Source of the DNA: a virus
Taxonomy: Duplodnaviria > Heunggongvirae > Uroviricota > Caudoviricetes
Strand: one strand, 5' to 3'
Length of the DNA: 45,337 bases
Virus record (IMG/VR): IMGVR_UViG_2721755660_000004
In this document: positions 1 to 45,337 of the stretch, piece after piece
How the letters are laid out: every line of letters begins with the position of its first letter
Position numbering within the stretch: the first letter of the stretch is position 1
Notes under the pieces: generated by a model
Told to the model about the DNA's origin: nothing
What the model saw: only the letters and a program-made list of their open reading frames with translations
Database searches by the model: none
Position numbers and translations under genes: made by a program

Positions 1-1314
1 CTAACTTACTGATTTTAATAGACCTCTTGTGTCACTTTGGTGATTATGGGACATCATTGGGACATAATCTGCCAGCTTCTGATTCAGCATGGCGATCTGT
101 TCTGCATTGCTGTCAGTCATCCATGCTCCGTATACATTGAACACCATCTGGGCACTTGCATGGCCCATCTGGCTGGCAATGAAGCTTGGATTTGCTCCGG
201 CAGATAATGACCAGCACGCATAAGTGTGTCGTGACTGGTATGCCTTTCGATACCTGATGCCAGCACGCTTAATGGCTGTTTCCCATGAGTCGCCAATGGA
301 ATCTACCTTGTAGATAAAACCTACCTGTTTGCTTTTTCTAACCACCTGGGGGTTAAATACGAAAGTACATTCATGATTCACTGAACGTCCATATTCACGT
401 AGTTGCACCTTGATGTGGTGCTGCTTACCCAGTCTTGTCATTTCAGCCTGATTTTTCAGGACACTGATAGCGGGCTGGATAAGATGCACAACCCTGTTTG
501 TACTTGCTTCAGTTTTAGGTAGAGTGAACTCACCGAGTTTCGTATAATTGCGCCTGATAGTAATTGTTCCTGCTTTCAGATCGATATCTTCCCAGGCCAG
601 GGAGACCAGTTCACCATGACGCATTCCTGTGTACACAGCCAATGACCACAGGTTTTTTGTCTGCTGATGCCGGCAAGCATCTATCAGGCGAATAAATTCG
701 TCACGAGTTAGCGGATCTGGCTCTGCCCTGGCTTTTTTAAGAGGCTTAATTCTCTCGAAGGGATTTGCTTCTAAGTAACCGTGATCTGCAGCAAACTGGA
801 ACATTCCAGCGATTGTCGTCATGTAATAATTTACTGTGACAACGCTTCGTCCTTTTACTGGAGCTTTACCTTTTGTTGGATTTTGGTATCCGGTCAGCAA
901 ATCTTTCCTGATATACAGCAATTCCTCTTTGGTCACCGTTGACACCAGTCTGCTACCTCCAATTTTCGGAACCATCGTTCTTGCAACGGATTTATAGCGA
1001 TTGAATGCATTTGCAGAGATTTCCATGCGTTTCAGATCCAGCCACTTTTCTTCAAGTTCTTTCACCGTAATTTCTTTTTTATTTACCCCAAAAGCCTTGA
1101 GGTTAGGAGAGTCAGGGAACTGCGCAGCATAATCAAAGTTTCCTGTACGAATGGCAAAACATACAGATGTCCGCAGCTCTCCGGCGATCTTCCTGTTCTT
1201 GACAGTGTCAGGGACACCAAGATTTTCCCTGACACGTTTACCTTTAAAATTAAACCAGATGCGTAATGTGCCGCCGTGGTTTTCGACGCCTGTTGGATAT
1301 TTGACTTTATCCAT
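1..1314 (-). CDS. int: Phage integrase, tyrosine recombinase (437 aa, complete; stop codon at 1-3)
   Basis: Full ORF. The C-terminal region has tyrosine-recombinase residues (YTGMRHGEL; SRHTYACW; GHAS..VYGAW). It sits next to an excisionase at the prophage end. Confidence 0.95.
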   Translation of the reverse strand: MDKVKYPTGVENHGGTLRIWFNFKGKRVRENLGVPDTVKNRKIAGELRTSVCFAIRTGNFDYAAQFPDSPNLKAFGVNKKEITVKELEEKWLDLKRMEISANAFNRYKSVARTMVPKIGGSRLVSTVTKEELLYIRKDLLTGYQNPTKGKAPVKGRSVVTVNYYMTTIAGMFQFAADHGYLEANPFERIKPLKKARAEPDPLTRDEFIRLIDACRHQQTKNLWSLAVYTGMRHGELVSLAWEDIDLKAGTITIRRNYTKLGEFTLPKTEASTNRVVHLIQPAISVLKNQAEMTRLGKQHHIKVQLREYGRSVNHECTFVFNPQVVRKSKQVGFIYKVDSIGDSWETAIKRAGIRYRKAYQSRHTYACWSLSAGANPSFIASQMGHASAQMVFNVYGAWMTDSNAEQIAMLNQKLADYVPMMSHNHQSDTRGLLKSVS

Positions 1315-1369
1315 TGATACCTCCAGACGCCCAAGAGCGATACGAGCTTACATATTTCATGGTATTAAA

Positions 1370-1606
1370 TCACCCAGGTTGTTTGTTTTTCATTGAAGAG
1401 ACCCAGGCATCTATTGCTTTTCTGTTATACATACATTCACTGGAAGGTTTTGGATTACCGTCTGGCGATACGTGAATATACTCTCTTCCTACCATCCAGC
1501 ATTCTTTCCGGGCTCGGAGAATTGTGCCAGGTTTGAGCCCGGTAATTGCGATAAGAACGCTTTCACAAACCCATTCATTGGGAGCCAGTTGAATCACATT
1601 GCCCAT
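1370..1606 (-). CDS. xis: Excisionase-like DNA-binding protein (78 aa)
   Basis: Small ORF directly upstream of int on the same strand. GAGG SD lies 6 nt before the ATG. Size and position are typical of lambdoid Xis. Confidence 0.75.
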   Translation of the reverse strand: MGNVIQLAPNEWVCESVLIAITGLKPGTILRARKECWMVGREYIHVSPDGNPKPSSECMYNRKAIDAWVSSMKNKQPG

Positions 1607-1614
1607 GTATTACC

Positions 1615-1761
1615 TCACACAACACTCAGCCCACGGCAGTGGCACCACACTTCAAACATTCGTTTCACAATTTCACGACAGTAGAAACCGTCAACATCTC
1701 GCGTCAGGTCATAGCGATTGCCGTAACGCTGGCGTACCCATAGTTCAAACGCTTTATTCAT
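1615..1761 (-). CDS. Small hypothetical protein (48 aa, below the ORF-track cutoff; translated by hand: MNKAFELWVRQRYGNRYDLTRDVDGFYCREIVKRMFEVWCHCRGLSVV)
   Basis: ATG preceded by an AAGGAAG SD. It fills the gap between the neighbouring genes, and its stop lies 8 nt before the xis start. Confidence 0.45.
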   Translation of the reverse strand: MNKAFELWVRQRYGNRYDLTRDVDGFYCREIVKRMFEVWCHCRGLSVV

Positions 1762-1764
1762 TCT

Positions 1765-2007
1765 TTACTTCCTTTTCATGGCTCGTAATTTTTTCAGATG
1801 AGTTTCCTGCTCTGCTTCTGCCCGAATTTGTCGGTATTCCTGGTGATCGAGTCGTTCAAACATTTCATTAAAATCGTTTATTTTTACCGACTGTGTTCGC
1901 CCATCCATTCTTCTGTACAACACGGTGTTATTTATGCAGCGAATAATTTTTACCGGGTAACCGGCACTGTCGGTATACAGTTGCCCTTGATTAATCAAAG
2001 CGAACAT
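1765..2007 (-). CDS. Small DUF4222-like protein (80 aa)
   Basis: The internal ATG at 2007 has an AGGAG SD 5 nt upstream; the longer ORF-track start at 2130 has none. The sequence pattern YTDSAGYPVKIIRC..VLYRRMDG...F..MFERL recurs in two other small ORFs of this phage. Confidence 0.65.
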   Translation of the reverse strand: MFALINQGQLYTDSAGYPVKIIRCINNTVLYRRMDGRTQSVKINDFNEMFERLDHQEYRQIRAEAEQETHLKKLRAMKRK

Positions 2008-2038
2008 TTTTTCTCCTGCTCTCTGAATAGTGAGAACT

Positions 2039-2410
2039 TCAGAGCCGTATGTTTGTAGCGGGTTCAATACTGATAATTTCTGCTGAGATAAGCATCCCGG
2101 CAAGCCAGAGTTCTCTGGACAGGTCTTCATCCTGACATATCAGTTCGCCAATATTAATGGTGGCCATGATATCTGTTTCCCCTGTGCGCTCATCCTCGAC
2201 TTCTTCATAAGGCAGCGTTGCGTACAGGCTTTCAATAGCGCAACTGATAACATCCAGTCCGGTCAGATTGCCGCCGACAGTAACTTCGAATGTTTCGCGG
2301 TATTCCCATAGTCCGAAAGTTAATCGAACGGTTTGTTTTGCCATGCGTCCGCATGACGTCAGATTCGGGTCATAGTTCATTATTTGCGGTTGAGTATTCT
2401 GGGTGTTCAT
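2039..2410 (-). CDS. Hypothetical protein (123 aa from MNTQNTQ)
   Basis: Long ORF in operon orientation. The ATG at 2410 lies 8 nt after an AAGGGA SD. No family recognised. Confidence 0.6.
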   Translation of the reverse strand: MNTQNTQPQIMNYDPNLTSCGRMAKQTVRLTFGLWEYRETFEVTVGGNLTGLDVISCAIESLYATLPYEEVEDERTGETDIMATINIGELICQDEDLSRELWLAGMLISAEIISIEPATNIRL

Positions 2411-2424
2411 CTGCATTTCCCTTA

Positions 2425-2443
2425 GCCCGGCGGCCTGCCGGGC
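2425..2443 (-). other. GC-rich hairpin (GCCCGGC-N5-GCCGGGC) just downstream of the SPFH gene
   Basis: Perfect 7-bp inverted repeat seen directly. There is no U-tract, so it may be a weak terminator or an RNA-stabilising element. Confidence 0.35.
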
Positions 2444-2450
2444 ATATAAG

Positions 2451-3278
2451 TTATTTAACCTGGATAAATGGTGTATTTGCACCGCTGGTCATGTATTGCG
2501 GCAGTGTGCCGTTCCATTTATTGATGGCTTCCAGCTCCATAACACCGGGGTTCTGGCGCAGAGCTTCACCGCGTAAACGAATAGCATCGGCTTCGGCCTG
2601 GGCTTTTGTGCGAATCGCATCAGCCTGTCCGGCAGCTTCCGCGCGCAACATGTTGGCCTCCGCTTCACGTTGCTTGACTTCCTGCTCGCGCTGCAGGGTT
2701 TTCTGGTTTGCCGTGACTTTGGCGTTAATGCTGTCGATAACGGTTGGAGGGTATTCCGGTTTACCTACATAAGAGAGGCTCATTACCTGAATGCCGATGG
2801 GTGTCATCTCTTCCTGAATGTCTTTAAGTGCGGCATCCAGTAGTTCAGACTTGCCGCCGTCGATAAATTTGTCAGTGGTCATTTTGCTGGCCAGCCGATT
2901 GAGTGCGTCGGCAATTTTCTGGCGCAGGTCAGTGTCGGTAATGTCATCCACGCCTTTGCGGTAGGTCTGAAACACCGTGGTAACTTTGGATGGATCAACT
3001 TTGTAGGCCACACCGATGTGATAGCCGATGGTTGTACCGTCACTCATCTGGAAACTGAACGGTTCATCGTAGGTCTTCATTTGTTTGAAGGTGGGGAAGA
3101 TATAAACTTCAGTATTCCAGCCAGTCCAGTAGCGACCAACACCGACCACCTCACCGACGCCTTTGTCGTCGCCTAGTTTATTTACCTTGATGCCAACATT
3201 ACCTGGTTCAACGCGATCGCAACCGACAAGGCCAATAGTCGGCAGAACAATGGCTAAAGCAAAAATAATTTTTTTCAT
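2451..3278 (-). CDS. SPFH/Band-7 (prohibitin/HflC-like) domain lipoprotein (275 aa)
   Basis: Signal peptide with lipobox LVGC at residue 20 and Asp at +2. SPFH-like core, then an Ala/Glu/Arg-rich coiled coil (REQEVKQREAEANMLRAEAAGQADAIRTKAQAEADAIRLRGEA). AAGGA SD. Confidence 0.85.
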   Translation of the reverse strand: MKKIIFALAIVLPTIGLVGCDRVEPGNVGIKVNKLGDDKGVGEVVGVGRYWTGWNTEVYIFPTFKQMKTYDEPFSFQMSDGTTIGYHIGVAYKVDPSKVTTVFQTYRKGVDDITDTDLRQKIADALNRLASKMTTDKFIDGGKSELLDAALKDIQEEMTPIGIQVMSLSYVGKPEYPPTVIDSINAKVTANQKTLQREQEVKQREAEANMLRAEAAGQADAIRTKAQAEADAIRLRGEALRQNPGVMELEAINKWNGTLPQYMTSGANTPFIQVK

Positions 3279-3463
3279 CTTTTATCCTTAGTGAAAGAAA
3301 GACCCTTGTAAATGGCATAAATGCAGGGCGGGGTCAGAAACGCCAGTGCAAAGCAAGAAATAACTGCTATCGTATCCTTCATGGATATAAGGAACGGAAC
3401 GAGTAATCCGTAAATGCATGCGATAATTGCCAGTAAAATTACTATTGTGAAATACAGTCTCAT
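3275..3463 (-). CDS. Small 2-TM membrane protein (62 aa) coupled to the SPFH gene
   Basis: Two hydrophobic helices. Its stop overlaps the SPFH start (ATGA). The SD is weak. Confidence 0.6.
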   Translation of the reverse strand: MRLYFTIVILLAIIACIYGLLVPFLISMKDTIAVISCFALAFLTPPCIYAIYKGLSFTKDKR

Positions 3464-3615
3464 TGGTCTGTGGTATCCCGATATTTTTAACCGACTGACA
3501 GCGCAATAAAGAGAATAATGATTTCAGTTAGTGTCAGTACTGTGGCAAGGATTAAAATCAGTTTTACTCTGTTTAATTCACGGTTGCTTTTTATATAAAC
3601 GGTTAGTAAAAGATG

Positions 3616-3632
3616 GAAGAATTATATTCTTC
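3616..3632 (-). terminator. Hairpin GAAGAAT-TAT-ATTCTTC with T-rich flanks on both strands
   Basis: Perfect 7-bp stem 8 nt after the stop of the 3640-4221 gene. It separates that gene from the SPFH cassette. Confidence 0.4.
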
Positions 3633-3639
3633 TTAATAT

Positions 3640-4221
3640 TTAATGTGTCACTGGCGCTTCTGGCATACCATGAGTATTCAGGTCGTTCATCATTTCATCC
3701 AGAAGGAGTTCAAGCCCTTCGCGCCCCATAGCAGAGACAATGAAACCATTATTAGGATCTGCGATGAGCATTTTTTGATAGAGAAACAGAACTCGCCCCA
3801 TGCCTTCAGCTTCACCATATTTTTCAATAAATCCCCATTCGACATGGTTTTGCAGGGCAATGCGAAGTGGTCCTGGGTATATACTCATGCAACCATGCTT
3901 CCCCTTATAAATAACTGCGCGATCTGTAGTTCCGTTATCGTTAGGGATATCAACAGTGCCGTTCTTGTCTTCCTCTTCATTTATAAATGTTGTCACATAC
4001 AGCCATCGCCATTGAGCAACCTTCATATCGACTGAAAATCGTCCCAGTAATCCGGCATCATCGGCTTCAGCAATACATTGCATAATTCTTAAACCGTGAG
4101 AATTTGGATAATCGTATTCACCATCATTAAGTCGCTGTACGGCCTCAACATAATCAATGGTTGTATTGCCAATTTTTATGCCATGTGGCGTAACTTCTGG
4201 TCGGAAATCTGAATGATTCAT
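3640..4221 (-). CDS. Hypothetical protein (193 aa from MNHSDFRPE)
   Basis: AAGGAA SD 8 nt upstream of the ATG at 4221. ATGA overlap with the upstream ORF. AT-rich by eye. No family recognised. Confidence 0.7.
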   Translation of the reverse strand: MNHSDFRPEVTPHGIKIGNTTIDYVEAVQRLNDGEYDYPNSHGLRIMQCIAEADDAGLLGRFSVDMKVAQWRWLYVTTFINEEEDKNGTVDIPNDNGTTDRAVIYKGKHGCMSIYPGPLRIALQNHVEWGFIEKYGEAEGMGRVLFLYQKMLIADPNNGFIVSAMGREGLELLLDEMMNDLNTHGMPEAPVTH

Positions 4222-4406
4222 AATGTTTGTTCCTTTGCTGGTGGAATAATCGTGTAGCCAGCTCTTTTTGCCATCCACAGAAATGTATCCATGCAGCCAA
4301 CGAATTCATTATCCAACAGATGTTTTGAGTAAATTACTTCACCATTTTCAATGGTTAGCAACACTCTTACTTTTTTATGTGTTATGTTTTGTTGTTTTTC
4401 TTTCAT
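4218..4406 (-). CDS. Hypothetical protein (62 aa)
   Basis: GGGAG SD 8 nt upstream. Translationally coupled (ATGA) to the downstream 193-aa ORF. Confidence 0.6.
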   Translation of the reverse strand: MKEKQQNITHKKVRVLLTIENGEVIYSKHLLDNEFVGCMDTFLWMAKRAGYTIIPPAKEQTL

Positions 4407-4410
4407 TTAT

Positions 4411-4524
4411 TTATCTCCCATATGCTTTGCGCAAATACAGGTTGGCTATATGAAGATAAGAATCTCCATGTTGTGCAATGAGGCAGGCAGTTTTATACGA
4501 TGCCTTATGTTTCAGGAAAGTCAT
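4411..4524 (-). CDS. Possible small basic protein (37 aa, hand-translated: MTFLKHKASYKTACLIAQHGDSYLHIANLYLRKAYGR)
   Basis: AGGAG SD 7 nt upstream. Its stop lies 4 nt before the next start and contains that gene's SD. Confidence 0.3.
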   Translation of the reverse strand: MTFLKHKASYKTACLIAQHGDSYLHIANLYLRKAYGR

Positions 4525-4602
4525 AACATAATCTCCTGCGAATAAAGGTTGCAACAATCCCCGGCGATAAAACCGTAATAAACATTCAGGGAATATTTAT
4601 TG

Positions 4603-4974
4603 TTATTGCGCTAATTCTTTTTCGGCAGCAGATTTTGCATATTCACATGCAAAATTCAGAATTTCGCTGCCAAGTGTTTTTGTTTCGTGATTACTGGACA
4701 TATGTAATACCTGTGTTGCATGCAATAAATGATAAACATTTACCGCAAATGAATCAGGCTCCAGACAAATGCCTTCATAATCATCTTGTTGTGAGGTTGT
4801 TTCTGTCATTGCTCCTGAAGTGCATGCGAGCCTGTTTTTGACAATTCTCTTTCCTCTAAACACGATATCGGCAACTTCTATTGCTTTTATAACCTCCGGG
4901 AGAAGATCCGGGTTTGCATAATCAAAGTCATCAACATGGAGAGCAGTTATGTTTTCGAACTTTTTCGTGCGCAA
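4603..4974 (-). CDS. Hypothetical protein (123 aa, TTG start)
   Basis: ORF with a TTG start preceded by GGAG. The start lies 28 nt inside the 3' end of the upstream HTH gene. No family recognised. Confidence 0.55.
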   Translation of the reverse strand: MRTKKFENITALHVDDFDYANPDLLPEVIKAIEVADIVFRGKRIVKNRLACTSGAMTETTSQQDDYEGICLEPDSFAVNVYHLLHATQVLHMSSNHETKTLGSEILNFACEYAKSAAEKELAQ

Positions 4975-5381
4975 GTATCTCCAGCTGTTGGTTTACCGGT
5001 TAACAGCCACATCGGGTCGCAACCAAGAACATTTGCCAGCGGGATAAGCATACTGATAGTTGGTTCATGCTCTCCGCTCTCCCACTGGATTATGATGTCT
5101 TCATCGAGATCGAGCAGCCTGGCGAGTTCGGCGGTTGTTAAGCCGCAGGATTCGCGTTGGGTGCGAAGACGGTTGTTGATTGCAGAATTTTTGTTCTGTA
5201 AAAGCATTGCTGACGATAGCTTTCTGGATATGCTATTTGTCATATCCCATGCCAGTCCTGCGCATGACTCGATATCGCCAGAGAGCGTAGCATCTGGCGT
5301 TGCTTTGGCTATTAGTGTAATGAGACTGCCGAGGTTTTTCAGTTCTTCAAGACAGTCAAGAGTTGTAGCTTTATTGATCAT
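4947..5381 (-). CDS. XRE-family HTH protein with an unknown N-terminal domain (144 aa); first gene of the leftward operon
   Basis: The C-terminal half matches the Cro/C1-type HTH pattern (LRTQRESCGLTTAELARLLDLDEDIIIQWESGEHEPTISMLIPLANVLGCDPMWLLTG). GAGGT SD 8 nt upstream. Confidence 0.8.
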   Translation of the reverse strand: MINKATTLDCLEELKNLGSLITLIAKATPDATLSGDIESCAGLAWDMTNSISRKLSSAMLLQNKNSAINNRLRTQRESCGLTTAELARLLDLDEDIIIQWESGEHEPTISMLIPLANVLGCDPMWLLTGKPTAGDTCARKSSKT

Positions 5382-5412
5382 GAGATGATACCTCAGTTAC
5401 GAACTTTGTTTT

Positions 5413-5460
5413 ATGGTAACTAAGGTATCAAGGCGTGGCAAGTGATTTTTGATACTTTGG
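5413..5460 (-). promoter_or_regulatory. Putative PL promoter with OL-type operator half-sites
   Basis: On the minus strand: -35 TTGCCA (5441-5436), 17-nt spacer, -10 TACCAT (5418-5413). Inverted 7-mers GTATCAA (5425-5431) and TTGATAC (5449-5455). The 12-mer TTGATACTTTGG (5449-5460) is repeated exactly at 6188-6199. Confidence 0.5.
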
Positions 5461-5484
5461 TTTCTTTTTGTGTTTTGAGTCTGG

Positions 5485-6141
5485 TCAGAAAATATCCCAC
5501 CTGGCATCAACTACAACACCTACTATTTCGCAATCATTGTCCATTTCTATGATTGGATATTGTGGATTAAGGGGCTTTAGAAACGCCTTTCCCATTTCAG
5601 AAATATATTTTTTGAATGTTGCTTCATTGGTGGATTTTTTTCTGGCGATGACGTAACACCCTGAAAAAACTTCTTTATCTGGGTTGACAAGGATCGACAT
5701 TCCTTCAGGAAATGTTATTCCTACGGGCGAAGTCATTGAGTCTCCGTGCACTTCCAGCCAGAACCCCCTATCACCAGCGTATTTTACAGAATGCCTCCAG
5801 TTATCCTGATCATACATGTTGTAGTCATCACCAGCAGTTGCGAATAATCCTGCCTGAACCCAGTTAATTACAGGGTAAGAGTGTGCTGTGTCTCTCTGTG
5901 GGCAGCTCTTAACATTATTTTCCCAATGCTTATCTTTTTCATCTCCGCTCTGAAGCCACTGCGGTGAACACTGCAGTGCAGCTGCGACTTTAAAAAGGGT
6001 GTCACCGTTGAAACTTTTTGTAAGGCCTTGCTCGGCTTTACTGATTGCAACTCTGGTGACCCCTGCTTTTTTAGCCAACGCATCTTGCGTTAACCCAGCT
6101 TTTTGTCGTGCGTTGATGAGGCGTTCACCTAAAGATTTCAT
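5485..6141 (-). CDS. cI: CI-type prophage repressor: N-terminal HTH plus C-terminal S24 (LexA-like) autopeptidase (218 aa)
   Basis: HTH (GLTQDALAKKAGVTRVAISKAEQG) and S24 motifs (GDSM..., later KK). AAGGAG SD before the ATG at 6141. Divergent from a cro-like gene. Confidence 0.9.
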   Translation of the reverse strand: MKSLGERLINARQKAGLTQDALAKKAGVTRVAISKAEQGLTKSFNGDTLFKVAAALQCSPQWLQSGDEKDKHWENNVKSCPQRDTAHSYPVINWVQAGLFATAGDDYNMYDQDNWRHSVKYAGDRGFWLEVHGDSMTSPVGITFPEGMSILVNPDKEVFSGCYVIARKKSTNEATFKKYISEMGKAFLKPLNPQYPIIEMDNDCEIVGVVVDARWDIF

Positions 6142-6163
6142 TTTTCTTCTCCTTTCATGGCTG

Positions 6164-6236
6164 CTGATACTAAAGTAACAGAATCTCTTGATACTTTGGA
6201 TTCTCGCGTTTAACATTCTTGGATAACAGAGTATCC
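6164..6236. promoter_or_regulatory. OR-type divergent control region (putative PR, with operators)
   Basis: On the plus strand: -35 TTGATA (6188-6193), 17-nt spacer, -10 TAACAT (6211-6216). TTGATACTTTGG (6188-6199) is identical to the OL copy. A related CTGATAC lies at 6164-6170, and GGATA-N6-TATCC at 6221-6236. Confidence 0.5.
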
Positions 6237-6252
6237 GGTGTGAGACTAAAGA

Positions 6253-6480
6253 ATGACCCTTTATGAAATATTAAAAACTCAATTTAAAACCAATGCCGCT
6301 ATTGGCCGCAGGTTCCCAAAGAAAGGAAAGCCTCGTGGCAGTCAAGGTGTTGGAAAGTGGAAAACGAGAGGTGTTCCAGAGGACGTAGCTATTCTCTGCC
6401 ATCTGGATCCAAGTATCCCGTATATCCATCCTGATTTAGCGCACACAGAAGAGGGGCAAGGTAAGCAATCGGAGGTGTGA
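6253..6480 (+). CDS. cro: Cro-like small DNA-binding regulator (75 aa)
   Basis: Small basic ORF divergent from cI across the operator region. Function is assigned mainly from position. Confidence 0.7.
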   Translation: MTLYEILKTQFKTNAAIGRRFPKKGKPRGSQGVGKWKTRGVPEDVAILCHLDPSIPYIHPDLAHTEEGQGKQSEV

Positions 6481-6481
6481 T

Positions 6482-7228
6482 ATGTCACAGTGCTTAGCGA
6501 TGCTTCAGAAACTTAATCAGCGTGTTAAGGCTGGGAAGAATTTCTGCGGGAGTTTTGATAACCGGAACAATCCGCCTGTCTTCATAGAGCTCACTAGCTT
6601 TCAGTGCGTTAAAAAAGTTATCTACGGCTTGTTGGTAACTTCGTGCTTGTCTGCTGCTCAGGTGAGGGCGCAGTCTTCTGAAATCGTCTCTGGATATATG
6701 TGGCATATCCCGTTTTCCGTCTCGGCAACCCTCGCGGAAGGCGTCAAGGATCAGGAACAATTCATCAGCGACGGCATTGAACTCTTTCCGCTTATCTCGA
6801 TTTTTGGCAAGCCAGTGTCCGAGCCAGGCGCCAAGTCCAAAAGCACTAACCGTCCAGATGAAGGTAACAAGGCGCGGGTTGGTATTGAACAGAAGAACAA
6901 ACTCACTCCAGATGATTCCCATAATTTCTGGCGACTCCTTTTTGTTCAGGTAGCGGCATTTCTTGTTGCATTTCCTGTTGGTGCTTATTTCAGCATGCGG
7001 GCAAATCTTCGCAATGACTGGCGTAAGCATATCCAGAAAGGAAGACGCCTGAAAGTACCCGTACTGGCTATGTTCTCCATCACAGGCATCAGCGATCGCA
7101 TTAAACCTCGATCTTGGCAGATATGGGAACGGAAGCATTGGTTTCAGGATATGCGGATATGCCATGGGATCGAGGCTGCTTATAGGGATGCATGGCTCTG
7201 GAAAAAGCGCGTAACTGAGAAGTGCTGA
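6482..7228 (+). CDS. Hypothetical protein (248 aa), possibly membrane-associated. Strand assignment is uncertain (see findings).
   Basis: The ATG lies 1 nt after the cro stop, with a GGAGG SD 6 nt upstream. It ends 38 nt before the next gene. An equally long codon-aligned antisense ORF (6494-7300) competes with it. Confidence 0.45.
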   Translation: MSQCLAMLQKLNQRVKAGKNFCGSFDNRNNPPVFIELTSFQCVKKVIYGLLVTSCLSAAQVRAQSSEIVSGYMWHIPFSVSATLAEGVKDQEQFISDGIELFPLISIFGKPVSEPGAKSKSTNRPDEGNKARVGIEQKNKLTPDDSHNFWRLLFVQVAAFLVAFPVGAYFSMRANLRNDWRKHIQKGRRLKVPVLAMFSITGISDRIKPRSWQIWERKHWFQDMRICHGIEAAYRDAWLWKKRVTEKC

Positions 7229-7265
7229 ACCGTGATCCCAATAATTTATCCGTAAGGAGGTATCA

Positions 7266-7973
7266 GTGAACACCGCAATTTTTAACGATAAAGCATCCAT
7301 GACCAGCGTTGAGATCGCAGAGCTGGTGGGTAGTCAGCACTCAGATGTTAAACGTAGTATCGAACGCCTGGTTGCTAAAAACGTCATCCGGAAACCGCCA
7401 ATGGCTGTTTCCGAGAAAATCAATAACTTAGGTTTTAAAGTTCAATATGAGCATTACCTGTTTGAAGGAGAACAAGGTAAGCGCGACAGCATCATTGTCG
7501 TCGCACAGCTCTGCCCTGAATTCACTGCTCGCCTGGTAGATCGCTGGCGCGAACTGGAAGAACAGATCCGTAAGCCAATGAGCGAAATCGAAATGGTTGC
7601 TGCGATGGCTCTTGAAGCCGTTCGTCAGCAAAAACGCCTCGACCAGATGGAAGAGAAAGTCACCCACGTTACTGAAACCGTCGAGCAAATCAAAAGAGGC
7701 ACCATACGCGATGGTTATGCAGGCTATCGTCAGCTGGTGGCGAAAACGGGTATGTCAGATGCGAAATGCCGCAATCCGGTGAACGCATATCAGATCCCTA
7801 CCGACACCCATGAATTTATGACGCCGGATGGATTGTTGTCTCGTCGCGCGATTGTTGCAGTAGAACCCTTCATGTCTGCTTTTCATCGCATGATGAGTGA
7901 AGCAGAACCACGAGGTACTCGCTGGTATCACCCGAAAATGGGGTTGTTCCAGGCGCTGGGCTGGCAGGTGTAA
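7266..7973 (+). CDS. Rha-family phage regulatory protein (235 aa, GTG start)
   Basis: N-terminus matches the Rha pattern (MTSVEIAELVGSQHSDVKRSIERLV). AAGGAGG SD 5 nt upstream of the GTG. Confidence 0.8.
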   Translation: MNTAIFNDKASMTSVEIAELVGSQHSDVKRSIERLVAKNVIRKPPMAVSEKINNLGFKVQYEHYLFEGEQGKRDSIIVVAQLCPEFTARLVDRWRELEEQIRKPMSEIEMVAAMALEAVRQQKRLDQMEEKVTHVTETVEQIKRGTIRDGYAGYRQLVAKTGMSDAKCRNPVNAYQIPTDTHEFMTPDGLLSRRAIVAVEPFMSAFHRMMSEAEPRGTRWYHPKMGLFQALGWQV

Positions 7974-7992
7974 TTATGCTCACAGGTAACAC

Positions 7993-8166
7993 ATGCAAGT
8001 ACTCAATCGCTGGTTCCGTGATGGAAGGGGGCGTCGCGTCCACGTTATACGCTGGGAGCCTGAAACACAGCGGGTTATTTACCTGCGTGATGGTTATCCG
8101 CATGAATGCTTCAGCCCGCTGTGGTTGTTTCGTCGTGATTTTGTTGAGTGTGAAGCACCAGCATAA
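7993..8166 (+). CDS. Small DUF4222-like protein (57 aa, hand-translated: MQVLNRWFRDGRGRRVHVIRWEPETQRVIYLRDGYPHECFSPLWLFRRDFVECEAPA)
   Basis: Below the ORF-track cutoff. It shares its pattern with 1765-2007 and 9475-9699. It replaces the implausible 5' part of the 500-aa track ORF. Confidence 0.5.
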   Translation: MQVLNRWFRDGRGRRVHVIRWEPETQRVIYLRDGYPHECFSPLWLFRRDFVECEAPA

Positions 8167-8229
8167 GCTTGAACTGCTTGAAAAACCTGGATATATCATT
8201 CTGATATCTAGAGTAATGGAGAATGGTAT

Positions 8230-8622
8230 ATGGGAAGAAAAGCAAGGCATCTTGCAAATAAAGAAATCATTAAAGTATTGGCTGAACGCTATCCAGAAAG
8301 CTTCTTTGTTATTCCATACAAAGTGGTTCCGCTTGTTCACGATATCGTTCATGAGCTCTTTGCCGATCTCGGACATATACCTAAGGAATACAAAAACAGC
8401 CTTCGAAGAGCCATCTATCAGTACAAAAGCTCAGATTCATACCTTCAGTCAGTCGCGTTTGGAGAATATCGCCGCAATCTGGCGGGAAATCGTATTGTCA
8501 GAACATCCGTATCTGAACGCGAAGAAGCCAGAGCACAACTCAAAGAACGTGGTATCTGGACTCGTCGTATGGAGCTCTTGTTCAAAGTTAATATGGGTAG
8601 AAAAGAAGCGTCTAATCGCTGA
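8230..8622 (+). CDS. ProQ/FinO-family RNA-binding protein (130 aa)
   Basis: Collinear with the remembered E. coli ProQ N-terminal domain: NKEIIKVLAERYPESF vs SKEVIAFLAERFPHCF; SLRRAIYQYKSSDSYL vs QLRSALRLYTSSWRYL; ...RRNLAGN...EEARAQLKE. GGAG SD 8 nt upstream. Confidence 0.85.
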   Translation: MGRKARHLANKEIIKVLAERYPESFFVIPYKVVPLVHDIVHELFADLGHIPKEYKNSLRRAIYQYKSSDSYLQSVAFGEYRRNLAGNRIVRTSVSEREEARAQLKERGIWTRRMELLFKVNMGRKEASNR

Positions 8623-8671
8623 ATTTTATCAAAACATTGATTCCTTAATTTCGGAACGTTACACTGTTCAG

Positions 8672-8748
8672 GCACCTTATAAAACGGGTGCCGGGATTGG
8701 CGTCCTGAAATTCAATATAGAGCATAACCGCGCTCATGCGGTTTTTTC
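8672..8748 (+). ncRNA. Candidate small RNA (about 75 nt) between a sigma70-like promoter and an intrinsic terminator
   Basis: -35 TTGATT (8637-8642), 17-nt spacer, -10 TACACT (8660-8665). 5' hairpin GGCACC-N10-GGTGCC (8671-8692). Terminator hairpin plus U-tract at 8726-8748. No credible ORF. Confidence 0.35.
8726..8748 (+). terminator. Rho-independent terminator (AACCGC-GCTCAT-GCGGTT + T6)
   Basis: 6-bp GC-rich stem followed by TTTTTT, seen directly. Confidence 0.6.
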
Positions 8749-8914
8749 GTGTCATGAGCATTGCTACGCCCAAATTATGGTGGGGCGTGCAGGGGCATCG
8801 CAAGATGCGCCGGGTTCTATGTTGACCGGTTACGCCAACCCTGTACGTCTCACCACCTCTGTGATTGGCGTCCCATGTGGTGAGTTCTTTGAATTCAACA
8901 TAGGGGCTGTCACC

Positions 8915-9478
8915 ATGACTACTCTCCCAACCCTCTCTCAACCTGAAATTGCGATCGTTGATGGTCAGGCTGTTACATCTTCTTTGGCTGTTGCTGACTT
9001 CTTCTCTAAACGTCATGACGATGTTCTGAAAAAGATCCGCATTTTGGATTGTTCTCCAGAGTTTTGTGCCCGCAATTTTGCGGAGACATCAATTTTGGTA
9101 CACCAGCCCAACGGCGGTACTCGCAAACTTCCTTGCTACCACATCACCCGCGATGGCTTCGCGTTCCTGGCAATGGGCTTTACTGGCAAACGTGCAGCCC
9201 GGTTCAAAGAGGCATACATCAACGCCTTTAACCAGATGGAGAAGAATTTATCTGGTGCTGACGCGGTTGATATGTCAGCTGTTGCACGAAACGCCAGAGG
9301 CGTATACCTGCATTTGCGTGAAATCCATCAAATCTGGAAAAGCCAGCTTTACCCCATGCTTAAGGCCGTTGAATCTCCGCTGGCGAGCAAGCTGTATGAC
9401 CGTGTAGGAGATGCTGTTTTTGGCGCTGCACTTGTTGATTCCAGACTTAATGGTTCTGACAAGGAGGCGCACCCATGA
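8915..9478 (+). CDS. Second Rha-family phage regulatory protein (187 aa)
   Basis: The internal start MTTLPTLSQPEIAIVDGQAVTSSLAVADFFSKRHDDVLKKI is the typical Rha N-terminus. The track's 500-aa ORF upstream of it crosses a terminator and the ProQ-like gene. Confidence 0.75.
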   Translation: MTTLPTLSQPEIAIVDGQAVTSSLAVADFFSKRHDDVLKKIRILDCSPEFCARNFAETSILVHQPNGGTRKLPCYHITRDGFAFLAMGFTGKRAARFKEAYINAFNQMEKNLSGADAVDMSAVARNARGVYLHLREIHQIWKSQLYPMLKAVESPLASKLYDRVGDAVFGAALVDSRLNGSDKEAHP

Positions 9479-9699
9479 TTCGCCGCATCGTTAATTCCCT
9501 GTATCACCGATACAACCGTTGCCCCCGTGTGGGGCAGTGGTTCGCCACCAGCAACGGTCACGTTCTGCGGGTTTGCCTAGTCAACGCTGAAAGCCAGAAA
9601 GTCGTGTGCGAACTACAGGGGCGTAGCTACACCATCAGTTACCCGCTGGCGGTATTTCTGTCTGGAAAAATGTTTAAGCGTCTGGGAGGTGCCGTGTGA
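9475..9699 (+). CDS. Small DUF4222-like protein (74 aa)
   Basis: ATGA overlap with the upstream stop. Same sequence pattern as 1765-2007 and 7993-8166. Confidence 0.6.
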   Translation: MIRRIVNSLYHRYNRCPRVGQWFATSNGHVLRVCLVNAESQKVVCELQGRSYTISYPLAVFLSGKMFKRLGGAV

Positions 9700-10688
9700 G
9701 CCGTTACGCTCCTACACCTGAAGTTATGGCTATTGGCCAACTCAATATTTCTGGCAATGTCACACCAGCGAACTGGTGGAAACATATTCGGCTACCAAGT
9801 GGTCGTCCGGATGCGACTGCCATTGCGCTGCTTTCAGAGATTGTTTACTGGTACCGCCCGACAGAAGTCAGGGATGAGCATACCGGGGCTTTACTGGGAT
9901 ATCGCAAGCGTTTTCAGGGTGACAAGCTGCAAAGAAGCTATCAGGCGTTTGCTGAACAGTTTGGCTTTGGGAAAAGGGAAACCGCAGATGCGCTGAAGCG
10001 TCTTCGTGATGCTGGGTTTATTACTCTGGATTTACGTACGGTGGAAATGCTAGACGGGGTGAAATGCAGCAATATTTTGTTTGTCGGGATCAACCCACAG
10101 GCAATTGCTGCCATCACCACACCTTCTTCTGTTTCGCCAGAAAGTAACAGCAATAACTCAATCAGCGATACAGCTATTACGTTAAAACGGAACACCCCCC
10201 AACGTCATAACGGAACAGGGGATACGCCGAATGTTGATACAAATACAGAGATTACTACAGAGATTACAACGGAGACTAAAAACACTATTGGCGCATCCGC
10301 TGACGCGTCTGCACCAGCGCGTTCTGCCCGACAGGAATATTCACCGGAATTTGAACAGGCCTGGCAGGAATATCCCAAACGTGCTGGTGGCAATTCCAAG
10401 TCAGCAGCCTTCAAAGCCTGGAAAGCCCGTATCAGGGAGGGAATAAAACCGGAGACCATGCTTGATGGTGTGAAGCGGTATTCCGCCTGGGTACGCGCTA
10501 CAGGAAATACCGGCACACAGTTCGTGAAGCAGGCAGCGACGTTCTTTGGCCCCGATCGTCACTTCGAAGAATTCTGGCAACAGCCAGCCGCTCCCGGAGG
10601 TGGGCGACAGCGACAGGTCGATGTCCTGTCTGGCCTTGGTGCCATGTCTGACAAATTCGGTAAATCCAGTGACAAATTGACATTCTGA
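9696..10688 (+). CDS. Replication initiator, O-like / DnaD-type winged-helix protein (330 aa, GTG start)
   Basis: Sits immediately upstream of the DnaC-like and DnaB-like genes. The N-terminal wHTH-like region ends ...KRETADALKRLRDAGFI. A low-complexity linker precedes the C-terminal EFEQAWQEYPKR...AAFKAWKARI motif. Confidence 0.7.
   Translation: MSRYAPTPEVMAIGQLNISGNVTPANWWKHIRLPSGRPDATAIALLSEIVYWYRPTEVRDEHTGALLGYRKRFQGDKLQRSYQAFAEQFGFGKRETADALKRLRDAGFITLDLRTVEMLDGVKCSNILFVGINPQAIAAITTPSSVSPESNSNNSISDTAITLKRNTPQRHNGTGDTPNVDTNTEITTEITTETKNTIGASADASAPARSARQEYSPEFEQAWQEYPKRAGGNSKSAAFKAWKARIREGIKPETMLDGVKRYSAWVRATGNTGTQFVKQAATFFGPDRHFEEFWQQPAAPGGGRQRQVDVLSGLGAMSDKFGKSSDKLTF
10245..10280 (+). 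repeat. Tandem 12-bp repeats ACAGAGATTACT / ACAGAGATTACA / ACGGAGACTAAA inside the initiator linker
   Basis: Seen directly. The repeats encode TEITTEITTETK. Confidence 0.8.
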
Positions 10689-10698
10689 GGTGACAGCG

Positions 10699-11577
10699 AT
10701 GATGACGTTTAACCTGCGTGAACAACAAACAAGACTACAGGCGCGAATGGATGAGTTACGGGCAGAGATTGCATTTGCTCAGAAGGGCGAAAAACCATGG
10801 CCTTATCGTTCCTGCCTGATGCGTGAAGGTCGCGGGTATTGCGAAAAACACGGTAAATACCATACGCATATACTGGTGTGGAGCGATCGCAATGGCGAGG
10901 ACAGAGAAAAAATTTCATGCTGCCCTGACTGCTTGATCGCTGAGGCCAACGATTTGACCATGGAGCTGTCGTCCCTCAAGGCGGAAGAGCTGACTGATAA
11001 CGCCGGAATTGCCCTGCGTTTTCGGGACTGTGAGTTTGATAACTATCTGGAGGTTAATCCTGACGCAGCCAGAAATCTTGCAGCCTGTCGCCGCTATGCG
11101 GAGAACTGGCCAGATATGCTGGAGAACGGCACCAGTCTTGTTATGACTGGCAGTTGCGGTACCGGGAAAAATCATCTGGCGGTATCAATGGCAAAACACA
11201 TCATCCGTAATCATCTGGCCAGCGTGGAGATCACCGACGTGATGCGCCTTACCCGTGCTGTGAAAAACTGCTGGCGGAATGACAGCGAAAAAACAGCGGA
11301 TGAAGTTATTGAGCATTATGCGTCAATGGATTTGCTGATCATCGACGAAGTTGGTGTTCAGTTTGGCAGCGCGGCTGAAATGGCTATTTTGCAGGAAATT
11401 ATCAATGCCCGGTACGAAAGCATCCTGCCCACCATCCTGATCAGCAACCTTTCACCGGAAGAGTTGTGGGCGTTCATCAGCCCCCGCATTGCCGACAGGA
11501 TCACAGACGGGGGACGCAACTGGTTGTCGTTTAACTGGCCCAGCTATCGTGCGCATATTGGAGGTGTGGCTGCATGA
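10699..11577 (+). CDS. DnaC/IstB-like AAA+ helicase loader (292 aa from the ATG at 10699; the track start at 10690 is a GTG)
   Basis: Walker A (GSCGTGKNHL) and Walker B (LLIIDEVG). The N-terminal Cys/His cluster is CEKHGKYH...CCPDC. GAGG SD 8 nt before the ATG at 10699. Confidence 0.85.
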   Translation: MMTFNLREQQTRLQARMDELRAEIAFAQKGEKPWPYRSCLMREGRGYCEKHGKYHTHILVWSDRNGEDREKISCCPDCLIAEANDLTMELSSLKAEELTDNAGIALRFRDCEFDNYLEVNPDAARNLAACRRYAENWPDMLENGTSLVMTGSCGTGKNHLAVSMAKHIIRNHLASVEITDVMRLTRAVKNCWRNDSEKTADEVIEHYASMDLLIIDEVGVQFGSAAEMAILQEIINARYESILPTILISNLSPEELWAFISPRIADRITDGGRNWLSFNWPSYRAHIGGVAA

Positions 11578-12965
11578 CCACTCCAGTATGGCGTAACGAT
11601 GATCTGGAAGGCGCTGTCATTGGCGCGTTTTTTCTGCGTGGGGCAGATCATGAAGTGATGGATATTCTGGCCACACTGCCAGCGGACGTTTTTTCTGTAC
11701 GAGCGTATAGGGATATCTACACAGGCATCTGCCGACAGGCTCGTGTTTCAGGTGTGATTGATCCTGTGCTGCTGTGTAATGAAATGCCGGAACTTGCTCC
11801 GGTGATTACTGATACCGGGCGTAAAAGCTGGGTGAAGTCGTCACTGGAGCACTATGTTGCAGCGTTGCGTCGCAATGCCGCACTGCGTGATGCAGAAAAG
11901 ACGCTGAATGAGGCGTTGCAGAAATTACGTGATGCGCATACCTGTGAAGCAGCTGAAGATGCCCTGAAGGATGCGCAGAACATGATGGCCTCATTGTCGA
12001 TGGAAAAAGGCGCAATTCAGCCGGTACATATTGATGATGTGCTTCCGGAAGTGGTTGACCGTGTTGAATGCCGGAATCAGGGGCTGGAGAAATCCAGGAC
12101 GTTGATGACCGGTATTGATGAACTGGACGCAAAAACAGGCGGCATGGAGCCCGGCGACCTGGTATTTATTGCGGCTCGTCCGTCAATGGGCAAAACCGAA
12201 CTGGCGCTGGATATCATCGACAAAGTGACTGAACAGGGGCGCGGTGTTCTTCTGTTCACAATGGAAATGGCGAACATTCAGATCGGTGAACGCATGGTGT
12301 CTGCTGCCGGAGGAATGCCTGTATCGCGCCTGAAATCTGTCTCTCACTTTGGTGACGAAGACTGGGCGCGTTTCATTAAGGGTGTGGAGCTGATGACCGG
12401 ACGCAATATCTGGATGGTGGACCAGGCGAACCTGACCATTGACGAGATATGCGTAACAACGAAACACCATTTGATTAAACATCCGGAAACGGCACTGGTG
12501 GTGGTTGATTATCTCGGGCTGATAAAAACCCGAACCACGGGGCGTCATGACCTTGCCGTGGGTGAAATCTCAAAGGGGCTTAAAGGCCTGGCAAAATCCG
12601 GCGGATTACCGGTGGTTGCGCTGAGCCAGCTTTCCCGTGGTGTGGAGTCCAGGCCCAATAAACGCCCTATGAACTCAGACCTGAAAAACTCCGGAGAAAT
12701 AGAGGCGGATGCAGACATCATTCTGATGCTTTACAGGGATGAAGTGTACAACCCGGATACGCAGGCCAGAGGCATTGCAGAAATCAATATCACGAAACAA
12801 CGTAACGGTTCTCTGGGGACGATTTACCGACGTTTTTATAACGGACATTTTCTGCCTGTAGACCAGGAAAGCGCGCAGGTTCTTTCCACATCAATGCAGC
12901 CGTCCAGACCGCGCAGATACAGTAACAAACGAACTGACAGCAGTAAGATGGAGCGTTTCTTTTGA
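11574..12965 (+). CDS. DnaB-family replicative DNA helicase (463 aa)
   Basis: Walker A (ARPSMGKTE), a VVVDYLGL Walker-B-like motif, and ALSQLSRGVESR. ATGA overlap with the loader gene. Confidence 0.9.
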   Translation: MTTPVWRNDDLEGAVIGAFFLRGADHEVMDILATLPADVFSVRAYRDIYTGICRQARVSGVIDPVLLCNEMPELAPVITDTGRKSWVKSSLEHYVAALRRNAALRDAEKTLNEALQKLRDAHTCEAAEDALKDAQNMMASLSMEKGAIQPVHIDDVLPEVVDRVECRNQGLEKSRTLMTGIDELDAKTGGMEPGDLVFIAARPSMGKTELALDIIDKVTEQGRGVLLFTMEMANIQIGERMVSAAGGMPVSRLKSVSHFGDEDWARFIKGVELMTGRNIWMVDQANLTIDEICVTTKHHLIKHPETALVVVDYLGLIKTRTTGRHDLAVGEISKGLKGLAKSGGLPVVALSQLSRGVESRPNKRPMNSDLKNSGEIEADADIILMLYRDEVYNPDTQARGIAEINITKQRNGSLGTIYRRFYNGHFLPVDQESAQVLSTSMQPSRPRRYSNKRTDSSKMERFF

Positions 12966-12976
12966 ACAACCAGACA

Positions 12977-12999
12977 ATGACTTTTACCCCTGAACAACT
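12977..12999 (+). pseudogene. 5' fragment (MTFTPEQ...) of a small nin-region ORF interrupted by the IS
   Basis: ATG at 12977. After removing the IS plus one TSD copy (2712 bp, divisible by 3), the reading frame continues at 15704. Confidence 0.5.
12992..12999. repeat. Left copy of the 8-bp target-site duplication GAACAACT
   Basis: Identical octamer flanks the other IS end at 15704-15711. Confidence 0.85.
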
Positions 13000-13084
13000 G
13001 TAAGCGCATCATTTAAACCGTCTTTCGCCTCCCTTTCCTGTTTCCGATACTAATGTCCATTTTCGCAGTAAAAGGACATTTAAG

Positions 13085-13735
13085 ATGAATGCACGAAAGG
13101 CGGTATTGGCAGATAATCCGGAATTGATCCTGCGTGTGCTACAGCTGAGATTTGACGAGTCACTGTCGTACCCGCGCATTTCTGCGCAGACTGGTGTCAG
13201 CAAAACCGCCATTTTTTCTCTGGTGAGGCGATTTCACCAGGTATTCACTGACTGGCCCCTTTCCGGTGAATATTCCTGCGGGCAACTGGCCCGGGCTCTT
13301 TTCCCGGGGCGATATCCTTCAACCCCGACCGTGACTCAGCCTGTGAAAGCAGAGAAACCCCGCCGGAACCGATTTTCACCGGAGTTTAAATGGAGACTTG
13401 TTCAGCGGACTCTTTTACCCGGTGCCTGTGTCGCACAAATAGCTCGTGAGAACGGAATCAACGATAACCTGCTCTTTAACTGGCGGCATCTCTGGCGTAA
13501 CGGCGGCCTGCAGCCGCCCGGCGAACATGAAACATCGCTACTTCCCGTGACGTTAACTCCGGAGCCGGATAATAAAATCCCGGCACCAGTGCAGATACCT
13601 GAACAGATAAATACACTGCCAGACAGTCTGTGCTGCGAGCTGGTTCTGCCGGCCGGAACTCTCAGGCTGAAAGGTGAACTGACACCGGCGTTATTACAGA
13701 CACTTATCCGCGAAATGAAAGGGAGCAGCCACTGA
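13085..13735 (+). CDS. IS66 accessory protein TnpA (orf1; 216 aa, HTH)
   Basis: Contains the IS66 orf1 pattern RFSPEFKWRLVQRTLLPGACVAQIARENGINDNLLFNWR. Confidence 0.85.
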   Translation: MNARKAVLADNPELILRVLQLRFDESLSYPRISAQTGVSKTAIFSLVRRFHQVFTDWPLSGEYSCGQLARALFPGRYPSTPTVTQPVKAEKPRRNRFSPEFKWRLVQRTLLPGACVAQIARENGINDNLLFNWRHLWRNGGLQPPGEHETSLLPVTLTPEPDNKIPAPVQIPEQINTLPDSLCCELVLPAGTLRLKGELTPALLQTLIREMKGSSH

Positions 13736-14082
13736 TGATATCTCTCCCTGCCGGTTCACGTATCTGGCTGGTTGCCGGTATCACCGACATGCGAAATGGT
13801 TTTAACGGCCTGGCATCAAAAGTTCAGAACGTCCTGAAGGATGACCCGTTCTCCGGGCATCTGTTCATCTTCCGCGGACGCCGGGGTGACCAGATAAAAG
13901 TGTTGTGGGCTGACAGCGACGGACTGTGCCTCTTCACCAAACGCCTGGAGCGGGGCCGCTTCGTCTGGCCGGTCACCCGCGATGGAAAGGTTCACCTTAC
14001 TCCGGCTCAGTTGTCCATGCTTCTTGAGGGCATCAACTGGAAGCACCCGAAACGAACGGAACGCGCTGGAATCCGCATATAA
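13735..14082 (+). CDS. IS66 accessory protein TnpB (orf2; 115 aa)
   Basis: Hallmark IS66 orf2 sequence: IWLVAGITDMRNGFNGLASKV...FIFRGRRGDQIKVLWAD..GLCLFTKRLERGRFVWP. Confidence 0.9.
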   Translation: MISLPAGSRIWLVAGITDMRNGFNGLASKVQNVLKDDPFSGHLFIFRGRRGDQIKVLWADSDGLCLFTKRLERGRFVWPVTRDGKVHLTPAQLSMLLEGINWKHPKRTERAGIRI

Positions 14083-14101
14083 CCCGATGTAAAGTGAGGA
14101 T

Positions 14102-15673
14102 ATGGACACCTCACTTGCTCATGAGAATGCCCGCCTGCGGGCACTGTTGCAGACACAACAGGACACCATCCGCCAGATGGCTGAATACAACCGCCTGCTC
14201 TCACAGCGGGTGGCGGCTTATGCTTCCGAAATCAACCGGCTGAAGGCGCTGGTTGCGAAACTGCAGCGTATGCAGTTCGGTAAAAGCTCAGAAAAACTTC
14301 GTGCAAAAACCGAACGGCAGATACAGGAAGCACAGGAGCGAATCAGCGCACTTCAGGAAGAAATGGCAGAAACGCTGGGTGAGCAATATGACCCGGCACT
14401 GCCATCCCCCCTGCGCCAGTCTTCTGCCCGTAAACCGTTACCGACCTCACTTCCCCGTGAAACCCGGGTTATCCGGCCGGAAGAGGAATGCTGCCCGGCC
14501 TGTGGTGGCGAACTCAGTTCTCTGGGATGTGATGTGTCAGAGCAACTGGAGCTTATCAGCAGCGCCTTTAAGGTTATCGAAGCACAACGTCCGAAACTGG
14601 CCTGTTGCCGGTGCGACCATATCGTGCAGGCACCAGTACCTTCAAAACCCATTGCACGCAGTTATGCCGGAGCGGGGCTTCTGGCCCATGTTGTCACCGG
14701 GAAATATGCAGACCATCTGCCGTTATACCGCCAGTCAGAAATATACCGTCGCCAGGGCGTGGAGCTGAGCCGCGCCACGCTGGGGCGCTGGACAGGTGCC
14801 GTTGCTGAACTGCTGGAGCCGCTGTATGACGTCCTGCGCCAGTATGTGCTGATGCCCGGTAAAGTCCATGCCGATGATATCCCCGTCCCGGTCCAGGAGC
14901 CGGGCAGTGGTAAAACAAGGACTGCCCGGCTGTGGGTCTACGTCCGTGATGACCGTAACGCCGGTTCACAGATGCCTCCGGCGGTCTGGTTCGCGTACAG
15001 CCCGGACCGGAAAGGCGTCCATCCACAGAATCATCTGGCCGGTTACAGCGGTGTGCTTCAGGCCGATGCTTACGGTGGTTACCGGGTGTTATACGAATCC
15101 GGCAGAATAACGGAAGCCGCGTGTATGGCTCATGCCCGGAGAAAAATCCACGATGTGCATGCAAGAGTGCCCACCGACATCACCACGGAAGCCCTGCAGC
15201 GTATCGGTGAACTGTATGCCATAGAGGCAGAAGTCCGGGGATGTACAGCAGAACAGCGTCTGGCGGCAAGAAAAGCCAGAGCTGCGCCACTGATGCAGTC
15301 ACTGTATGACTGGATACAGACTCAGATGAAAACACTGTCGCGTCACTCGGATACGGCAAAAGCGTTCGCATACCTGCTGAAACAGTGGGATGGCCTGAAC
15401 GTGTACTGCAGTAATGGCCAGGTGGAAATCGACAACAACATCGCAGAGAACGCCTTACGGGGAGTGGCCGTAGGCCGGAAAAACTGGCTCTTCGCGGGTT
15501 CCGACAGCGGTGGCGAACATGCGGCGGTGTTGTACTCGCTGATCGGCACATGCCGTCTGAACAATGTGGAACCAGAAAAATGGCTGCGTTACGTCATTGA
15601 GCATATCCAGGACTGGCCGGCAAACCGGGTACGCGATCTGTTGCCCTGGAAAGTTGATCTGACCTCTCAGTAA
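14102..15673 (+). CDS. IS66-family transposase TnpC (orf3; 523 aa)
   Basis: N-terminal leucine-zipper region, CPACGG zinc motif, HLPLYRQ motif, and a DDE core ending ...[25 protein letters not shown]. Confidence 0.92.
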
Positions 15674-15703
15674 ATATCAATACGGTTCTGGCGAGCCGCT
15701 TAC

Positions 15704-15711
15704 GAACAACT
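15704..15711. repeat. Right copy of the 8-bp target-site duplication GAACAACT
   Basis: Matches 12992-12999 exactly. Confidence 0.85.
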
Positions 15712-15932
15712 ACGTAAACAGGCACAGGAAATGTTGCGACAGGCGGAACAACTGGAAAAAAACAGGTGTAACAAAAGATGCCATTCGTAAGGATATGGTG
15801 CCAGCGCTCAGGGAACTGATGCAGGCGAAACACCGCGCACAAAAAGCAGTGGATGAGCTGGTGGATTGTGTGGCAGAGCTGGAAACCAAAGTTGGAAAGT
15901 TTGAAAAACTGGTGCAGGAGGTGCTGCGCTGA
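15704..15932 (+). pseudogene. 3' remainder of the IS-disrupted small coiled-coil ORF. It also changes frame at an A7 run (15756-15762).
   Basis: The restored frame stops after 33 codons. The +1 frame then reads ...GVTKDAIRKDMVPALRELMQAKHRAQKAVDELVDCVAELETKVGKFEKLVQEVLR, with its stop overlapping the rusA ATG (TGATG). Confidence 0.5.
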
Positions 15933-16291
15933 TGCGCCATGAGTTTATTTTACCTTATCCGCCGACGGTAAATACTTACTGGCGACGTCGTGGCAACACA
16001 TATTTTGTATCAAAAGTCGATGAGCGTTATCGCCGTGATGTGGCGCTAATTGTTCGCCAGCAGCGGTTGAAATTAAACCTGTCCGGAAGGCTGGCGATAA
16101 AGATTATTGCAGAGCCACCGGATAAGCGCCGTCGTGACCTGGACAATATCCTGAAAGCACCACTGGATGCACTGACACATGCGGGATTGCTTATCGACGA
16201 CGAGCAGTTTGATGAAATCAATATTGTGCGCGGTCAGCTCGTTCCTGGTGGGCGGCTGGGCGTGAAGATTTACAAAATTGAAAGTGAGTGA
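15932..16291 (+). CDS. rusA: RusA Holliday-junction resolvase (119 aa)
   Basis: RusA hallmarks: PPTVNTYWRRRG..., DLDNILKAPLDALTHAGLLIDDEQ. Confidence 0.92.
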   Translation: MRHEFILPYPPTVNTYWRRRGNTYFVSKVDERYRRDVALIVRQQRLKLNLSGRLAIKIIAEPPDKRRRDLDNILKAPLDALTHAGLLIDDEQFDEINIVRGQLVPGGRLGVKIYKIESE

Positions 16292-16836
16292 GCGTAAATA
16301 TGATATACCCGGAAATTACAGGCAAAAGCGGTGAGCATTTACGCCTGAAAACTCTGGAAAGTGTCTGGCTCCAGGGGAAACTGCGTATGTGGGGGCGTTG
16401 GTCGTATATAGGTGGTGGCAAAACAGGAAATATGTTCAATCAGTTGCTGGCATCCAAAAAACTGACAAAAACCGCGATCAATGAAGCCATGCGCAAAATC
16501 AGGGAATCAGGGATTGATAAACCTGAACTGGAAGCATTCTTGCGTGAGATGATCGAAGGAAAGCAAAAAAGCTGGTTAACTCACTGCACTGATGCAGAGG
16601 CACTAAAAATTGATAGTGTTATAGGTGAAGTTCTGGCGGATCATCCAGGACTACTAAATGTCCTGAGTCAGCGTTATGTGGGGCGAGGGATGAGTAAGAG
16701 AAGGATGGCCGAGTTATTAAACGAACAGTACCCAGAGTGGGCGTTGATTACATGCCGACGTCGTGTTGATCAGTGGTTGCGTGTTGCTGAGTTCATTTTG
16801 TACTCACCTATGAGAGAAGCGTTCGATTATACTTAA
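16288..16836 (+). CDS. Putative late-gene antiterminator Q (182 aa). The start is ambiguous: GTG at 16288 or ATG at 16300.
   Basis: Position after rusA and before a promoter plus terminator pair. The LRMWGRW motif resembles the WGxW motif of Q82-type antiterminators. Confidence 0.6.
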   Translation: MSVNMIYPEITGKSGEHLRLKTLESVWLQGKLRMWGRWSYIGGGKTGNMFNQLLASKKLTKTAINEAMRKIRESGIDKPELEAFLREMIEGKQKSWLTHCTDAEALKIDSVIGEVLADHPGLLNVLSQRYVGRGMSKRRMAELLNEQYPEWALITCRRRVDQWLRVAEFILYSPMREAFDYT

Positions 16837-16843
16837 AAAATCA

Positions 16844-16872
16844 TTGCAAAATGAGCCACAAACTGCTTCAAT
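16844..16872 (+). promoter_or_regulatory. Putative late promoter PR'
   Basis: -35 TTGCAA (16844-16849), 17-nt spacer, -10 TTCAAT (16867-16872). It starts 8 nt after the Q stop. Confidence 0.45.
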
Positions 16873-16930
16873 TCCGGTACGCTCCGCATAGCTGTATCGC
16901 GAGGCGAATCAAGCGCATGAACTTTGATAC

Positions 16931-16955
16931 AACCCGCCATTGAGCGGGTTTTTTA
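16931..16955 (+). terminator. tR'-like intrinsic terminator (AACCCGC-CATTGA-GCGGGTT + T-run)
   Basis: 7-bp stem plus T6, about 75 nt downstream of the putative PR'. This is analogous to lambda 6S RNA/tR'. Confidence 0.65.
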
Positions 16956-17076
16956 TGTCCGAAAAACGGCAGAGAACATAAAACGTGCTGGTGGTTGCGA
17001 ATACTGGTCTTTCGGCTTGTATTTTTGTAAATCGATATATACTTATCTTGTGACCAGTAATGTCAGGGCAATTGAT

Positions 17077-17820
17077 ATGAATGAAGCCTGTTCTGTTGTT
17101 TTTGTTCATTCCCCGTTTGTTGTGCTCTTTGAAGGAAAAGAGCTCTCTCTTGAAAGTGGTAGTGCACTTCTTGTCAGGGGGGGAGCTGGATCGTTATTGC
17201 CCTTTTCGGAATGTTTTCGGCGAATAAGTCTCAGTGAATCGACAATTAGCCGTTACCTGTTGTGTGGAGACGAAAAACAGGATGTAGTTTTAGTCCGGCA
17301 AATACCACGATATCTTTGCGTGAGTTTTCCCAAGGCAGAATTGATGGGCATCCTGATTGATTATCTTTGTGAGGAAAAGATTCATACGGACAATTTAGCG
17401 GAAATGCTTTCCTTTTCGTGTCTGGCGTTTTTCTCATCAGAGAAAATGTTTTCGTCGTTTCTGACCGCGTGTATTAGCAATATTAGTGACAGGCTTAGTG
17501 CATTGTTTCGCACGGACATTGCAGCAAACTGGACTCTGAGAGATGTGTCTTCGCGGTTATGTATCAGTGAAAGTTTGTTAAAAAAAAGACTGAAAGAAGA
17601 AGGCACCTGTTTCAGTGAGTTGTTGCTTACAGAGAGAATGAGAATGGCAGCAATGCTGTTGAATCAATCTCGTTGCGCCATCAACAGAATCGCTGCCCAG
17701 TGCGGCTATAATTTTACATCTTATTTTATCAGCGTATTCAGGAGTTATTTTGGTGTTACACCGGCAGGTTACAGGATGGCTGCATTCAATGAGATGAGTT
17801 TAAGTGTTACTCAAGAATAA
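17077..17820 (+). CDS. AraC/XylS-family transcriptional regulator (247 aa from MNEACSV)
   Basis: C-terminal dual-HTH AraC signature (WTLRDVSSRLCISESLLKKRLKEEGTCFSELL...INRIAAQCGYNFTSYFISVFRSYFGVTPAGYR). The track's upstream extension crosses the tR' hairpin. Confidence 0.85.
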   Translation: MNEACSVVFVHSPFVVLFEGKELSLESGSALLVRGGAGSLLPFSECFRRISLSESTISRYLLCGDEKQDVVLVRQIPRYLCVSFPKAELMGILIDYLCEEKIHTDNLAEMLSFSCLAFFSSEKMFSSFLTACISNISDRLSALFRTDIAANWTLRDVSSRLCISESLLKKRLKEEGTCFSELLLTERMRMAAMLLNQSRCAINRIAAQCGYNFTSYFISVFRSYFGVTPAGYRMAAFNEMSLSVTQE

Positions 17821-17844
17821 TTGAATTTTGCACTCATTGAAAAC

Positions 17845-17869
17845 AGGCTCGCTGCGGCGGGCCTTTTTC
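17845..17869 (+). terminator. Intrinsic terminator after the AraC-family gene
   Basis: AGGCTCGC-TGCG-GCGGGCCT (one G.U pair) followed by TTTTT. Confidence 0.6.
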
Positions 17870-18005
17870 ATATCCGCGCCACGCCCGGCGCATATCAAAA
17901 ACCACAGAGCCTTTCAGGGGTGAGCTTACGGGATGGTCAGTGTGACTTTCTCTGTGGGCTGGTCACCCCAGGGCGCAGGCTCACCCACTAAAAGGAAAAG
18001 TCACG

Positions 18006-18431
18006 ATGTTTGGTATTTTCAAAAAGAAAACACGCAAGGCCATTACCGAAGTGAAGAAGATGGAGAATCGCGATGCAGTGGAGGCGACCGTCTGGGGTGC
18101 GTATTCCATTGCATATGCTGACGGCACCTGTGACGCGAAAGAAATCGCGGTACTGGAGAAAACCATTGCAGCACTTCCTGCCTTTGCGCCGTTCTCGGGT
18201 GAGATTGCACAAATGAGTGCAAATATCCGCGCCCGTTATGAAGCATCGCCGCGTTCTGCCAATGCCGAAGCCCTCCGCCAGCTGGCTGATATTGCAGGTA
18301 CTGATGACGCAGTTAATGTGCTGTGCCTGTGTCTGGATATCGCTGACCAGGATGGTATTGGTCCGGATGAAGAAGCACAGCTCAAGAAAATTGCTCAGGC
18401 GCTGCAGCTACCACTGGAGCAGTACCTGTGA
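18006..18431 (+). CDS. TerB-like (tellurite-resistance TerB fold) protein (141 aa)
   Basis: Two DGxxDxxE-type repeats (YADGTCDAKEIAVLEK; DQDGIGPDEEAQLKKIAQAL), as in the TerB family. SD AAAGGAAAAG. Confidence 0.7.
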   Translation: MFGIFKKKTRKAITEVKKMENRDAVEATVWGAYSIAYADGTCDAKEIAVLEKTIAALPAFAPFSGEIAQMSANIRARYEASPRSANAEALRQLADIAGTDDAVNVLCLCLDIADQDGIGPDEEAQLKKIAQALQLPLEQYL

Positions 18432-18592
18432 AAAGTGCGCGCCTTGTGCTGGCTGCCATCCTGCTGTTTCTGGTAGTGGCAGTGGATTTCACCGGACGGC
18501 TGATGTCGGTACTGGCAGATGGTGTGCTGGTGGCGGGGATGGTGATAATGGTGTTGCCTTTGCTGAAGAGTGTAAAAAATACACAGACGTGA
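18428..18592 (+). CDS. Possible small 2-TM membrane protein (54 aa, GTG start, hand-translated: VKSARLVLAAILLFLVVAVDFTGRLMSVLADGVLVAGMVIMVLPLLKSVKNTQT)
   Basis: GTGA overlap with the TerB-like stop. GGAG SD 8 nt upstream. Two hydrophobic helices. Below the ORF-track cutoff. Confidence 0.45.
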   Translation: MKSARLVLAAILLFLVVAVDFTGRLMSVLADGVLVAGMVIMVLPLLKSVKNTQT

Positions 18593-18786
18593 AATGTTAA
18601 ATCCATCACAATTAAGTTGATTGGGCATTGCTGGTTGACGGAGCTTTTGTTAGAAAAAATTTGCATGGTGGATCCCCCCGGGTGGTGGGCATATGAGTGA
18701 TGTATGTTTCTGTTCTGCTCCTTTATTATGCTGATTCGGGTACTGATACTGAATTCATCGGGAGGCACCCGGCACCATGCAAGCAT

Positions 18787-18809
18787 GCCCCTCTCCTGAG
18801 GGGCTTTTT
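18787..18809 (+). terminator. Intrinsic terminator (GCCCCTC-TCCT-GAGGGGC + T5)
   Basis: Perfect 7-bp GC-rich stem plus T-run. Confidence 0.65.
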
Positions 18810-18853
18810 ATATAAACAGGTTCTACAGATTCTATCAGACATGCGTAAACTTA

Positions 18854-19189
18854 TTATGGCCTGTGTCGTTTTAGTCCGTAGGGGCATATTTGCAGAATGC
18901 AACGGTTATTAAAGCATTCATTAAATACGTTATCTGAATTTGCAGGGCATTCCTGGCTGTTTTTGATTAAATCCCAGAATCTTTTATTGAATGGTACAAC
19001 GTTGTAAATGGTTACAGGTAGCACTTTGTTATTGAGTACGATACCTGTGTGAGTCAGCGTAAATATACTTTCAGGAGGTAAGAAAACATCCGATTGATAC
19101 CAGATTATTAATTTTATTTTACTCCATATGGCTGAAAAAGATATTCCACATGATGGCTGGATAACTGTATCAATCACAATCCACTTCAT
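18854..19189 (-). CDS. Hypothetical protein (111 aa) with a Cys-rich C-terminus, in a very AT-rich region
   Basis: AAGGA SD 6 nt upstream of the ATG. Orientation is opposite to the late operon. No family recognised. Confidence 0.6.
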
Positions 19190-19450
19190 TTAGTTTCCTT
19201 ATTTATGCCTTGCTGGTGATGTTCTGAAAAGTATAAATGATAATTTTGAATGTAAACCATAGAGCAGAACTGTTTTTCTGATTTTGTTTATTGTTTATTT
19301 AAAATGCAGGGTGGTTTATATCTCGTCTTGTAGTTTATCCATGCATATCTGCTTTATGATGAGGTTTTATTTAAGGTATGGTTTTGTGTTTTTTTCTGTA
19401 TTGCATGTCAGGTATTTTAAAGAATTATTTTTTAGATGGTGGAAAGAACC

Positions 19451-19786
19451 ATGGCATTTAAACACTATGATGTTGTCAGGGCGGCGTCGCCGTCAGATCT
19501 TGCGGAAAAGCTGACACACAAACTGAAAGAGGGCTGGCAGCCATACGGCGGACCGGTTGCCATTACGCCGTACACACTGATGCGGGCGGTGGCTATTGAA
19601 GGAGAGCCACAGGTCGGCCCTTCATCTGAGCCGGACTGGTTCTACGTGGTTGTGCTTACCGGACAGTCCAACAGCATGGCCTACGGTGAAGGGCTTCCGT
19701 TACCGGATTCTTACGATGCTCCGGATCCGCGCATTAAACAGCTGGCGCGCCGCAGCACGGTAACTGGCATTTTTAGCAGAGCCTGA
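19451..19786 (+). pseudogene. Truncated nanS-p-like gene: DUF1737 N-terminal domain plus the start of a sialate O-acetylesterase domain (111 aa remnant)
   Basis: MAFKHYDVVRAASPSDLAEKLTHKLKEGWQPYG (DUF1737-type) and LTGQSNSMAYG (GQSN esterase motif). It then terminates early after ...RRSTVT; full-length homologues are remembered as about 600 aa. Confidence 0.7.
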
Positions 19787-19813
19787 ATGCCATAATCACG
19801 GCTCCCGGAGTTG

Positions 19814-19850
19814 GCCGTCAGTGGGTGACACGGGCGGCTTTTTGTTTTTC
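19814..19850 (+). terminator. Imperfect hairpin plus T-rich tract upstream of the holin gene
   Basis: GCCGTCA-GTGGG-TGAcacgggCGGC followed by TTTTTGTTTTT. The structure is irregular. Confidence 0.35.
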
Positions 19851-19893
19851 TTTACTTTCATTTTCTGTCGGCGGGGACGGAGACATACATCAT

Positions 19894-20100
19894 ATGGAAA
19901 AAATTACAACAGGTGTGTCATACACCACGTCAGCGGTGGGGACGGGATACTGGTTACTGCAGCTGCTGGACAGGGTTTCCCCGTCTCAGTGGGCGGCAAT
20001 AGGCGTGCTGGGGAGTCTGCTGTTTGGTCTGCTGACGTACCTGACGAACCTGTATTTCAAAATTAAAGAAGACCGGCGTAAGGCGGCGCGGGGAGAGTAG
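19894..20100 (+). CDS. S: Phage-21-type class II holin (pinholin S21-like, 68 aa)
   Basis: [68 protein letters not shown] is near-collinear with the remembered S21 sequence. Confidence 0.9.
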
Positions 20101-20103
20101 ACG

Positions 20104-20745
20104 ATGAACCATGAAGAAATGAATCAGCGCATAAGTTGCCTGGAAAATGAAATCACTGAACTGAATAAAAAACTGTCGGTGCTGATGGTTTCTGAAGATG
20201 AAAAAAAACGCCGCGATGAGCAGGAAGCAGCGTTTTACGATGATTGCATCAAAATTGCTCGCAGGACCTTTGCGAAGATTTTGCAGGAAAAGTTTTTACC
20301 GACCGCATTGTCAGAAAAGCACTCCATTACAGTTAAAAGTGCCGGAGAGGAAGGCAATAAACGTTATTTTATTGCGTCTGCACCGGATAAAGACCAGGAA
20401 TGGGGGGGGAATCGGCCATCTTTTATTGTGACAAGCGATGACTGGAATATCACGATCCGTGAAGATGGAAAAGTAACACCAGCATCGCACCAGCACAGTG
20501 AGGCGCTCATTGAATTTGCCATTGATTACCTGAAGAACAATAAAAAGCAGGGACTAATGAAGCGCATTGGTCGTTGCATGGGATATCTGCAGGTAGCTGC
20601 TGAGATTGAAGCGCTGGCCAGTGGTGCGGACAAGGATGCAGTTGTGCGGGAGGCTCTTCTTCGTGATTTTGATAATCCACCCTTTAAAAAAGTGCCGGCT
20701 TACTGGTTTCATCCAGGACTGACTTATCTTAAAGGACGTATATAA
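20104..20745 (+). CDS. Hypothetical protein (213 aa) with an N-terminal coiled coil, inserted between holin and endolysin
   Basis: The ATG lies 4 nt after the holin stop, with a GGAGAG SD. No family recognised. Confidence 0.7.
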   Translation: MNHEEMNQRISCLENEITELNKKLSVLMVSEDEKKRRDEQEAAFYDDCIKIARRTFAKILQEKFLPTALSEKHSITVKSAGEEGNKRYFIASAPDKDQEWGGNRPSFIVTSDDWNITIREDGKVTPASHQHSEALIEFAIDYLKNNKKQGLMKRIGRCMGYLQVAAEIEALASGADKDAVVREALLRDFDNPPFKKVPAYWFHPGLTYLKGRI

Positions 20746-20754
20746 GCTGGCTCG

Positions 20755-21069
20755 TTATCTGTTGCCGGATAATCGACGGAAGATGCGTTCTTTTTGTGAT
20801 TTGGCGTAATGATGATCCCACTCACATTCAAGGTAGTTTAATTCTTCGTTTAACCAGTCATTTATATTGTCTTTCAGACGTAGAAGCATGGCTGGTGTTA
20901 ATATTCTGGACATAATGTCGAGAGTTGGTGGTGTGAGGTGTCCATACGGTTCAGCCTGAATGGATTTTACTGCTTCGTGGTTTTGCTGAATGAGTTTAAG
21001 GAATGCTGATTTAAATTGTTCATTCATGGCCTGCATGCAGGCGGTATATTTATGTTCATCGTTATACAT
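20755..21069 (-). CDS. Hypothetical protein (104 aa from MYNDEHKY), convergent with the 213-aa ORF
   Basis: GAGGAT SD 8 nt upstream of the internal ATG at 21069. Its stop lies 10 bp from the stop of the plus-strand ORF. Confidence 0.6.
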   Translation of the reverse strand: MYNDEHKYTACMQAMNEQFKSAFLKLIQQNHEAVKSIQAEPYGHLTPPTLDIMSRILTPAMLLRLKDNINDWLNEELNYLECEWDHHYAKSQKERIFRRLSGNR

Positions 21070-21197
21070 TGCTAAATCCTCGACGGGAATTGTCAGATAT
21101 ATTTCAGCCATCAGGTAAAACACCAGTGCCCACCACTGGCGGGCTGAAGACTTAACATATCCAGGGATTCGGAACCGATAAATCCTGATAAATATCC

Positions 21198-21731
21198 ATG
21201 AACACCAAAATCAAATACGGTCTGTCGGCTGCCGTTCTGGCGCTGATTGCCGCAGGTGCGCCTGCGCCTGAAATCCTCGACCAGTTTCTGGATGAAAAGG
21301 AAGGTAACCACACAACGGCATACCGCGATGGTTCCGGCATCTGGACCATCTGTCGGGGTGCCACGATGGTGGATGGAAAACCCGTTTTTCCCGGTATGAA
21401 ACTGTCGAAGGAAAAATGCGACCAGGTCAACGCCATTGAGCGTGATAAGGCGCTGGCATGGGTGGAGCGCAATATTAAAGTACCACTGACCGAACCACAA
21501 AAAGCGGGTATCGCGTCATTTTGTCCCTATAACATTGGCCCCGGTAAGTGTTTTCCATCGACGTTTTATAAGCGGCTGAATGCTGGTGATCGTAAAGGTG
21601 CATGCGAGGCGATTCGCTGGTGGATAAAAGATGGTGGGCGCGATTGCCGCATACGTTCAAATAACTGCTATGGACAGGTTATTCGTCGTGACCAGGAAAG
21701 CGCATTAGCCTGTTGGGGGATAGATCAGTGA
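21198..21731 (+). CDS. R: SAR endolysin (R21-like lysozyme, GH24; 177 aa)
   Basis: N-terminal signal-anchor-release helix ([14 protein letters not shown]). The catalytic E...D...T region is [20 protein letters not shown]. Confidence 0.9.
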
Positions 21732-22195
21732 GCAGAGTCGCCGCGATTATTTATGCTCTGGTTATCTGCATCATCGTCTGCCTGTCGTGGGCGGTCAATC
21801 ATTACCGTGATAACGCCATCGCCTACAAAGAACAGCGTGATAAAAAAGTCAGTGAGCTGAAGCAGGCGATCGCCACCATCGCTGACATGCAGCAGCGTCA
21901 GCGTGATGTTGCTGCTCTCGATGCAAAGTACTCGAGAGAATTAGCCAATGCGAAAGCTGAAAATGAAACTCTGCGCGCTGATGTTGCCGCTGGTCGTAAG
22001 CGCCTGCGGGTCAATGCCAGTTGCTCCGCAGCCGTGCGTGAAGCCACCGGACCCACCAGCGTGGATAATGCAACCAGCCCCCGACTGGCAGACACCGCTG
22101 AACGGGATTATTTCACCCTCAGAGAACGGTTGATGACGATGCAGAAGCAACTGGAAGGGGCGCAGGAATATATTCGCACCCAGTGCATTAAGTAG
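21728..22195 (+). CDS. Rz: i-spanin Rz (155 aa from the GTG at 21728)
   Basis: Near-collinear with lambda Rz ([30 protein letters not shown]...[19 protein letters not shown]). The GTG overlaps the endolysin stop. Confidence 0.9.
21948..22133 (+). CDS. Rz1: o-spanin Rz1 lipoprotein (61 aa), embedded in Rz in the +1 frame
   Basis: Lipobox LVVSAC. The Pro-rich mature part is nearly identical to lambda Rz1 ([30 protein letters not shown]). Confidence 0.9.
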
Positions 22196-22218
22196 CCTTT
22201 TTGTTATCAGGAGAATGT

Positions 22219-22485
22219 ATGAAGAAATTACTGGTAACCGCAAAGCTCTTTAATGGAAGAATCCCGTTCCGGATTTTACAGCGTTGTCGTGTTCTGGCTG
22301 AAGGTACATTCAGTGGTAAATGCACGGAATGTTATTCACGAATATATGAAGTGGATGCCACGGATGAAGATATAACCGTTGAGTGTAATGCCGGGATTGT
22401 ATCGGCCACATTGCTTCATGGGCGAATTGGGTTGTCGCAGGAGGATGCAAATGAATTACCAACTGGCAAAACTTTATCGTGGTAA
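22219..22485 (+). CDS. Hypothetical protein (88 aa from MKKLLVT)
   Basis: AGGAG SD 5 nt upstream. No family recognised. Confidence 0.55.
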   Translation: MKKLLVTAKLFNGRIPFRILQRCRVLAEGTFSGKCTECYSRIYEVDATDEDITVECNAGIVSATLLHGRIGLSQEDANELPTGKTLSW

Positions 22486-22651
22486 ACATTTCGCAGGGTA
22501 TGGGATTGCAGTTAATGGTGAGTTACTGGAAGGGCAGCTTTCCGCCAGGACAGAGTCACGCGGAGGCGAGCCACCAACCGTCACTGTGACTTTCAGACTG
22601 ACAGCAGAACATATCGAGAATCAGCCCGTCATTAAACTGAACAGGGTGTGA
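22451..22651 (+). CDS. Hypothetical protein (66 aa from MNYQLAK)
   Basis: AGGAGG SD 6 nt upstream of the ATG at 22451. The start lies 35 nt inside the preceding ORF. Confidence 0.55.
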   Translation: MNYQLAKLYRGKHFAGYGIAVNGELLEGQLSARTESRGGEPPTVTVTFRLTAEHIENQPVIKLNRV

Positions 22652-22660
22652 GGTATATTT

Positions 22661-23011
22661 ATGCCATCACGAATCCCACGCGCCTGCCGTAAGCGTGGAT
22701 GTGCAGGTACAACCACAGACAGTTCTGGTTACTGCGATAAACATCGTGGCGAAGGATGGGTACAGCATCAACGCGGACTGAGCCGCCACCAGCGTGGCTA
22801 TGGCTCGAAATGGGATGCCATACGTGCGCGCATACTGAAGCGTGATAATCATCTGTGTCAGAACTGTCTGCGCAATGGACGAGCCGTTGAGGCCAGGACT
22901 GTAGACCACATTATCCCAAAAGCTCATGGTGGCACTGATGATGATTCCAATCTTGAGTCGTTATGCTGGGAATGCCACAGAGTGAAGACAGCAAGAGAAC
23001 ATATTCGATGA
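22661..23011 (+). CDS. HNH endonuclease (HK97 gp74-like, terminase-associated; 116 aa)
   Basis: HNH core DHIIPKAHGGTDDDSNLESLCWECHRVKT, plus an N-terminal Cys cluster. Confidence 0.9.
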   Translation: MPSRIPRACRKRGCAGTTTDSSGYCDKHRGEGWVQHQRGLSRHQRGYGSKWDAIRARILKRDNHLCQNCLRNGRAVEARTVDHIIPKAHGGTDDDSNLESLCWECHRVKTAREHIR

Positions 23012-23104
23012 TAATATTCACTGCTGTAATGCATAAAAATAGTTTCTACATTCATGCAGATACCCGGAAGGAATTTTGGGTTGTTTTAAGTAAAAAGCTG
23101 GGGT

Positions 23105-23130
23105 GGGGCAAATTTGAGTTAATTCGCCCC
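23105..23130 (-). terminator. Hairpin downstream of the reverse wHTH gene (10-bp stem with one G.U pair on the minus-strand RNA)
   Basis: GGGGCGAATT-AACTCA-AATTTGCCCC on the minus strand. A T5 run starts 9 nt later. The stem carries an A.C mismatch on the plus-strand RNA. Confidence 0.35.
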
Positions 23131-23146
23131 TCAGATGAGTTTAGCC

Positions 23147-23662
23147 CTACTGGAGGGTTGTTTGAATTAGTCGAAGTGCGTTCGGCAGATTCAGAGCCCC
23201 CTGAGTCAGTAACTGTAGGGTCAAATGTTTTATGGCGTCTCCCGGAAGCTCTCGGAGTTTTGAAATCAATCCCTTCTTCTGATCTTCAGGTATATTTGCA
23301 ACACGGATTATATCCTCAAGGGCAACAATCGTGTCATTGTGTAACCGAACGGTTTGAACTTTAAGGATCGCACTTAAGCCGCCATCATCAAGAAGAAAAT
23401 CAATTCCTTTCTCTGTAATGTTGCAGTACGGGGCATTGAAGATAAAATCAACGCCATCCATGGTATCGCTGCGTACGAAGGGTGTAGAAACGAGACCATG
23501 CATTTCAAGGTATAACATGCACGCCACAAAGTGATCATAGCTGTCAAATTTCTCAATAAGGTCTTGTTCCTGTGCCTTGTTTAAAGAGTTAGGAGCACAA
23601 TCTATAAGGGCGTTGAGGATTTCAAGTTGTAAGGTTCTGTCATATTTTCTGGTTTTATCCAT
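23147..23662 (-). CDS. Winged-helix (DUF2513/YjcQ-like) protein with an extra C-terminal helical domain (171 aa)
   Basis: The pattern LQLEILNALID...HFVACMLYLEMHGLV...ITEKGIDFLLDDGG resembles DUF2513. GGAG SD 8 nt upstream. Orientation is opposite to the flanking genes. Confidence 0.7.
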   Translation of the reverse strand: MDKTRKYDRTLQLEILNALIDCAPNSLNKAQEQDLIEKFDSYDHFVACMLYLEMHGLVSTPFVRSDTMDGVDFIFNAPYCNITEKGIDFLLDDGGLSAILKVQTVRLHNDTIVALEDIIRVANIPEDQKKGLISKLRELPGDAIKHLTLQLLTQGALNLPNALRLIQTTLQ

Positions 23663-23904
23663 TTCTTAGACTCCATCGTTTATTTATTGAGATTAACTGA
23701 AGACATCATGCTGAGCATCCTGATGGATGACCAGTATCTTCTTTTTGCGTGATTTCTTGCTGCCATCTTCAGGGGGGAGGGGGGGATCAAATCCCTGACG
23801 CCTTTCGCGCTTCAGGACCGCCGCCTGACCCTTCCTCATATCGCCGCAGGTTCGAAAACTTTTTTTTGGAAATGTGAACAAACGATTGATAGGTAAGACC
23901 GATT

Positions 23905-24387
23905 ATGTCAGGACCTCCGAAAACCCCGCCACGCCTGCATTTGATTCGAGGCAACCCCTCAAAGCGCCCCGTTAAAGACCACAAAAAAACCGCTAAAAAG
24001 GATGAAAAAGGTCTTCCTAAAATTCCGCAGCATTTAGGGGCTCAGGGGAAGTACTGGTTCAGGCGAATGGCGGAAGAGCTGAATGCGGAAGGGATCATTT
24101 CTCAGCTTGATGCGCGTGCGCTCGAGTTGCTGGTGGAAGCCTACACCGAATATCGGCATCACTGCGAAACACTCGATGTTGAGGGGTATACCTACCGCAC
24201 GGAAACGCAGAGCGGTGATGTACTGATTAAGGCGCACCCCGCGGCGGCAATGAAAGCGGATGCCTGGAAGCGGATCCGGGCAATGCTTGCAGAGTTTGGT
24301 ATGTCACCGGCAAGCCGGGCTAAAGTAAATATCGCCGGACCGGATGATGTTGATCCGCTGGCGGAGCTTTTAAAAGCGAGAGACTGA
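23905..24387 (+). CDS. Terminase small subunit, P27 family (160 aa)
   Basis: Signature of P27-type TerS: PPRLHLIRGNPSKRP...PKIPQHLGAQGKYWFRRMAEEL. Confidence 0.88.
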   Translation: MSGPPKTPPRLHLIRGNPSKRPVKDHKKTAKKDEKGLPKIPQHLGAQGKYWFRRMAEELNAEGIISQLDARALELLVEAYTEYRHHCETLDVEGYTYRTETQSGDVLIKAHPAAAMKADAWKRIRAMLAEFGMSPASRAKVNIAGPDDVDPLAELLKARD

Positions 24388-26144
24388 TGGCAAAAGTGGC
24401 TGACGGGATCCGCTACGCCGAACGTGTTGTTGCAGGAGAAATTGTTGCTGGCGAATTTGTCCGCTTGGCCTGCCAGCGTTTTCTTGATGATCTGAAGTAC
24501 GGCGAAGAGCGGGGGATTTATTTCAGTGAACCCCGTGCGCAGCACATCCTGAATTTCTACAAATTTGTGCCTCATGTAAAAGGGGCGCTGGCAGGCCAGC
24601 CCATTGAACTGATGGACTGGCATGTATTTATCCTCATTAATATTTTTGGTTTTGTCATTCCGCTGGTGAATGAAGAGACCGGGGAAGTTGTCATGCGCAG
24701 CGATGGCAGCGGACGTCCGGTGATGGTGCGCCGGTTCCGGACGGCGTACAACGAAGTCGCCCGTAAAAACGCAAAATCAACTCTGTCATCGGGTATCGGC
24801 CTGTATATGACGGGGGCAGATGGTGAAGGCGGTGCTGAGGTGTATTCAGCCGCCACCACGCGTGACCAGGCCAGAATTGTGTTTGAAGACGCCAAAAATA
24901 TGGTCAGAAAAGCCCGGTCGACACTCGGGCGGTTGTTTGATTTCAACAAGCTGGCGATTTACCAGGAGCAGAGCGCATCAAAATTTGAACCGCTTTCCTC
25001 GGATGCAAACAACCTGGATGGTCTGAACATCCACTGCGCCATTATTGATGAGCTGCATGCACATAAAACCCGCGACGTGTGGGACGTTCTGGAAACGGCA
25101 ACCGGTGCCCGCCTGCAGTCCCTGTTATTTGGTATCACCACGGCAGGGTTTAACAAGGAAGGGATTTGTTACGAGCAGCGTGATTACGCCATCAAGGTAT
25201 TGCGTGGCTATAACAGCGATGTGGAGGGCGCTGTAAAAGACGACTCCTACTTTGCGATTATTTACACCCTCGATGAGGGAGATGATCCGTTTGATGAAAC
25301 GGTCTGGCAGAAAGCGAATCCCGGCCTGGGCATCTGTAAACGCTGGGATGATCTGCGTCGCCTGGCGAAAAAAGCGAAAGAACAGGTCTCTGCGCGGGTG
25401 AATTTTTTTACCAAACACATGAATGTGTGGGTAACAGCAGAGTCTGCCTGGATGGACATGATTAAGTGGGAGAAGTGCGAATACATTGCCCCACGACATG
25501 AGCTGAAAACGTATCCCATGTGGGTCGGCGTTGACCTTGCTCATAAGATTGATATCTGTGCGGCGGCAAAACTCTGGCGAACGGATAACGGGCATGTTCA
25601 TGCCGATTTTAAATTCTGGCTTCCGGAAGGACGGCTGGAACGATGCTCGCGGCAGCAGGCAGAACTTTACCGGAAGTGGGCGGAGATGGATAAGCTGATT
25701 CTGACGGATGGTGATGTTATCGATCATGCTCAGATAAAAAGTGACTTACTGGAATGGATTGGTGGTGAAAACCTCAGGGAACTGGGATTTGACCCGTGGA
25801 GCGCGATGCAGTTCAGCCTGGCACTGGCTGAAGAAGGGATACCGCTGGTGGAGGTTCCGCAGACGGTTCGCAATCTGTCAGAGGCCATGAAGGAAACGGA
25901 ATCACTGGTCTATGCCGGGCGTTTCCATCACAGCAATCATCCGGTCATGAACTGGATGATGTCTAACGTTACGGTAAAACCGGACAAAAACGACAATATC
26001 TTCCCGAATAAATCCACGCTGGAAGCCAAAATCGACGGCCCTGTTGCGATGTTTACAGCAATGAGCCGGATGCTGGTCAATGGTGGTGAACCGGAGCTGG
26101 ATCTGTCTGAACATCTGGTCAGCGTGGGCATCCGTTCGCTTTAA
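24387..26144 (+). CDS. Terminase large subunit (585 aa)
   Basis: Size, position after TerS with an ATGA-type junction, and ATPase/nuclease-like motifs (e.g. [10 protein letters not shown]). Confidence 0.92.
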
Positions 26145-26155
26145 CCGAGGTCATT

Positions 26156-26338
26156 ATGTTTCTGATAATTCTCGCGCCACTGGTGGGCGTGCTGGGTGCG
26201 CTTTTGCTGGCGTATGGTGCCTGGCTGATTTATCCCCCGGCGGGTTTTGTTGTTGCCGGGGTGCTGTGCCTGTTCTGGTCGTGGCTGGTGGCGCGATATC
26301 TCGACCGTACACAGCCGTCTGTCGGCGGAGGTAAATAG
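26156..26338 (+). CDS. Small membrane protein (60 aa)
   Basis: GAGG SD 7 nt upstream. Two hydrophobic helices. It fills the TerL-portal gap. Confidence 0.55.
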
Positions 26339-27579
26339 TGTTCTTTTCGGGGTTATTTCAACGAAAAAGTGACGCGCCGGTGACCACGCCAGCAGAGCTG
26401 GCGGATGCCATCGGGTTGTCTTACGACACCTATACCGGAAAGCAGATCAGCAGTCAGCGGGCCATGCGACTGACGGCGGTTTTTTCCTGCGTCAGAGTGC
26501 TGGCAGAGTCGGTCGGGATGTTGCCCTGCAATCTGTATCACCTGAACGGCAGCCTGAAACAGAGAGCCACCGGCGAACGTCTGCATAAGCTGATCTCCAC
26601 GCATCCCAATGGCTATATGACGCCGCAGGAGTTCTGGGAGCTGGTGGTCACCTGTCTGTGCCTGAGGGGAAACTTTTACGCCTACAAAGTGAAAGCATTT
26701 GGCGAAGTGGCTGAACTGCTGCCCGTCGATCCCGGTTGTGTGGTACCGAAGCTTAACAGTCGCTGGGAGCCGGTCTATCAGGTCACATTCCCGGACGGTT
26801 CCACGGATGTACTGAGCCAGGAAGATATCTGGCATGTGCGCACGCTGACGCTGGACGGTCTGGTGGGACTGAATCCCATCGCCTATGCCCGCGAGGCAAT
26901 ATCGCTGGCAGCAGCGACCGAAGAGCACGGGGCCAGACTGTTCAGCAATGGTGCGGTGACGTCCGGTGTGTTGCGTACAGAACAGACGCTGTCGGATCAG
27001 GCTTATGAGCGCCTGAAGAAAGATTTTGAGGAGCGTCACACCGGGCTTGGCAATGCTCACCGCCCGATGATCCTTGAGATGGGGCTGGACTGGAAGTCGA
27101 TGGCGCTGAACGCCGAGGACAGCCAGTTCCTGGAAACCCGCAAGTTTCAGCTTGAAGAAATCTGTCGTCTGTTCCGGGTGCCGTTGCACATGGTGCAGAA
27201 CACCGATCGCGCCACCTTCAACAATATCGAAGAGCTGGGGCTGGGATTTATCAACTATTCACTGGTGCCGTATCTGACCCGCATCGAACAGCGGATCAAC
27301 ACCGGACTGGTACGAAAAAGTAAGCAGGGCGTTTATTACGCCAAATTTAACGTCGGGGCGTTACTGCGCGGGGATATGAAGTCCCGTTTTGAAGCCTACG
27401 CCACCGGGATCAACTGGGGAATTTACTCTCCCAATGACTGCCGCGACCTGGAAGATATGAATCCGCGTCCCGGTGGGGATGTCTATCTCACACCGATGAA
27501 CATGACCACGAAACCATCCGATGGCAGTAAAGCCGGTAAGCAGAAGGATAACGCCAATGCAGACGAAACAACGTCTTGA
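26338..27579 (+). CDS. Portal protein, HK97 family (413 aa, GTG start)
   Basis: GGAGG SD 6 nt before the GTG. Length and position fit. HK97-type portal-like sequence features (e.g. RVPLHMVQN). Confidence 0.9.
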   Translation: MFFSGLFQRKSDAPVTTPAELADAIGLSYDTYTGKQISSQRAMRLTAVFSCVRVLAESVGMLPCNLYHLNGSLKQRATGERLHKLISTHPNGYMTPQEFWELVVTCLCLRGNFYAYKVKAFGEVAELLPVDPGCVVPKLNSRWEPVYQVTFPDGSTDVLSQEDIWHVRTLTLDGLVGLNPIAYAREAISLAAATEEHGARLFSNGAVTSGVLRTEQTLSDQAYERLKKDFEERHTGLGNAHRPMILEMGLDWKSMALNAEDSQFLETRKFQLEEICRLFRVPLHMVQNTDRATFNNIEELGLGFINYSLVPYLTRIEQRINTGLVRKSKQGVYYAKFNVGALLRGDMKSRFEAYATGINWGIYSPNDCRDLEDMNPRPGGDVYLTPMNMTTKPSDGSKAGKQKDNANADETTS

Positions 27580-28207
27580 TGTACCGCTGAGTCTGAAATC
27601 TGTCAGTGACTCCGGTGAGTTTGAAGGGTATGGCTCCGTCTTTGGTGTAAAGGACAGCCACGATGATGTGGTGATGTCCGGGGCATTTGCTGCTTCCCTG
27701 CGGGCGTGGAGTGACAGAAAAGCGTTACCTGCGCTGCTCTGGCAGCACCGCATGGATGAACCCATCGGTGTTTACACCGAAATGAAGGAAGACGATGTCG
27801 GGCTTTACGTCAGGGGACGGTTGCTTATTGATGATGATCCCCTCGCAAAACGCGCACATGCACACATGAAGGCCGGTTCGTTAACCGGCCTTTCTATTGG
27901 GTACGTCCTGAAAGACTGGGAATACGACCGGAGCAAAGAAGCCTTTCTGCTGAAAGAAATCGACCTCTGGGAAGTCAGCCTGGTGACGTTCCCGTCTAAC
28001 GACGAGGCGCGGATCAGCGACGTCAAGAACGCACTGGCCCGCGGGGAAATCCCCGAACAGAAAAAAATCGAAAGAGTCCTGCGTGATGTCGGACTCTCCC
28101 GTACCCAGGCCAAAGCATTCATGGCCGGGGGCTATGGCGCACTGTCCCTGCGCGACGCTGAGGATGTGGGCTCTGCACTGAATGCACTGAAAAATCTAAA
28201 CTTCTAA
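27557..28207 (+). CDS. Prohead maturation protease, HK97 (S78) family (216 aa from MQTKQRL)
   Basis: The GYGSVFGVKDSHDDVV motif is typical of HK97-type proteases. It lies between the portal and capsid genes. Confidence 0.88.
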   Translation: MQTKQRLDVPLSLKSVSDSGEFEGYGSVFGVKDSHDDVVMSGAFAASLRAWSDRKALPALLWQHRMDEPIGVYTEMKEDDVGLYVRGRLLIDDDPLAKRAHAHMKAGSLTGLSIGYVLKDWEYDRSKEAFLLKEIDLWEVSLVTFPSNDEARISDVKNALARGEIPEQKKIERVLRDVGLSRTQAKAFMAGGYGALSLRDAEDVGSALNALKNLNF

Positions 28208-28221
28208 TCAGGAGAAATACG

Positions 28222-29427
28222 ATGGCGGTTGATATTAAAGATGTCGAACAGGTCGCGCAGGAGCTGCAGCAGAAGTTTGACGACTTCAAAGCAAAGAACG
28301 ACAAGCGCGTGGATGCGATTGAGCAGGAAAAAGGCAAACTTGCCGGGCAGGTGGAAACCCTGAACGGGAAACTCAGCGAGCTGGAAAACCTCAAAAGCGA
28401 TCTTGAAAAAGAGCTGCTTGAGCTGAAACGTCCGGCAGGTGGTGCGCAAAATAAACTGGCCACCGAGCATAAAGAAGCGTTTGTGGGCTTCCTGCGTAAA
28501 GGCCGTGAAGATGGTCTGCGCGATCTGGAGCGCAAGGCATTACAGGTGGGCTCCGATGAAGACGGCGGCTATGCCGTGCCGGAAGCACTGGATCGCAACA
28601 TTCTCACCCTGCTGAAAGATGAAGTGGTGATGCGCCAGGAAGCCACGGTGATCAGCGTTGGTGGTTCCGACTACAAAAAACTGGTGAATCTGGGCGGCAC
28701 GGCTTCCGGATGGGTTGGCGAGACTGACGCGCGCTCCCAGACTGCCACCTCAAAACTGGGCCTGATTGAACCTTTCATGGGGGAAATCTACGGTAACCCG
28801 CAGGCCACCCAGAAAATGCTGGATGATGCCTTTTTCAACGTGGAAGCATGGATCAACAGCGAGCTGGCAACCGAATTTGCCGAACAGGAAGAAATTGCCT
28901 TTACCACCGGCGATGGTACCAAGAAGCCGAAAGGGTTCCTGGCGTATGAGTCCACGGATGAAACAGACAAGGTCCGGGCGTTCGGCAAACTTCAGCATAT
29001 TGTATCCGGCGAAGCGACGGCGGTGACCGCAGATGCCATTATCAAACTGATTTACACGCTGCGTAAGGCACACCGCACTGGCGCGAAGTTCATGATGAAC
29101 AACAACAGTCTGTTTGCCATCCGTCTGCTGAAAGACAGTGAGGGTAACTATCTGTGGCGTCCGGGGCTGGAGCTGGGGCAGCCGTCCTCTCTGGCGGGTT
29201 ACGCTATCGCTGAAAACGAACAGATGCCGGATATTGCCGCTGATGCGAAAGCCATTGCATTTGGTAACTTCAAACGGAGTTACACCATCGTTGACCGTAT
29301 CGGTACCCGCATTCTGCGTGACCCGTACACCAATAAACCGTTTGTCGGTTTTTATACCACCAAGCGCACCGGCGGCATGCTGGTCGATTCGCAGGCCATC
29401 AAACTGCTGAAGATTGCAGCGGCGTAA
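28222..29427 (+). CDS. Major capsid protein, HK97 fold (401 aa) with an N-terminal coiled-coil delta domain
   Basis: AGGAG SD. Coiled-coil N-terminus followed by a capsid core. Follows the protease. Confidence 0.92.
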   Translation: MAVDIKDVEQVAQELQQKFDDFKAKNDKRVDAIEQEKGKLAGQVETLNGKLSELENLKSDLEKELLELKRPAGGAQNKLATEHKEAFVGFLRKGREDGLRDLERKALQVGSDEDGGYAVPEALDRNILTLLKDEVVMRQEATVISVGGSDYKKLVNLGGTASGWVGETDARSQTATSKLGLIEPFMGEIYGNPQATQKMLDDAFFNVEAWINSELATEFAEQEEIAFTTGDGTKKPKGFLAYESTDETDKVRAFGKLQHIVSGEATAVTADAIIKLIYTLRKAHRTGAKFMMNNNSLFAIRLLKDSEGNYLWRPGLELGQPSSLAGYAIAENEQMPDIAADAKAIAFGNFKRSYTIVDRIGTRILRDPYTNKPFVGFYTTKRTGGMLVDSQAIKLLKIAAA

Positions 29428-29434
29428 TCATTCA

Positions 29435-29456
29435 GGGGGCGCAGAAGTGCGCCCCC
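29435..29456 (+). terminator. GC-rich hairpin after the capsid gene (GGGGGCGCA-GAAG-TGCGCCCCC)
   Basis: Perfect 9-bp stem. The downstream tract is only weakly T-rich, so it is probably a partial terminator or stabiliser. Confidence 0.4.
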
Positions 29457-29478
29457 TGTTCTGACAGGTGAAAGAATC

Positions 29479-29667
29479 ATGATCCTGAAACAAGATCTGA
29501 AATGGTCACCGGACGGTATGCGTGTTGAGATTATTCGGGCCGGTGAGTATGAAGATAAAGAATTACCCGAACGGGTACGCGAAATTGCCACTGCAGCTGG
29601 GATTGTCTCTGATAAGAGAACACCTGTTGCGCGGGGGGCTGATAAGTCTAAAAAACAGCATTCATAG
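29479..29667 (+). CDS. Small hypothetical head-module protein (62 aa)
   Basis: AGGTGA SD. It lies in the operon between the capsid and connector genes. Confidence 0.5.
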   Translation: MILKQDLKWSPDGMRVEIIRAGEYEDKELPERVREIATAAGIVSDKRTPVARGADKSKKQHS

Positions 29668-29678
29668 AGGTTGCCCAA

Positions 29679-29984
29679 ATGATGCCCACTCTGGAAGAGC
29701 TTCGTGTTCAGTGCCGGATTGATGATGACAATGAACAGGAGAATTCTCTTCTTATGATGTATCTGGCTGCTGCCAGGGAAGAGGCTGAAAAGTTTTTAAA
29801 CCGGACGCTTTACGATGAAACTGTTTCTGAGCAGGATACGACCGGGCTTGTAATAACACCTCTGATAAAACTGCGTCTTATGCAACTGGTTGGCTACTGG
29901 TACGAGAACAGGGAAATGCAGGATGCAGTGCCTGATTTTTTCTATACCGGACTGCGGATGTATCGATTTCATCCCGGAACATAG
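29679..29984 (+). CDS. Head-tail connector protein (gp6-like; 101 aa)
   Basis: LEELRVQCRIDDDNEQENSLLMMYLAAAREEAEKFLNRTL is typical of the gp6-like connector family. Confidence 0.75.
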   Translation: MMPTLEELRVQCRIDDDNEQENSLLMMYLAAAREEAEKFLNRTLYDETVSEQDTTGLVITPLIKLRLMQLVGYWYENREMQDAVPDFFYTGLRMYRFHPGT

Positions 29985-29992
29985 GAGGATTC

Positions 29993-30331
29993 ATGCAGGC
30001 AGGAAGATTACGTGATCGTGTGGTTATTCTGAATGCCACCACCGTTCGGTCTCCGTCAGGGCACCCTGTGGAAACAATGACGGAGGGGGCAACCGTATGG
30101 GCAGAAGTTAAGGGGATCAGTGGCAGGGAGAGAATATCCGGAGGCGCAGAAACTGCTCAGGCTACAGTGAGGGTCTGGATGAGATTCCGGCGAGATGTAA
30201 CAGCAACTTCATGTCTGAAAGTGCTGACTGGTGCATTCAAAGGCGCGATTCTGAGTATAGACGGTCCGCCGATACCGGATGCTCGTGCCACACGGCTTGA
30301 GATACTCTGTTCTCAGAAGGGGAATGTGTGA
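29993..30331 (+). CDS. Head closure / head-tail adaptor protein (112 aa)
   Basis: The RLRDRVVI...G....W....VWAEVKGISGRE pattern matches the head-tail joining family. Confidence 0.75.
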   Translation: MQAGRLRDRVVILNATTVRSPSGHPVETMTEGATVWAEVKGISGRERISGGAETAQATVRVWMRFRRDVTATSCLKVLTGAFKGAILSIDGPPIPDARATRLEILCSQKGNV

Positions 30332-30777
30332 TGGATTTCAGTCTTGATTTTTCAGGTCTGGCGGATATTGCACGGGATCTGGAGACGCTCAGCAGGGCAG
30401 AAAACAATAAGGTACTGCGCGATGCCACCCGTGCCGGTGCTGAAGTTATGCGGGATGCAGTTGTTGAACGTGCGCCGGAGCGAACCGGGAAACTGAAGAA
30501 AAATGTGGTTGTTCTCACTCAGCGTTCAAAGCGTCGGGGGGAAATTATCTCGGGTGTCCACATTCGTGGACGGAACCTGCGAACCGGAAACAGTGATAAC
30601 AGCATGAAAGCCAGTGATCCCCGAAATGCGTTTTACTGGCGCTTTGTGGAGCTGGGAACGATAAACATGCCCGCGCATCCGTTCATTCGCCCGGCTTTCG
30701 ATACGACAGAGGAACTGGCAGCACAGATTGCCATACAGCGAATGAATCAGGCTATTGATGAGGTCTTAAGTAAATGA
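30328..30777 (+). CDS. HK97 gp10-family tail-joining protein (149 aa)
   Basis: Family-typical sequence: LRDATRAGAEVMRDAVVERAPERTGKLKKNVV...HPFIRPAFD. Confidence 0.8.
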   Translation: MMDFSLDFSGLADIARDLETLSRAENNKVLRDATRAGAEVMRDAVVERAPERTGKLKKNVVVLTQRSKRRGEIISGVHIRGRNLRTGNSDNSMKASDPRNAFYWRFVELGTINMPAHPFIRPAFDTTEELAAQIAIQRMNQAIDEVLSK

Positions 30778-31118
30778 GAGAGACCACACTGTATTCCCTG
30801 CTGTCTCAACTGGCCGGAGGACAGGTTTATCCTTATGTGGTCCCGCTGACGGAGGGAAAGCCTGCGGTATCTCCGCCATGGCTGGTATTTTCTGTGGTGT
30901 CTGACACTGCGTCTGATGTGCTTGATGGTCAGGCTGAATCCAGAATTACCGTGCAGATCGATGTCTGGGCAACAGTACCTGATGACGCAGATGATATCCG
31001 TGAGCAGGCGCTTGATGCGGTAAGGCAACTTGCACCCTCCGTTATTTCTAAAACTCAGGGTTATGATCCTGATTCCCGTCTGAGCAGAGCCACGCTTGAA
31101 TTTCAGGTAATAGCCTGA
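30774..31118 (+). CDS. Tail completion/terminator-like protein (DUF3168-type; 114 aa)
   Basis: Position before the major tail gene. The pattern LYSLL...VYPYVVP.......PWLVFSVVSD resembles DUF3168. Confidence 0.7.
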   Translation: MRETTLYSLLSQLAGGQVYPYVVPLTEGKPAVSPPWLVFSVVSDTASDVLDGQAESRITVQIDVWATVPDDADDIREQALDAVRQLAPSVISKTQGYDPDSRLSRATLEFQVIA

Positions 31119-31138
31119 GGTCGTTAATGATTTTACCC

Positions 31139-31160
31139 ACCCGCCGCTGGCGGGTTTTTT
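31139..31160 (+). terminator. Intrinsic terminator-like hairpin before the major tail gene
   Basis: ACCCGCC-GCT-GGCGGGT followed by T6. Confidence 0.55.
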
Positions 31161-31177
31161 ATTTTCAGGAGACGAGT

Positions 31178-31882
31178 ATGTCCTCTAATTTTGAGCGTTC
31201 GCAACTGACGAAAATTATGATTTCGTCTGCACCGGTAACAGCAGAAACCCTGGATTCTGCCAGCTATCTTGGCCTGAGCTGTACAATCAAAGAGGTGCAG
31301 TTTACCGCAGGACAAAAGCAGGATATTGATGTCACCACGCTGTGTTCTGTTGAGCAGGAAAATATTAACGGCCTTGGTGCCGCGTCAGAGATTTCCATGT
31401 CAGGCAACTTTTACCTCAATGCTGCCCAGAACGCGTTGCGCAGTGCCTATGACAATGACACCACGTATGGCTTTAAAGTTATTTTTCCGTCAGGCAACGG
31501 ATTTACCTTTATGGCAGAGGTGCGTCAGCATACCTGGTCTGCAGGAACTAATGGTGTTGTGGCTGCAACGTTTTCCCTGCGCCTGAAAGGTAAACCTGTG
31601 CTGACGACAGAGCCGCTGAAAGTGAAGGTCGATTTAAACAGCACGCTGCAGGTTTCTGCCGGAGCGAAACTCGAAATGGTGGTTGAGGCTGCCGGTGGTG
31701 TGCCGCCTTATTCTTATGTCTGGAAGAAAGGTAGTTCTCCTGTTTCCGGACAGACGGCGGCAACATTCAGTAAGGCATCAGCAGCATCAGGTGATGCCGG
31801 TGCGTATACCTGCGAGATTTCTGATTCAGCAAGCCCTGTTAACAAGGTGACCTCCACTTCCTGCACTGTTACCGTCAGTTAA
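31178..31882 (+). CDS. Major tail tube protein with a C-terminal Ig-like domain (234 aa from MSSNFERS)
   Basis: AGGAG SD before the ATG at 31178. The C-terminus has an Ig-like signature (PPYSYVWKKG...DAGAYTCEISD). Confidence 0.85.
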   Translation: MSSNFERSQLTKIMISSAPVTAETLDSASYLGLSCTIKEVQFTAGQKQDIDVTTLCSVEQENINGLGAASEISMSGNFYLNAAQNALRSAYDNDTTYGFKVIFPSGNGFTFMAEVRQHTWSAGTNGVVAATFSLRLKGKPVLTTEPLKVKVDLNSTLQVSAGAKLEMVVEAAGGVPPYSYVWKKGSSPVSGQTAATFSKASAASGDAGAYTCEISDSASPVNKVTSTSCTVTVS

Positions 31883-31896
31883 TGAGGATAGATGTG

Positions 31897-32268
31897 ATGA
31901 CTAAAAATATCCGCAATCTGGCACTGGCAACGATGTCGGGGTTTCGCCATAAAACTGTTGATGTGCCTGAATGGGAAGGGGCAACGGTTGTATTACGGGA
32001 ACCTTCTGCAGAAGCCTGGTTGCGCTGGCAGGAGATCGTTAAAGCAAAAGATGATGAGACACCGTTATCCGTTGCGGAGCGCGCCCGCCGAAATCTGGAG
32101 GCAGATGTTGAACTGTTCATTGATGTTCTGTGTGATACCGGACTGCAACCTGTATTTTCAGAGGATGATCGTGAACAGGTGATTGCCGTGTATGGCCCGG
32201 TGCATGCGCGGCTTCTTCGGCAGTCTCTGGAACTGATCAGTGATGCCGGCGAGGTTAAAAAAAAGTAG
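31897..32268 (+). CDS. Tail assembly chaperone (gpG analogue; 123 aa from MTKNIRN)
   Basis: Position between the tail tube and tape measure genes. It ends in the slippery run A AAA AAG. Confidence 0.8.
   Translation: MTKNIRNLALATMSGFRHKTVDVPEWEGATVVLREPSAEAWLRWQEIVKAKDDETPLSVAERARRNLEADVELFIDVLCDTGLQPVFSEDDREQVIAVYGPVHARLLRQSLELISDAGEVKKK
32259..32265 (+). other. Programmed -1 ribosomal frameshift heptamer A AAA AAG (G to GT fusion)
   Basis: The -1 frame is open from 32259 and continues VALPGMRFLMML... to 32570. This is the canonical arrangement in long-tailed phages. Confidence 0.75.
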
Positions 32269-32570
32269 CGCTTCCGGGGATGCGTTTTCTGATGATGCTG
32301 GCGCTCAGGATGGGGCGCACATTGTCAGAGTTACGCCGGGAAATGTCCGCATCAGAAATCATGATGTGGGCAGAATTTGACAGGTTCAGCCCGCTGGGTG
32401 ACGAACGGGCTGATATCCGGGCTGCCCAGATAGTTTCTGCGGTTTACGGTGCGCAGGGTGTCAAAGTCACACTGAATGATGCGCTTCTTCAGTGGGAACA
32501 AGAGCAGACAGAAGGCGTCTCAGATCCATTTGCCGGACTGGAAAACGCGCTTTTAATAGTGTCTCAGTGA
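32259..32570 (+). CDS. gpT-like extension of the tail assembly chaperone (expressed as the G-T fusion by -1 frameshift)
   Basis: The -1 frame ORF contains the DUF4035-like sequence RTLSELRREMSASEIMMWAEFDRFSPLGDERADIRAAQI. Confidence 0.75.
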   Translation, partial: KKVALPGMRFLMMLALRMGRTLSELRREMSASEIMMWAEFDRFSPLGDERADIRAAQIVSAVYGAQGVKVTLNDALLQWEQEQTEGVSDPFAGLENALLIVSQ

Positions 32571-32578
32571 GTCAACAT

Positions 32579-32599
32579 AACCGCTTCGGCGGTTTTTTT
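32579..32599 (+). terminator. Intrinsic terminator-like hairpin before the tape measure gene
   Basis: AACCGC-TTCG-GCGGTT (a tetraloop) followed by T7. Confidence 0.5.
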
Positions 32600-32609
32600 C
32601 GTCCGGAGA

Positions 32610-35600
32610 ATGAGTGTGGCGACATTACGTGAACTGATTATTAAAATCTCGGCAAATTCCCGGTCATTCCAGTCAGAGATCTCCCGGGCTTCGCGTATGG
32701 GGCAGGATTACTACCGTACCATGCAGAACGGAGGCCGGCAGTCCGCTGCTGCATCCCGTGAAATGCGGCGTGCACTGGCAGAAGTGACGGATCAGATAAA
32801 TACAGCTAAATCTTCGGCACTGAATATGGCGGGGGCATTTGCCGGAGCTTTTGCTACCGGTCATCTTATTTCTCTCGCCGATGAGTGGAATTCAGTAAAT
32901 GCCCGTCTGAAGCAGGCTTCACAGTCCAGTGATGATTTTCAGGTATCACAACGTGAATTAATGGCAATCAGCCAGAGAACGGGAACGGCGTTTTCTGATA
33001 ACGCCAGCCTTTTTGCCCGCTCTGCAGCTTCCATGCGGGAGTATGGCTACAGTTCTGAGGAGGTACTGAAAGTCACCGAGGCGATCTCCACGGGCCTGAA
33101 ATTATCCGGTGCCAGTACAGCAGAAGCCAGTTCGGTGATCACGCAGTTCAGTCAGGCACTGGCGCAGGGAGTGCTGCGCGGTGAAGAATTTAACTCTGTG
33201 AATGAGAACGGCGATCGTGTTATTCGTGCGCTGGCTGCGGGAATGGGTGTTGCCCGTAAGGATCTGAAGGCCATGGCGGATAACGGAAAACTGACCGCCG
33301 ATAAGGTTGTTCCTGCACTGATTAGTCAGCTTGGGGCGTTGCGTGATGAATATGCAGCAATGCCTGATACTGTTTCATCCTCTGCAACCAAAGTTGAAAA
33401 CGCCTTTATGGCCTGGGTTGGTGGTGCGAACGAGGCAAGCGGAGTGACAAAGACACTCACCGGGGTGTTGAATGGTGTTGCAGACAATATGGATACCGTG
33501 GCTGCTGCAGCTGGCGCACTGGTTGCCGTCGGGGTAGCCCGATATTTTGGCAATATGGCGTCGTCTGCTGGATCTGCAACTGCCGGATTAATTACTGCAG
33601 CCAGAAACGAAGTGGCTCTTGCTGAAGCGCAACTTCGGGGGACACAGATAGCAACCGCCAGGGCGCGTGCGGCGGTTTATCGTGCGCAACAGGCGGTTGT
33701 TGCTGCTCGCGGTACCGAAAGGCAGGCCGCAGCAGAAGCGAAGCTGACAGCTGCCCAGGCGTCACTTACCCGTAATATTGCGGCCAGAACAGCGGCACAG
33801 ACAACGCTGAATACTGTCACGTCAGTGGGGAGTCGTCTGTTAAGTGGTGCGCTGGGGTTGGTTGGTGGTGTGCCGGGACTCGTCATGCTGGGGGCGACGG
33901 CCTGGTACACGATGTATCAGAATCAGGAGCAGGCCAGAGAATCTGCACGCCAGTATGCCGCAACAATCGACGAAATTCGCCAGAAAACGTCGGCAATGTC
34001 GCTTCCTGAAGCGTCAGATAATGAGGAAAAGACGCGGCAGGCACTTGATGAGCAAAACAGGTTAATTGACGAGCAGAAAAGTAAGATTAAATCCTTACAG
34101 GAAAAAATTGCTGGCTATCAGTATGTGCTGGCAAACCCGGGCTGGACAACCGATAACGGTTTTATGATTAACCACATGACGTCGGTAAAAACTGTCACAG
34201 AAGGGCTTGCAGAAGCAACAAATCAACTGGCAGTTGAACAGTCCCGTCTCACACAAATGCAGGGCAAAGCGCAATCCATTCAGGATGTGCTTGCCGGGCT
34301 GGAGGAGCGACGGGTGGCGTTGATCCGTCAACAGGCCGCGGAACAAAACAAAGCGTATCAGTCCCTGTTGATCATGAATGGGCAGCATACCGAGTTTAAT
34401 CGCCTTCTCGGGCTCGGTAATGAATTACTTCAGCAGCGACAGGGGCTGGTGAATGTACCGTTACGGCTACCACAGGCAACCCTGGATGATAAACAGCAGA
34501 CCGCACTGAATAACAGTGAGCGCGAACTGGCTCTGTCCCGCCTGAAGGGGGAAGCCCGTGAGCGTGCCCGCCTGGGTTATGCTGCGGATGATCTCGGCTT
34601 TGTGGGAGAGGCGTATCAGACAGCCAGACAGAATTATATCAATAACTCACTGGATGCCTGGCGAAATAACCAGGCAAATAAACCCAAAGCGCATAAAAAG
34701 ACCGAAGCGGAAAAAACAGAAGATATTTATAAACGGCTGATTAAACAGCAAAAAGAACAAATAGCACTGGCAGGGCAGAATACTGAACTGGCTAAGATGA
34801 AATATCAGGTCAGTCAGGGCGAATTATCAACCCTGTCAGAAGCGCAGAAAAAAACGCTTTTGCAGAATGCAGCACTCATCGACCAGAAAAAGATTCGTGA
34901 GCAGCTTGCTGCGTATGAGAGCAGTCTGGCGGACAGTAATGCCAGTGCCCGGGCATCTGACGAAGCGCAGTTGCTGGGATATGGTGAAGGCTCACGGATG
35001 CGTGAACGACTCCAGGAAATGTGGAGTATCCGGCAGGCGTTTGAGCAGAAAAATAACGAGCTGCTGAGACAGTATCAGGCCGGAGAAATTGAAGAAGCTC
35101 TGTGGAAACAGGAGAAAGAACTGAATAAAAAATATCTGGAAGAGCGTCTCAGCGATCAGCAGGATTATTATGCAAAGGCCGATGCTTTACGTAATAACTG
35201 GAATGCCGGACTCCAGGAGGGACTGACCAACTGGGCAGACAGTGCCACCGATTATGCTTCACAGGCGGCAGATGCTGTCGTTTCCACGATGGACGGGCTG
35301 GTATCAAATATTTCCGATGCACTGGCCGGGAATGTTGTGGACTGGAGGAACTGGGGGAGTTCAGTTCTCCGGGAAGTTTCAAAAATTCTGATGAATGCAG
35401 CCATTGTTAACGGACTGAAATCACTCTCCGGTGCCGGAGGGTGGCTTGGTACGGTCGGCGGATGGATTTCGGGGGCAGTGGCAAACGCAAAAGGTGGTGT
35501 TTACACATCGGCAAATCTGAGTGCTTACAGTAACACTATTGTGGATACACCGACGTATTTTGCTTTTGCGAAAGGTGCCGGGTTGATGGGCGAGGCCGGG

Positions 35601-35843
35601 CCTGAAGCAATCATGCCACTGACACGGGCAGCGGACGGCTCTCTTGGGGTCAGGGCCATTGGAAATGTGAATGGTGGCGGTGGATTTGTTTATTCTCCCG
35701 TGTATCACATCAGCATTCAGAATCAAGGGAGCAATGGCGAGATAGATGCGCGCTCAGCCAGGGGACTGGTGGATCTGATCGACAGCAGGGTTGTGTCAAT
35801 TATGCAGTCATCGCGTCGGGATGGAGGATTGTACAGTGCCTGA
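32610..35843 (+). CDS. Tail tape measure protein (1077 aa)
   Basis: Length, Ala/Gln-rich helical composition, and position after the G/GT genes. Confidence 0.92.
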   Translation: MSVATLRELIIKISANSRSFQSEISRASRMGQDYYRTMQNGGRQSAAASREMRRALAEVTDQINTAKSSALNMAGAFAGAFATGHLISLADEWNSVNARLKQASQSSDDFQVSQRELMAISQRTGTAFSDNASLFARSAASMREYGYSSEEVLKVTEAISTGLKLSGASTAEASSVITQFSQALAQGVLRGEEFNSVNENGDRVIRALAAGMGVARKDLKAMADNGKLTADKVVPALISQLGALRDEYAAMPDTVSSSATKVENAFMAWVGGANEASGVTKTLTGVLNGVADNMDTVAAAAGALVAVGVARYFGNMASSAGSATAGLITAARNEVALAEAQLRGTQIATARARAAVYRAQQAVVAARGTERQAAAEAKLTAAQASLTRNIAARTAAQTTLNTVTSVGSRLLSGALGLVGGVPGLVMLGATAWYTMYQNQEQARESARQYAATIDEIRQKTSAMSLPEASDNEEKTRQALDEQNRLIDEQKSKIKSLQEKIAGYQYVLANPGWTTDNGFMINHMTSVKTVTEGLAEATNQLAVEQSRLTQMQGKAQSIQDVLAGLEERRVALIRQQAAEQNKAYQSLLIMNGQHTEFNRLLGLGNELLQQRQGLVNVPLRLPQATLDDKQQTALNNSERELALSRLKGEARERARLGYAADDLGFVGEAYQTARQNYINNSLDAWRNNQANKPKAHKKTEAEKTEDIYKRLIKQQKEQIALAGQNTELAKMKYQVSQGELSTLSEAQKKTLLQNAALIDQKKIREQLAAYESSLADSNASARASDEAQLLGYGEGSRMRERLQEMWSIRQAFEQKNNELLRQYQAGEIEEALWKQEKELNKKYLEERLSDQQDYYAKADALRNNWNAGLQEGLTNWADSATDYASQAADAVVSTMDGLVSNISDALAGNVVDWRNWGSSVLREVSKILMNAAIVNGLKSLSGAGGWLGTVGGWISGAVANAKGGVYTSANLSAYSNTIVDTPTYFAFAKGAGLMGEAGPEAIMPLTRAADGSLGVRAIGNVNGGGGFVYSPVYHISIQNQGSNGEIDARSARGLVDLIDSRVVSIMQSSRRDGGLYSA

Positions 35844-36177
35844 GCCTGAAGTTTTTAACTGGATCCCCCGTGAGGGGATGGAGACGACACGAAAGCCATC
35901 AGTTATTACGGTAAAGTTTGGTGACGGATATGAACAGCGACGGGCTGGTGGTCTGAATGCGGATCTGAAAACGTTTAAACCGGTATTTCGTGTCACAGAT
36001 GAATATTCCCGTGCCGCGCTGGACAGTTTTTTATCCCGTCATGCCGGGATTCGTGCTTTTTTGTGGCGTCCGCCAAAACACAACAGGACTGTCCGGGTTG
36101 TCTGCAGGGAGTGGAGCATTTCGGATAATACCATGTATACCGATTTTAACTGTACCTTTGAAGAGGTCACTCACTGA
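35836..36177 (+). CDS. M: Minor tail protein M (113 aa, GTG start)
   Basis: Collinear with lambda M (VKFGDGYEQRRAGGLNADLKTF...FLWRPP). GGAGG SD 8 nt before the GTG at 35836. Confidence 0.88.
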   Translation: MPEPEVFNWIPREGMETTRKPSVITVKFGDGYEQRRAGGLNADLKTFKPVFRVTDEYSRAALDSFLSRHAGIRAFLWRPPKHNRTVRVVCREWSISDNTMYTDFNCTFEEVTH

Positions 36178-36875
36178 TGCAGGATATACAGCAGGAAACA
36201 CTCAATGAGTGCACTAAAACGGAGCAATCCGCGCTGGTCGTGCTCTGGGAAATTGATCTGACAGAGGTCGGCGGAGATCGTTATTTCTTCTGTAATGAGC
36301 AGAACGAAAAAGGTGAACCAGTCACCTGGCAGGGGCGGCAGTATCAGGCTTATCCCATTCAGGGAAGCGGATTTGAGATGAACGGCAAAGGAGCCAGTGC
36401 AAGGCCAACGCTTAAAGTCTCTAATCTGTACGGCATGGTCACCGGGATGGCGGAAGATCTGCAGAGTCTGGTCGGCGGAACGGTGGTCCGGCGTAAGGTT
36501 TACGCCCGTTTTCTGGATGCGGTGAACTTCGTCAACGGAAACAGTGACGCCGATCCGGAGCAGGAGGTGATCAGCCGCTGGCGCATCGAACAGTGCAGCG
36601 AACTGAGCGCGGTCAGTGCCTCTTTTGTGCTGTCCACACCGACGGAAACGGACGGTGCTGTTTTTCCGGGGCGCATCATGCTGGCCAACACCTGCACCTG
36701 GATCTACCGCGGCGATGAGTGCGGTTATGATGGCCCGGCGGTCGCGGATGAATATGATCAGCCGACGTCCGATATCACGAAGGATAAATGCAGCAAATGC
36801 CTGAGCGGCTGTAAGTTTCGCAATAACGTCGGCAACTTTGGCGGCTTCCTTTCCATTAACAAACTTTCGCAGTGA
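36177..36875 (+). CDS. L: Minor tail protein L (232 aa)
   Basis: Lambda L-like, including the C-terminal Cys cluster (CTWIYRGDECGY...CSKCLSGCKFR). Confidence 0.92.
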   Translation: MQDIQQETLNECTKTEQSALVVLWEIDLTEVGGDRYFFCNEQNEKGEPVTWQGRQYQAYPIQGSGFEMNGKGASARPTLKVSNLYGMVTGMAEDLQSLVGGTVVRRKVYARFLDAVNFVNGNSDADPEQEVISRWRIEQCSELSAVSASFVLSTPTETDGAVFPGRIMLANTCTWIYRGDECGYDGPAVADEYDQPTSDITKDKCSKCLSGCKFRNNVGNFGGFLSINKLSQ

Positions 36876-37624
36876 ATCCCATGACAGAGACAGAATCAGC
36901 GATTCTGGCGCACGCCCGGCGATGTGCGCCAGCGGAGTCGTGCGGCTTCGTGGTGAGAACACCGGAGGGGGAAAGATATTTTCCCTGCGTGAATATCTCC
37001 GGTGAGCCGGAGGCGTATTTCCGGATGTCGCCGGAGGACTGGCTGCGGGCAGAGATGCAGGGTGAGATTGTGGCGCTGGTCCACAGCCACCCCGGTGGTC
37101 TGCCCTGGCTGAGTGAGACCGACCGGCGGCTGCAGGTGCAGAGTGATTTGCCGTGGTGGCTGGTCTGCCGGGGGGCGATTCACAAGTTCCGCTGTGTGCC
37201 ACATCTTTCCGGGCGGCGCTTTGAGCACGGGGTGACGGACTGTTACACGCTGTTCCGGGATGCTTACCATCTGGCGGGGATTGAGATGCCGGATTTTCAT
37301 CGCGAGGATGACTGGTGGCGTAACGGTCAGAATCTCTATCTGGATAATCTGGAGGCCACAGGGCTGTATCAGGTGCCGTTGTCAGCGGCGCAGCCGGGCG
37401 ATGTGCTGCTGTGCTGTTTTGGTTCATCGGTGCCGAATCATGCCGCCATTTACTGTGGTGACAGCGAGCTGCTGCACCATATTCCTGAACAACTGAGCAA
37501 ACGAGAGAGGTACACCGACAAATGGCAGCAACGCACACACTCCCTCTGGCGTCACCGGGCATGGCACGCATCTGCCTTTACGGGGATTTACAACGATTTG
37601 GCCGCCGCATCGACCTTCGAGTGA
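36872..37624 (+). CDS. K: Tail tip assembly protein K (JAB/MPN plus NlpC/P60 domains; 250 aa)
   Basis: Almost collinear with the remembered lambda K sequence (ESAILAHARRCAPAESCGFVV...HSHPGG...DCYTLFRDAYH). Confidence 0.92.
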   Translation: MNPMTETESAILAHARRCAPAESCGFVVRTPEGERYFPCVNISGEPEAYFRMSPEDWLRAEMQGEIVALVHSHPGGLPWLSETDRRLQVQSDLPWWLVCRGAIHKFRCVPHLSGRRFEHGVTDCYTLFRDAYHLAGIEMPDFHREDDWWRNGQNLYLDNLEATGLYQVPLSAAQPGDVLLCCFGSSVPNHAAIYCGDSELLHHIPEQLSKRERYTDKWQQRTHSLWRHRAWHASAFTGIYNDLAAASTFE

Positions 37625-38169
37625 AAACGGGGGCCGAAGCCATCCGGGCGCTGGCCATGCAGATCCCGGCGTTTCGTCAGAAACTGAGTGACGGCTGGTA
37701 TCAGGTACGGATTGCCGGGCGTGATGCAGGTGAAACCGAATTGTCTGCCCGTCTTAATGAGCCGCTGGCAAATGGTGCCGTGATCCACATCGTTCCGCGT
37801 CTGGAGGGGGCCAAAAGTGGCGGTGTGTTTCAGGCGGTGCTGGGTGCGGCGCTGATTGCGGTGGCATGGTGGAACCCTGTGGGCTGGCTGGGGGCCGCGG
37901 CTGTATCGGGTATGTATGCAGCAGGGGCCAGTATGATCCTGGGTGGTGTGGCGCAGATGCTGGCACCGAAAGCCAGGACGCCCACGGCAGCCAGTACAGA
38001 TAACGGCAAACAGAACACGTATTTCTCGTCACTGGATAACATGGTTGCCCAGGGCAATGTTCTGCCCGTTCTGTACGGTGAAATGCGTGTGGGGTCGCGG
38101 GTGGTATCTCAGGAGATCAGCACGGCAGATGAAGGTGATGGTGGTCAGGTTGTGGTGATTGGTCGCTGA
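37522..38169 (+). CDS. I: Tail tip assembly protein I (215 aa)
   Basis: N- and C-termini match lambda I (MAATHTLPLASPGMARICLYGDLQRFGRR...; ...GEMRVGSRVVSQEISTADEGDGGQVVVIGR). Confidence 0.92.
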   Translation: MAATHTLPLASPGMARICLYGDLQRFGRRIDLRVKTGAEAIRALAMQIPAFRQKLSDGWYQVRIAGRDAGETELSARLNEPLANGAVIHIVPRLEGAKSGGVFQAVLGAALIAVAWWNPVGWLGAAAVSGMYAAGASMILGGVAQMLAPKARTPTAASTDNGKQNTYFSSLDNMVAQGNVLPVLYGEMRVGSRVVSQEISTADEGDGGQVVVIGR

Positions 38170-38188
38170 TGAAAAATGTTTTATGTGA

Positions 38189-38210
38189 AACCGCCTCCGG
38201 GCGGTTTTGT
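38189..38210 (+). terminator. Terminator-like hairpin between I and J
   Basis: AACCGCC-TCCG-GGCGGTT followed by TTTTGT. Confidence 0.45.
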
Positions 38211-38229
38211 CGTTTATGGAGCGTGAGGA

Positions 38230-41200
38230 ATGGGTAAAGGCAGCAGTAAGGGGCATACCCCGCGCGAAGCGAAGGACAACCTGAAGTCCACGCAGTTGCT
38301 GAGTGTGATTGATGCCATCAGCGAAGGTCCGGTTGAAGGTCCGGTGGATGGATTAAAAAGCGTGCTGCTGAACAGTACGCCGGTGCTGGACAGCGAGGGG
38401 AATACCAATATCTCCGGCGTCACGGTGGTGTTCCGGGCAGGTGAGCAGGAGCAGACTCCGCCGGAGGGATTTGAATCCTCCGGCTCCGAGACGGTGCTGG
38501 GTACGGAAGTGAAATACGACACGCCGATCACCCGCGCCATCACGTCGGCAAACATCGACCGACTGCGCTTTACCTTCGGTGTGCAGGCACTGGTGGAAAC
38601 CACCTCAAAGGGGGATCGGAATCCGTCGGAAGTCCGCCTGCTGGTTCAGATACAGCGTAATGGTGGCTGGGTGACGGAAAAAGACATCACCATTAAGGGC
38701 AAAACCACCTCGCAGTATCTGGCCTCGGTGGTGGTGGGTAACCTGCCGCCGCGCCCGTTCAGTATACGGATGCGCAGGATGACGCCGGACAGCACCACAG
38801 ACCAGCTGCAGAACAAAACGCTCTGGTCGTCATACACCGAAATCATCGATGTGAAACAGTGCTACCCGAACACGGCACTGGTCGGCGTACAGGTGGATTC
38901 GGAGCAGTTCGGCAGCCAGCAGGTGAGCCGTAATTATCATCTTCGCGGGCGCATTCTGCAGGTGCCGTCGAACTATAACCCGCAGACGCGGCAATACAGC
39001 GGTATCTGGGACGGAACGTTAAAACCGGCATACAGCAACAACATGGCCTGGTGTCTGTGGGATATGCTGACCCATCCGCGCTACGGCATGGGGAAACGTC
39101 TTGGTGCGGCGGATGTGGATAAATGGGCGCTGTATGTCATCGGCCAGAATTGCGACCAGTCGGTGCCGGACGGCTTTGGCGGCACGGAGCCGCGCATCAC
39201 CTGTAACGCTTACCTGACCACACAGCGCAAGGCGTGGGATGTGCTCAGTGATTTCTGCTCGGCGATGCGCTGTATGCCGGTATGGAACGGGCAGACGCTG
39301 ACGTTCGTGCAGGACCGACCATCAGATAAGGTGTGGACCTATAACCGCAGTAATGTGGTGATGCCGGATGATGGCGCGCCGTTCCGCTACAGCTTCAGCG
39401 CCCTGAAAGACCGCCATAATGCCGTTGAGGTGAACTGGATTGACCCGAACAACGGCTGGGAGACGGCGACAGAGCTTGTGGAGGACACGCAGGCCATTGC
39501 CCGTTACGGTCGTAACGTCACGAAGATGGATGCTTTTGGCTGTACCAGCCGGGGGCAGGCACACCGCGCCGGGCTGTGGCTGATTAAAACAGAACTGCTG
39601 GAAACGCAGACCGTGGACTTCAGCGTGGGCGCAGAAGGGCTTCGCCATGTGCCGGGCGATGTCATTGAAATCTGTGATGATGACTATGCCGGTATCAGCA
39701 TCGGCGGGCGCGTGCTGGCGGTGAACAGCCAGACCCGGACGCTGACGCTCGACCGTGAAATCACGCTGCCATCCTCCGGCACCACGCTGATAAGCCTGGT
39801 TGACGGAAATGGCAATCCGGTCAGCGTGGAGGTTCAGTCCGTCACCGACGGCATGAAGGTGAAAGTGAGCCGTGTTCCTGACGGCGTTGCCGAATACAGC
39901 GTGTGGGGGCTGAAGCTGCCGACGCTGCGCCAGCGCCTGTTCCGCTGCGTGAGTATCCGTGAGAACGACGACGGCACGTATGCCATCACTGCCGTGCAGC
40001 ATGTACCGGAAAAAGAAGCCATCGTGGATAACGGGGCGCACTTTGACGGCGACCAGAGCGGCACGGTGAATGGTGTCACACCGCCAGCGGTGCAGCACCT
40101 TACCGCCGAAGTCACCGCAGACAGCGGGGAGTATCAGGTACTGGCCCGCTGGGACACGCCGAAGGTGGTGAAGGGCGTGAGCTTCATGCTTCGCCTGACC
40201 GTGGCAGCGGACGACGGCAGTGAGCGGCTGGTCAGCACAGCCCGGACGACGGAAACCACATACCGCTTCAGACAACTGGCGCTGGGGCGTTATATGCTGA
40301 CGGTCCGGGCTGTAAATGCCCGGGGGCAGCAGGGTGATCCGGCGTCGGTATCGTTCCGGATTGCGGCACCGGCAGCGCCTGTCACTATTGAACTGATACC
40401 GGGGTATTTTCAGATAACGGCAGTCCCGCGTCTTGCGGTGTATGACCCGACGGTACAGTTTGAGTTCTGGTTCTCGGAAAAACGGATTGCTGATATCAGG
40501 CAGGTTGAAACCACAGCCCGCTATCTTGGCACGGCGCTGTACTGGATAGCTGCCAGTATTAATATCAGGCCGGGCCATGATTATTACTTTTATATCCGCA
40601 GTGTGAACATCGTCGGTAAATCAGCGTTTGTGGAAGCTGTCGGCCGGCCGGTTAATGATGCTGAGGTGTATCTCAATTTTTTTGAAGGGAAAATAAACAG
40701 CACCCTGCTGGGGCAGGAGCTGAACGATCGTATTAATGCCTCGGCATTGCGCAGTGAAGTTGAGCAACTGGAGGATGAGATCAATCAGCAGATAGAGAGT
40801 GATATTGCTGAAGTGACCCAAAAAATCGGGGAGACAGAAAACAGCCTCACACAGCTGGTTGCGAAAAAAAATGATGAGCTGTCACTGGGTATATCACAGG
40901 TGAGCCAGAGAGTGGATAACGTCAGCAGCGAACTCACGCAGACGGTCAGTCAGAGTAATGAGGAGAATGCACGCCAGATAGCGCAGGTTCGCCAGTATGT
41001 GGATCAAAAAAGCAGTGAAATCATGACGACAACGGACCAGAAGCTGGGAGATCAGGAGGCCACCATCCAGCAGATACAAAAGGTTCAGACGGACACCAGT
41101 AATAACCTGAACAGTATGTGGGCCGTGAAACTGCAGCAGATGCAGGATGGTCGCCTTTATATTGCGGGTATCGGTGCCGGTATTGAGAACACCCCTGACG

Positions 41201-41928
41201 GCATGCAGAGCCAGGTGCTGCTGGCGGCAGACAGGATTGCGATGATTAATCCTGCGAATGGCAACACAAAGCCGATGTTTGTTGGTCAGGGCGATCAGAT
41301 ATTCATGAACGACGTGTTCCTGAAACGCCTGACGGCTCCCACCATTACCAGCGGCGGCAATCCGCCGGTATTTTCCCTGACACCGGACGGGCGGCTGACG
41401 GCGAAAAATGCCGATATCAGCGGTAACGTGAATGCGAACTCCGGGACGCTCAACAACGTCACGATTAACGAGAACTGTCGGGTTCTGGGAAAACTGTCCG
41501 CCAACCAGATTGAAGGCGATCTCGTTAAAACAGTGGGCAAAGCTTTCCCCCGGGACTCCCGTGCACCGGAACGGTGGCCATCAGGGACCATCACCGTCAG
41601 GGTTTATGACGATCAGCCGTTTGACCGGCAGATTGTTATTCCGGCGGTGGCATTCAGCGGCGCTAAACATGAGCGGGAGAATAACGATATTTATTCGTCA
41701 TGCCGCCTGATAGTACGGAAAAACGGTGCTGAAATTTATAACCGTACCGCGCTGGATAATACGCTGATTTACAGTGGCGTTATTGATATGCCAGCTGGTC
41801 GCGGCCACATGACGCTGGAGTTTTCGGTGTCATCATGGCTGGTAAATGACTGGTATCCCACAGCAAGTATCAGCGATTTGCTGGTTGTGGTGATGAAGAA
41901 AGCCACCGCAGGCATCAGTATCAGCTGA
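38230..41928 (+). CDS. J: Host-specificity / central tail fibre protein J (1232 aa)
   Basis: The N-terminus is lambda J-like ([34 protein letters not shown]). Size and position fit. Confidence 0.95.
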
Positions 41929-41947
41929 ATTTTATAACCCATATACG

Positions 41948-41971
41948 GGCGCCAGAAATGGCGCCTTTTTT
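41948..41971 (+). terminator. Intrinsic terminator after J
   Basis: GGCGCC-AGAAAT-GGCGCC followed by T6. Confidence 0.65.
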
Positions 41972-41995
41972 ATTGCAGAAAAGCGAGAGGTAATT

Positions 41996-42595
41996 ATGCG
42001 TAAATTATGTGCTGTTATTTTGTCCGCAGTAGTCTGGCAGATCGCCGCTGCTACGCCAGCGAGTGCAGCAGAGCATCAGTCCACACTAAGCGGCGGGTAT
42101 CTTCAGTCCCATACTGATATGCCCGGAAACGATGACCTGAAGGGCATTAACGTGAAATACCGTTATGAATTTACGGACACGCTGGGGCTGGTGACGTCAT
42201 TCAGCTATGCAGGAGACAAGAATCGCCAGCTGACCCGTTACAGTGATACCCGCTGGCATGAAGATTCCGTTCGTAACCGCTGGTTCAGCGTAATGGCGGG
42301 GCCGTCTGTGCGCGTGAATGAATGGTTCAGCGCGTATGCGATGGCGGGTGTGGCTTACAGCCGTGTGTCGACTTTCTCCGGGGATTATCTCCGCGTAACT
42401 GACAATAAGGGGAAAACGCACGATGTGCTGACCGGAAGTGATGACGGTCGCCACAGCAACACGTCTCTGGCGTGGGGAGCTGGCGTGCAGTTTAACCCGA
42501 CCGAATCCGTGGCCATTGATATTGCTTATGAAGGCTCCGGCAGTGGCGACTGGCGCACTGACGGTTTCATCGTGGGTGTCGGTTATAAATTCTGA
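41996..42595 (+). CDS. lom: Lom/Ail-family outer-membrane beta-barrel protein (199 aa)
   Basis: Signal peptide, alternating beta-strand pattern, and C-terminal ...GFIVGVGYKF. Lies at the lambda lom position. Confidence 0.92.
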   Translation: MRKLCAVILSAVVWQIAAATPASAAEHQSTLSGGYLQSHTDMPGNDDLKGINVKYRYEFTDTLGLVTSFSYAGDKNRQLTRYSDTRWHEDSVRNRWFSVMAGPSVRVNEWFSAYAMAGVAYSRVSTFSGDYLRVTDNKGKTHDVLTGSDDGRHSNTSLAWGAGVQFNPTESVAIDIAYEGSGSGDWRTDGFIVGVGYKF

Positions 42596-42621
42596 TTAGC
42601 CAGGTAACACAGTGTTATGAC

Positions 42622-42648
42622 AGCCCGCCGGTTCAGGCGGGCTTTTTT
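42622..42648 (+). terminator. Intrinsic terminator after lom
   Basis: AGCCCGCC-GGTTCA-GGCGGGCT followed by T6. Confidence 0.7.
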
Positions 42649-42659
42649 GTGGGGTGAAT

Positions 42660-44750
42660 ATGGCAGTAAAGATTTCAGGTGTCCTGAAGGACGGAGCGGG
42701 TGAGCCTGTCGTAAACTGTGCGATTGAATTGCGTGCCAGAAGAACCAGTCCGACAGTTGTGGTTAATATTGTGGCAACCTGTCTTACGGGAAGTGATGGC
42801 GGGTATACTATTAATGCTGAGCCGGGATTTTATGATGTATTTTTGTCCCGCTCAGGGCATCCTCCTGTAAAGGCGGGGGAAATTTATGTTGCACCGACAG
42901 ATGAGCCGGATACGCTGAATGCTTTTCTGGATGCACCAAAGGAGGGTGATTTACGCCCTGAGGTAATGAAGCGTTTTGAGGAAATGGTAAATACCGTTGT
43001 TCGCTTGTCTGAGCAGGTGGTCAGTGACAGGGAGAGAGCAGAAACAGCTGCTGATGATGCAATCAATGCAGCAACATCTGCGGCGGTTAGTAAGGATGAG
43101 GCAGAAGAGCTAAAAAATCAGACACAGCAGAGCGCCGAAGCTGCAGCCGGAAACGCACAGCAGACGGCACAGGATGTGACGACAACCGCAACGGCCCGTG
43201 ATGATGCGGAACGTTTTGCGGGTGAGGCTGAAAACAGCGCACAGACATCAGGCACAGCGCGGGACGAATCAGTCGATGCCGCCGAACGTGCCCGCCTTTA
43301 TCATAATACCGCATCATCAGCAGCGACCAGTTCAGAACTGTCGGCAAATGCTGCGCTGGGGCACAAAAACAGTGCCGCCGAATACGCCCGACAGGCTAAA
43401 GCCAGCCAGGATGCAGGTGCAGACAATGCGCAGGAAGCGAAACAGTACAGGGATGAGGCGCAGCAGATAGTTGATGACCTGAATGCAACAAATGCCAGCA
43501 CGACAGAAAAAGGTCTGGTGCAACTCTGTAGTTATACGGACAACGACAGCGAGGAACTGGCTGCCACGCCAAAGGCTGTCAAAGCCGTCATGGACGAAAC
43601 GAAAACAAAAGCGCCACTGGACAGCCCGGCCTTCACCGGCACCCCAACCACCCCAACCCCACCGGATGATGCCGCCGGTCTGGAAGCAGCGAACGCAGCG
43701 TTTGTGCGCAAACTGCTTGCTGCGCTGGTTGGCTCATCACCGGAAGTTCTGGACACCCTGAACGAACTGGCAGCGGCGCTGGGCAATGACCCGAACTTTG
43801 CGACGACAATCACAAACGCGCTGGCAGGCAAACAACCGCTTAATGACGTCTTAACGGCAATCAGCGCACTGACGCAACGGGCAGATAATCTTCTGTACTT
43901 CAATACAGACGGGAATGCCTCACTGTCTCTGCTGTCAGAGAAGGGCCGCGCATTGCTGGCGCATGACACGGCTGAAGCCATGCGCACGGAGCTTGAGCTG
44001 AGCGCGGCTGCGACGATGGAACCCCAGAGTGATATCCGTGACCGCACACCGGGCAGGCTGGCCCTGTCCGGGATGTATGGGTTTGGACAGGCATTCACCA
44101 GCGCCGAAGCTCTGTCATTTAACGGACAGGCTGATTTCGTTATATGGCTGCAGACAGTCACCCCGGGGCGGTATGCGGTCAGTATTGCGGACTCCTCCAC
44201 GCTGCTGGTGGGCACCACGAAATTTAACGGTATCATTGATGTGATGTGGTCACCCTCTGATAACAATGGTTCAGACTCAGCGCGTAAATTCAAAACGCTG
44301 CTGTACTACAACCAGTATTACGAGGATGAGCACAGCATACATTGTATGCGTTATCGCTACAGTGGTAACAGCTGGAATGCAACATCAAGCCTTATTGTGT
44401 ATGACGGCAACTCCCTGGCATATCTGATGTCCTCAACCGCCGGTAATGGCCCGTTCTCATATTACCAATACCCGGCCGTCGGTGTGCCGATTATGGCGGT
44501 ATATCAGGGAGAAAGTTTTGGTGAAAATGCTTCTCTGGGACTCGGTGATACTGTGCCGGGTTCCCGTCTTGGTCCTCTGGCCATGAGTGCACAGGTTAGT
44601 GATACAGGGACATACGCATCCTCACCGCAGGTTGTGATTGGCGGTGCCGGTGAATACAACTTCCCCGGTCGTTACACGGCGCTTTCGGGCCTGGGTAACA
44701 ATTATGGTACTCAGCGTGGCTTTATCGGTCTTTTTGTACGCATTGAGTAA
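42660..44750 (+). CDS. stf: Side tail fibre protein (Stf-like; 696 aa from MAVKISGV)
   Basis: The N-terminus is lambda Stf-like (MAVKISGVLKDG.G.PV.NC.I.L.ARR). Ala/Ser-rich shaft, conserved TEKGLVQL...LAATPKAVKAVMDET and LNELAAALGNDPNFATT, then a divergent C-terminal domain. Confidence 0.9.
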   Translation: MAVKISGVLKDGAGEPVVNCAIELRARRTSPTVVVNIVATCLTGSDGGYTINAEPGFYDVFLSRSGHPPVKAGEIYVAPTDEPDTLNAFLDAPKEGDLRPEVMKRFEEMVNTVVRLSEQVVSDRERAETAADDAINAATSAAVSKDEAEELKNQTQQSAEAAAGNAQQTAQDVTTTATARDDAERFAGEAENSAQTSGTARDESVDAAERARLYHNTASSAATSSELSANAALGHKNSAAEYARQAKASQDAGADNAQEAKQYRDEAQQIVDDLNATNASTTEKGLVQLCSYTDNDSEELAATPKAVKAVMDETKTKAPLDSPAFTGTPTTPTPPDDAAGLEAANAAFVRKLLAALVGSSPEVLDTLNELAAALGNDPNFATTITNALAGKQPLNDVLTAISALTQRADNLLYFNTDGNASLSLLSEKGRALLAHDTAEAMRTELELSAAATMEPQSDIRDRTPGRLALSGMYGFGQAFTSAEALSFNGQADFVIWLQTVTPGRYAVSIADSSTLLVGTTKFNGIIDVMWSPSDNNGSDSARKFKTLLYYNQYYEDEHSIHCMRYRYSGNSWNATSSLIVYDGNSLAYLMSSTAGNGPFSYYQYPAVGVPIMAVYQGESFGENASLGLGDTVPGSRLGPLAMSAQVSDTGTYASSPQVVIGGAGEYNFPGRYTALSGLGNNYGTQRGFIGLFVRIE

Positions 44751-44764
44751 TGAGGAAATCAGGC

Positions 44765-45337
44765 ATGAAAATCAGAGCGGTGAAAGGTATCAGAAACGCA
44801 CATTATCTTGAAAATGGTGCGGTTGACTGCGAGGTGTTATTTGAAGGTGAAACGGAGTTCGCCCTGTATACTGCCATACAGGATGATATGGCCCCGACAG
44901 GCCAGCATGTCTGGCAGGAGCTGCAAAGCGGGAAATGGGGCGAAATCGCCCCGTTCACCGTCACGCCGGAACTTATTGCAGCGGCAAAGGATGCCAAAAG
45001 GCGGGAAATTGAGGCATGGCGCGACAGTCAGGAAAACGTTGAGTTTATTTTCACGTTTGATGGCCGTCGTTTTGATGGCGGAAAAACCTCGCAGTCACGC
45101 CTTGCCCCCGTGGTTGCAACAGCACAGGCCGGACTGCTTCCGGATGGTTTTTTCTGGACTGATGCGGATAATAACAACGTCGTACTGACCAGGGAGAAAC
45201 TTATTGCGCTGAACGATGCCATGATGGTGGCCATGGTGGCGGAGGGCTTTAAAATCCACGAACGCCAGCGCGAGATGAAGGAACAACTGAATAATCTGAA
45301 TGACTTGGCTTCAATTCGAGCGCTTGACGTTACGTAA
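44765..45337 (+). CDS. Tail-fibre accessory/assembly-type protein (DUF4376-like; 190 aa; stop at 45335-45337)
   Basis: Position immediately after stf. The pattern AKRREIEAWRDSQ...FTFDGRRFDGGKTSQSRL resembles DUF4376. Confidence 0.6.
   Translation: MKIRAVKGIRNAHYLENGAVDCEVLFEGETEFALYTAIQDDMAPTGQHVWQELQSGKWGEIAPFTVTPELIAAAKDAKRREIEAWRDSQENVEFIFTFDGRRFDGGKTSQSRLAPVVATAQAGLLPDGFFWTDADNNNVVLTREKLIALNDAMMVAMVAEGFKIHERQREMKEQLNNLNDLASIRALDVT

What the first reader, a model, noticed from the sequence alone, without database searches (positions are those of the whole stretch)
2425..3632. Self-contained cassette: inner-membrane SPFH/Band-7 lipoprotein plus coupled 2-TM peptide
**Seen:**
- The cassette holds a 62-aa two-helix membrane ORF whose stop overlaps (ATGA) the start of a 275-aa SPFH-domain protein.
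- The SPFH protein has a lipobox (LVGC) and Asp at +2, followed by a long Ala/Glu/Arg coiled coil.
- A hairpin with T-rich flanks lies upstream (3616-3632) and a GC-rich hairpin lies downstream (2425-2443). This is the typical layout of a moron.

**Known:**
- Asp at +2 is the classical Lol-avoidance signal, so the protein should be retained in the inner membrane facing the periplasm.
- SPFH proteins scaffold membrane microdomains and usually pair with a small NfeD-type membrane partner.
- Several prophage membrane or lipoproteins (HK97 gp15, Cor, Llp) block DNA entry by superinfecting phages.

**Inference:** This may be a prophage-expressed envelope module for superinfection exclusion or membrane-stress sensing.
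Basis: partly seen in the sequence, partly recalled or inferred. Interest (0 to 1): 0.55.

Follow-up and report, generated by a model that had tools for sequence, protein, structure and literature searches.

The report
Phage SPFH lipoprotein with membrane-hairpin partner
This prophage carries a widespread but unstudied two-gene envelope module, an HflK/C-like SPFH lipoprotein facing the periplasm plus a small two-helix membrane partner, that also occurs in lytic phages and in bacterial core genomes, so it is a real gene pair but not a lysogen-specific "moron" or a demonstrated exclusion system.

Summary
A 62-aa two-TM ORF (3275-3463, -) overlaps by ATGA a 275-aa SPFH/Band-7 protein (2451-3278, -) that has lipobox LVGC, Asp+2 and a 65-residue helix. 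Both hairpins sit at the stated coordinates.

- **Partner:** the small protein is not NfeD-like. It belongs to an uncharacterised family (phrog_1130) with a conserved periplasmic loop motif P-x-L-I-S-x-x-D-T. It sits directly upstream of lipobox-type SPFH genes in 33 of 52 diverse loci, against about 2% for control ORFs.
- **Distribution:** the pair occurs in temperate phages (phiP27-like, P88, P1 variants, SSU5-like phage-plasmids), in virulent phages (N4-like, rV5-like), and as a syntenic recF-[pair]-gyrB locus in Sphingomonadaceae.
- **Moron layout:** here the pair lies inside the early-left operon. No promoter was detected and the downstream hairpin has no U-tract.
- **Exclusion:** nothing shows superinfection exclusion. 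The SPFH protein is under very strong purifying selection (dN/dS 0.02-0.03).

Most likely it builds an HflK/C-like cage on the periplasmic face of the inner membrane, with the hairpin as its membrane partner. What this does for the phage is unknown. It is a new variant of a known kind, of moderate interest.

The parts
3275..3463 (-). Small 62-aa two-TM hairpin protein, the partner of the SPFH protein. Predicted topology is N-in/C-in.
   Evidence: ORF. phrog_1130 E=2.7e-21. Hydropathy segments 7-25 and 32-50. K+R counts: N-tail 1.4, loop 0.5, C-tail 4.4. dN/dS 0.15-0.41. PGAP calls it WP_024212032.1 in strain GB089.
3371..3397 (-). Codons for the conserved loop motif P23-F-L-I-S-M-K-D-T31 at the end of TM1, predicted to face the periplasm.
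   Evidence: Gap-free core alignment of 25 partners from Enterobacterales, Pseudomonas, Burkholderia, Rhizobium, Dyella, Leptospira, Flavobacterium, Caulobacteraceae and Sphingomonas. Pro is nearly invariant; consensus P-x-L-I-S.
2451..3278 (-). 275-aa SPFH/Band-7 lipoprotein gene.
   Evidence: Pfam PF01145 E=6e-31. phrog_200 'lipoprotein' E=7e-115. Foldseek top hits are HflC, HflK, prohibitin, erlin, stomatin and QmcA, E 8e-14 to 6e-8.
3219..3278 (-). Signal peptide with lipobox L17-V-G-C20. The next codon is Asp21, the +2 position.
   Evidence: Sequence. Cys is invariant in 10 of 10 diverse phage homologues. CDRVEPG is present in most of the 120 closest relatives.
2655..3215 (-). SPFH domain, residues 22-208.
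   Evidence: Pfam envelope. AF2 alpha/beta domain with pLDDT 70-86.
2553..2747 (-). Long Ala/Glu/Arg/Gln-rich helix, residues 178-242. It corresponds to the coiled-coil wall helix of SPFH cages.
   Evidence: AF2 helix H178-242. It aligns to the coiled-coil region of HflC, HflK and prohibitin.
2454..2546 (-). C-terminal tail, residues 245-275, carrying the family signature A-I-x-K-W-[ND]-G-x-L-P...P-F. It is disordered in the monomer model.
   Evidence: K254, W255, G257 and P260 are invariant or nearly so across 10 diverse phages. pLDDT below 50. The motif was used as the search pattern.
3285..3289 (-). AAGGA ribosome-binding site for the SPFH gene, located inside the 3' end of the small ORF.
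   Evidence: Read directly from the sequence.
2425..2443 (-). GC-rich 7-bp stem-loop in the 40-nt gap between the SPFH stop and the DUF5406 start. It has no U-tract.
   Evidence: dG -17.1, z -2.1. Not called by the terminator scan. The stem is conserved with different loops in E110019 and a Klebsiella prophage, and P88 has a different hairpin at the same place. It is intergenic according to the PGAP start of DUF5406.
3616..3632 (-). Weak AT-rich 7-bp stem-loop followed by CATCTTTT, 8 nt after the stop of the upstream phrog_1515 gene.
   Evidence: dG -4.9, z -1.8, 12 of 200 shuffles fold as well. Not called by the terminator scan.
3464..3639 (-). 176-nt AT-rich spacer upstream of the small ORF. 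No promoter was detected in it.
   Evidence: No minus-strand promoter-like site there at 9 of 12 or better. GC 0.38. No significant structure, z -0.7. The spacer is absent from other contexts that carry the pair.

Best explanation
The cassette is a phage-borne copy of a widespread bacterial two-gene envelope module.

**Proposed mechanism**
- The large protein is exported and lipid-modified at Cys20. With Asp at +2 it is held on the periplasmic face of the inner membrane.
- Like HflK/C, prohibitin and stomatin, it probably oligomerises through its long helix and conserved C-terminal tail into a dome-shaped SPFH cage that fences off a patch of membrane.
- The small protein is made from the same mRNA by coupled translation. 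It is a helical hairpin in the inner membrane whose only strongly conserved feature is a short periplasmic loop (P-x-L-I-S-x-x-D-T). It probably serves as the cage's transmembrane partner, doing what the N-terminal TM helices of HflK/C or the TM helices of NfeD do in other SPFH systems, without being homologous to them.
- In this prophage the pair lies in the leftward early operon, so it is expected to be made after infection or induction rather than from a dedicated lysogen promoter.
- The pay-off for the phage is most likely conditioning or compartmentalising the inner membrane of the infected cell, by sequestering or shielding inner-membrane proteins.

**Shown here:** domain identity, fold, lipobox, gene coupling, partner conservation and distribution.

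**Inferred:** lipidation, inner-membrane retention, cage assembly, physical contact between the two proteins, timing of expression and any phenotype.
For: **SPFH identity and cage-type protomer**
- Pfam Band_7 E=6e-31.
- The AF2 model shows an SPFH domain, a 65-residue helix and a disordered tail.
- All top Foldseek hits are full-length cage-forming SPFH proteins: HflC 7.9e-14, prohibitin, HflK, erlin, stomatin, flotillin and QmcA.

**Conserved partner**
- 33 of 52 lipobox-type loci have an adjacent upstream two-TM ORF. Many overlap the SPFH start by 4-20 nt.
- The control rate is 14 of 637 ORFs.
- 17 of 25 partners hit phrog_1130. The loop motif is shared across phyla.
- Every phage checked from the small-protein side also has the SPFH gene next door.
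- A natural in-frame fusion of the two proteins exists (P0002), and its topology is consistent with a periplasmic SPFH domain.

**Inner-membrane, periplasmic face**
- Asp+2 is present in nearly all close enterobacterial relatives.
- Partner charges indicate N-in/C-in. The Pylas annotators reached the same topology independently.
- The Cys->Tyr SSU5-like clade keeps both genes and is indexed in 362 data blocks.
- Distant relatives have an N-terminal TM helix instead of a lipobox.

**A general membrane function rather than a phage weapon**
- recF-[pair]-gyrB synteny is found in five Sphingomonadaceae loci.
- SPFH dN/dS is 0.02-0.03.
- The mature protein is about 93% identical between phiP27-like phages and P88, while their partners are only 23% identical.

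**Early-operon setting**
- In P1 variants the pair sits just upstream of ban. In canonical P1 that interval belongs to the C1-controlled ban operon.
Against: - No experiment bears on lipidation, location, oligomerisation or contact between the two proteins.
- The +2 residue is not conserved across the family. It is Tyr in N4-like phages, Glu in rV5-like phages and some Klebsiella versions, and Asn, Ser, Gly, Ala or Thr elsewhere. Some members may therefore go to the outer membrane.
- Arg at +3 might weaken Lol avoidance. This is recalled from the literature and was not tested.
- A prophage-encoded HflK/C-like SPFH protein of Pasteurella multocida was found in outer-membrane vesicles (PMC9872710). 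Its relation to this family was not tested.
- Almost identical SPFH proteins work beside very different partners, which could mean the two do not touch at all.
- 19 of 52 lipobox-type loci lack an adjacent partner by my criteria. At least two of these are criteria failures, not absences: GAP31 has the partner one gene further upstream and L102 has a two-TM ORF that failed the loop filter.
- The AF2 model has only medium confidence (pLDDT 71, pTM 0.50).
- A weak promoter in the 176-nt spacer cannot be excluded.
Confidence: 0.6

Rival explanations
1. The pair is a prophage-expressed superinfection-exclusion module that blocks DNA entry by incoming phages at the inner membrane. The SPFH cage would corral or mask an inner-membrane entry factor, and the small protein would act like T4 Imm.
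For: - The location is right: inner membrane, periplasmic face.
- It sits among early accessory genes. In the N4-species phage VEc25 the gene directly upstream matches phrog_1510 'superinfection exclusion' at E=1e-50.
- Virulent phages also encode exclusion proteins (T4 Imm and Sp, T5 Llp; from general knowledge), so presence in lytic phages does not exclude this.
- In P1 variants the pair replaces plp-upl-tciABC, another envelope-related accessory cluster.
Against: - No PADLOC hit. There is no homology to any exclusion family in PHROGs or Pfam.
- The SPFH protein is under extreme purifying selection (dN/dS 0.02-0.03) and is near-identical across unrelated phages. This is unlike proteins in an arms race.
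- The same pair is a syntenic core locus between recF and gyrB in Sphingomonadaceae.
- No lysogen promoter was detected.
Confidence: 0.18
2. The SPFH protein is an HflK/C mimic. It joins, replaces or competes with the host HflK/C cage around FtsH and so changes FtsH-dependent proteolysis. In temperate phages this would bias the lysis-lysogeny decision (stability of CII-, CIII- or Xis-like proteins). In lytic phages it would protect phage membrane proteins.
For: - HflC and HflK are among the best structural matches.
- The only NCBIfam hits are hflC and hflK, at E 5e-6 and 3.5e-5.
- The predicted topology, inner-membrane-anchored and periplasm-facing, is that of HflK/C.
- The pair lies in the early-left operon, which in lambda also carries cIII, an FtsH inhibitor (from general knowledge).
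- Several genome papers suggest this role without testing it (PMC4936722, PMC10269572).
Against: - Scores are far below the hflC and hflK equivalog cut-offs: 25 against 134 bits and 23 against 159 bits.
- The profile matches prohibitin as well as HflC, both near E 1e-6, so there is no specific affinity to HflK/C.
- The pair also occurs in strictly virulent phages and as a bacterial core gene pair.
- No FtsH-binding feature could be tested.
Confidence: 0.15
3. The SPFH protein is an outer-membrane or vesicle-associated lipoprotein that acts on the host animal or on the cell surface. It would be lysogenic conversion or a virulence factor, like PM0222 of Pasteurella multocida, and would be unrelated to the small ORF.
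For: - PM0222 is a prophage-encoded HflK/C-like SPFH protein of 25-35 kDa. It is found in OMVs, signals through TLR1/2, and its deletion attenuates virulence (PMC9872710).
- The window is a phiP27-like prophage, a type that is Stx-converting, in a ground-beef E. coli isolate.
- Non-Asp +2 residues in several relatives would favour outer-membrane sorting.
Against: - This protein has Asp+2.
- The lipobox-less Cys->Tyr clade persists.
- The partner is an inner-membrane hairpin and is tightly coupled to the SPFH gene.
- The family is common in virulent phages of non-pathogens and in environmental bacteria.
- Homology of PM0222 to this family was not established.
Confidence: 0.05

Closest known systems
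HflK/HflC (E. coli FtsH-modulating SPFH cage)
   Same: - Same SPFH fold followed by a long coiled-coil helix and a C-terminal tail. HflC and HflK are top Foldseek hits.
- Same predicted topology: anchored in the inner membrane with the bulk in the periplasm.
- Encoded as a translationally coupled gene pair.
   Different: - Sequence similarity is marginal: E about 1e-6 to PDB chains, and 23-25 bits against equivalog cut-offs of 134-159.
- The anchor is a lipobox Cys, not an N-terminal TM helix.
- There is one SPFH paralogue, not two.
- The second gene is a 62-aa hairpin, not an SPFH protein.
- No link to FtsH has been shown.
SPFH-NfeD operons (QmcA-YbbJ, YqiK-YqiJ, archaeal stomatin-STOPP)
   Same: An SPFH protein encoded next to, and probably co-translated with, a small membrane protein with two or more TM helices. 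The small protein is thought to sit with the cage in the membrane.
   Different: - The partner lacks the NfeD OB-fold domain. It gives no PF01957 hit and shows no similarity to the solved QmcA-YbbJ complex.
- QmcA-YbbJ faces the cytoplasm, whereas this pair is predicted to face the periplasm.
PHROG families phrog_200 ('lipoprotein') and phrog_1130 ('membrane protein'), including phiP27 L05, P88 gp12/gp11 and Pylas gp29/gp28
   Same: Direct membership: E=7e-115 and 2.7e-21. phiP27 L05 is 99.3% identical.
   Different: - These are sequence clusters with no assigned function.
- Their obligatory pairing, the loop motif and the bacterial core-genome copies are not recorded in the annotations or papers I could search.
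Phage membrane and lipoprotein exclusion systems (T5 Llp, phi80/N15 Cor, HK97 gp15, T4 Imm/Sp)
   Same: Small envelope proteins encoded among accessory or early genes. Llp and Cor are lipoproteins, and Imm is a small inner-membrane protein.
   Different: - No sequence or profile similarity.
- Those proteins are small and are not known to be SPFH-fold proteins (from general knowledge; their structures were not compared here).
- No functional evidence for exclusion exists here.
Staphylococcus Kayvirus MbpS
   Same: A phage-encoded SPFH protein, a distant homologue at about 25% identity and E 3e-7, of unknown function. It has been speculated to organise membrane microdomains during infection (PMC7150955).
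   Different: - The host is Gram-positive.
- The gene sits in the lysis module between lysK and tgl.
- No phrog_1130-type partner has been reported.

Membership tests
SPFH / Band 7 superfamily (PF01145) | Profile match above the curated gathering score | tested here: met
   108.3 bits against a cut-off of 23.6, E=6e-31, residues 22-208, covering profile positions 2-176 of 176.
SPFH / Band 7 superfamily (PF01145) | SPFH alpha/beta fold followed by a long coiled-coil helix, as in cage-forming members | tested here: met
   AF2 model with pLDDT 71 and helix 178-242. Foldseek probability is 1.00 to HflC, HflK, prohibitin, erlin, stomatin, flotillin and QmcA.
SPFH / Band 7 superfamily (PF01145) | Assembly into a large ring or cage oligomer on a membrane | not testable with these tools
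   Only monomer prediction is available. The C-terminal tail that would form the cap is disordered in the monomer model.
HflK / HflC (NCBIfam TIGR01933 / TIGR01932 equivalogs) | Score above the equivalog cut-off | tested here: not met
   hflC 25.5 bits against 134.4; hflK 23.4 bits against 159.4.
Bacterial lipoprotein (SPase II substrate) | Signal peptide ending in lipobox [LVI][ASTVI][GAS]C | tested here: met
   MKK-IIFALAIVLPTIG-LVGC20. Cys is invariant in 10 diverse homologues. Actual lipidation was not testable. One large clade has Cys->Tyr.
Inner-membrane-retained lipoprotein (Lol avoidance, E. coli +2 rule) | Asp at position +2 after the lipidated Cys | tested here: met
   C20-D21-R22 here, and CDRVEPG in most of the 120 closest relatives. 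It is not conserved family-wide: Y, E, N, S, G, A and T also occur. True localisation is not testable here.
NfeD family (PF01957), for the small partner | NfeD C-terminal OB-fold domain or profile match | tested here: not met
   No hit at E<=0.1 for the window protein or at E<=1 for 25 family members. At 62 aa there is no room for an extra domain. The profile finds nothing related in the PDB, which includes the QmcA-YbbJ complex 8z5g.
phrog_1130 (phage small membrane protein) | Profile match | tested here: met
   E=2.7e-21 over residues 1-61. 17 of 25 collected partners match.
Moron (independent transcription unit inserted in a phage operon) | Own promoter upstream | tested here: not met
   There is no minus-strand sigma-70-like site in 3464-3639 at 9 of 12 or better. 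In most other phages the pair abuts the preceding gene with an overlap or a gap of 2 nt or less. A weak or non-sigma-70 promoter is not excluded.
Moron (independent transcription unit inserted in a phage operon) | Own intrinsic terminator downstream | tested here: inconclusive
   A stable hairpin (dG -17.1) is conserved at the 3' end of the gene in several contexts, but it has no U-tract and was not called by the terminator scan.
Moron (independent transcription unit inserted in a phage operon) | Composition distinct from the flanks, and presence or absence among related phages | tested here: met
   - GC is 0.50-0.56 over the mature SPFH coding part, against 0.36-0.47 in the flanks. The small ORF (0.38-0.42) resembles the flanks.
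- P1 variants carry the pair where canonical P1 has plp-upl-tciABC.
- DNA identity to P88 and P1 variants covers only window 2484-3230.
Moron (independent transcription unit inserted in a phage operon) | Expression from the repressed prophage | not testable with these tools
   This needs lysogen RNA-seq or proteomics.
Known anti-phage defence or exclusion systems (PADLOC-DB, PHROG 'superinfection exclusion') | Profile match to a catalogued system protein | tested here: not met
   No PADLOC hit at E<=0.1 for the pair or its two neighbours. The PHROG hits are 'lipoprotein' and 'membrane protein', not exclusion families.

The most novel reading that the evidence does not exclude
The pair defines an unrecognised two-component SPFH system: a lipid-anchored, periplasm-facing SPFH cage plus a dedicated 'P-x-L-I-S' two-TM hairpin that replaces NfeD. 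Bacteria would use it as a housekeeping inner-membrane microdomain organiser, and hundreds of temperate and virulent phages would have captured it to take control of a specific inner-membrane process in the infected cell. Candidates are fencing FtsH or DNA-entry and lysis factors, with consequences for superinfection, the lysis-lysogeny choice or lysis timing.
Probability: 0.25. Interest if true: 0.7.

Novelty: new variant of a known kind. Interest (0 to 1): 0.42.

Why it matters
**Prevalence**
- SPFH genes are noted again and again in phage genome papers and never explained.
- tblastn finds a homologue of this protein in 741 of 50,697 phage records.
- DNA of this cassette is found in 566 of 5,426 complete E. 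coli genomes, and the protein on phage-plasmids including Yersinia pestis plasmids of about 94-107 kb.

**What this analysis adds**
- The gene comes with a fixed, previously unremarked membrane partner.
- The same pair is a core chromosomal locus in some bacteria.
- Together these turn a vague 'lipoprotein' annotation into a defined two-protein system with a testable interface: one short periplasmic loop.

**If the function were found**
- It would explain a common accessory module of Stx-type prophages, P1-like and SSU5-like phage-plasmids and N4-like therapeutic phages.
- It would add a periplasmic, lipid-anchored branch to SPFH cage biology.

**Limit:** as it stands this is one ordinary instance of a widespread family, with no phenotype.

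Tried and rejected
**Ideas tested and rejected**
- **PADLOC defence models:** no hit for the pair or its neighbours.
- **NfeD identity of the small protein:** rejected.
- **P1 Plp/Upl as the same pair:** I suspected that 'putative lipoprotein' and 'upstream of plp' were these genes. Plp is 125 aa and shows no similarity (BLASTP E=17). Upl shows none to the partner profile (hhalign probability 0.06). P1 variants carry the SPFH pair in place of that cluster.
- **Spanin reading:** a two-component spanin (membrane protein plus lipoprotein from overlapping genes) was considered. The sizes are the wrong way round: here the large coiled-coil protein is the lipoprotein. The genes are in the early region, not the lysis region.

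**Searches that led nowhere**
- **Promoter and terminator scan:** site numbers equal the shuffle expectation and nothing useful lies in the spacer.
- **Literature for a functional study of phage SPFH proteins:** nine searches found only speculation, plus the P. multocida PM0222 paper. I could not obtain the PM0222 sequence, so its relation to this family is untested.
- **First IMG/VR scan:** it returned only near-identical loci and was uninformative for diversity. The genome-contig scan with an alignment solved that.
- **Single-sequence phmmer of the 62-aa protein against 1.84 billion representatives:** only 23 hits. The sequence is too short and hydrophobic, so the partner family had to be collected by genomic position instead.

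**Method caveat**
- My first start-codon heuristic mis-called several SPFH starts and was redone.
Full report
**What is in the sequence**

On the minus strand, a 62-aa ORF (3275-3463) ends in a TGA that overlaps the ATG of a 275-aa ORF (2451-3278) as ATGA. An AAGGA ribosome-binding site lies 6 nt before that ATG.

The large protein matches Pfam Band_7/SPFH at E=6e-31, 108 bits against a cut-off of 23.6. It matches phrog_200 'lipoprotein' at E=7e-115. Its N-terminus MKKIIFALAIVLPTIGLVGC-DRV is a textbook lipoprotein signal peptide with Asp at +2.

An AlphaFold2 model (mean pLDDT 71, pTM 0.50) shows an alpha/beta SPFH domain, one uninterrupted helix from 178 to 242, and a disordered tail. Foldseek against the PDB returns only full-length cage-forming SPFH proteins at the top: HflC, prohibitin, HflK, erlin, stomatin, flotillin and QmcA. 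At the sequence level the relation to any of them is remote. Profile E-values are about 1e-6, and hflC/hflK NCBIfam scores are far below the equivalog cut-offs.

- The downstream one (2443->2425) is stable (dG -17.1, z -2.1) but has no U-tract.
- The upstream one (3632->3616) is weak (dG -4.9, z -1.8).
- The consensus scan calls neither as a terminator and finds no promoter on the coding strand in the 176-nt spacer.

**Where the window comes from**

- The region is 96% identical in DNA to phage phiP27 and 94-95% to a set of Stx2-converting phages.
- It is 100% identical to a prophage of E. coli GB089, integrated next to yecN-cmoA-cmoB.
- Read in the direction of transcription, the gene order is:
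  - LexA-family (CI-like) repressor, an HTH protein, three small hypothetical ORFs and a phrog_1515 protein;
  - the small ORF and the SPFH gene;
  - DUF5406, DUF4222, one small hypothetical ORF, xis and int.
- The pair is therefore embedded in the leftward early operon.
- PGAP and the profile matches start DUF5406 at Met25 of the mechanical ORF. The GC-rich hairpin therefore lies in a 40-nt intergenic gap.

**The small ORF is a real and conserved partner**

- In phage P88 (P2-like) the same arrangement occurs. The mature SPFH protein is 93% identical, but the small protein is only 23% identical.
- I collected upstream ORFs from diverse phages and from 80 bacterial loci. This revealed a family of two-TM hairpins with a gap-free core. 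It has a nearly invariant Pro at the end of TM1 and a loop motif P-x-[LM]-[IV]-[SN]-x-x-[DSN]-[TSD].
- 17 of 25 members hit phrog_1130. None hits NfeD or any other Pfam family convincingly, and none resembles any solved chain, including the QmcA-YbbJ complex.
- By one fixed criterion, 33 of 52 lipobox-type SPFH loci have such a partner. The criterion was a stop within about 60 nt before or 45 nt after the SPFH start, two TM segments and a short loop. The rate was 3 of 42 for distant non-lipobox relatives, and 14 of 637 for control ORFs in the same loci.
- Two of the apparent misses are criteria failures, not absences. GAP31 has a 54-aa ORF inserted between the two genes, and L102 failed the loop filter.
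- From the small-protein side, every phage inspected had the SPFH gene next door: phiP27, a Klebsiella prophage, GAP31, Fraca and Pylas.
- The small ORF is under purifying selection (dN/dS 0.15-0.41), though far less than the SPFH gene at 0.02-0.03.
- Charge distribution predicts N-in/C-in, which puts the conserved loop in the periplasm: K+R of 1.4 in the N-tail, 0.5 in the loop and 4.4 in the C-tail. The Pylas annotators reached the same topology independently.
- One cluster of 8 sequences (P0002) is an in-frame fusion of the two proteins. Its topology would still place the SPFH domain in the periplasm. This may be a sequencing frameshift, so I give it little weight.

**Distribution changes the interpretation**

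- tblastn finds the SPFH protein in 741 phage records. These include:
  - temperate phages: phiP27-like, P88, Fraca, and Klebsiella, Pseudomonas and Burkholderia prophages;
  - virulent Gram-negative phages: N4 species VEc25 (62%), Erwinia S6 (70%), rV5-like GAP31, SSE121 and Mydo (about 47-49%), and LUZ24-like Pseudomonas phages (38%);
  - jumbo phages, phiCbK-like and crAss-like phages;
  - distant relatives: Staphylococcus Kayvirus MbpS and haloarchaeal tailed viruses.
- It is on 612 plasmid records, almost all non-mobilisable. By size and gene content these are phage-plasmids, P1-like and SSU5-like, and they include Yersinia pestis plasmids of about 94-107 kb.
- DNA of the cassette is present in 566 of 5,426 complete E. 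coli genomes.
- The pair is also a bacterial chromosomal module.
  - In five Sphingomonadaceae loci it sits between recF and gyrB with conserved synteny.
  - Partners with the same motif accompany the gene in Caulobacteraceae, Dyella, Pseudomonas, Leptospira and a Flavobacterium MAG.
- A module that is core in some bacteria, carried by strictly lytic phages, and almost invariant in sequence is unlikely to be a lysogen-only moron or a fast-evolving exclusion weapon.

**The moron test**

- In favour:
  - The mature SPFH coding part has higher GC (0.50-0.56) than its surroundings (0.36-0.47).
  - The pair is present or absent among related phages. P1 variants carry it where canonical P1 has plp-upl-tciABC.
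  - A 3' hairpin travels with the gene.
- Against:
  - No promoter was detected.
  - The hairpin lacks a U-tract.
  - The 176-nt spacer is specific to phiP27-like phages. Elsewhere the small ORF overlaps or abuts the preceding gene. In E110019-type prophages the shared DNA stops at the small ORF's start.
- The mosaic joint with P88 and P1 variants lies at the signal-peptide/mature-protein boundary: shared DNA covers window 2484-3230. The unit of exchange is therefore not a promoter-gene-terminator cassette.
- In P1 variants the pair sits just upstream of ban. In canonical P1 the corresponding interval belongs to the ban operon, which is controlled by the C1 repressor.
- In SSU5-like elements the pair sits among gp32, exonuclease and RecA genes.
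- All of this points to expression with the early lytic genes. That is an inference, and RNA-seq would settle it.

**Inner or outer membrane**

- For this protein, Asp+2 predicts inner-membrane retention, and CDRVEPG is shared by most of the 120 closest relatives.
- Three further observations agree:
  - The coupled partner is an inner-membrane hairpin with a periplasmic conserved loop.
  - A very common SSU5-like clade has Cys->Tyr at the lipobox (IIGYDRVEPG) yet keeps an intact gene and partner. P0110 is indexed in 362 data blocks. That protein can only be anchored by an uncleaved signal peptide or released into the periplasm, not sent to the outer membrane by Lol.
  - Distant relatives in Acidobacteriota carry an N-terminal TM helix instead of a lipobox.
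- Against a universal rule, the +2 residue varies: Tyr in N4-like phages, Glu in rV5-like phages and some Klebsiella phages, and others outside the enterics.
- The Pasteurella prophage protein PM0222 was found in OMVs. Its homology to this family was not tested.

**Most likely mechanism**

I commit to the following, at confidence about 0.6.
- The large protein forms an HflK/C-like oligomeric cage on the periplasmic leaflet of the inner membrane.
- The hairpin protein is its transmembrane partner and contacts it, if at all, through the short conserved loop.
- Nearly identical SPFH proteins coexist with partners that share little beyond that loop. This fits an interface limited to the loop, or no direct contact at all.
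- The phage makes the pair early, to condition or compartmentalise the inner membrane of the infected cell.
- Which process is affected is not known. Modulating FtsH (0.15) and superinfection exclusion (0.18) are the concrete candidates. A surface or virulence role is less likely (0.05).

**Comparison with what is known, and novelty**

- The protein is a member of the SPFH superfamily and of phrog_200. Its partner is a member of phrog_1130. Both genes are annotated in RefSeq, as 'SPFH domain-containing protein' and 'hypothetical protein'.
- It is not an HflK/C equivalog. The partner is not NfeD. The pair is not in PADLOC.
- In the searchable literature, phage SPFH genes are mentioned only in passing, with speculation about lysogeny, adsorption or secretion.
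- I found no description of the fixed pairing, the loop motif, the lipobox-less clade or the bacterial core-genome copies.
- I therefore class it as a new variant of a known kind: an SPFH-plus-small-partner operon with a lipid anchor, periplasmic orientation and a non-NfeD partner.
- This particular locus is an ordinary instance of that variant.

Noticed in passing
P0108-P0120 (for example P0110); loci L176-L178, 2797-3831: A very common clade on E. coli SSU5-like phage-plasmids has the lipobox Cys replaced by Tyr (IIGYDRVEPG). It still keeps an intact SPFH ORF and the 66-aa partner upstream. P0110 is indexed in 362 data blocks. Isolated Klebsiella variants have Trp, Tyr or Phe at the same position.
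   Followed up: partly
P0002 (347 aa, 8 member sequences, 94-kb contig): This is an in-frame fusion of a P1-variant-type small partner with the SPFH protein (...REKTRKLINEK-TLISAAII...CDRVEPG). It is either a natural 'Rosetta-stone' fusion or a frameshift artefact.
   Followed up: no
L116, L120, L122, L125, L130 (Sphingomonas and Stakelama genomes): The two-TM-plus-SPFH-lipoprotein pair sits between recF and gyrB with conserved synteny in five loci. In that family it is a core chromosomal locus, not a prophage gene.
   Followed up: partly
window 3640-4278 (-); L085 3325-3951: The phrog_1515 protein of unknown function lies immediately upstream of the pair in the window. A 47%-identical homologue lies immediately downstream of the pair in Klebsiella prophage ST340-VIM1phi10.1. 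It is a recurrent neighbour on either side.
   Followed up: partly
L174 2967-4011 compared with L175 14349-17001 (P1 variants against canonical P1): In P1 variants the SPFH pair occupies the interval between the tRNA genes and ban. Canonical P1 has plp, upl and tciABC in that interval. Plp and Upl are unrelated to the pair, so this looks like an accessory-gene hotspot for envelope functions.
   Followed up: partly
L087 1407-1721 (phage VEc25, species Enquatrovirus N4): In this N4-species phage the gene directly upstream of the pair matches phrog_1510 'superinfection exclusion' (E=1e-50). This makes a cluster of three small envelope genes after RNAP2 and a Hoc-like gene.
   Followed up: no
L083 2332-2496 (phage GAP31): rV5-like phages have an extra 54-aa non-membrane ORF (phrog_13358) inserted between the partner and the SPFH gene. 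It overlaps both.
   Followed up: no
window 2039-2482 (-): The mechanical 147-aa ORF from GTG overlaps the SPFH 3' end. Pfam DUF5406, phrog_3409 and PGAP all support the 123-aa form starting at 2410, so the GC-rich hairpin is intergenic.
   Followed up: yes
window 8672-8748, 8773-8860 and 18634-18809 (+): Rfam matches above gathering score: isrK (62.8 bits), C4 antisense RNA of the P1/P7 immunity type (80.1 bits), and STnc100 sRNA (93.7 bits). No tRNA genes were found in the window.
   Followed up: no
window about 1-1340 and beyond the left end (from L179): In E. coli GB089 the prophage is integrated next to a DUF72 gene and the yecN-cmoA-cmoB cluster, with the integrase gene abutting the DUF72 ORF.
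   Followed up: no
window 2484-3230: DNA identity of 87-92% to P88 and P1 variants covers only the mature SPFH coding part. It ends at the signal-peptide/mature junction on one side and about 33 nt before the stop on the other. GC rises to 0.50-0.56 in this stretch. This marks a recombination module smaller than the gene.
   Followed up: partly

Follow-up and report, generated by a model that had tools for sequence, protein, structure and literature searches.

The closest described systems to the locus analysed here are small antirepressor proteins of about 60-85 aa. GfoA, GftA and FsoA bind the short non-cleavable repressors of the Gifsy prophages and strip them off the DNA (Lemire et al. 2011, PMC3121763). 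FsoA is encoded in the left operon of Fels-1, under the control of a cleavable CI-like repressor, FsoR, and DNA damage induces its expression; its target is the Gifsy-2 repressor GtgR, which it inactivates, and it is dispensable for the induction of Fels-1 (PMC3121763). [quoted passage not shown] 2023, PMC10448788). Three other K-12 proteins considered as candidates by their similarity to FsoA, namely YpjJ, YeeT and YkfH, did not derepress dicBp (PMC10448788), and candidacy based on a search is therefore no guarantee of activity on a given repressor.

Here we describe a block of three coupled genes, named A37, B62 and C193 after the length of their products, in a stretch of viral DNA of 45,337 nt (IMG/VR record IMGVR_UViG_2721755660_000004), the whole of which is referred to as the window. 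An earlier note on this DNA had described the three as orphan ORFs of the early-left operon, possibly counter-defence or host-manipulation factors. The window is a phiP27-like prophage integrated at yecE: the region is 95.7% identical to the Stx2e phage phiP27 and is found at 100% identity in prophages of three complete E. coli genomes, and in strain GB089 the prophage adjoins a DUF72 gene at the yecE/yecN/cmoA locus. Of 5426 complete E. coli genomes, 319 contain related sequence. The features considered in this study are the following.

3616-3632, minus strand: weak AT-rich hairpin with a T-run, 3' of C193
3640-4221, minus strand: C193, ATG start, 193 aa
4218-4406, minus strand: B62, ATG start, 62 aa
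4411-4524, minus strand: A37, ATG start, 37 aa
4603-4809, minus strand: L08 homologue, 68 aa from the PGAP start, phrog_5451/4587, directly upstream of A37
4947-5381, minus strand: L10 homologue, 144-aa HTH protein (Pfam HTH_3, E 6e-11), first gene of the presumed PL operon
5386-5465, between cI and L10: OL-like operator cluster and promoter-like site, as pattern matches
5485-6141, minus strand: cI-like repressor of the cleavable type (Pfam Peptidase_S24, E 1.6e-22; HTH_3, E 1.3e-14)

Reading along the minus strand, the order is cI (named "LexA family protein" by PGAP), L10, L08, A37, B62, C193 and then the weak hairpin, beyond which lie genes for a 62-aa membrane protein, an SPFH lipoprotein, DUF5406 and DUF4222 proteins, xis and int. 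The rightward genes encode O-like, DnaC-like and DnaB-like replication proteins, RusA and a Q-like antiterminator, with an IS66-family insertion. The block thus occupies the early-left position that had been attributed to it, downstream of an S24-type cI with a promoter-like site and operator-like repeats in between. As for the exo/bet/gam region, which had been called missing, we found no homologue of these genes between the integrase and cI and none on the rightward side, where ORFs were scanned as far as 17.8 kb. The idea that L08 is a copy of the L10 N-terminal domain was rejected, since the two showed no similarity within the window.

With the PL genes of lambda (gam, ral, kil, sieB, cIII) the block shares its position between the immunity region and xis/int, and the small size and translational coupling of its genes; it differs from them in that no sequence, profile or fold similarity to A37, B62 or C193 was detected. 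We adopted the ATG starts because homologues begin there, the longest mechanical ORFs beginning further upstream at TTG or GTG. The lengths, coordinates and coupling given earlier all hold: 4 nt separate the stop of A37, which sits inside the SD region of B62, from the ATG of B62 (GGGAGA-TAA-ATAA-ATG), and B62 and C193 are joined by an ATGA overlap. Each gene is indeed preceded by an SD-like sequence at 7-9 nt, AGGAG 8 nt before A37, GGGAG/GGAGA 7 nt before B62 and AAGGA 9 nt before C193. The tight junctions are conserved in relatives: A37 and B62 stand 4 nt apart (52 loci) or 2 nt apart (30 loci), and B62 and C193 either overlap by 4 nt (53 loci) or are separated by 5 nt (29 loci). The AT-richness that had been judged by eye is borne out by computation, the GC content of the block being 40.3% against 50.6% for the window, a value equally low in only 3.3% of equal-sized windows.

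The hairpin reported after the block is present (GAAGAAU-AUA-AUUCUUC, followed by CAUCUUUU), but it is weak, with a folding energy of -4.9 kcal/mol and z = -1.7, 11 of 200 shuffled sequences being as stable. It was not called by a terminator scan because its G-C pairs are too few. It is kept in relatives that have the membrane-protein/SPFH module downstream and absent from those with other downstream genes, and it is possibly a weak terminator or a module boundary. A second candidate hairpin, between L08 and A37, was discarded as no better than shuffles (z = -0.03).

Conservation in related prophages had been proposed as a check on the original reading, and the ORFs proved to be intact and kept. 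About 85 related loci all have A37, B62 and C193 in the same order. A search with C193 retrieved 80 loci from IMG/VR (67-100% identity), and wherever the flank is present all of these carry an L10-like HTH gene, A37, B62 and C193 in this order; L08 precedes A37 in all but one of the loci whose flank covers that position. PhiR49_2 and Stx1a and Stx2 phages have the same gene order with other downstream genes. The dN/dS values, computed against divergent alleles whose synonymous divergence is saturated, were 0.06-0.12 for A37, 0.17-0.24 for B62 and 0.12-0.25 for C193. A37, B62 and C193 are therefore real genes under purifying selection.

The families also reach other genera, and the description of the three ORFs as orphans does not hold. 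Genes like A37 and FsoA co-occur in phiP27-type loci, in the Klebsiella type, in CharmingMan, in the loci L097 and L098/99 and in Fels-1, and every sampled left-operon variant carrying both also has a C193 or phrog_1737 gene. The genes are packed most closely in the phiP27 arrangement, Klebsiella-type operons interposing extra genes among the three. Aeromonas phage AsXd-1 (L007) has A37, C193 and phrog_1737 genes and no detectable FsoA-like gene, and in Morganella prophages and P4-like elements C193 occurs with neither A37 nor B62, so that joint action of all three is not required. One natural frameshift joins A37 to B62 as a fusion. In summary, the association of A37, B62 and C193 is recurrent but not obligatory.

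A37 is a basic protein of 37 aa (pI 9.8) with a predicted structure of a helical hairpin. It is conserved and mostly unannotated: homologues with 53-81% identity were found in Fels-1 of Salmonella and in Klebsiella, Aeromonas, Cronobacter and other Escherichia phages, and the gene is left unannotated by PGAP in NZ_CP013663 and likewise in many phage records, including that of Fels-1. Members of the family differ by an in-frame indel of 2 aa, and all of them end in L(R/K)KAYG(R/K). Against PDB sequences, A37 gave only a weak match, resembling a single TPR repeat.

For B62, the earlier note had recognised no motif and had proposed profile searches for known functions; these pointed to the antirepressors introduced above. 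B62 had no match in Pfam, NCBIfam or PADLOC and none by sequence in the PDB, and in PHROG it belongs to a family of unknown function (phrog_340, E 3e-24). In order to compare it with FsoA, whose gene was located by exact mapping of the published primers le154 and le162 onto NC_010391, we used Fels-1 STM0898.2n (3494-3730, minus strand, NC_010391). B62 and FsoA are 54% identical over a 37-aa core (BLASTP E 1.7e-12), and the HMM of the B62 family detects FsoA with E 7.8e-24. At the level of sequence, B62 is thus a homologue of a proven antirepressor and a new member of a known family. Both are small single-domain proteins encoded in a left operon, in phages whose own repressor is of the cleavable CI/S24 type, and in Fels-1 the fsoA gene comes after an A37 homologue and a C193-related gene of the same operon. 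The two differ in length, FsoA having 78 aa and B62 62 aa; B62 is missing the FsoA N-terminal segment, about the first 30 residues, and its activity and target could therefore differ.

The links of B62 to GftA and Rem are weaker than that to FsoA. When the whole Gifsy-1 genome was searched with the B62 HMM, the top match was the GftA copy downstream of dinI (E 0.0056), followed in second rank by the C-terminal end of a protein with an antirepressor-like annotation. By hhalign, the B62 family scored 29.2 with GftA and 26.7 with Rem, the best of 95 unrelated ORFs from the window scoring 18.5, and none of 150 shuffles reached the scores of either pair; for Rem, the probability was 53% and E 1.4e-4. 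A profile search retrieved 444 relatives of B62, some of which have a precomputed match to the Pfam family PF27490 "Rem" (P0264, P0270 and P0281, the match of P0270 being marked as weak). Rem shares with B62 a core made of a hairpin, E-F/L-V-x-S, a helix and A-G-Y/F, and differs in being distant in sequence, 83 aa long and encoded close to hokD/relBE, in the Qin right arm. The Gifsy antirepressors, unlike B62, are controlled by LexA and encoded outside the immunity region. An AF2 model of B62 predicts a single beta-hairpin and a helix (pLDDT 85), and a single-domain, prophage-encoded protein of this length fits the format of small antirepressors.

Other identities considered for B62 were set aside. 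Weak PHROG matches (phrog_4792 and phrog_2379) had suggested the C-terminal domain of ORF6N antirepressors, and this was rejected as hhalign against three neighbouring ORF6N proteins was negative, as was the comparison of B62 with P4 epsilon. The UniRef name "DUF905" carried by one relative was not reproduced by a Pfam scan. A type II toxin-antitoxin pair was also discarded, as within the window it is C193, and no toxin gene, that follows B62. In CharmingMan, L097 and L098/L099, a ParE_like (PF24732) gene follows the FsoA-like gene.

C193 is a member of phrog_1515 (E 2e-92), and its family comprises 138 representative clusters at 50% identity. The protein is acidic, with a pI of 4.8 and a net charge of -13 (family median -12), and its AF2 model reaches a pLDDT of 89.7 and a pTM of 0.85. 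Structure comparison with the PDB revealed no known fold, a PDB sequence search was empty, and no DNA-binding or catalytic motif was found. Phages of Klebsiella, Aeromonas and Morganella carry homologues between cI and int, often beside ORF6N proteins, and in P4-like/PICI-like elements (L092, L096) homologues are found just upstream of the primase/helicase gene. Longer family members, examined for domain fusions, have no informative Pfam domains.

Cnr, a small protein of the satellite phage P4, acts by binding the P4 alpha protein, as described in the older P4 literature. [quoted passage not shown] When P4 was scanned with the HMM of the C193 family, the protein found was ORF106, which is Cnr (Pfam DUF5375); the comparison of C193 with P4 ORF151 was negative. 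By hhalign, the C193 family matched P4 Cnr with a probability of 70-75% and E 2.5e-5 to 4e-5 over 62-102 aligned columns, scoring 33.7 against 11.5 +/- 2.1 for shuffles, none of 150 of which reached it, and against a maximum of 21.6 for 95 unrelated ORFs. A C-terminal His, mostly after P-V/T-x, is present in 40 of 41 members of the C193 family and in 50 of 51 of the Cnr family (49 homologues and P4 Cnr). The gathering threshold of Pfam PF17345 (DUF5375) was reached by none of the 41 C193-family members, P4 ORF106 itself scoring 210.9 bits, and the link is therefore one of superfamily level and not of membership.

Taken together, the profile match that spans nearly the whole of Cnr, the P-V/T-x-His end common to both families and the cnr-like position of C193-family genes in P4-like elements show a remote relation of the C193 core (residues about 65-193) to P4 Cnr, C193 being a new long-form relative. 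It differs from Cnr in being twice as long, with an extra N-terminal region of about 65 aa and a beta-hairpin insert, and in its context, a lambdoid left operon in a phage with O/DnaC/DnaB-type replication and no alpha-type primase. The family phrog_1737 (120 aa) matches residues ~70-185 of C193 (hhalign probability 67%, E 5e-5) and has no direct match to Cnr.

Expression of the block was considered from the layout of the immunity region. Inverted repeats with TGATAC half-sites (I1 and I3) occupy 5386-5431, a minus-strand promoter-like site, TTGCCA-17-TACCAT, is located upstream of L10 at 5441-5413, and a 17-nt repeat, TTGATACTTTGG(T/A)TTCT, flanks cI at 5449-5465 and 6188-6204; in the promoter scan overall, sites were no more numerous than expected by chance. 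This layout resembles OL/PL, and the block is therefore probably silent in the lysogen and turned on after cI cleavage. The block is probably expressed from PL upon induction and repressed by cI. No terminator was found after cI, and read-through expression in the lysogen may therefore also occur. The HTH of L10 is DicA-like, with 38% identity to DicA residues 1-69 (E 3e-15), and L10 is without the C-terminal domain of repressors of the DicA/GtgR type.

We propose that the block is a cI-repressed module, expressed on induction, that acts on co-resident prophages or satellites, a reading to which we give about an even chance. In the lysogen, the cleavable cI would hold the operon off; upon DNA damage cI would be cleaved, PL would fire and A37, B62 and C193 would be made. 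By analogy with FsoA, B62 may then bind a short non-cleavable repressor of the DicA/GtgR type, most likely one belonging to a different prophage of the same host cell, and remove it from its operators; the induction of that prophage would in this way be coupled to that of the phiP27-like phage. C193 would most likely bind a protein partner through its helical core and P-V-x-His tail, for which a replication or regulatory protein is plausible, and A37, a microprotein whose gene accompanies that of the antirepressor, would probably serve as an accessory subunit or modulator. The FsoA homology of B62 and the Cnr relation of C193 thus make regulators of prophages or satellites likelier targets than host defence. 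A further reading, which we regard as very improbable, would make the trio a cassette for handling other mobile elements, in which, upon induction, B62 would wake neighbouring prophages of the DicA/GtgR type, C193 would bind and throttle the primase/initiator of co-resident P4-like satellites or PICIs and A37 would be a shared adaptor.

The counter-defence or host-takeover reading, in which the trio would inhibit host proteins such as RecBCD, restriction systems or the division machinery in place of the missing gam/ral/kil functions, is favoured by the early-left position, by the exo/bet/gam homologues not found in the ORFs scanned and by the AT-rich composition, and a strongly acidic, motif-less C193 with no known fold is typical of protein inhibitors. 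Our searches returned nothing positive for such a counter-defence role, with no match in PADLOC, Pfam or NCBIfam, and no likeness to proteins of the Gam, Ral, Kil, SieB or Ocr/Ard type was seen in Pfam, NCBIfam, the PHROG functional categories, PADLOC, or PDB sequences or folds. As the known families of that kind are unmatched, as the only characterised homologue, that of B62, is an antirepressor and not an anti-defence protein, and as the genes form a conserved operon core across genera rather than a variable accessory island, we consider this role improbable. An action on the phage itself, in which B62 would target its own regulators, for example L10, and lock in lytic growth, with C193 and A37 tuning the phage's own replication or expression, is to us a real alternative, though about as unlikely. 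It would agree with the DicA-like HTH of L10, with the L10-like HTH protein and L08 found ahead of the block in almost every E. coli-type locus, with the Klebsiella-type phages in which A37 stands directly after an HTH gene, and with Rem, which targets the repressor of its own prophage. FsoA, however, has no detectable role in the induction of its own phage, L10 is missing the very C-terminal domain found in repressors of the DicA/GtgR type, and the identity of L10 among relatives (58-100%) compared with that of A37, B62 and C193 (88-100%) argues against tight co-adaptation.

It could also be that three unrelated small genes merely share an operon and that B62 is a decayed or retargeted remnant of an FsoA-like protein. 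The occurrence of C193 alone elsewhere, the separation of the three by other genes in Klebsiella-type operons and the shorter N-terminus of B62 would fit such a view. Against it stand the purifying selection on all three genes, their conserved translational coupling and the fact that A37, FsoA-like and C193- or phrog_1737-like genes recur together in the sampled variants with A37 and B62 homologues, and we consider it quite improbable, less so than the cassette described above. The reading that we prefer remains that of a module directed at co-resident prophages or satellites.

A literature search by PHROG and Pfam identifiers and by accession numbers found nothing on these families. Three families of hypothetical proteins gain leads from this analysis: phrog_340 towards FsoA/Rem, phrog_1515 together with phrog_1737 towards Cnr, and a conserved 37-aa gene that standard annotation had missed in RefSeq and in many phage records. 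If the cassette reading of the trio were true, it would represent a phage-encoded anti-satellite function. phiP27-like and related prophages carry Shiga toxin genes, and STEC strains harbour many prophages. If antirepression by B62 in trans is true, the SOS induction of one prophage could co-induce others, and such a co-induction would affect toxin release and gene transfer.

The first gene past cI, the gene for the HTH and Peptidase_S24 repressor, encodes the L10 homologue, and direct repeats lie on either side of cI, as follows (window coordinates):

4947-5381, minus strand, L10 homologue
5449-5465 and 6188-6204, two copies of the 17-nt direct repeat TTGATACTTTGG(T/A)TTCT

The L10 homologue shares 38% identity with DicA over the HTH (E 3e-15). 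In the L10 homologue this HTH is placed at the C-terminal end, behind a 60-aa extension, and the C-terminal domain of DicA is missing. One or two HTH copies are present in relatives. Around cI, the 17-nt repeat is accompanied by additional TGATAC half-sites and, judged from their sequence, repeats and half-sites together are candidate OL and OR operators.

Two further groups of genes were located in the window, one past the weak hairpin that follows C193 and one in the right arm:

2451-3463, minus strand, separate module with two products, the phrog_1130 membrane protein (62 aa) and an SPFH/Band_7 lipoprotein (275 aa)
13085-15673, three successive ORFs of 216, 115 and 523 aa with strong PHROG transposase matches

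The membrane protein/SPFH pair recurs in locus L097, where it stands behind another version of the left operon. The organisation of the transposase ORFs is IS66-like, and their insertion site is flanked by a DnaB-like helicase gene on one side and RusA/Q-like genes on the other.

The 37-aa gene A37 (4411-4524) is absent from the PGAP annotation, and many GenBank phage records omit it, among them that of Fels-1 (L102), in which a homologue is found at 4285-4389, within a gap that appears gene-free in the GenBank annotation. A37 and the FsoA homologue B62 are joined in one natural fusion in P0210, a 110-aa E. coli protein, which originated by a frameshift immediately 5' of the A37 stop codon and is present on 3 contigs.

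In other left-operon variants, a ParE_like gene (PF24732) of 72-73 aa overlaps the end of the FsoA-like gene:

L008, 3370-3591
L097, 5182-5400
L099, 5185-5406

This arrangement, which the window lacks, resembles an antitoxin-toxin pair.

Klebsiella homologues of C193 (MK416014, MF695815 and other phage records) are named "2-polyprenylphenol hydrolase/flavodoxin oxidoreductase", a name that none of our searches backed and that looks like an annotation error propagated from record to record. Genes of the C193 family, the remote relatives of P4 Cnr, were also detected in elements carrying integrase, AlpA and primase genes:

L092, 7001-7642
L096, 3844-4458

In both elements a replication gene (Toprim/D5_N or DUF927) lies directly downstream of the C193-family gene, and the host elements look like P4-type satellites or PICIs.

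Follow-up and report, generated by a model that had tools for sequence, protein, structure and literature searches.

Gene order and early-left control region

The window, meaning the whole stretch of 45,337 nt that was analysed, is a phiP27-like prophage of Shiga-toxin type located at yecE, and it showed 100% identity with E. coli GB089. Its cI gene is followed on the same strand by a gene encoding a 144-aa regulator and by ORF123, the window's allele of a conserved 121-aa ORF (ORF121), which has 123 codons when read from a TTG (Table 1). Besides phiP27-like prophages, this type of early region occurs in long-tailed Stx1/Stx2 phages from STEC, O145:H28 among them. A comparative study linked the type of early region to the Stx2 output of a strain (PMC11333237); the first two PL genes are annotated only as "transcriptional regulator" and "hypothetical". 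Literature searches found no functional study of phiP27 L08/L10 or of this regulator; the mEpimmI paper was set aside, as it concerns an N-like system unrelated to the regulator/ORF121 pair.

Table 1. Positions of the regulator gene, the second ORF and the neighbouring immunity and control features in the window
Feature	Position	Strand	Remarks
AT-rich palindrome	4577..4601	-	11-bp arms, 91% complementary, then GGUUUUAU; directly past the ORF123 stop
ORF123, read from TTG	4603-4974	-	allele of the conserved 121-aa protein; canonical first codon 4968-4966
C-terminal hairpin domain of ORF123	4603..4809	-	helices 76-91 and 96-122 (AF2); also the PGAP 68-aa CDS
N-module of ORF123/121	4810..4968	-	about 53 residues (KFENIT...IVKNR); AF2 low confidence
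Regulator ORF, 144 aa	4947-5381	-	
P22 C2/434-like XRE HTH of regulator	4947..5168	-	codons 72-144, including the 6-residue read-through tail RKSSKT
ACGA, mutated ATGA stop/start overlap	4965..4968	-	C at 4967 (minus strand), T elsewhere
Type A N-terminal helical hairpin of regulator	5169..5381	-	codons 1-71 (AF2); leftmost part of the exchangeable immunity cassette (~5169-7253)
OL/PL-type control region	5382..5484	-	spacer between cI and regulator gene; promoter scan and shared repeats
Sigma-70-like promoter	TTGCCA 5441-5436; TACCAT 5418-5413	-	17-nt spacer; promoter scan
Operator-like 15-mers, cI-regulator spacer	5450-5464 (-), 5416-5430 (+), 5386-5400 (-)		pattern GWWWMNNNNGTATCA
cI repressor	5485..6141	-	HTH and S24 LexA-like peptidase; upstream of regulator, same strand; immunity cassette member
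Operator-like 15-mers, OR side (n=2)	6165-6179 and 6189-6203	-	between cI and cro-like gene
cro-like gene	6253-6480	+	

The cI protein matched Pfam Peptidase_S24 (E 1.6e-22) and HTH_3 (E 1.3e-14), and it carries the PGAP name "LexA family protein". The pattern GWWWMNNNNGTATCA was found five times in the 45 kb against 0.19 matches expected, all within 5386-5464 and 6165-6203; as the pattern was built from these very sites, the informative part of this count is their exclusivity alone. An operator pattern with N5 spacing gave no relevant match, and the N4 spacing was adopted instead. Since the interval from cI to the 144-aa gene contains a sigma-70-like promoter together with three operator-like 15-mers, this gene is, on these sequence features, the first of a PL-type, CI-controlled early-left operon. 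The promoter is covered by the CI-operator-like sites, so a lysogen probably does not express the regulator and ORF123 genes.

The preliminary description had recognised no N-like antiterminator here and had suspected a non-canonical early-left design. Both points were upheld: none of the left-operon ORFs tested against Pfam and PHROG profiles matched an N-like family or an N-type PHROG, the boxA consensus CGCTCTTW had no match across the window, and an HTH regulator stands in the position of N. No cII homologue was present among the annotated PR-side genes. A recognisable second control layer is located elsewhere, where isrK and a C4 antisense RNA were found beside a Rha/Ant-type gene at 8672-9478.

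Regulator architecture and the boundary of the immunity cassette

The regulator matched PHROG 4739 ("unknown function") over residues 1-139 (E 4.5e-83). Its N-terminus is all-helical in the AF2 model, with helices at 4-27 and 31-78, and a continuous helix joins this hairpin to the HTH; residues 72-126 matched Pfam HTH_3 (E 6e-11), and 9iaq and 5d50 were structural matches to the HTH. The first view of the locus, in which the first leftward gene encodes a 144-aa protein with a helical N-domain and an XRE-type HTH, agrees with these results. The DicA subfamily model NF007257 scored 46.5 bits on the HTH part only, below its curated cut-off of 101. A search for the DNA target of the HTH in conserved intergenic DNA gave nothing convincing.

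Identity of 92-97% between the window and phages of five other immunity types ends at 5167/5168-5172, at about codon 70-72 of the regulator gene. The regulator family contains at least eight types of hairpin, which is hypervariable, and the HTH is about 90-100% identical between immunity types. Through the comparison of 86 loci, we found that the type of the regulator N-domain and the type of cI correspond one-to-one at the type level. The hairpin can be assigned to the exchangeable immunity cassette and the HTH to the conserved left arm, and an exchange boundary placed at an intragenic domain junction makes the gene a clean natural experiment in mosaicism at the level of domains.

If the hairpin contacted its cognate CI/Cro as an antirepressor or co-repressor, with ORF121 as an unrelated accessory, it would be expected to travel with the immunity cassette. 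A cassette boundary located exactly at the hairpin/HTH junction and the one-to-one correspondence of types are consistent with such a contact. However, adjacency alone predicts co-segregation, which could be mere linkage, and one cI type, with cI proteins 90-96% identical, occurs with three hairpin subtypes sharing only 36-56%; within cI type 1 the comparison gave 36-50% for the N-domain. This explanation also ignores the paralogy between ORF121 and the hairpin described below, and we regard it as distinctly improbable. The preliminary description had offered a second immunity or anti-repressor layer as one alternative. As the N-domain moves together with the immunity cassette, this alternative came closer to the truth, any contact with CI being hypothetical.

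The second gene and its junction

ORF123 matched PHROG 5451 ("unknown function") over residues 4-123 (E 1.3e-78). The 121-aa protein has no DNA-binding domain, and AF2 gave a pLDDT below 50 for residues 1-69 of ORF123. Searched against PDB sequences, the ORF121 profile gave only a chance match, to a designed helical protein (E 0.75). In its relatives the gene is a conserved 121-aa ORF which starts at ATG in 76 of the 78 loci with a mapped start, and full length is kept in homologues down to 54% identity. The 72 full-length copies represent 39 distinct nucleotide alleles and all of them are open; dN/dS in divergent pairs was 0.42-0.60 for the N part and 0.27-0.29 for the C part. A survey of the gene pair in other prophages, which had been proposed earlier, revealed the same cI-regulator-ORF121 order in about 79 of 86 related loci with six cI immunity types. 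Both ORFs were confirmed as real at the sequence level, and a functional tie of the regulator to the next ORF is supported. ORF121 alleles showed no co-variation with regulator hairpin type or cI type, which argues against a tight one-to-one partnership of regulator and ORF121. In about 10% of the loci ORF121 is lost or truncated and the regulator retained, so ORF121 is dispensable.

The spacing between the two genes comprised an ATGA overlap in 14 loci, 128-131 nt in 39, 182-221 nt in seven, about 575 nt in 16 and 1382 nt in one. The separated arrangement (128-577 nt), in which the second gene has its own SD, is the majority; ATGA coupling is the minority (14 of the 78 loci with mapped start).

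In the window, a TTG was found at 4974-4972 with GGAG at 4982-4979, 4 nt upstream, and an ORF read from it overlaps the HTH gene by 28 nt. The preliminary description had taken these elements as the start of a 123-aa gene; they are present in the window, but the relatives start at an ATG two codons past this TTG (MKKFENIT...). The junction of close relatives is gcATGAaaaag, which is gatacttgcgcATGAaaaag in locus L003, and that of the window is ...gcACGAaaaag. Through this single change from ATGA to ACGA, the TGA of the regulator gene is lost, extending the protein from 138 to 144 aa (+RKSSKT), and the ATG of the second gene is lost as well. Among the 86 loci, leaving out L002, the window's own genome copy, the ACG codon occurred only in the window and in one IMG/VR locus (L031); the junction was found at 100% in 3 of 5,426 complete E. 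coli genomes. Judged against the relatives, the TTG start with its 28-nt overlap is a local point-mutation artefact and not the normal design of the gene.

With its canonical ATG lost, the second gene of the window is probably a hypomorph or a null. Its protein is probably translated poorly, either from the TTG, whose SD spacing is 4 nt, or from the internal ATG, if it is made at all. The PGAP CDS at this place starts from the internal ATG only (4809-4807, 68 aa). Lack of conservation, or a start at the internal ATG, had been named earlier as grounds for abandoning the 123-aa ORF; the full-length ORF is conserved, but natural short forms of 66-68 aa exist and the start in the window is damaged.

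The lost start codon would also suit an ordinary early regulator without any joint mechanism, followed by a dispensable, truncated old copy of a regulator which is dead here. Truncations, one IS insertion and one deletion-fusion of ORF121 at other loci, together with a junction structure which is highly variable between loci, point in the same direction. However, the ATG-started ORF is intact in 70 of the 86 loci, the 39 alleles are open with dN/dS of 0.27-0.6, and independent hairpin-only ORFs of other types are located in the same slot, and we consider this explanation unlikely.

The palindrome after ORF123 might act as a weak terminator or as a site for protein binding. As a terminator it was not retained, the RNA fold (z = -1.6) being not significant.

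Shared hairpins and a putative HTH-less modulator

From pairwise and profile comparison, the type-B hairpin carried by other regulator alleles and the folded part of ORF123 are paralogues, the latter showing 47-51% identity to type-B N-domains in tblastn and a blastp E of 7e-11. Reciprocal PHROG matches connect 4587/5451 with 4836: ORF123 matched PHROG 4836 with E 3e-4, the 66-aa form matched it with E 2e-5, and the regulator P0110 matched PHROG 4587 (E 7e-7) and PHROG 5451 (E 6e-6). Every N-domain type aligns collinearly with the ORF121 hairpin. The N-module of ORF121 is in turn the N-terminal domain of regulators with two HTHs, composed of N-module, HTH and HTH (P0162, P0163 and P0168). Direct similarity of the window's two proteins was not detected by BLASTP (E 3.1), the paralogy being with type B and the neighbour being of type A. 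Since types A and B show no pairwise similarity, cognate pairing of the type A regulator with the B-like ORF123 is not obvious.

In phages without ORF121, other hairpin-only ORFs fill the slot of the second gene. An Stx2d phage contains a 66-aa, ATGA-coupled hairpin-only form, and two 63-aa ORFs are similar to N-domain types D and F. Locus L087 contains a five-gene array downstream of cI, with, after cI, genes for hairpin plus HTH, N-module plus two HTHs, N-module plus helical region, and hairpin only. The phiP27 insertion contains an 80-aa ORF joined to the regulator gene by an ATGA; it showed no significant similarity to any hairpin type, and no paralogy is claimed for it.

The preliminary description had read the gene pair as the layout of a type II toxin-antitoxin or Abi module, in which the HTH protein would be antitoxin and autoregulator and ORF123 the toxin. 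As in the Xre systems HipBA, Xre-RES and MqsRA, an HTH gene precedes a small ORF, and in 14 loci the two overlap by the 4 nt of ATGA; the HTH has a generic, sub-threshold likeness to HipB, MqsA and other Xre antitoxins (PADLOC, NCBIfam), and loss of the start codon is frequent in toxin genes. However, ORF123 had no match to toxin or defence families in Pfam, NCBIfam and PADLOC, and its folded part is merely a two-helix hairpin in AF2, not a toxin fold. Both of its modules have homologues among the N-terminal domains of the regulators themselves, coupling is not conserved, most loci being separated by 128-577 nt with an own SD, and the CI-operator-like sites over the promoter make expression in the lysogen unlikely. 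The module reading is not supported by these results, and we hold it to be highly improbable; the gene layout resembles a repressor with its antagonist more closely than a toxin-antitoxin pair. The prophage toxin-antitoxin system paaR2-paaA2-parE2 is presumably unrelated to the regulator/ORF121 pair.

In lambda, CIII acts as a decoy in the CII/CIII/FtsH system. A comparable pair in phages without N and CII would consist of a regulator acting as an unstable lysogeny-establishment activator on left-arm promoters, e.g. that of int, and of ORF121 as a CIII-like decoy against proteolysis showing the same degron or hairpin. A decoy paralogue suits this logic, as does a small accessory protein with a possible modulating effect on a regulator; the annotated PR-side genes contain no cII homologue, conservation of the HTH points to a target within conserved DNA, and xis-int stands at the end of the left arm. 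PHROG 4836 is named "CII-like regulator" and one phage record "putative CII repressor", both being annotations only. However, the PHROG name is non-experimental, the regulator, an XRE HTH with a helical hairpin, did not match Pfam Phage_CII and is unrelated in sequence to lambda CII, homology to CIII was likewise absent, and no direct-repeat site of CII type was identified. The hypervariability of the hairpin would be left unexplained, and we find this pair quite unlikely.

The reading that we tentatively favour, as a possible though not a probable one, is a SinR/SinI-like regulator with an HTH-less modulator. The hairpin may be the oligomerisation or partner-binding domain of the regulator, and the HTH-less paralogue would titrate the regulator or related ones in the same cell, or re-assort them, through hairpin-hairpin association, after the manner of SinI with SinR or of Id proteins with bHLH factors. 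This would govern the timing or strength of the conserved left-arm target that the HTH binds after derepression. A titration network of regulator and HTH-less paralogues, if true, would be a candidate point of control over toxin output and the timing of induction, and a phage example of SinR/SinI and Id/bHLH logic. The practical message for the window itself is modest.

It is very unlikely, though conceivable, that the hairpin-only proteins are decoys against the regulators of rival or co-resident prophages. The decoy hairpin, differing in type from that of its own phage's regulator, would then poison heterologous regulators by forming heteromers incompetent in DNA binding. If so, such interference between phages would be the force behind the extreme diversification of the hairpin and would explain the intragenic cassette boundary, and immunity would gain a second layer, of protein-interaction specificity, beside the operator specificity of CI.

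Among known systems, lambda PL-N is similar in that the regulator gene is the first after a tripartite-looking OL/PL beside cI, but no N or arginine-rich motif protein was found among the left-operon ORFs tested, and no boxA in the window. Only the HTH of about 65 residues matches the P22 C2/434 repressors and DicA; the regulator has neither an S24 nor a C-terminal dimerisation domain, and the actual repressor is the neighbouring S24 protein. The likeness to small phage antirepressors is that of a small phage protein proposed to act on an XRE-type regulator by protein contact (bioRxiv 10.1101/2025.11.23.689978). Antirepressors such as arbitrium AimX and Rep-Ant of Salmonella phages are, however, not paralogous to any domain of their target, and the presumed target here is not the main repressor of the prophage.

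SinR/SinI is the precedent for the modulator that we favour. SinR is an XRE HTH protein with a helical oligomerisation domain, antagonised by the adjacent small paralogue of that domain, and the HTH-less paralogue forms a heterodimer with the regulator, abolishing DNA binding (PMC3163267). The phage pair differs in its reversed domain order, with the hairpin N-terminal in the regulator, in the extra N-module of the small protein, and in a hypervariable hairpin which is part of the immunity cassette. The Pfam SinI domain had no match at E <= 1 in regulator or ORF123, the hairpins of the window are of unlike types (A in the regulator, B-like in ORF123), and interaction in the phage is putative. 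It recalls SinR/SinI and SlrR/SlrA of B. subtilis in the adjacent HTH-less paralogue, found at the family level, and perhaps in the predicted short helical hairpin joined to the XRE HTH.

The regulator gene and its control region

The 2.3 kb around the HTH gene (the 144-aa regulator ORF downstream of cI) and ORF123, the TTG-opened ORF behind it, matched the chromosomes of E. coli GB089 and two further strains at 100% identity and Stx2e phage phiP27 at 98.5%. A DUF72 (yecE) gene adjoins the prophage, and the minus-strand genes run in the order cI, HTH gene, small ORFs, SPFH protein, xis and int. Kindred early regions were found in long-tailed Stx1a, Stx2a and Stx2d phages of O145:H28 and other STEC. 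The window also held a full-length Rfam match to STnc100 sRNA, and two long opposite-strand ORFs overlapped in the immunity cassette, neither matching any PHROG.

Features in the window and in related loci
Feature	Sequence	Position	Strand	Remarks
Regulator (HTH gene)	window	4947-5381	-	144 aa
ORF123	window	4603-4974	-	TTG start
Palindrome	window	4577-4601		AATAAACATTC-N3-GAATATTTATT
Overlapping cassette ORFs	window	6482-7300
Cassette ORF	window	6494-7300	-	268 aa; annotated in phiP27 as L13
Cassette ORF	window	6482/6500-7228	+	242-248 aa; annotated by PGAP
ProQ/FinO-like ORF	window	8230-8622
Rha-family antirepressor-type gene	window	~8615-9478		PGAP
isrK	window	8672-8748	+	Rfam gathering-level, 62.8 bits
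C4 antisense RNA	window	8773-8860	+	Rfam gathering-level, 80.1 bits
STnc100 sRNA	window	18634-18809	+	Rfam, 93.7 bits
Unannotated ORF	phiP27 (L001)	5336-5578	-	80 aa; PHROG 23054
Regulator-ORF121 fusion	L062	3788-4318
Transposase-like ORFs	L064	4470-5617
Array downstream of cI	L087	1983-4316

As the preliminary description had it, the 144-aa protein carries a helical N-domain and a C-terminal XRE-type HTH: Pfam HTH_3 matched residues 72-126, and the AlphaFold2 model (mean pLDDT 78.6) placed helices at 4-27 and 31-78 ahead of a five-helix XRE domain. The top match of this domain, by structure and by sequence, was the DNA-binding domain of the P22 C2 repressor. The further claims that the gene opens a PL-type operon, and that no N-like antiterminator is recognisable, also stand, the former as plausible. 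The 103-bp spacer between cI and the regulator gene contains TTGCCA-17-TACCAT and three copies of the 15-mer GWWWMNNNNGTATCA; the only two other copies in the 45 kb lie between cI and the cro-like gene. The pattern was built from those very sites, which makes the match itself circular; its exclusive placement and its sharing by OL and OR look like a CI operator set. With promoter-like sequence and operator-like repeats in front, the HTH gene therefore plausibly heads a PL-type operon. None of the left-operon ORFs tested matched an N family, and the boxA consensus was absent from the window.

The second gene and its lost start codon

The two ORFs, the TTG start (GGAG 4 nt upstream) and the 28-nt overlap are present as first described, but not as a normal design, since relatives start at ATG. 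The homologues of ORF123 form a 121-aa family (ORF121) with an ATG start and the opening MKKFENIT. In L003, the nearest coupled relative, the junction reads gatacttgcgcATGAaaaag, and the regulator TGA overlaps the ATG of the next gene. The window has ...gcACGAaaaag; one T-to-C change at minus-strand position 4967 costs the regulator its stop (138 to 144 aa) and the second gene its canonical start. Across the survey (80 IMG/VR loci, six other loci and the window; 86 non-redundant, with the window's own genome copy L002 excluded), the second gene starts with ATG in 76 of 78 mappable loci and with ACG in the window and L031 only. Among 5,426 complete E. coli genomes, three shared the identical junction. 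In relatives GGAG precedes the ATG by 10 nt, which makes this the start it normally serves; in GB089, PGAP called the internal-ATG product alone (68 aa). With ATG in relatives and ACG here, the overlapping TTG-start ORF is therefore a local lesion and no design feature. Judged from these alignments, the TTG overlap is an artefact of mutation, and what was seen in the window alone is ordinary, mirroring a damaged start codon.

Tight coupling of the two genes is not conserved. We found an ATGA overlap in 14 loci, a spacer of 128-131 nt and a GAGGAAGCC-ATG belonging to the second gene itself in 39, spacers of 182-221 nt in seven, a ~575-nt phiP27-type insertion in 16 and an IS element between the genes in one. 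The window junction looks like a deletion between two short ATGAAAAA repeats flanking the phiP27-type insertion. In phiP27-type phages this insertion holds an unannotated ORF, ATGA-coupled to the regulator stop, with L09 on the opposite strand.

At the family level ORF121 is, by its conservation, a real gene. An intact ATG-started ORF of 121/123 aa was present at 70 of 86 loci, and the 72 full-length copies represented 39 distinct nucleotide alleles, every one open. In divergent pairs dN/dS came to 0.42-0.60 over codons 1-55 and to 0.27-0.29 over codons 56-121. Between the window and L003, L004 or L023, dS was 0.33-0.74 in the N part and 1.2-1.4 in the C part, and this roughly threefold gap indicates a recombination breakpoint within ORF121 too. 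Natural C-terminal-only forms exist, such as the 66-aa ORF of Stx2d phage Stx2_112808 (PHROG 4587), which shares an ATGA overlap with the regulator gene, and ORF121 was lost, truncated or fused away at about one tenth of loci.

In L062 a deletion joins the regulator C-tail to the final 17 residues of ORF121; in L064 the transposase-like ORFs between the two genes would fit an IS element; and in L083 a stretch of ~1.26 kb splits ORF121. The palindrome that comes straight after the ORF123 stop, and has a short U run behind it, may act as a weak terminator or as a binding site; its RNA fold was not significant (z = -1.6).

Modular hairpins and the immunity-cassette boundary

The regulator homologues are strikingly modular. 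Their HTH portion is ~90-100% identical throughout, in one or two copies. For the N-terminal ~70 residues at least eight types can be told apart; compared in pairs these are barely or not at all similar, yet all can be aligned collinearly, with two helices and a short loop between them. Many alleles have two tandem XRE HTHs per chain (P0025, P0026, P0110 and those of L004 and L005 among the family). In single-HTH alleles, the window's included, the HTH1 helices are joined to the C-terminal end of HTH2, which suggests that these forms arose by recombinational deletion between the repeats. A Gln/His-rich C-tail is present in some alleles.

When the window was compared with phages of five other immunity types, identity at the nucleotide level was 92-97% from int to 5167/5168-5172, then disappeared, and returned only near 7254-7267. 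Position 5168 falls at codon 71/72 of the regulator, where hairpin and HTH meet. It follows that an exchangeable immunity cassette has the hairpin as its left end and continues with OL/PL, cI, OR, cro and one further ORF. On the same comparison the regulator HTH is part of the conserved left arm. Hairpin type and cI type corresponded one-to-one (86 loci), and this is more than hitch-hiking because within cI type 1 the hairpins are merely 36-56% identical while cI is 90-96% identical. Such a boundary would fit a hairpin that contacts CI or Cro in an immunity-specific way, but three hairpin subtypes sit on one cI type, and we consider this contact distinctly unlikely.

Similarity searches show the ORF123 hairpin to be paralogous to the regulator family's type-B N-domain (47-51% identity over 47 residues by tblastn; E 7e-11 by blastp). 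AlphaFold2 placed the ORF123 helices at residues 76-91 and 96-122 (pLDDT 70-83), residues 1-69 being of low confidence. Profile matches were reciprocal: ORF123 and the 66-aa form matched PHROG 4836, the two-HTH regulator family, and P0110 matched PHROGs 4587 and 5451. A family-profile search of 1.84 billion representative proteins gave only 32 clusters, in which the N-module of ORF121 (its ~53-residue N part) was the N-terminal domain of the two-HTH regulators P0162, P0163 and P0168. Both ORF121 modules thus occur as regulator N-domains and are alternative heads of the regulator family. ORF121 is effectively a regulator that lacks the DNA-binding domain.

The pattern extends beyond ORF121: where that gene is missing, its slot holds two 63-aa ORFs in tandem, with similarity to hairpin type D/C (E 3e-9) and type F (E 2e-10). 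In the more distant prophage L087, cI is followed by a hairpin+HTH protein (191 aa), an N-module with two HTHs (205 aa), an N-module with a helical part (116 aa), a hairpin-only protein (66 aa) and a helical ORF (131 aa), an array that suggests an expandable family network. The lost start codon would suit a gene dead in the window and a pair of no joint function; given the purifying selection on ORF121 and the recurrence of hairpin-only ORFs, we regard this as rather unlikely.

Proposed role and comparison with known systems

The regulator hairpin may be an oligomerisation or partner-binding domain, through which the HTH-less paralogues would act on HTH-bearing family members. This SinR/SinI-like modulation is a tentative reading, to which we give somewhat less than an even chance. 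Similarity between the window's type-A hairpin and the B-like hairpin of ORF123 was undetectable, and ORF121 alleles showed no co-variation with hairpin type or cI type. With this lack of co-variation, a broad-specificity modulator, or action on the regulators of other prophages, agrees better than a tight cognate pair. A search of conserved intergenic DNA for sites that the regulator HTH might bind gave nothing convincing.

The toxin-antitoxin or Abi pair proposed in the preliminary description was not borne out and is very improbable: Pfam, NCBIfam and PADLOC gave no toxin family for ORF123, the partner has its homologues among regulator domains, tight coupling is not a conserved trait, and both genes sit behind a CI-controlled PL. 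A CII/CIII-like activator-protector pair would agree with the absence of cII and with a 'CII-like' label, but the label is annotation only, and we think this pair unlikely. The other early suggestion was a second immunity layer. On the right arm, isrK and C4 are flanked by the ProQ/FinO-like ORF and the Rha-family gene, and the region resembles the antisense-controlled antirepressor module of the P1 c4-ant or Gifsy-1 IsrK type, so the recognisable second immunity layer of the prophage looks to lie on this right arm.

The window proteins fall in PHROG 4739 and PHROG 5451, each listed with 'unknown function'. No curated-family cut-off was reached (DicA scored 46.5 against a 101-bit cut-off), SinI, Phage_CII and N gave no match, and we found no functional study of the regulator or ORF121 proteins in the literature. 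In Stx-type phages the family architecture joins a conserved HTH to a hypervariable hairpin that lies within the immunity cassette, and adds HTH-less paralogues in arrays. It is coherent and directly testable, and as far as our literature search showed it had not been remarked before. A repressor-type HTH with an HTH-less paralogue is a known kind of arrangement, the mechanism here being proposed. The nearest precedent for the hairpin+HTH regulator with its HTH-less paralogue is SinR/SinI: SinR is described as an XRE-type HTH fused to a helical multimerisation domain, and SinI as an adjacent small paralogue of that domain, forming a heterodimer unable to bind DNA (PMC3163267).

Follow-up and report, generated by a model that had tools for sequence, protein, structure and literature searches.

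Long antisense coding overlaps in bacteria and their phages are contested, and most claims come from ribosome profiling of young, poorly conserved open reading frames (ORFs). In the B3-like Pseudomonas phage Fc02, described by Ramirez-Sanchez et al. in 2023, gene 10 follows the cro-like gene ner and lies antisense to olg1 and olg2 on the lysogenic strand (PMC9936078). In Fc02, a distal promoter that has been mapped drives the lysogenic-strand genes along with the repressor. Gp10, made from the lytic strand, occurs in the insoluble fraction, exclusion phenotypes were shown for both partners, and the authors propose that the two strands are expressed in opposite states (PMC9936078). Embedded antisense genes have also been reported from E. 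coli O157:H7 and Pseudomonas aeruginosa, among them pop/ompA, ano and the long P. aeruginosa ones; the evidence for them is mainly Ribo-seq or RNA-seq and the genes are described as evolutionarily novel (PMC7103648, PMC5960689, PMC8850804).

The DNA analyzed here, a stretch of 45,337 nucleotides that we refer to as the window, is a phiP27-like Stx2e prophage. As in Fc02, a lytic-strand gene right after a cro-like gene overlaps a repressor-strand gene in antisense. Unlike in Fc02, the pair is known here from sequence evolution (some 30 lineages, a switch of substitution phase and the exclusion of stops), and the repressor-strand gene is clearly the older and more constrained partner; a sequence relationship between the two systems is not expected. 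Similarly to the E. coli O157:H7 and P. aeruginosa cases, ORFs on opposite strands are coding and standard annotation keeps one of them, but in contrast to those cases, the overlap is conserved down to ~33% protein identity, and the embedded gene appears to be ancestral and the longer ORF overprinted.

Two further comparisons frame the locus. Lambda rexA/rexB, P22 sieB and similar genes are lysogeny-expressed accessory genes of immunity regions. The minus-strand family described below shares with them its location in immunity regions, its orientation on the repressor strand and a small predicted membrane protein as product, whereas the minus gene of the window lies on the far side of cro and not behind cI. 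The codon-locked antisense frame is also the commonest site of long chance ORFs. The plus ORF of the window resembles an ordinary codon-locked shadow ORF in its frame relationship and in a plus-frame dN/dS of ~1 in the overlap, and differs from one in a conserved start context and in remaining open across diverged clusters of homologues.

We consider it probable, on comparative grounds, that both genes are real and that ribosomes read the plus frame right through the overlap, which would make the locus a conserved embedded antisense pair. The arrangement is rare and well supported: two proteins would be made from opposite strands of the same DNA, with the pairing kept in ~30 diverged phage lineages. 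The evidence is independent of expression data, in that these lineages keep the second frame open against several stops expected in each, and stand-alone relatives of the minus gene provide a clean internal control.

Two codon-locked reading frames downstream of cro

The list of ORFs places one of 248 aa on the plus strand (6482-7228) opposite one of 268 aa on the minus strand (6494-7300). Codon triplets of both start at positions congruent to 2 mod 3, and the two are therefore codon-locked in antisense, position 1 pairing with position 3 and position 2 with position 2; the coordinates and frame bear out the codon-for-codon relationship noticed in an earlier note on this DNA. Public annotations dispute the strand, since PGAP calls the plus ORF (6500-7228) and the phiP27 records call a minus gene, L13 (6494-7165). 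The cro-like ORF matches phrog_4749 and no Pfam family, and genes at the cro position in homologous loci match P22_Cro or YdaS_toxin. An S24 repressor (5485-6216), divergent from cro, lies on the same strand as the minus gene. Coordinates of the features are collected in Table 1.

Table 1. Features of the antisense locus, in window coordinates.
Feature	Position	Strand	Evidence or detail
cro-like gene, first of the rightward early operon	6253-6480	+	stop 1 nt before the plus ORF start
Shine-Dalgarno GGAGG of the plus ORF	6471-6475	+	6-nt spacer to ATG 6482
Plus ORF, 248 aa	6482-7228	+	open, operon-packed, stop-free in homologues
Minus gene, 142 aa plus stop	6494-6922	-	conserved start and stop, substitution phase, phmmer family
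Transmembrane segment of the minus protein, residues 18-36, LVTFIWTVSAFGLGAWLGH	6815-6871	-	Kyte-Doolittle 19-residue mean 1.32
Dual-constraint zone, hyper-conserved at all three codon positions	6851-6932		minus third-position differences
Plus part under ordinary purifying selection	6923-7225	+	6935-6991 helix, 6992-7225 basic tail
Upstream extension of the minus ORF	6923-7300	-	no minus-frame coding; open in this lineage alone
Shine-Dalgarno AAGGAG of the minus gene	6935-6940	-	12 nt upstream of ATG 6920-6922

The minus gene lies entirely within the plus ORF. For one sequence with the window's codon usage, the chance of a stop-free antisense frame across a 142-codon gene is P ~0.02, and such a frame is seen again in nearly all homologues. 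Codon preference does not decide between the strands: the log-likelihoods differ by ~1 nat either way, and the margin of ~5 nats in favor of the plus strand given earlier is therefore not meaningful.

Selection on the minus frame over 6497-6922

Related loci were sought with sub-alignments A4 and A5 of the minus family. Over 6497-6922, the minus frame has a dN/dS of 0.12-0.27 and the plus frame one of 0.8-1.3, the minus value being lower in 78/78 pairs. Differences by minus-frame codon position are 0.376/0.274/0.512 in 9 sequences and 0.388/0.287/0.525 in a larger set of 11, and this phasing is unchanged whether the minus or the plus protein guides the alignment. Ungapped close pairs agree with it, e.g., the window and L005 (21/14/40 differences by minus codon position). 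Sequence evolution over 6497-6922 is governed by selection on the minus frame.

The boundaries of the gene are conserved as well. Start and stop of the 142-aa form are kept in all homologues, and the Shine-Dalgarno AAGGAG is kept in 10/11 close homologues, with AAGTAG in L010. The earlier note had placed this AAGGAG 12 nt before an internal ATG at 6922, where we also find it as the complement of 6935-6940, and had remarked that the C-terminal ~140 aa from this ATG read like a genuine membrane protein, which dN/dS and the protein family now support. Its hydrophobic helix followed by KNRDKRK corresponds to hydrophobic residues 18-36 of the short form, conserved across family alignment A3. The first 16 residues are an extension specific to the subfamily, and the protein has the motif GHWLAKNRDKRKEFNAVAD, after which comes a helical C-terminal domain that ends in KHR. 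The 12-nt gap between Shine-Dalgarno and ATG is long. AlphaFold2, run on the single sequence, models the minus protein with low confidence (pLDDT 53).

The longer forms of the minus ORF fare differently. The ORF is open up to 7300 in the window, and 6494-7165 is annotated in the phiP27 records, so that a real minus gene of 268 aa or of 223 aa (L13) might be entertained. We regard it as extremely improbable and reject both forms as unconserved and interrupted in homologues. In 10/10 homologues examined, stops close the minus frame a short way upstream of Met 6922, minus-frame dN/dS over 6923-7225 is 0.6-1.5 and this region is phased to the plus frame, most family members are 120-145 aa, and the long starts have no Shine-Dalgarno, as was already observed in the earlier note.

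The same data bear on the reading chosen by PGAP and by the earlier note, in which the plus ORF is the sole real gene and the minus ORF a chance shadow. In its favor are the operon packing and good Shine-Dalgarno of the plus ORF, the choice of most gene callers, and the failure to find a promoter or terminator for the minus gene: a consensus scan of the minus strand gave no sigma-70-like promoter, no conserved -35/-10 pair was seen by eye in the aligned upstream regions, and, as noted before, there is no terminator-like minus-strand site between 6494 and cro, the one weak terminator-like site of the minus-strand scan lying inside cro. However, phase and dN/dS favor the minus frame in 78/78 pairs, start, stop and Shine-Dalgarno of the minus gene are all conserved, and the minus protein has 64 homologues, most of matching length and many with an antisense frame full of stops. 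Contradicted by substitution phase, dN/dS and the family, the plus-only reading is rejected, and we would be greatly surprised if it proved correct. The window has a single TTGC-N6-TTGC box, at 7001-7014, which homologues do not conserve and whose occurrence is within chance expectation.

A family of small membrane proteins in phage immunity regions

A phmmer search with the minus protein returns 64 matches, most of 120-145 aa and aligned over most of their length. The minus gene is a member of an old, widespread and un-named family of small single-pass membrane proteins of temperate-phage immunity regions. Many members come from loci whose antisense frame is riddled with stops, and the family therefore exists as a stand-alone gene. 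In every locus in which orientation was checked, the family gene lies on the repressor strand, as it does in the window and in L031, L032, L033, L045, L049 and L053. Members in L031, L032 and L033 were called independently by gene callers in the post-cro position on the repressor strand, and distant members in L049 and L053 lie directly downstream of cI on the cI strand.

Neither the plus nor the minus protein of the window matches Pfam, NCBIfam or PADLOC, 25 members of the minus family have no match in PADLOC or Pfam, and these searches gave no homology of the minus family to a known exclusion or defence family. PHROGs returned only scattered matches to unannotated families, and these for a few members of the minus family (phrog_34525, 1 member, E 1.5e-13). 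Profiles of both proteins searched against PDB sequences gave nothing credible, tblastn with four queries against a phage collection matched only phiP27 itself, and a word-indexed protein search with the C-terminal 125 aa of the plus protein gave no matches. Since matches in Pfam, NCBIfam, PADLOC and PDB are lacking, the function of both proteins is conjecture.

The plus ORF and its selected C-terminal part

Plus residues 1 to ~147 are antisense to the minus gene, residues 152-170 form a transmembrane helix (Kyte-Doolittle mean 2.09), and residues 171-248 are a basic, Trp-rich tail with a net charge of +12. Over 6923-7225, differences by plus codon position are 0.24/0.17/0.40 and plus-frame dN/dS is 0.15-0.23, below that of the antisense frame in 78/78 pairs; the substitution phase flips sharply at ~6910-6925. 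The last ~100-125 residues, i.e., a short hydrophilic stretch, the transmembrane helix and the basic tail, are the conserved and selected part of the plus protein.

The third-position phase check proposed in the earlier note thus returns a split answer: 6497-6922 varies in phase with the minus frame, 6923-7225 with the plus frame. Because the phase splits and 28/30 clusters keep the plus frame free of stops opposite the minus gene, neither exclusive strand call survives: the earlier choice of the plus strand stands as regards operon position and 3′ coding, and fails in its either/or framing.

The plus ORF is open, at 243-289 aa, in every homologue found with it. Its stop is conserved. At most loci it lies 1-4 nt from the upstream gene, and the next gene begins 2 nt past its stop. 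The GGAGG that the earlier note had placed 6 nt before the plus start, with the start 1 nt after the cro stop, is confirmed (stop 6480, ATG 6482). GAGG-YGTGAY-ATG is found in 9/11 close homologues and AGATGTGAC in a tenth (L009), and the upstream genes differ. Most lineages have a Shine-Dalgarno and ATG immediately past the stop of the upstream gene, and nearly all have either a Shine-Dalgarno with its ATG or else an ATG no more than a few codons from the minus gene's stop. Between 6500 and the transmembrane helix, no canonical in-frame plus start is common to all homologues. Taken from these sequence features, the plus ORF is probably translated in full from 6482.

Stop codons are excluded from the plus frame across the overlap

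In the subfamily, the antisense plus frame is stop-free in 28/30 clusters (90% identity), some of them at 38-42% GC, and the two exceptional clusters have one plus-frame stop, close to the left edge, beyond which the frame contains a new Met. Distant family members, which serve as the control, are stop-free in only 4/31. Across homologues, the minus gene uses TTA or CTA in 0/161 Leu codons and TCA in 0/88 Ser codons, against 11.5% of Leu (TTA/CTA) and 18.4% of Ser (TCA) in the window background. In a conservative test of stop exclusion, with every distinct codon in a column scored a single time, P = 9e-8, and over 6923-7225 the codons TTA, CTA and TCA are used normally (22/158). All five of the homologues ascertained without reference to the plus N-terminus are open (joint P ~2e-8). 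Locus-specific backgrounds, some estimated from few codons, predict ~2-14 stops per sequence, and 0 are observed in 28/30 clusters; the rate of interruption in diverged homologues that a chance shadow ORF would show is not seen.

Plus-frame dN/dS over the overlap is ~1, indistinguishable from that of the untranslated minus frame over 6923-7225 (0.6-1.5). Within the overlap, the absence of stop codons is the sole detectable constraint on the plus frame. At 6851-6932, which reads MGIIWSEFVLLFNTNP... in the minus frame and ...RPDE..GVEQKNKLTPDDSHKFW in the plus frame, pairs of sequences differ at minus third positions by a mean of 0.15-0.24, versus 0.45-0.69 elsewhere in the minus gene.

A seemingly free amino-acid sequence in the overlap suits a reading in which the real genes are just the 142-aa minus gene and a short plus one, with plus 6482-6922 an untranslated shadow ORF and the plus product starting internally, e.g., at ATG 6995 (77 aa) or from a non-canonical codon at ~6880-6925. 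Beside the dN/dS of ~1, three observations agree with it: (I) AlphaFold2 gives the plus protein a pLDDT of 41 overall and <50 for residues 1-143; (II) 11/11 aligned homologues have an ATG or GTG at 6995, from which a 77-aa product could be made; and (III) L099 and L115 have a plus-frame stop and restart inside the overlap, so that the full plus N-terminus is dispensable there. However, stops are excluded in 28/30 clusters and in the independently ascertained homologues, the left-edge Shine-Dalgarno and ATG are conserved despite differing upstream genes, and 6995 is not preceded by a convincing Shine-Dalgarno. Moreover, plus-phased, transmembrane-like conservation begins at 6923, 24 codons upstream of 6995. 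We therefore judge an untranslated plus frame in the overlap to be unlikely, and favor translation across it.

Translation across the overlap could itself be a bridge, with the N-terminal peptide roleless. It would keep ribosomes on the pR transcript, against Rho-dependent polarity or a duplex with the antisense mRNA, and bring them to the plus C-terminal domain. This is a sub-variant of the embedded pair, the two likelihoods overlapping, and we hold it to be possible but less likely than not. Stops are excluded without amino-acid constraint, the plus start is tightly coupled to the upstream stop codon, and the ribosome-binding site and start of the minus gene occupy the beginning of the plus functional part, which leaves no room there for that part's own ribosome-binding site. 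Against a roleless peptide, plus residues ~43-61 recurrently form a hydrophobic segment with Lys or Arg ahead of it, and in some clades the plus ORF restarts at a Met exactly at this segment, which is signal-peptide-like. Because the segment recurs, is a point of restart and resembles a signal peptide, the plus N-terminal half may supply topology. Antisense coding by itself, however, also produces hydrophobicity at ~43-61.

Proposed origin and expression of the embedded pair

Under the embedded-pair reading, the small minus gene would be the ancestral gene, since distant members stand alone, e.g., directly downstream of cI. In the enterobacterial subfamily, it would have come between cro and the next lytic gene, whose frame would later have been extended over it by antisense overprinting. 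The plus gene would now stand second in the rightward cro operon. Judging from the conserved start context, ribosomes would initiate at the Shine-Dalgarno-ATG of 6482, coupled to the cro stop, and traverse ~140 codons antisense to the minus gene before reaching the selected C-terminal part.

The two mRNAs would be complementary over ~430 nt and convergently transcribed, and expression may for this reason be mutually exclusive, the minus gene being expressed with the lysogenic strand and the plus gene after derepression of pR. This state-specific scheme is a tentative proposal that we place somewhat short of even. By analogy with the Fc02 pair, our guess is that the two proteins may have state-specific membrane functions such as superinfection exclusion.

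More speculatively, and in our estimation rather unlikely, the pair might form an obligately linked cassette of two membrane proteins in which antisense embedding is the regulatory device and a membrane function is passed between the partners at the lysis-lysogeny switch. Complementary, convergent transcripts would force expression of one partner in the lysogen and of the other only once pR fires, and the function handed over could be to exclude other phages, or the partners could relate to each other as toxin and antidote do. If so, few antisense protein-coding overlaps known from bacteria or phages would be as old or as well conserved. A type I toxin-antitoxin system was considered and rejected: both partners are proteins of >140 aa, and a small antisense RNA is not evident.

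The pair resolves the annotation conflict between the phiP27 records and RefSeq PGAP, and gene callers that allow one gene per locus drop one partner or mis-pick the start at every copy of the cassette. It also defines an un-named family of small membrane proteins of temperate-phage immunity regions. Since phiP27 lysogens can be induced and the start signals of both partners are clear, one can test directly why the antisense frame stays open although its amino-acid sequence seems free.

We also considered a lambda CII-type identity for the plus gene and reject it, as it has no match in Pfam, PHROG or NCBIfam. In L032, L033 and L052, a separate CP76 gene adjoins the pair.

Two reading frames on opposite strands behind the cro-like gene

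The window is a phiP27-like Stx2e prophage (99.8% identity to AJ298298/NC_003356; 100% identity with a prophage of E. coli GB089 over 6200-7400). An earlier note on this DNA had described two long ORFs, locked codon for codon on opposite strands, and had asked which of them is real, choosing the plus ORF on operon logic. The observation itself is correct and non-trivial: the coordinates agree, and on either strand the triplets begin at positions congruent to 2 mod 3, so that codon position 1 faces position 3 and position 2 faces position 2. Both GGAGG and AAGGAG are likewise seen in the sequence, the plus ATG standing 1 nt past the cro-like stop. The reported codon-preference margin of about 5 nats for the plus strand cannot decide the matter, as single-sequence codon usage differs by about 1 nat either way. 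Public annotations take opposite strands, PGAP the plus and the phiP27 records the minus, and neither is fully right. No match was found for the plus or minus window translation in Pfam, PHROGs, NCBIfam or PADLOC scans, AlphaFold2 models were of low confidence, and no promoter was found for the minus gene.

Features of the overlapping gene pair and of related loci
Feature	Position	Strand	Remark
Plus ORF	6482-7228	+	248 aa
Minus ORF, longest form	6494-7300	-	268 aa
RefSeq PGAP gene	6500-7228	+	
L13 (phiP27 records)	6494-7165	-	223 aa
GGAGG	6471-6475	+	6 nt 5' of plus ATG
AAGGAG	complement of 6935-6940	-	12 nt before minus ATG 6920-6922
Region A (over minus gene)	6497-6922		minus-frame differences at codon positions 1/2/3: 0.388/0.287/0.525 (11 sequences); dN/dS minus 0.12-0.27, plus 0.8-1.3
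Region B (3' part of plus ORF)	6923-7225		plus-frame differences at codon positions 1/2/3: 0.243/0.168/0.402 (11 sequences); dN/dS minus 0.6-1.5, plus 0.15-0.23
Terminator-like hairpin, T-rich tail	6953-6969	+	inside the plus-ORF codons for the transmembrane helix, a little beyond the minus start codon; 2 such sites found vs 1.0 expected, could be chance
TTGCGAAGATTTGC	7001-7014	-	TTGC-N6-TTGC form, 79 nt upstream of minus ATG; single copy in window vs 3.6 expected by chance, within chance expectation
L031, L032, L033 (homologous loci)		repressor	minus-family gene between cro-like and downstream early genes
L049 (low-GC relative)	1638-2815	same as cI	minus-family gene directly 3' of S24 cI repressor, opposite Pfam Cro gene
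L053 (low-GC relative)	1340-2830	same as cI	as L049
L045 (homologous locus)			minus-family gene downstream of Arc-like repressor

Among the minor signals, TTGC-N6-TTGC, the form of the repeat bound by lambda CII, is not kept in homologues. The gene at the cro position (6253-6480) has no Pfam match and a sole match to phrog_4749, of no annotated function; its counterparts in homologous loci match P22_Cro or YdaS_toxin.

Selection changes strand at the minus start codon

A word-indexed protein search with the plus ORF returned nine proteins, nearly all of about 248 aa, with identity down to 38%; with the 268-aa minus ORF as query, it returned the phiP27 L13 entry only. The DNA of eight plus homologues was compared, together with two loci (L019 and L029) added by scanning genome and metagenome collections for patterns. 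The plus ORF begins 1-4 nt after a cro-like or other upstream gene in every locus except L009, and in most loci a same-strand gene begins 2 nt past its stop.

Translation of the antisense frame in these homologues reveals a conserved minus ORF of 137-143 aa, with a start, M(G/S)xIWSEF, equivalent to ATG 6922 in the window and an end, (K/R)HR-stop, at 6494-6496. The plus frame is likewise open throughout. Minus-frame stops stand immediately 5' of the short-form Met in 10/10 homologues examined, so that only the window's lineage has the 268-aa and 223-aa forms.

Substitutions are phased to the minus frame over region A and to the plus frame over region B, and a sliding window places the flip sharply at about 6910-6925, at the minus start codon. 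The result is independent of the guide protein used for alignment, and ungapped close pairs agree. In the Nei-Gojobori analysis (13 sequences, 78 pairs), the selected frame, minus in region A and plus in region B, had the lower dN/dS in 78/78 pairs in each region; plus-frame dN/dS in the overlap is about 1. At the level of sequence comparison, these patterns establish both the minus 142-aa gene and the 3' ~100 codons of the plus ORF as genuine. An either/or reading thus fails: the plus call made previously holds for those 3' codons and falls for region A as plus only, while the suspicion that the C-terminal ~140 aa of the minus ORF form a genuine protein is borne out.

The plus frame is kept open across the minus gene

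A plus-frame stop in the overlap corresponds to a minus-gene codon TTA, CTA or TCA. Across 11 homologues, the minus gene uses TTA/CTA at 0/161 Leu codons (window background 11.5%) and TCA at 0/88 Ser codons (18.4%), with P = 9e-8 when each distinct codon per alignment column is counted once; in plus-coded region B the three codons occur at a normal rate (22/158). As a control for ascertainment bias, five homologues found without use of the plus N-terminus (L019, L029, L031, L032 and L033) were all open (joint P ~2e-8).

An IMG/VR scan with the minus family added 23 distinct intermediate relatives, the window's own copy excluded (33-52% identity, 38-52% GC). The antisense frame is fully open in 20, is interrupted in two by a single stop nine codons in from the left edge, with a fresh in-frame Met behind it, and has 8 stops in one distant sequence. 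After clustering at 90% identity, 28/30 clusters are open, where about 2 to 14 stops per cluster are expected (locus-specific values, some local backgrounds resting on few codons). Family members at a greater distance have no N-terminal extension, and the frame is open in only 4/31 of them (Fisher test against 15/15, P ~8e-9, on a previous count in which the distant member L035 was included). Sequence comparison thus shows the plus frame to be kept stop-free across the minus gene in a large, diverged subfamily, and makes a conserved embedded antisense gene pair the best reading of the locus. That both genes are real, with the plus frame translated across the overlap, is the reading we consider probable.

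The start and N-terminal half of the plus protein

Right after the minus ATG, plus phasing sets in and a helix of strong hydrophobicity (residues 152-170, Kyte-Doolittle mean 2.09) begins. Between 6500 and this helix, no canonical in-frame start is kept in all homologues; GTG 6662 occurs in 10/11 and a start at codon 6815 in 7/11. The plus product could instead start internally at 6995, which is ATG or GTG in 11/11 aligned homologues, but plus phasing already begins 24 codons before this codon, which no clear Shine-Dalgarno sequence precedes. GAGG-YGTGAY-ATG stands at the left edge in 9/11 close homologues despite differing upstream genes, with AGATGTGAC in L009, and in other clades an ATG lies only a few codons from the stop of the minus gene. 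Codon 6500 is ATG or GTG in 14/14 and is the complement of the subfamily-invariant minus His141 (CAY).

Over 6851-6932, conservation is extreme at each of the three codon positions (minus third-position differences 0.15-0.24 vs 0.45-0.69 elsewhere), which is consistent with constraint on both frames at the point where the plus protein's functional part would begin. Upstream of this point, the N-terminal half may be a translated bridge only. Another possibility is that it supplies membrane topology: a hydrophobic segment flanked by Lys/Arg recurs at plus residues ~43-61, and in some clades this is just where the plus ORF restarts at a Met, so that its N-terminus resembles a signal peptide, although antisense coding would yield this hydrophobicity automatically. 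In L099:2501-2929 and L115:2501-2926, one antisense-frame stop lies near the small gene's 3' end, and the new in-frame Met after it leads directly into a segment resembling a signal peptide (MKNIKPVIASAAAILLSTIIVLPCSAQ; MKYKEIITIPAAAILLSLSIYTPC); L098 has a comparable segment, MKFVK..., at an internal position. A function for the plus protein's first hydrophobic segment is thus possible.

The lytic-strand partner also shows two alternative C-terminal tails behind one FPxGxYFSM helix, in the antisense frame downstream of the small gene (L067-L108 vs the window): a long WEQRxWF...AYRD type, which includes the window, and a short type, RILAKRRRWMRFHQLKA...CQWLWF.

The minus family and a proposed working of the pair

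A phmmer search of 1.84 billion representatives with the 142-aa minus protein gave 64 matches at E <= 1e-3, mostly 120-145 aa long and aligned over most of the protein length. Common to them are a transmembrane helix at the N-terminus, the motif GHWLAxxRDRRKEFNxxAD and a helical C-terminal domain with a basic pair at its end. The 25 members scanned had no meaningful match in Pfam or PADLOC, and source names read 'hypothetical protein' throughout, bar one evidently spurious label. Their context is consistently the repressor strand of a temperate-phage immunity region; in L049 and L053 the small gene stands behind cI, where rexA/rexB stand in lambda. Because stand-alone relatives exist, we infer that the small minus gene is ancestral and that antisense overprinting carried the plus frame across it.

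Ribosomes would start at 6482, coupled to cro, and read through the antisense of the small gene to yield the 248-aa plus protein. More speculatively, the two mRNAs would be convergent and complementary over ~430 nt, the small gene probably being expressed with the lysogenic strand and the plus protein after pR derepression, in a mutually exclusive manner. The closest described architecture is that of Pseudomonas phage Fc02, in which gene 10 follows the cro-like ner and overlaps in antisense the repressor-strand genes olg1 and olg2, with Gp10 and Olg1 both excluding superinfecting phages (PMC9936078). The likeness is one of gene arrangement, and by this analogy an exclusion-type function for the window's pair would be a guess. 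Gene overlaps of this kind are known but rare and contested, and the pair represents an unusually well-supported new form.

Elsewhere in the window, a mechanical ORF list contains a 500-aa plus ORF at 7976-9478. PGAP does not call it in the identical GB089 prophage and places several shorter plus-strand genes (DUF4222, ProQ/FinO family, Rha family) in that span; it may be a further case of a long ORF that overlaps real genes.

Follow-up and report, generated by a model that had tools for sequence, protein, structure and literature searches.

A minimal FinO-domain gene beside an IsrK/C4-type RNA cassette: a candidate protein cofactor for a prophage antirepressor switch

What is a short FinO/ProQ-like gene doing directly ahead of an apparently non-coding stretch in the early operon of an E. 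coli prophage, and does its product act on RNA encoded there? The question is raised by IMG/VR virus record IMGVR_UViG_2721755660_000004, a stretch of 45,337 nucleotides (the window), in which an ORF at 8230–8622 is followed by a 292-bp gap (8623–8914). An earlier note on this DNA had read the region as a phage-borne FinO-family RNA chaperone next to an sRNA-like unit and had placed it in the early rightward (PR) operon between two Rha-type genes, a placement that our analysis upholds. The features discussed below are as follows.

8167–8636, plus strand: FinO cassette of ~470 bp, missing by pairwise alignment from the otherwise collinear FinO-less prophage L029 (E. coli 2014C-4587)
8230–8622, plus strand: stand-alone FinO/ProQ-domain gene, 130 aa, ATG start (RefSeq WP_038813125.1, "ProQ/FINO family protein")
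8637–8665, plus strand: putative isrK promoter, TTGATT (8637–8642), 17-nt spacer, TACACT (8660–8665)
8672–8748, plus strand: IsrK-family sRNA (a1/b1 "decoy"), 77 nt predicted, from Rfam RF01394, the fold and alignment with Gifsy-1 isrK
8773–8860, plus strand: C4-type antisense RNA, Rfam RF01695 (clan CL00128), 80.1 bits, full length
8777–8779, plus strand: upstream AUG, equal to the first AUG of Gifsy-1 orf45 (alignment A5)
8865–8906, plus strand: predicted target boxes for C4 within the leader of the antirepressor gene, b2 TTGGCGT (8865–8871) and a2 TCAACATAG (8895–8903)
8915–9478, plus strand: Rha-family regulator/putative antirepressor gene, counterpart of Gifsy-1 anrP and P1 ant

The ORF at 8230–8622, preceded by GGAG at 8218–8221, encodes a FinO/ProQ-domain protein. 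The Pfam search proposed in the earlier note confirmed the family assignment: PF04352 (ProQ/FinO; gathering score 27) matched residues 10–107 with E=2e-13 and 50.7 bits. A profile of the subfamily searched against the PDB retrieved the ProQ N-terminal domain (5nb9, E=1.6e-17), RocC (7rgu, 1.9e-14), NMB1681 (2e-5) and FinO (4e-3). The AlphaFold2 model (pLDDT 93.6) combines helices with strands at residues 80–82 and 88–91 in the FinO-domain fold, in which helices surround a two-stranded beta-sheet to form a shallow bowl; its top 26 Foldseek matches in the PDB were all FinO-domain structures (RocC, Lpp1663, NMB1681 and FinO), the best being the RocC FinO domain at TM 0.72–0.80. By model and Foldseek, the protein comprises a FinO domain, one extra C-terminal helix and nothing more. 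Residues Y71, R81 and R101 align with ProQ Tyr70, Arg80 and Arg100, which we take from the mutagenesis and structural literature to be RNA-contact residues of the concave face; across an 18-member subfamily alignment Y71 is invariant, R101 is at least 90% conserved and some members carry K or R at position 81. The NCBIfam equivalog cut-offs were not reached for ProQ (NF003434, 41.2 versus 127 bits) or for FinO (NF010317, 19.7 versus 136), scores so far below threshold that the protein is best assigned to a distinct, shorter subfamily as an orthologue of neither.

FinO domains recognise helices that run into a free, unpaired 3′ tail, mostly irrespective of sequence, and minimal members, N. meningitidis ProQ and Lpp1663 among them, count as functional RNA binders or chaperones (PMC9977716). 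Two candidate ligands of this shape adjoin the gene, namely the IsrK terminator (8726–8748) and the 17-bp stem and 3′ tail of the C4 RNA. Two other roles for the region were considered and rejected: a defence-system function, for which PADLOC returned no matches, and an additional gene overlapping the FinO-like ORF in the Rha (+1) frame, which has 0 stops and a codon-shuffle P of 0.006 and is not conserved as an open frame in most homologues.

Turning to the gap, the sRNA-like unit at 8672–8748 appears from its sequence to be real and already known: it is IsrK, homologous to the characterised isrK of Gifsy-1. RF01394 (gathering score 50) matched with 62.8 bits over model positions 1–77 of 77. 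The promoter-to-terminator unit of about 75 nt proposed earlier thus corresponds to a predicted 77-nt RNA that fits a known family end to end, and a novel sRNA at this position was rejected on the same match. The fold places a 5′ hairpin at 8671/2–8691/2 and a second hairpin that presents box b1 (TTGGCGT, 8697–8703), leaves box a1 (TCAATATAGA, 8712–8721) single-stranded and, together with the terminator scan, locates an intrinsic terminator at 8726–8748, in which a stem (8726–8743) precedes a T-run; the hairpin (8671–8692) and terminator of the earlier note are both borne out. A sub-threshold match to c4-a1b1 (RF03163) covers 8659–8711. The sigma70-like promoter had been called good; its hexamers and 17-nt spacer are indeed present, but they agree with consensus at only 8 of 12 positions, for which reason a generic promoter scan made no call at 8637–8665. 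The hexamers precede the 5′ end of the match to the IsrK model by 6–7 nt, are conserved in the FinO-less L029 and in L002/L004, and have look-alikes in the same relative place in six further modules (L005, L010, L015, L020, L023 and L027; by eye, unscored). The start of isrK transcription is probably near 8672.

Beyond IsrK, positions 8749–8914 had been taken as empty and the sRNA as solitary. This view has to be abandoned: a C4 RNA and its target boxes occupy this interval, and the whole reads as a three-part switch. At minimum free energy (−46 kcal/mol, z=−5.1) the C4 segment (RF01695, gathering score 45) folds exactly as in the Rfam consensus, a 17-bp stem closing off two inner hairpins. 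It also carries a tRNA-acceptor-like stem and a 3′ tail reading ...CACCACC; in P1, RNase P cuts the C4 RNA out of a longer transcript. The segment is homologous to the orf45/STnc1160 region of Gifsy-1, which likewise scores as C4. Its junction box b′ (ACGCCAA, 8832–8838) is exactly complementary to TTGGCGT at both 8697–8703 and 8865–8871, and its loop box a′ (TCTATGTTGA, 8816–8825) pairs with 8712–8721 (one G·U pair) and with 8895–8903, the last of these, box a2, overlapping the Shine–Dalgarno sequence AGGGG (8902–8906). The box analysis concerns exact complementarity; an unconstrained RNAduplex matrix of cognate against non-cognate pairs was dominated by shared stem sequences. Covariation across related loci, suggested earlier as a check, was found: the three-way boxes co-vary over 11 modules (the present one and ten others) that differ in box sequence. 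Among the ten others, box a was present in 10/10 while box b was confined to the seven of Rfam-C4 type, and the recombinant hybrid L004 shows co-variation at all three sites. With IsrK, C4 and target boxes all contained in it, the gap is a complete cassette of the known P1 immI/Gifsy-1 type, comprising decoy, antisense RNA and target.

The gene that this cassette would control, at 8915–9478, is a putative antirepressor gene; its product matched Pfam Phage_pRha (4e-27), TIGR02681 (5e-26) and PHROG families annotated as regulator and anti-repressor. The gap had been described as lacking any credible ORF, and that holds for two of its frames, which contain 6 stops each. It does not hold for the Rha frame, which is stop-free from 7901 to 8914 and contains the AUG at 8777, 138 nt ahead of the Rha start codon and in the same frame (141 nt in L004 and 144 nt in L002, where the frame is kept); the RefSeq annotation starts the Rha CDS at 8615. 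Could the gap then encode the N terminus of an extended Rha protein, its hairpins being incidental or merely ending read-through from PR? The open frame, the long CDSs called over the region by PGAP and GenBank annotators in several phages, and variant lengths of 292, 295 and 298 nt that differ by multiples of three are what such a gene would leave. We nevertheless consider it highly improbable, given two full-length covariance-model matches well over their gathering scores, the C4 fold z-score, and inter-module variation that is concentrated in the boxes and compensated at the RNA level at three sites. Moreover, the short form has a Shine–Dalgarno sequence to itself and contains the Rha Pfam domain from residue 21 on, and in Gifsy-1 the equivalent frame is an ORF of 45 codons that stands apart from anrP, in another frame, and varies in amino-acid sequence. 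Of translation within the gap, only a start at AUG 8777 remains plausible, and it is compatible with the RNA model. This AUG would lie at +106 of the IsrK transcript; Gifsy-1 orf45, which is reported to be translated, has its AUG at +107 of the isrK transcript (PMC4825925).

The closest known relative of the cassette is isrK-orf45(STnc1160)-anrP of Salmonella prophage Gifsy-1 (Hershko-Shalev et al. 2016, PMC4825925), homologous to the window over promoter, IsrK, C4-like segment, leader and start codon. The earlier note knew of no characterised lambdoid example; for the RNA part, Gifsy-1 is one. Both loci give the same Rfam matches (isrK, C4 and a1b1), have identical b boxes, share an upstream AUG at C4's 5′ edge and are followed by an antirepressor-type regulator. 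They differ in their a boxes, in the gene upstream of isrK (the Q-like antiterminator antQ in Gifsy-1, the FinO-domain gene here), in the relation of the upstream frame to the regulator (the end of orf45 overlaps the anrP start as ATGA, whereas AUG 8777 is in frame with the Rha gene) and in context, which is the late region in Gifsy-1 and the early right operon in the window.

By covariance model, the immI region of P1 and P7 (C4, a1/b1, a2/b2, icd-ant; RF01695, RF03163) belongs to the same RNA family. It has the same order, with an upstream target copy, C4 and a downstream copy over the antirepressor operon's ribosome-binding site, and in it too two short boxes set specificity and differ between heteroimmune variants. 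Unlike immI, the window packs the upstream target copy as a discrete terminated sRNA (IsrK), and its element is a lambdoid prophage with an antirepressor of the Rha type. We know of no description of a FinO-type gene in P1 immI. The FinO-domain fold itself links the window protein to FinO/FinP-traJ of F-like plasmids, FopA/Inc-repZ of IncI plasmids and RocC/RocR of Legionella (PMC9977716), in which, as here, a mobile-element gene lies beside RNAs of helix-plus-3′-tail form that pair loop to loop at a ribosome-binding site, with conserved gene–RNA linkage. The window protein differs as a shorter, distinct subfamily and a putative binder, and its candidate RNAs, a decoy and an antisense RNA, share the target's direction of transcription and include no cis-antisense transcript, in an RNA system that is common without the protein. 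A further structural analogue of IsrK is the CI RNA of P4 with seqA/seqC (PMC4825925). It is likewise a processed small RNA that pairs with complementary sequences upstream and downstream of itself and controls genes farther down its transcript, but P4 CI works by terminating transcription and is classed in another Rfam family.

How firmly is the FinO-like gene tied to this cassette? It forms part of a ~470-bp insertion whose edges fall precisely at the DUF4222 stop codon on one side and at the isrK promoter −35 on the other; with hundreds of phages, DNA homology begins just upstream of that −35. The gene was found in 13 of 5426 complete E. coli genomes, in copies all at least 99% identical, and in 0 of 276 phage records, while the IsrK–C4 cassette occurs in hundreds of phages lacking it. 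FinO-less carriers of a near-identical cassette include Gifsy-1, ST64B and Stx phages, and alignment with L029 shows the cassette to be essentially unchanged with or without the gene. A cassette so widespread and so nearly identical in the absence of the gene implies that the protein is dispensable for the switch; on this distribution, the protein appears to be an optional accessory of the RNA cassette and no obligate partner. With tblastn, no match was found to the window protein, P0006 or P0009 among 50,697 phage records, nor to the window protein among 72,556 plasmids; by these queries, at E≤1e-3, neither sequenced phage isolates nor plasmids contain the subfamily. Closer subfamily alignments gave no match in genome contigs (A2) or metagenome contigs (A4), and in viral contigs A2 recovered nothing beyond near-identical copies, while the distant members P0016, P0019 and P0021, each used singly as query there, had no match. 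A C4-loop DNA pattern hit 120 loci in genome contigs, none with a FinO-like ORF; most, to judge by record titles, are from high-GC genomes and probably chance matches, so the scan does not bear on how often a C4 module has a FinO neighbour.

Across the subfamily (125–131-aa FinO proteins of 33–52% identity, counted as informative 50%-identity clusters), the FinO-like gene lies directly upstream of a C4-type module in 9/11 clusters, although these cases are not fully independent because a FinO gene and its RNA block could move as a unit. In the same proportion of clusters (9/11), a C4-type and/or IsrK-type RNA follows on the same strand, ~50–550 nt downstream. Representatives upstream of a module (P0002, P0005, P0006, P0008, P0009, P0010, P0011 and P0012) share 33–52% identity with the window protein, and in every such module there is a short RNA bearing a terminator, or a C4 or sRNA-Xcc1-type RNA, or the two together. 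On contigs that extend to a downstream gene with a family match, that gene is Rha, Ash, Derepression, ORF6N, Bro-N or AntA; the arrangement thus precedes six antirepressor families and spans lambdoid, P2-like and AlpA-satellite contexts. In an Rfam scan of ~146 kb of flanks, from which L001, L006, L013, L024, L029 and L030 were left out, every C4-type match was downstream of a FinO gene and none was elsewhere. The exceptions are P0003 (L008) and P0014 (L028), for which no C4 or IsrK was detected in the 250–340 nt downstream. In E. coli, an identical FinO gene is joined to three box-specificity variants, as would fit recognition of RNA shape and not of sequence. The RNA part being known already, the new element would be the synteny itself, the pairing of a minimal FinO-domain protein with an IsrK/C4-type switch, and this recurring arrangement suggests that the protein is a dedicated helper of the switch. 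The cis-linked protein–RNA pair envisaged in the earlier note is therefore supported by the 9/11 clusters and by the reported association of ProQ with IsrK (PMC5391140), but as an optional pairing, seen in 0 of the 276 phage records.

We favour, with moderate confidence, a reading in which the gap is a known C4-type cassette and the ORF encodes a minimal FinO-domain RNA-binding protein, most likely the cassette's own chaperone. A constitutive-looking promoter would drive the 77-nt IsrK, and some transcripts would read past its terminator into C4 and the Rha-type antirepressor gene. C4, excised from this read-through RNA, would pair through its exposed boxes with b2 and a2 and cover the ribosome-binding site, keeping the antirepressor silent; boxes b1 and a1 of IsrK would compete for C4, whether free or as a segment of the mRNA, and turn translation on. 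The FinO-like protein would bind the IsrK terminator stem with its free 3′ tail, and may also bind the long stem and 3′ tail of processed C4, stabilising these RNAs and speeding loop–loop pairing in the manner of FinO with FinP/traJ and of FopA with Inc/repZ. The IsrK terminator is the first intrinsic terminator past the FinO stop codon and so probably also ends FinO transcripts. Lying in the early rightward operon, the gene would be expressed once the prophage repressor is lost, and the protein made at that point could sharpen the antirepressor switch. Its RNA binding, its timing and its net effect, whether repression or activation, are proposals. Against a private chaperone we count that IsrK is catalogued as Hfq-binding, in its Rfam family name, and that E. 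coli already has ProQ. As an extension of this reading, we advance tentatively, as a possibility falling a little short of an even call, that the minimal FinO subfamily travels with C4-type cassettes of lambdoid phages, P2-like phages and satellites as the protein cofactor of the switch.

The chaperone reading must be weighed against a protein that merely resides here, a moron acting on host RNAs by mimicking or competing with host ProQ, at a module boundary prone to recombination, beside a switch that needs host factors alone. We think this unlikely while giving it real weight: the gene is a discrete insertion at a module junction, rare and nearly invariant in E. coli, next to a cassette that is the same and widespread without it; two subfamily members have no C4 neighbour; and ProQ-type proteins can have broad regulons (PMC9977716). 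Same-strand adjacency in 9/11 divergent clusters, in unrelated element types and ahead of six downstream families, is nonetheless hard to obtain from junction effects alone, and IsrK is already reported as a ligand of a FinO-domain protein, being, with IsrJ, among the ProQ-associated sRNAs of Salmonella (PMC5391140). Alternatively, the protein may be tied to these RNAs in the opposite sense: as a FinO domain without the ProQ C-terminal domain, it could occupy the 3′ ends of IsrK or C4 and block host ProQ, Hfq or 3′ exonucleases, altering RNA fate without promoting pairing. Its reduction to the domain and one helix and its scores far below the equivalog cut-offs are consistent with such a competitor, as is the reported association of IsrK with both Hfq (by family name) and ProQ (PMC5391140), given that terminator 3′ ends are sensed by Hfq as well as by FinO-domain proteins (PMC9977716). 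The standing of minimal N. meningitidis ProQ and Lpp1663 as functional binders or chaperones (PMC9977716) speaks against it, and we judge it distinctly improbable.

For annotation, IsrK/C4 being already known, pipelines should mask the cassette and not extend CDSs over it. If the chaperone reading is true, this would be the first FinO chaperone encoded by phages for which cognate RNAs are defined, and C4/IsrK-type immunity RNAs would acquire their first assigned protein partner, one that tunes antirepressor release and thereby prophage induction or cross-induction. The FinO/FinP paradigm would then reach from control of plasmid conjugation and replication to the lysis–lysogeny circuitry of phages and satellites, and the locus would offer a compact natural system of three RNA sites and a chaperone in which to study FinO-promoted loop–loop pairing. 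Such a protein could also explain how some prophages free antirepressor release from dependence on host ProQ or Hfq. Stx-converting phages carry the same cassettes, and antirepressor control in them bears on the induction of toxin phages.

The window is an E. coli lambdoid prophage, and positions 7200–9700 are 100% identical to E. coli strain GB089 (NZ_CP013663). The earlier note put ORF 8230–8622 between two regulators of Rha type within the early right operon, in agreement with the gene order:

5485–6216 (minus strand), LexA/S24-type repressor
6253–6480 (rightward), small gene, cro-like from position only
between 6253–6480 and the first Rha/Ant-like gene, unknown gene
7266–7973, first Rha/Ant-like gene
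7993–8166, DUF4222 gene
8230–8622 (+), FinO/ProQ-domain ORF
8623–8914, gap of 292 bp directly after this ORF
8915–9478, second Rha-family gene
beyond 9478, replication genes

Elsewhere in the window, 18634–18809 (+) matches Rfam STnc100 (RF02076; 93.7 bits, gathering score 47), a weaker copy of which lies at 231–433 in compared locus L012.

As proposed from sequence, the 130-aa product of ORF 8230–8622 is a protein with a FinO/ProQ domain (Pfam PF04352: 50.7 bits, gathering score 27, E=2e-13); this identity is already annotated, the RefSeq name of the protein being "ProQ/FINO family protein". A profile of its subfamily matched the solved structure of the ProQ N-terminal domain (5nb9, E=1.6e-17), as well as Legionella Lpp1663, RocC, NMB1681 and FinO. 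An AlphaFold2 model (pLDDT 93.6) retrieved only FinO-domain structures from the PDB, the best being RocC (TM up to 0.80). Residues Y71, R81 and R101 align to ProQ Y70, R80 and R100, which we take to be functionally important. Orthology to ProQ or FinO was rejected, with NCBIfam scores far under both equivalog cut-offs, and PADLOC defence models gave no match to the protein.

Turning to the gap, the promoter-to-terminator sRNA unit described in the earlier note is real, with 8672–8748 matching Rfam isrK end to end (62.8 bits, gathering score 50); overlooked was a C4 antisense RNA directly 3′ of it (8773–8860, 80.1 bits against 45), the minimum-free-energy fold of which is the family consensus (z=−5.1). 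Two C4 boxes, in the hairpin-2 loop and adjoining junction, each have two complementary partners, one in the decoy IsrK and one in the target Rha leader:

8816–8825, C4 box a′, TCTATGTTGA; IsrK partner (a1) 8712–8721, with one G·U pair; Rha-leader partner (a2) 8895–8903, overlapping the Shine-Dalgarno AGGGG
8832–8838, C4 box b′, ACGCCAA; IsrK partner TTGGCGT 8697–8703; Rha-leader partner TTGGCGT 8865–8871

Box a is complemented in the upstream short RNA and beside the start codon in 10/10 other modules, and box b likewise in seven modules of Rfam C4 type, while three modules of sRNA-Xcc1 type have a single box only. Box sequences vary from module to module, and one locus, L004, is a hybrid that combines the b boxes of the window with the a boxes of L002, every copy of each box changing in concert. 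The box logic of the window and of the other modules is the same as that of P1/P7 immI. Compared with target a2, decoy a1 carries C-to-U changes that give G·U wobbles with C4, so that the decoy would pair with C4 more weakly than the real target; the pattern is seen again in the second specificity variant (L002/L004 equivalents).

Modules also occur in tandem. Three IsrK–C4 modules, each with its own combination of a and b boxes, precede the ash and Rha genes in E. coli N96 (L003, 3973–5180), two are found at L014 3443–4000, and two of sRNA-Xcc1 type precede two ORF6N genes at L015 3502–4143, a pattern that points to frequent stacking of separately addressed antirepressor switches. The Rfam sRNA-Xcc1 (RF02221) RNAs at L015 3502–3587, L019 1057–1138 and L026 1452–1536 share the C4-module architecture: a short terminator-ended RNA lies upstream in each (with a promoter-like TTGACA/GATACT pair in L015), the loop box is complementary to that RNA and to the region 3–11 nt before the downstream start codon, and the downstream gene is of antirepressor type in L015 and L026. 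RF02221 lies outside the C4 clan CL00128; the two families may form one class.

IsrK and C4 are both established RNA families, and the pair has a characterised homologue in Salmonella Gifsy-1, isrK-orf45-anrP, which aligns base for base with the window locus and itself scores as isrK, C4 and c4-a1b1. There, short IsrK acts in trans on a read-through mRNA to turn on translation of orf45 and anrP, and a processed RNA, STnc1160, derives from the orf45 region (PMC4825925). The RNA part is thus already known, since this locus was studied experimentally, and has a characterised lambdoid example. Gifsy-1 (L031 34131–34316) has the same b-box specificity as the window (TTGGCGT/ACGCCAA; 8697–8703, 8832–8838, 8865–8871), but unlike a boxes. 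In L004, a and b boxes recombine separately from each other, and partial cross-talk between C4 systems of separate prophages seems possible.

The gap could instead encode an N-terminal extension of Rha: the RefSeq Rha CDS is extended to 8615, comparable long CDS calls occur in other phages, and the Rha frame is open from 7901 to 8914 (+), a stretch of about 1 kb that ends at the Rha start. We consider this unlikely. Two covariance-model matches, RNA-level compensation at three sites, a separate Shine-Dalgarno for the Rha start codon at 8915, and the out-of-frame and variable sequence of Gifsy-1 orf45 argue that 8623–8776 is RNA rather than protein. AUG 8777, the counterpart of the first orf45 AUG, shares the Rha frame in this prophage (138 nt) and, by analogy with orf45 in Gifsy-1, may be used for translation. 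The open Rha frame runs through both the DUF4222 gene and the FinO gene, as the +1 frame of each; across the FinO gene (codon-shuffle P(0 stops)=0.006) its openness is probably due to chance, though unexplained, and homologues have 0 stops (the closest, in L005, and that in L027), 1 (L020) or 4–10 (nine others checked). PGAP/GenBank CDSs of antirepressor, ash and Rha genes run through IsrK–C4 RNA (window 8615–9478; L003 3892–4944; ST64B, L030 2188–3345), a single "ash" CDS in N96 covers two entire RNA modules, and PHROG 821 has a seeming N-terminal extension of about 143 positions; CDS extension across these regions is likely a systematic mis-annotation.

The IsrK–C4–Rha segment is widespread. 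Interval 8230–8914 matched 276 phage records, including many Stx-converting phages and ST64B, solely over the non-coding part (~8630–8914), and the wider query 7200–9700 had matches in 1745 of 5426 complete E. coli genomes. Copies of the FinO gene are rare: 13 of these 5426 genomes have one (identity of 99% or more in each), and tblastn found none in 50,697 phage records or in 72,556 plasmids. Relative to a collinear FinO-less prophage (E. coli 2014C-4587), the gene is a discrete insertion of ~470 bp (8167–8636), bounded exactly by the stop codon of DUF4222 and the −35 of the isrK promoter. Clearly, the RNA switch does not need the protein.

Searching 1.84 billion cluster representatives in full with HMMER yielded 47 relatives, about 20 of which are stand-alone proteins of 124–131 aa forming one subfamily. 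Genomic contexts were obtained for 12 cluster representatives of this subfamily (P0002 to P0012 and P0014).

Sequences downstream of FinO-like genes (identity to the window protein)
P0002 (52%), L005, P2/186-like prophage: IsrK, C4, "Derepression" family gene
P0005 (40%), L010: IsrK-like RNA, then C4 interrupted by the contig end
P0006 (36%), L015: sRNA-Xcc1-type RNA, then ORF6N; pair present twice
P0008 (38%), L019: sRNA-Xcc1-type RNA
P0009 (35%), L020–L022: C4, then Bro-N
P0010 (34%), L023 and L025, P2-like: C4 ~550 nt downstream
P0011 (33%), L026: sRNA-Xcc1-type RNA, then AntA
P0012 (36%), L027: IsrK/a1b1, then contig end

With two clusters left out as uninformative (<100 nt of downstream sequence), a C4-type module lies downstream of the FinO-like gene in 9/11 clusters, and each positive case has a short RNA with an intrinsic terminator between the FinO stop codon and the C4-type RNA. 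No C4-type or IsrK RNA was found in the 250–340 nt downstream of P0003 (L008) or P0014 (L028), and no C4-type match elsewhere in ~146 kb of Rfam-scanned flanks. Within E. coli, three box variants occur downstream of an identical FinO gene, with Rha or Ash genes next. Because the adjacency persists at 33–52% identity, in three kinds of mobile element and with six unrelated downstream gene families, these comparisons argue for selection on the protein–RNA neighbourhood, though the cases are not fully independent. A FinO-like gene and its IsrK/C4 module lie beside GmrSD and AAA_15 genes in a defence-island-like setting at L010 1–3866, and another such gene and its C4 module lie near an AlpA gene, typical of phage satellites, at L021 152–430. 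These settings agree with an E. cloacae (Enterobacter) PICI satellite for which "BRO, Icd, ProQ" appear together, without comment, in a 2026 survey (PMC13612085).

FinO domains bind a helix with a free single-stranded 3′ tail, largely independently of sequence, and in plasmid systems FinO and FopA each make a cognate antisense RNA more stable and promote loop–loop pairing by it (PMC9977716); IsrK is among the ProQ-associated sRNAs of Salmonella (PMC5391140). Two RNAs within 250 nt of the FinO gene are candidate ligands: IsrK, whose terminator hairpin and U-tail form the first intrinsic terminator detected after the FinO stop codon (a scan found none between that codon and the −35, ~15 nt apart), and processed C4, with a 17-bp stem and 3′ tail. 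The RNA preference of FinO domains, the ProQ–IsrK association and these nearby ligands favour, at slightly better than even odds in our judgement, a FinO-like protein that would serve the IsrK/C4 pair as a dedicated chaperone. Besides the unlikely coding extension of Rha, two alternatives remain, namely a host-directed moron placed at a module junction and a protein consisting of the FinO domain alone that competes with host ProQ or Hfq. As a dedicated chaperone, the protein would be made from the early operon upon repressor loss and could act in either of two directions, reinforcing C4 repression or aiding the decoy to free the antirepressor.

No report of conserved FinO–C4 synteny was found in the literature that could be searched, and a review of the FinO family names phage-encoded members only in generic terms (PMC9977716). 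On entirely comparative grounds, the finding would belong with FinO-type proteins that have a cis-linked regulatory RNA.
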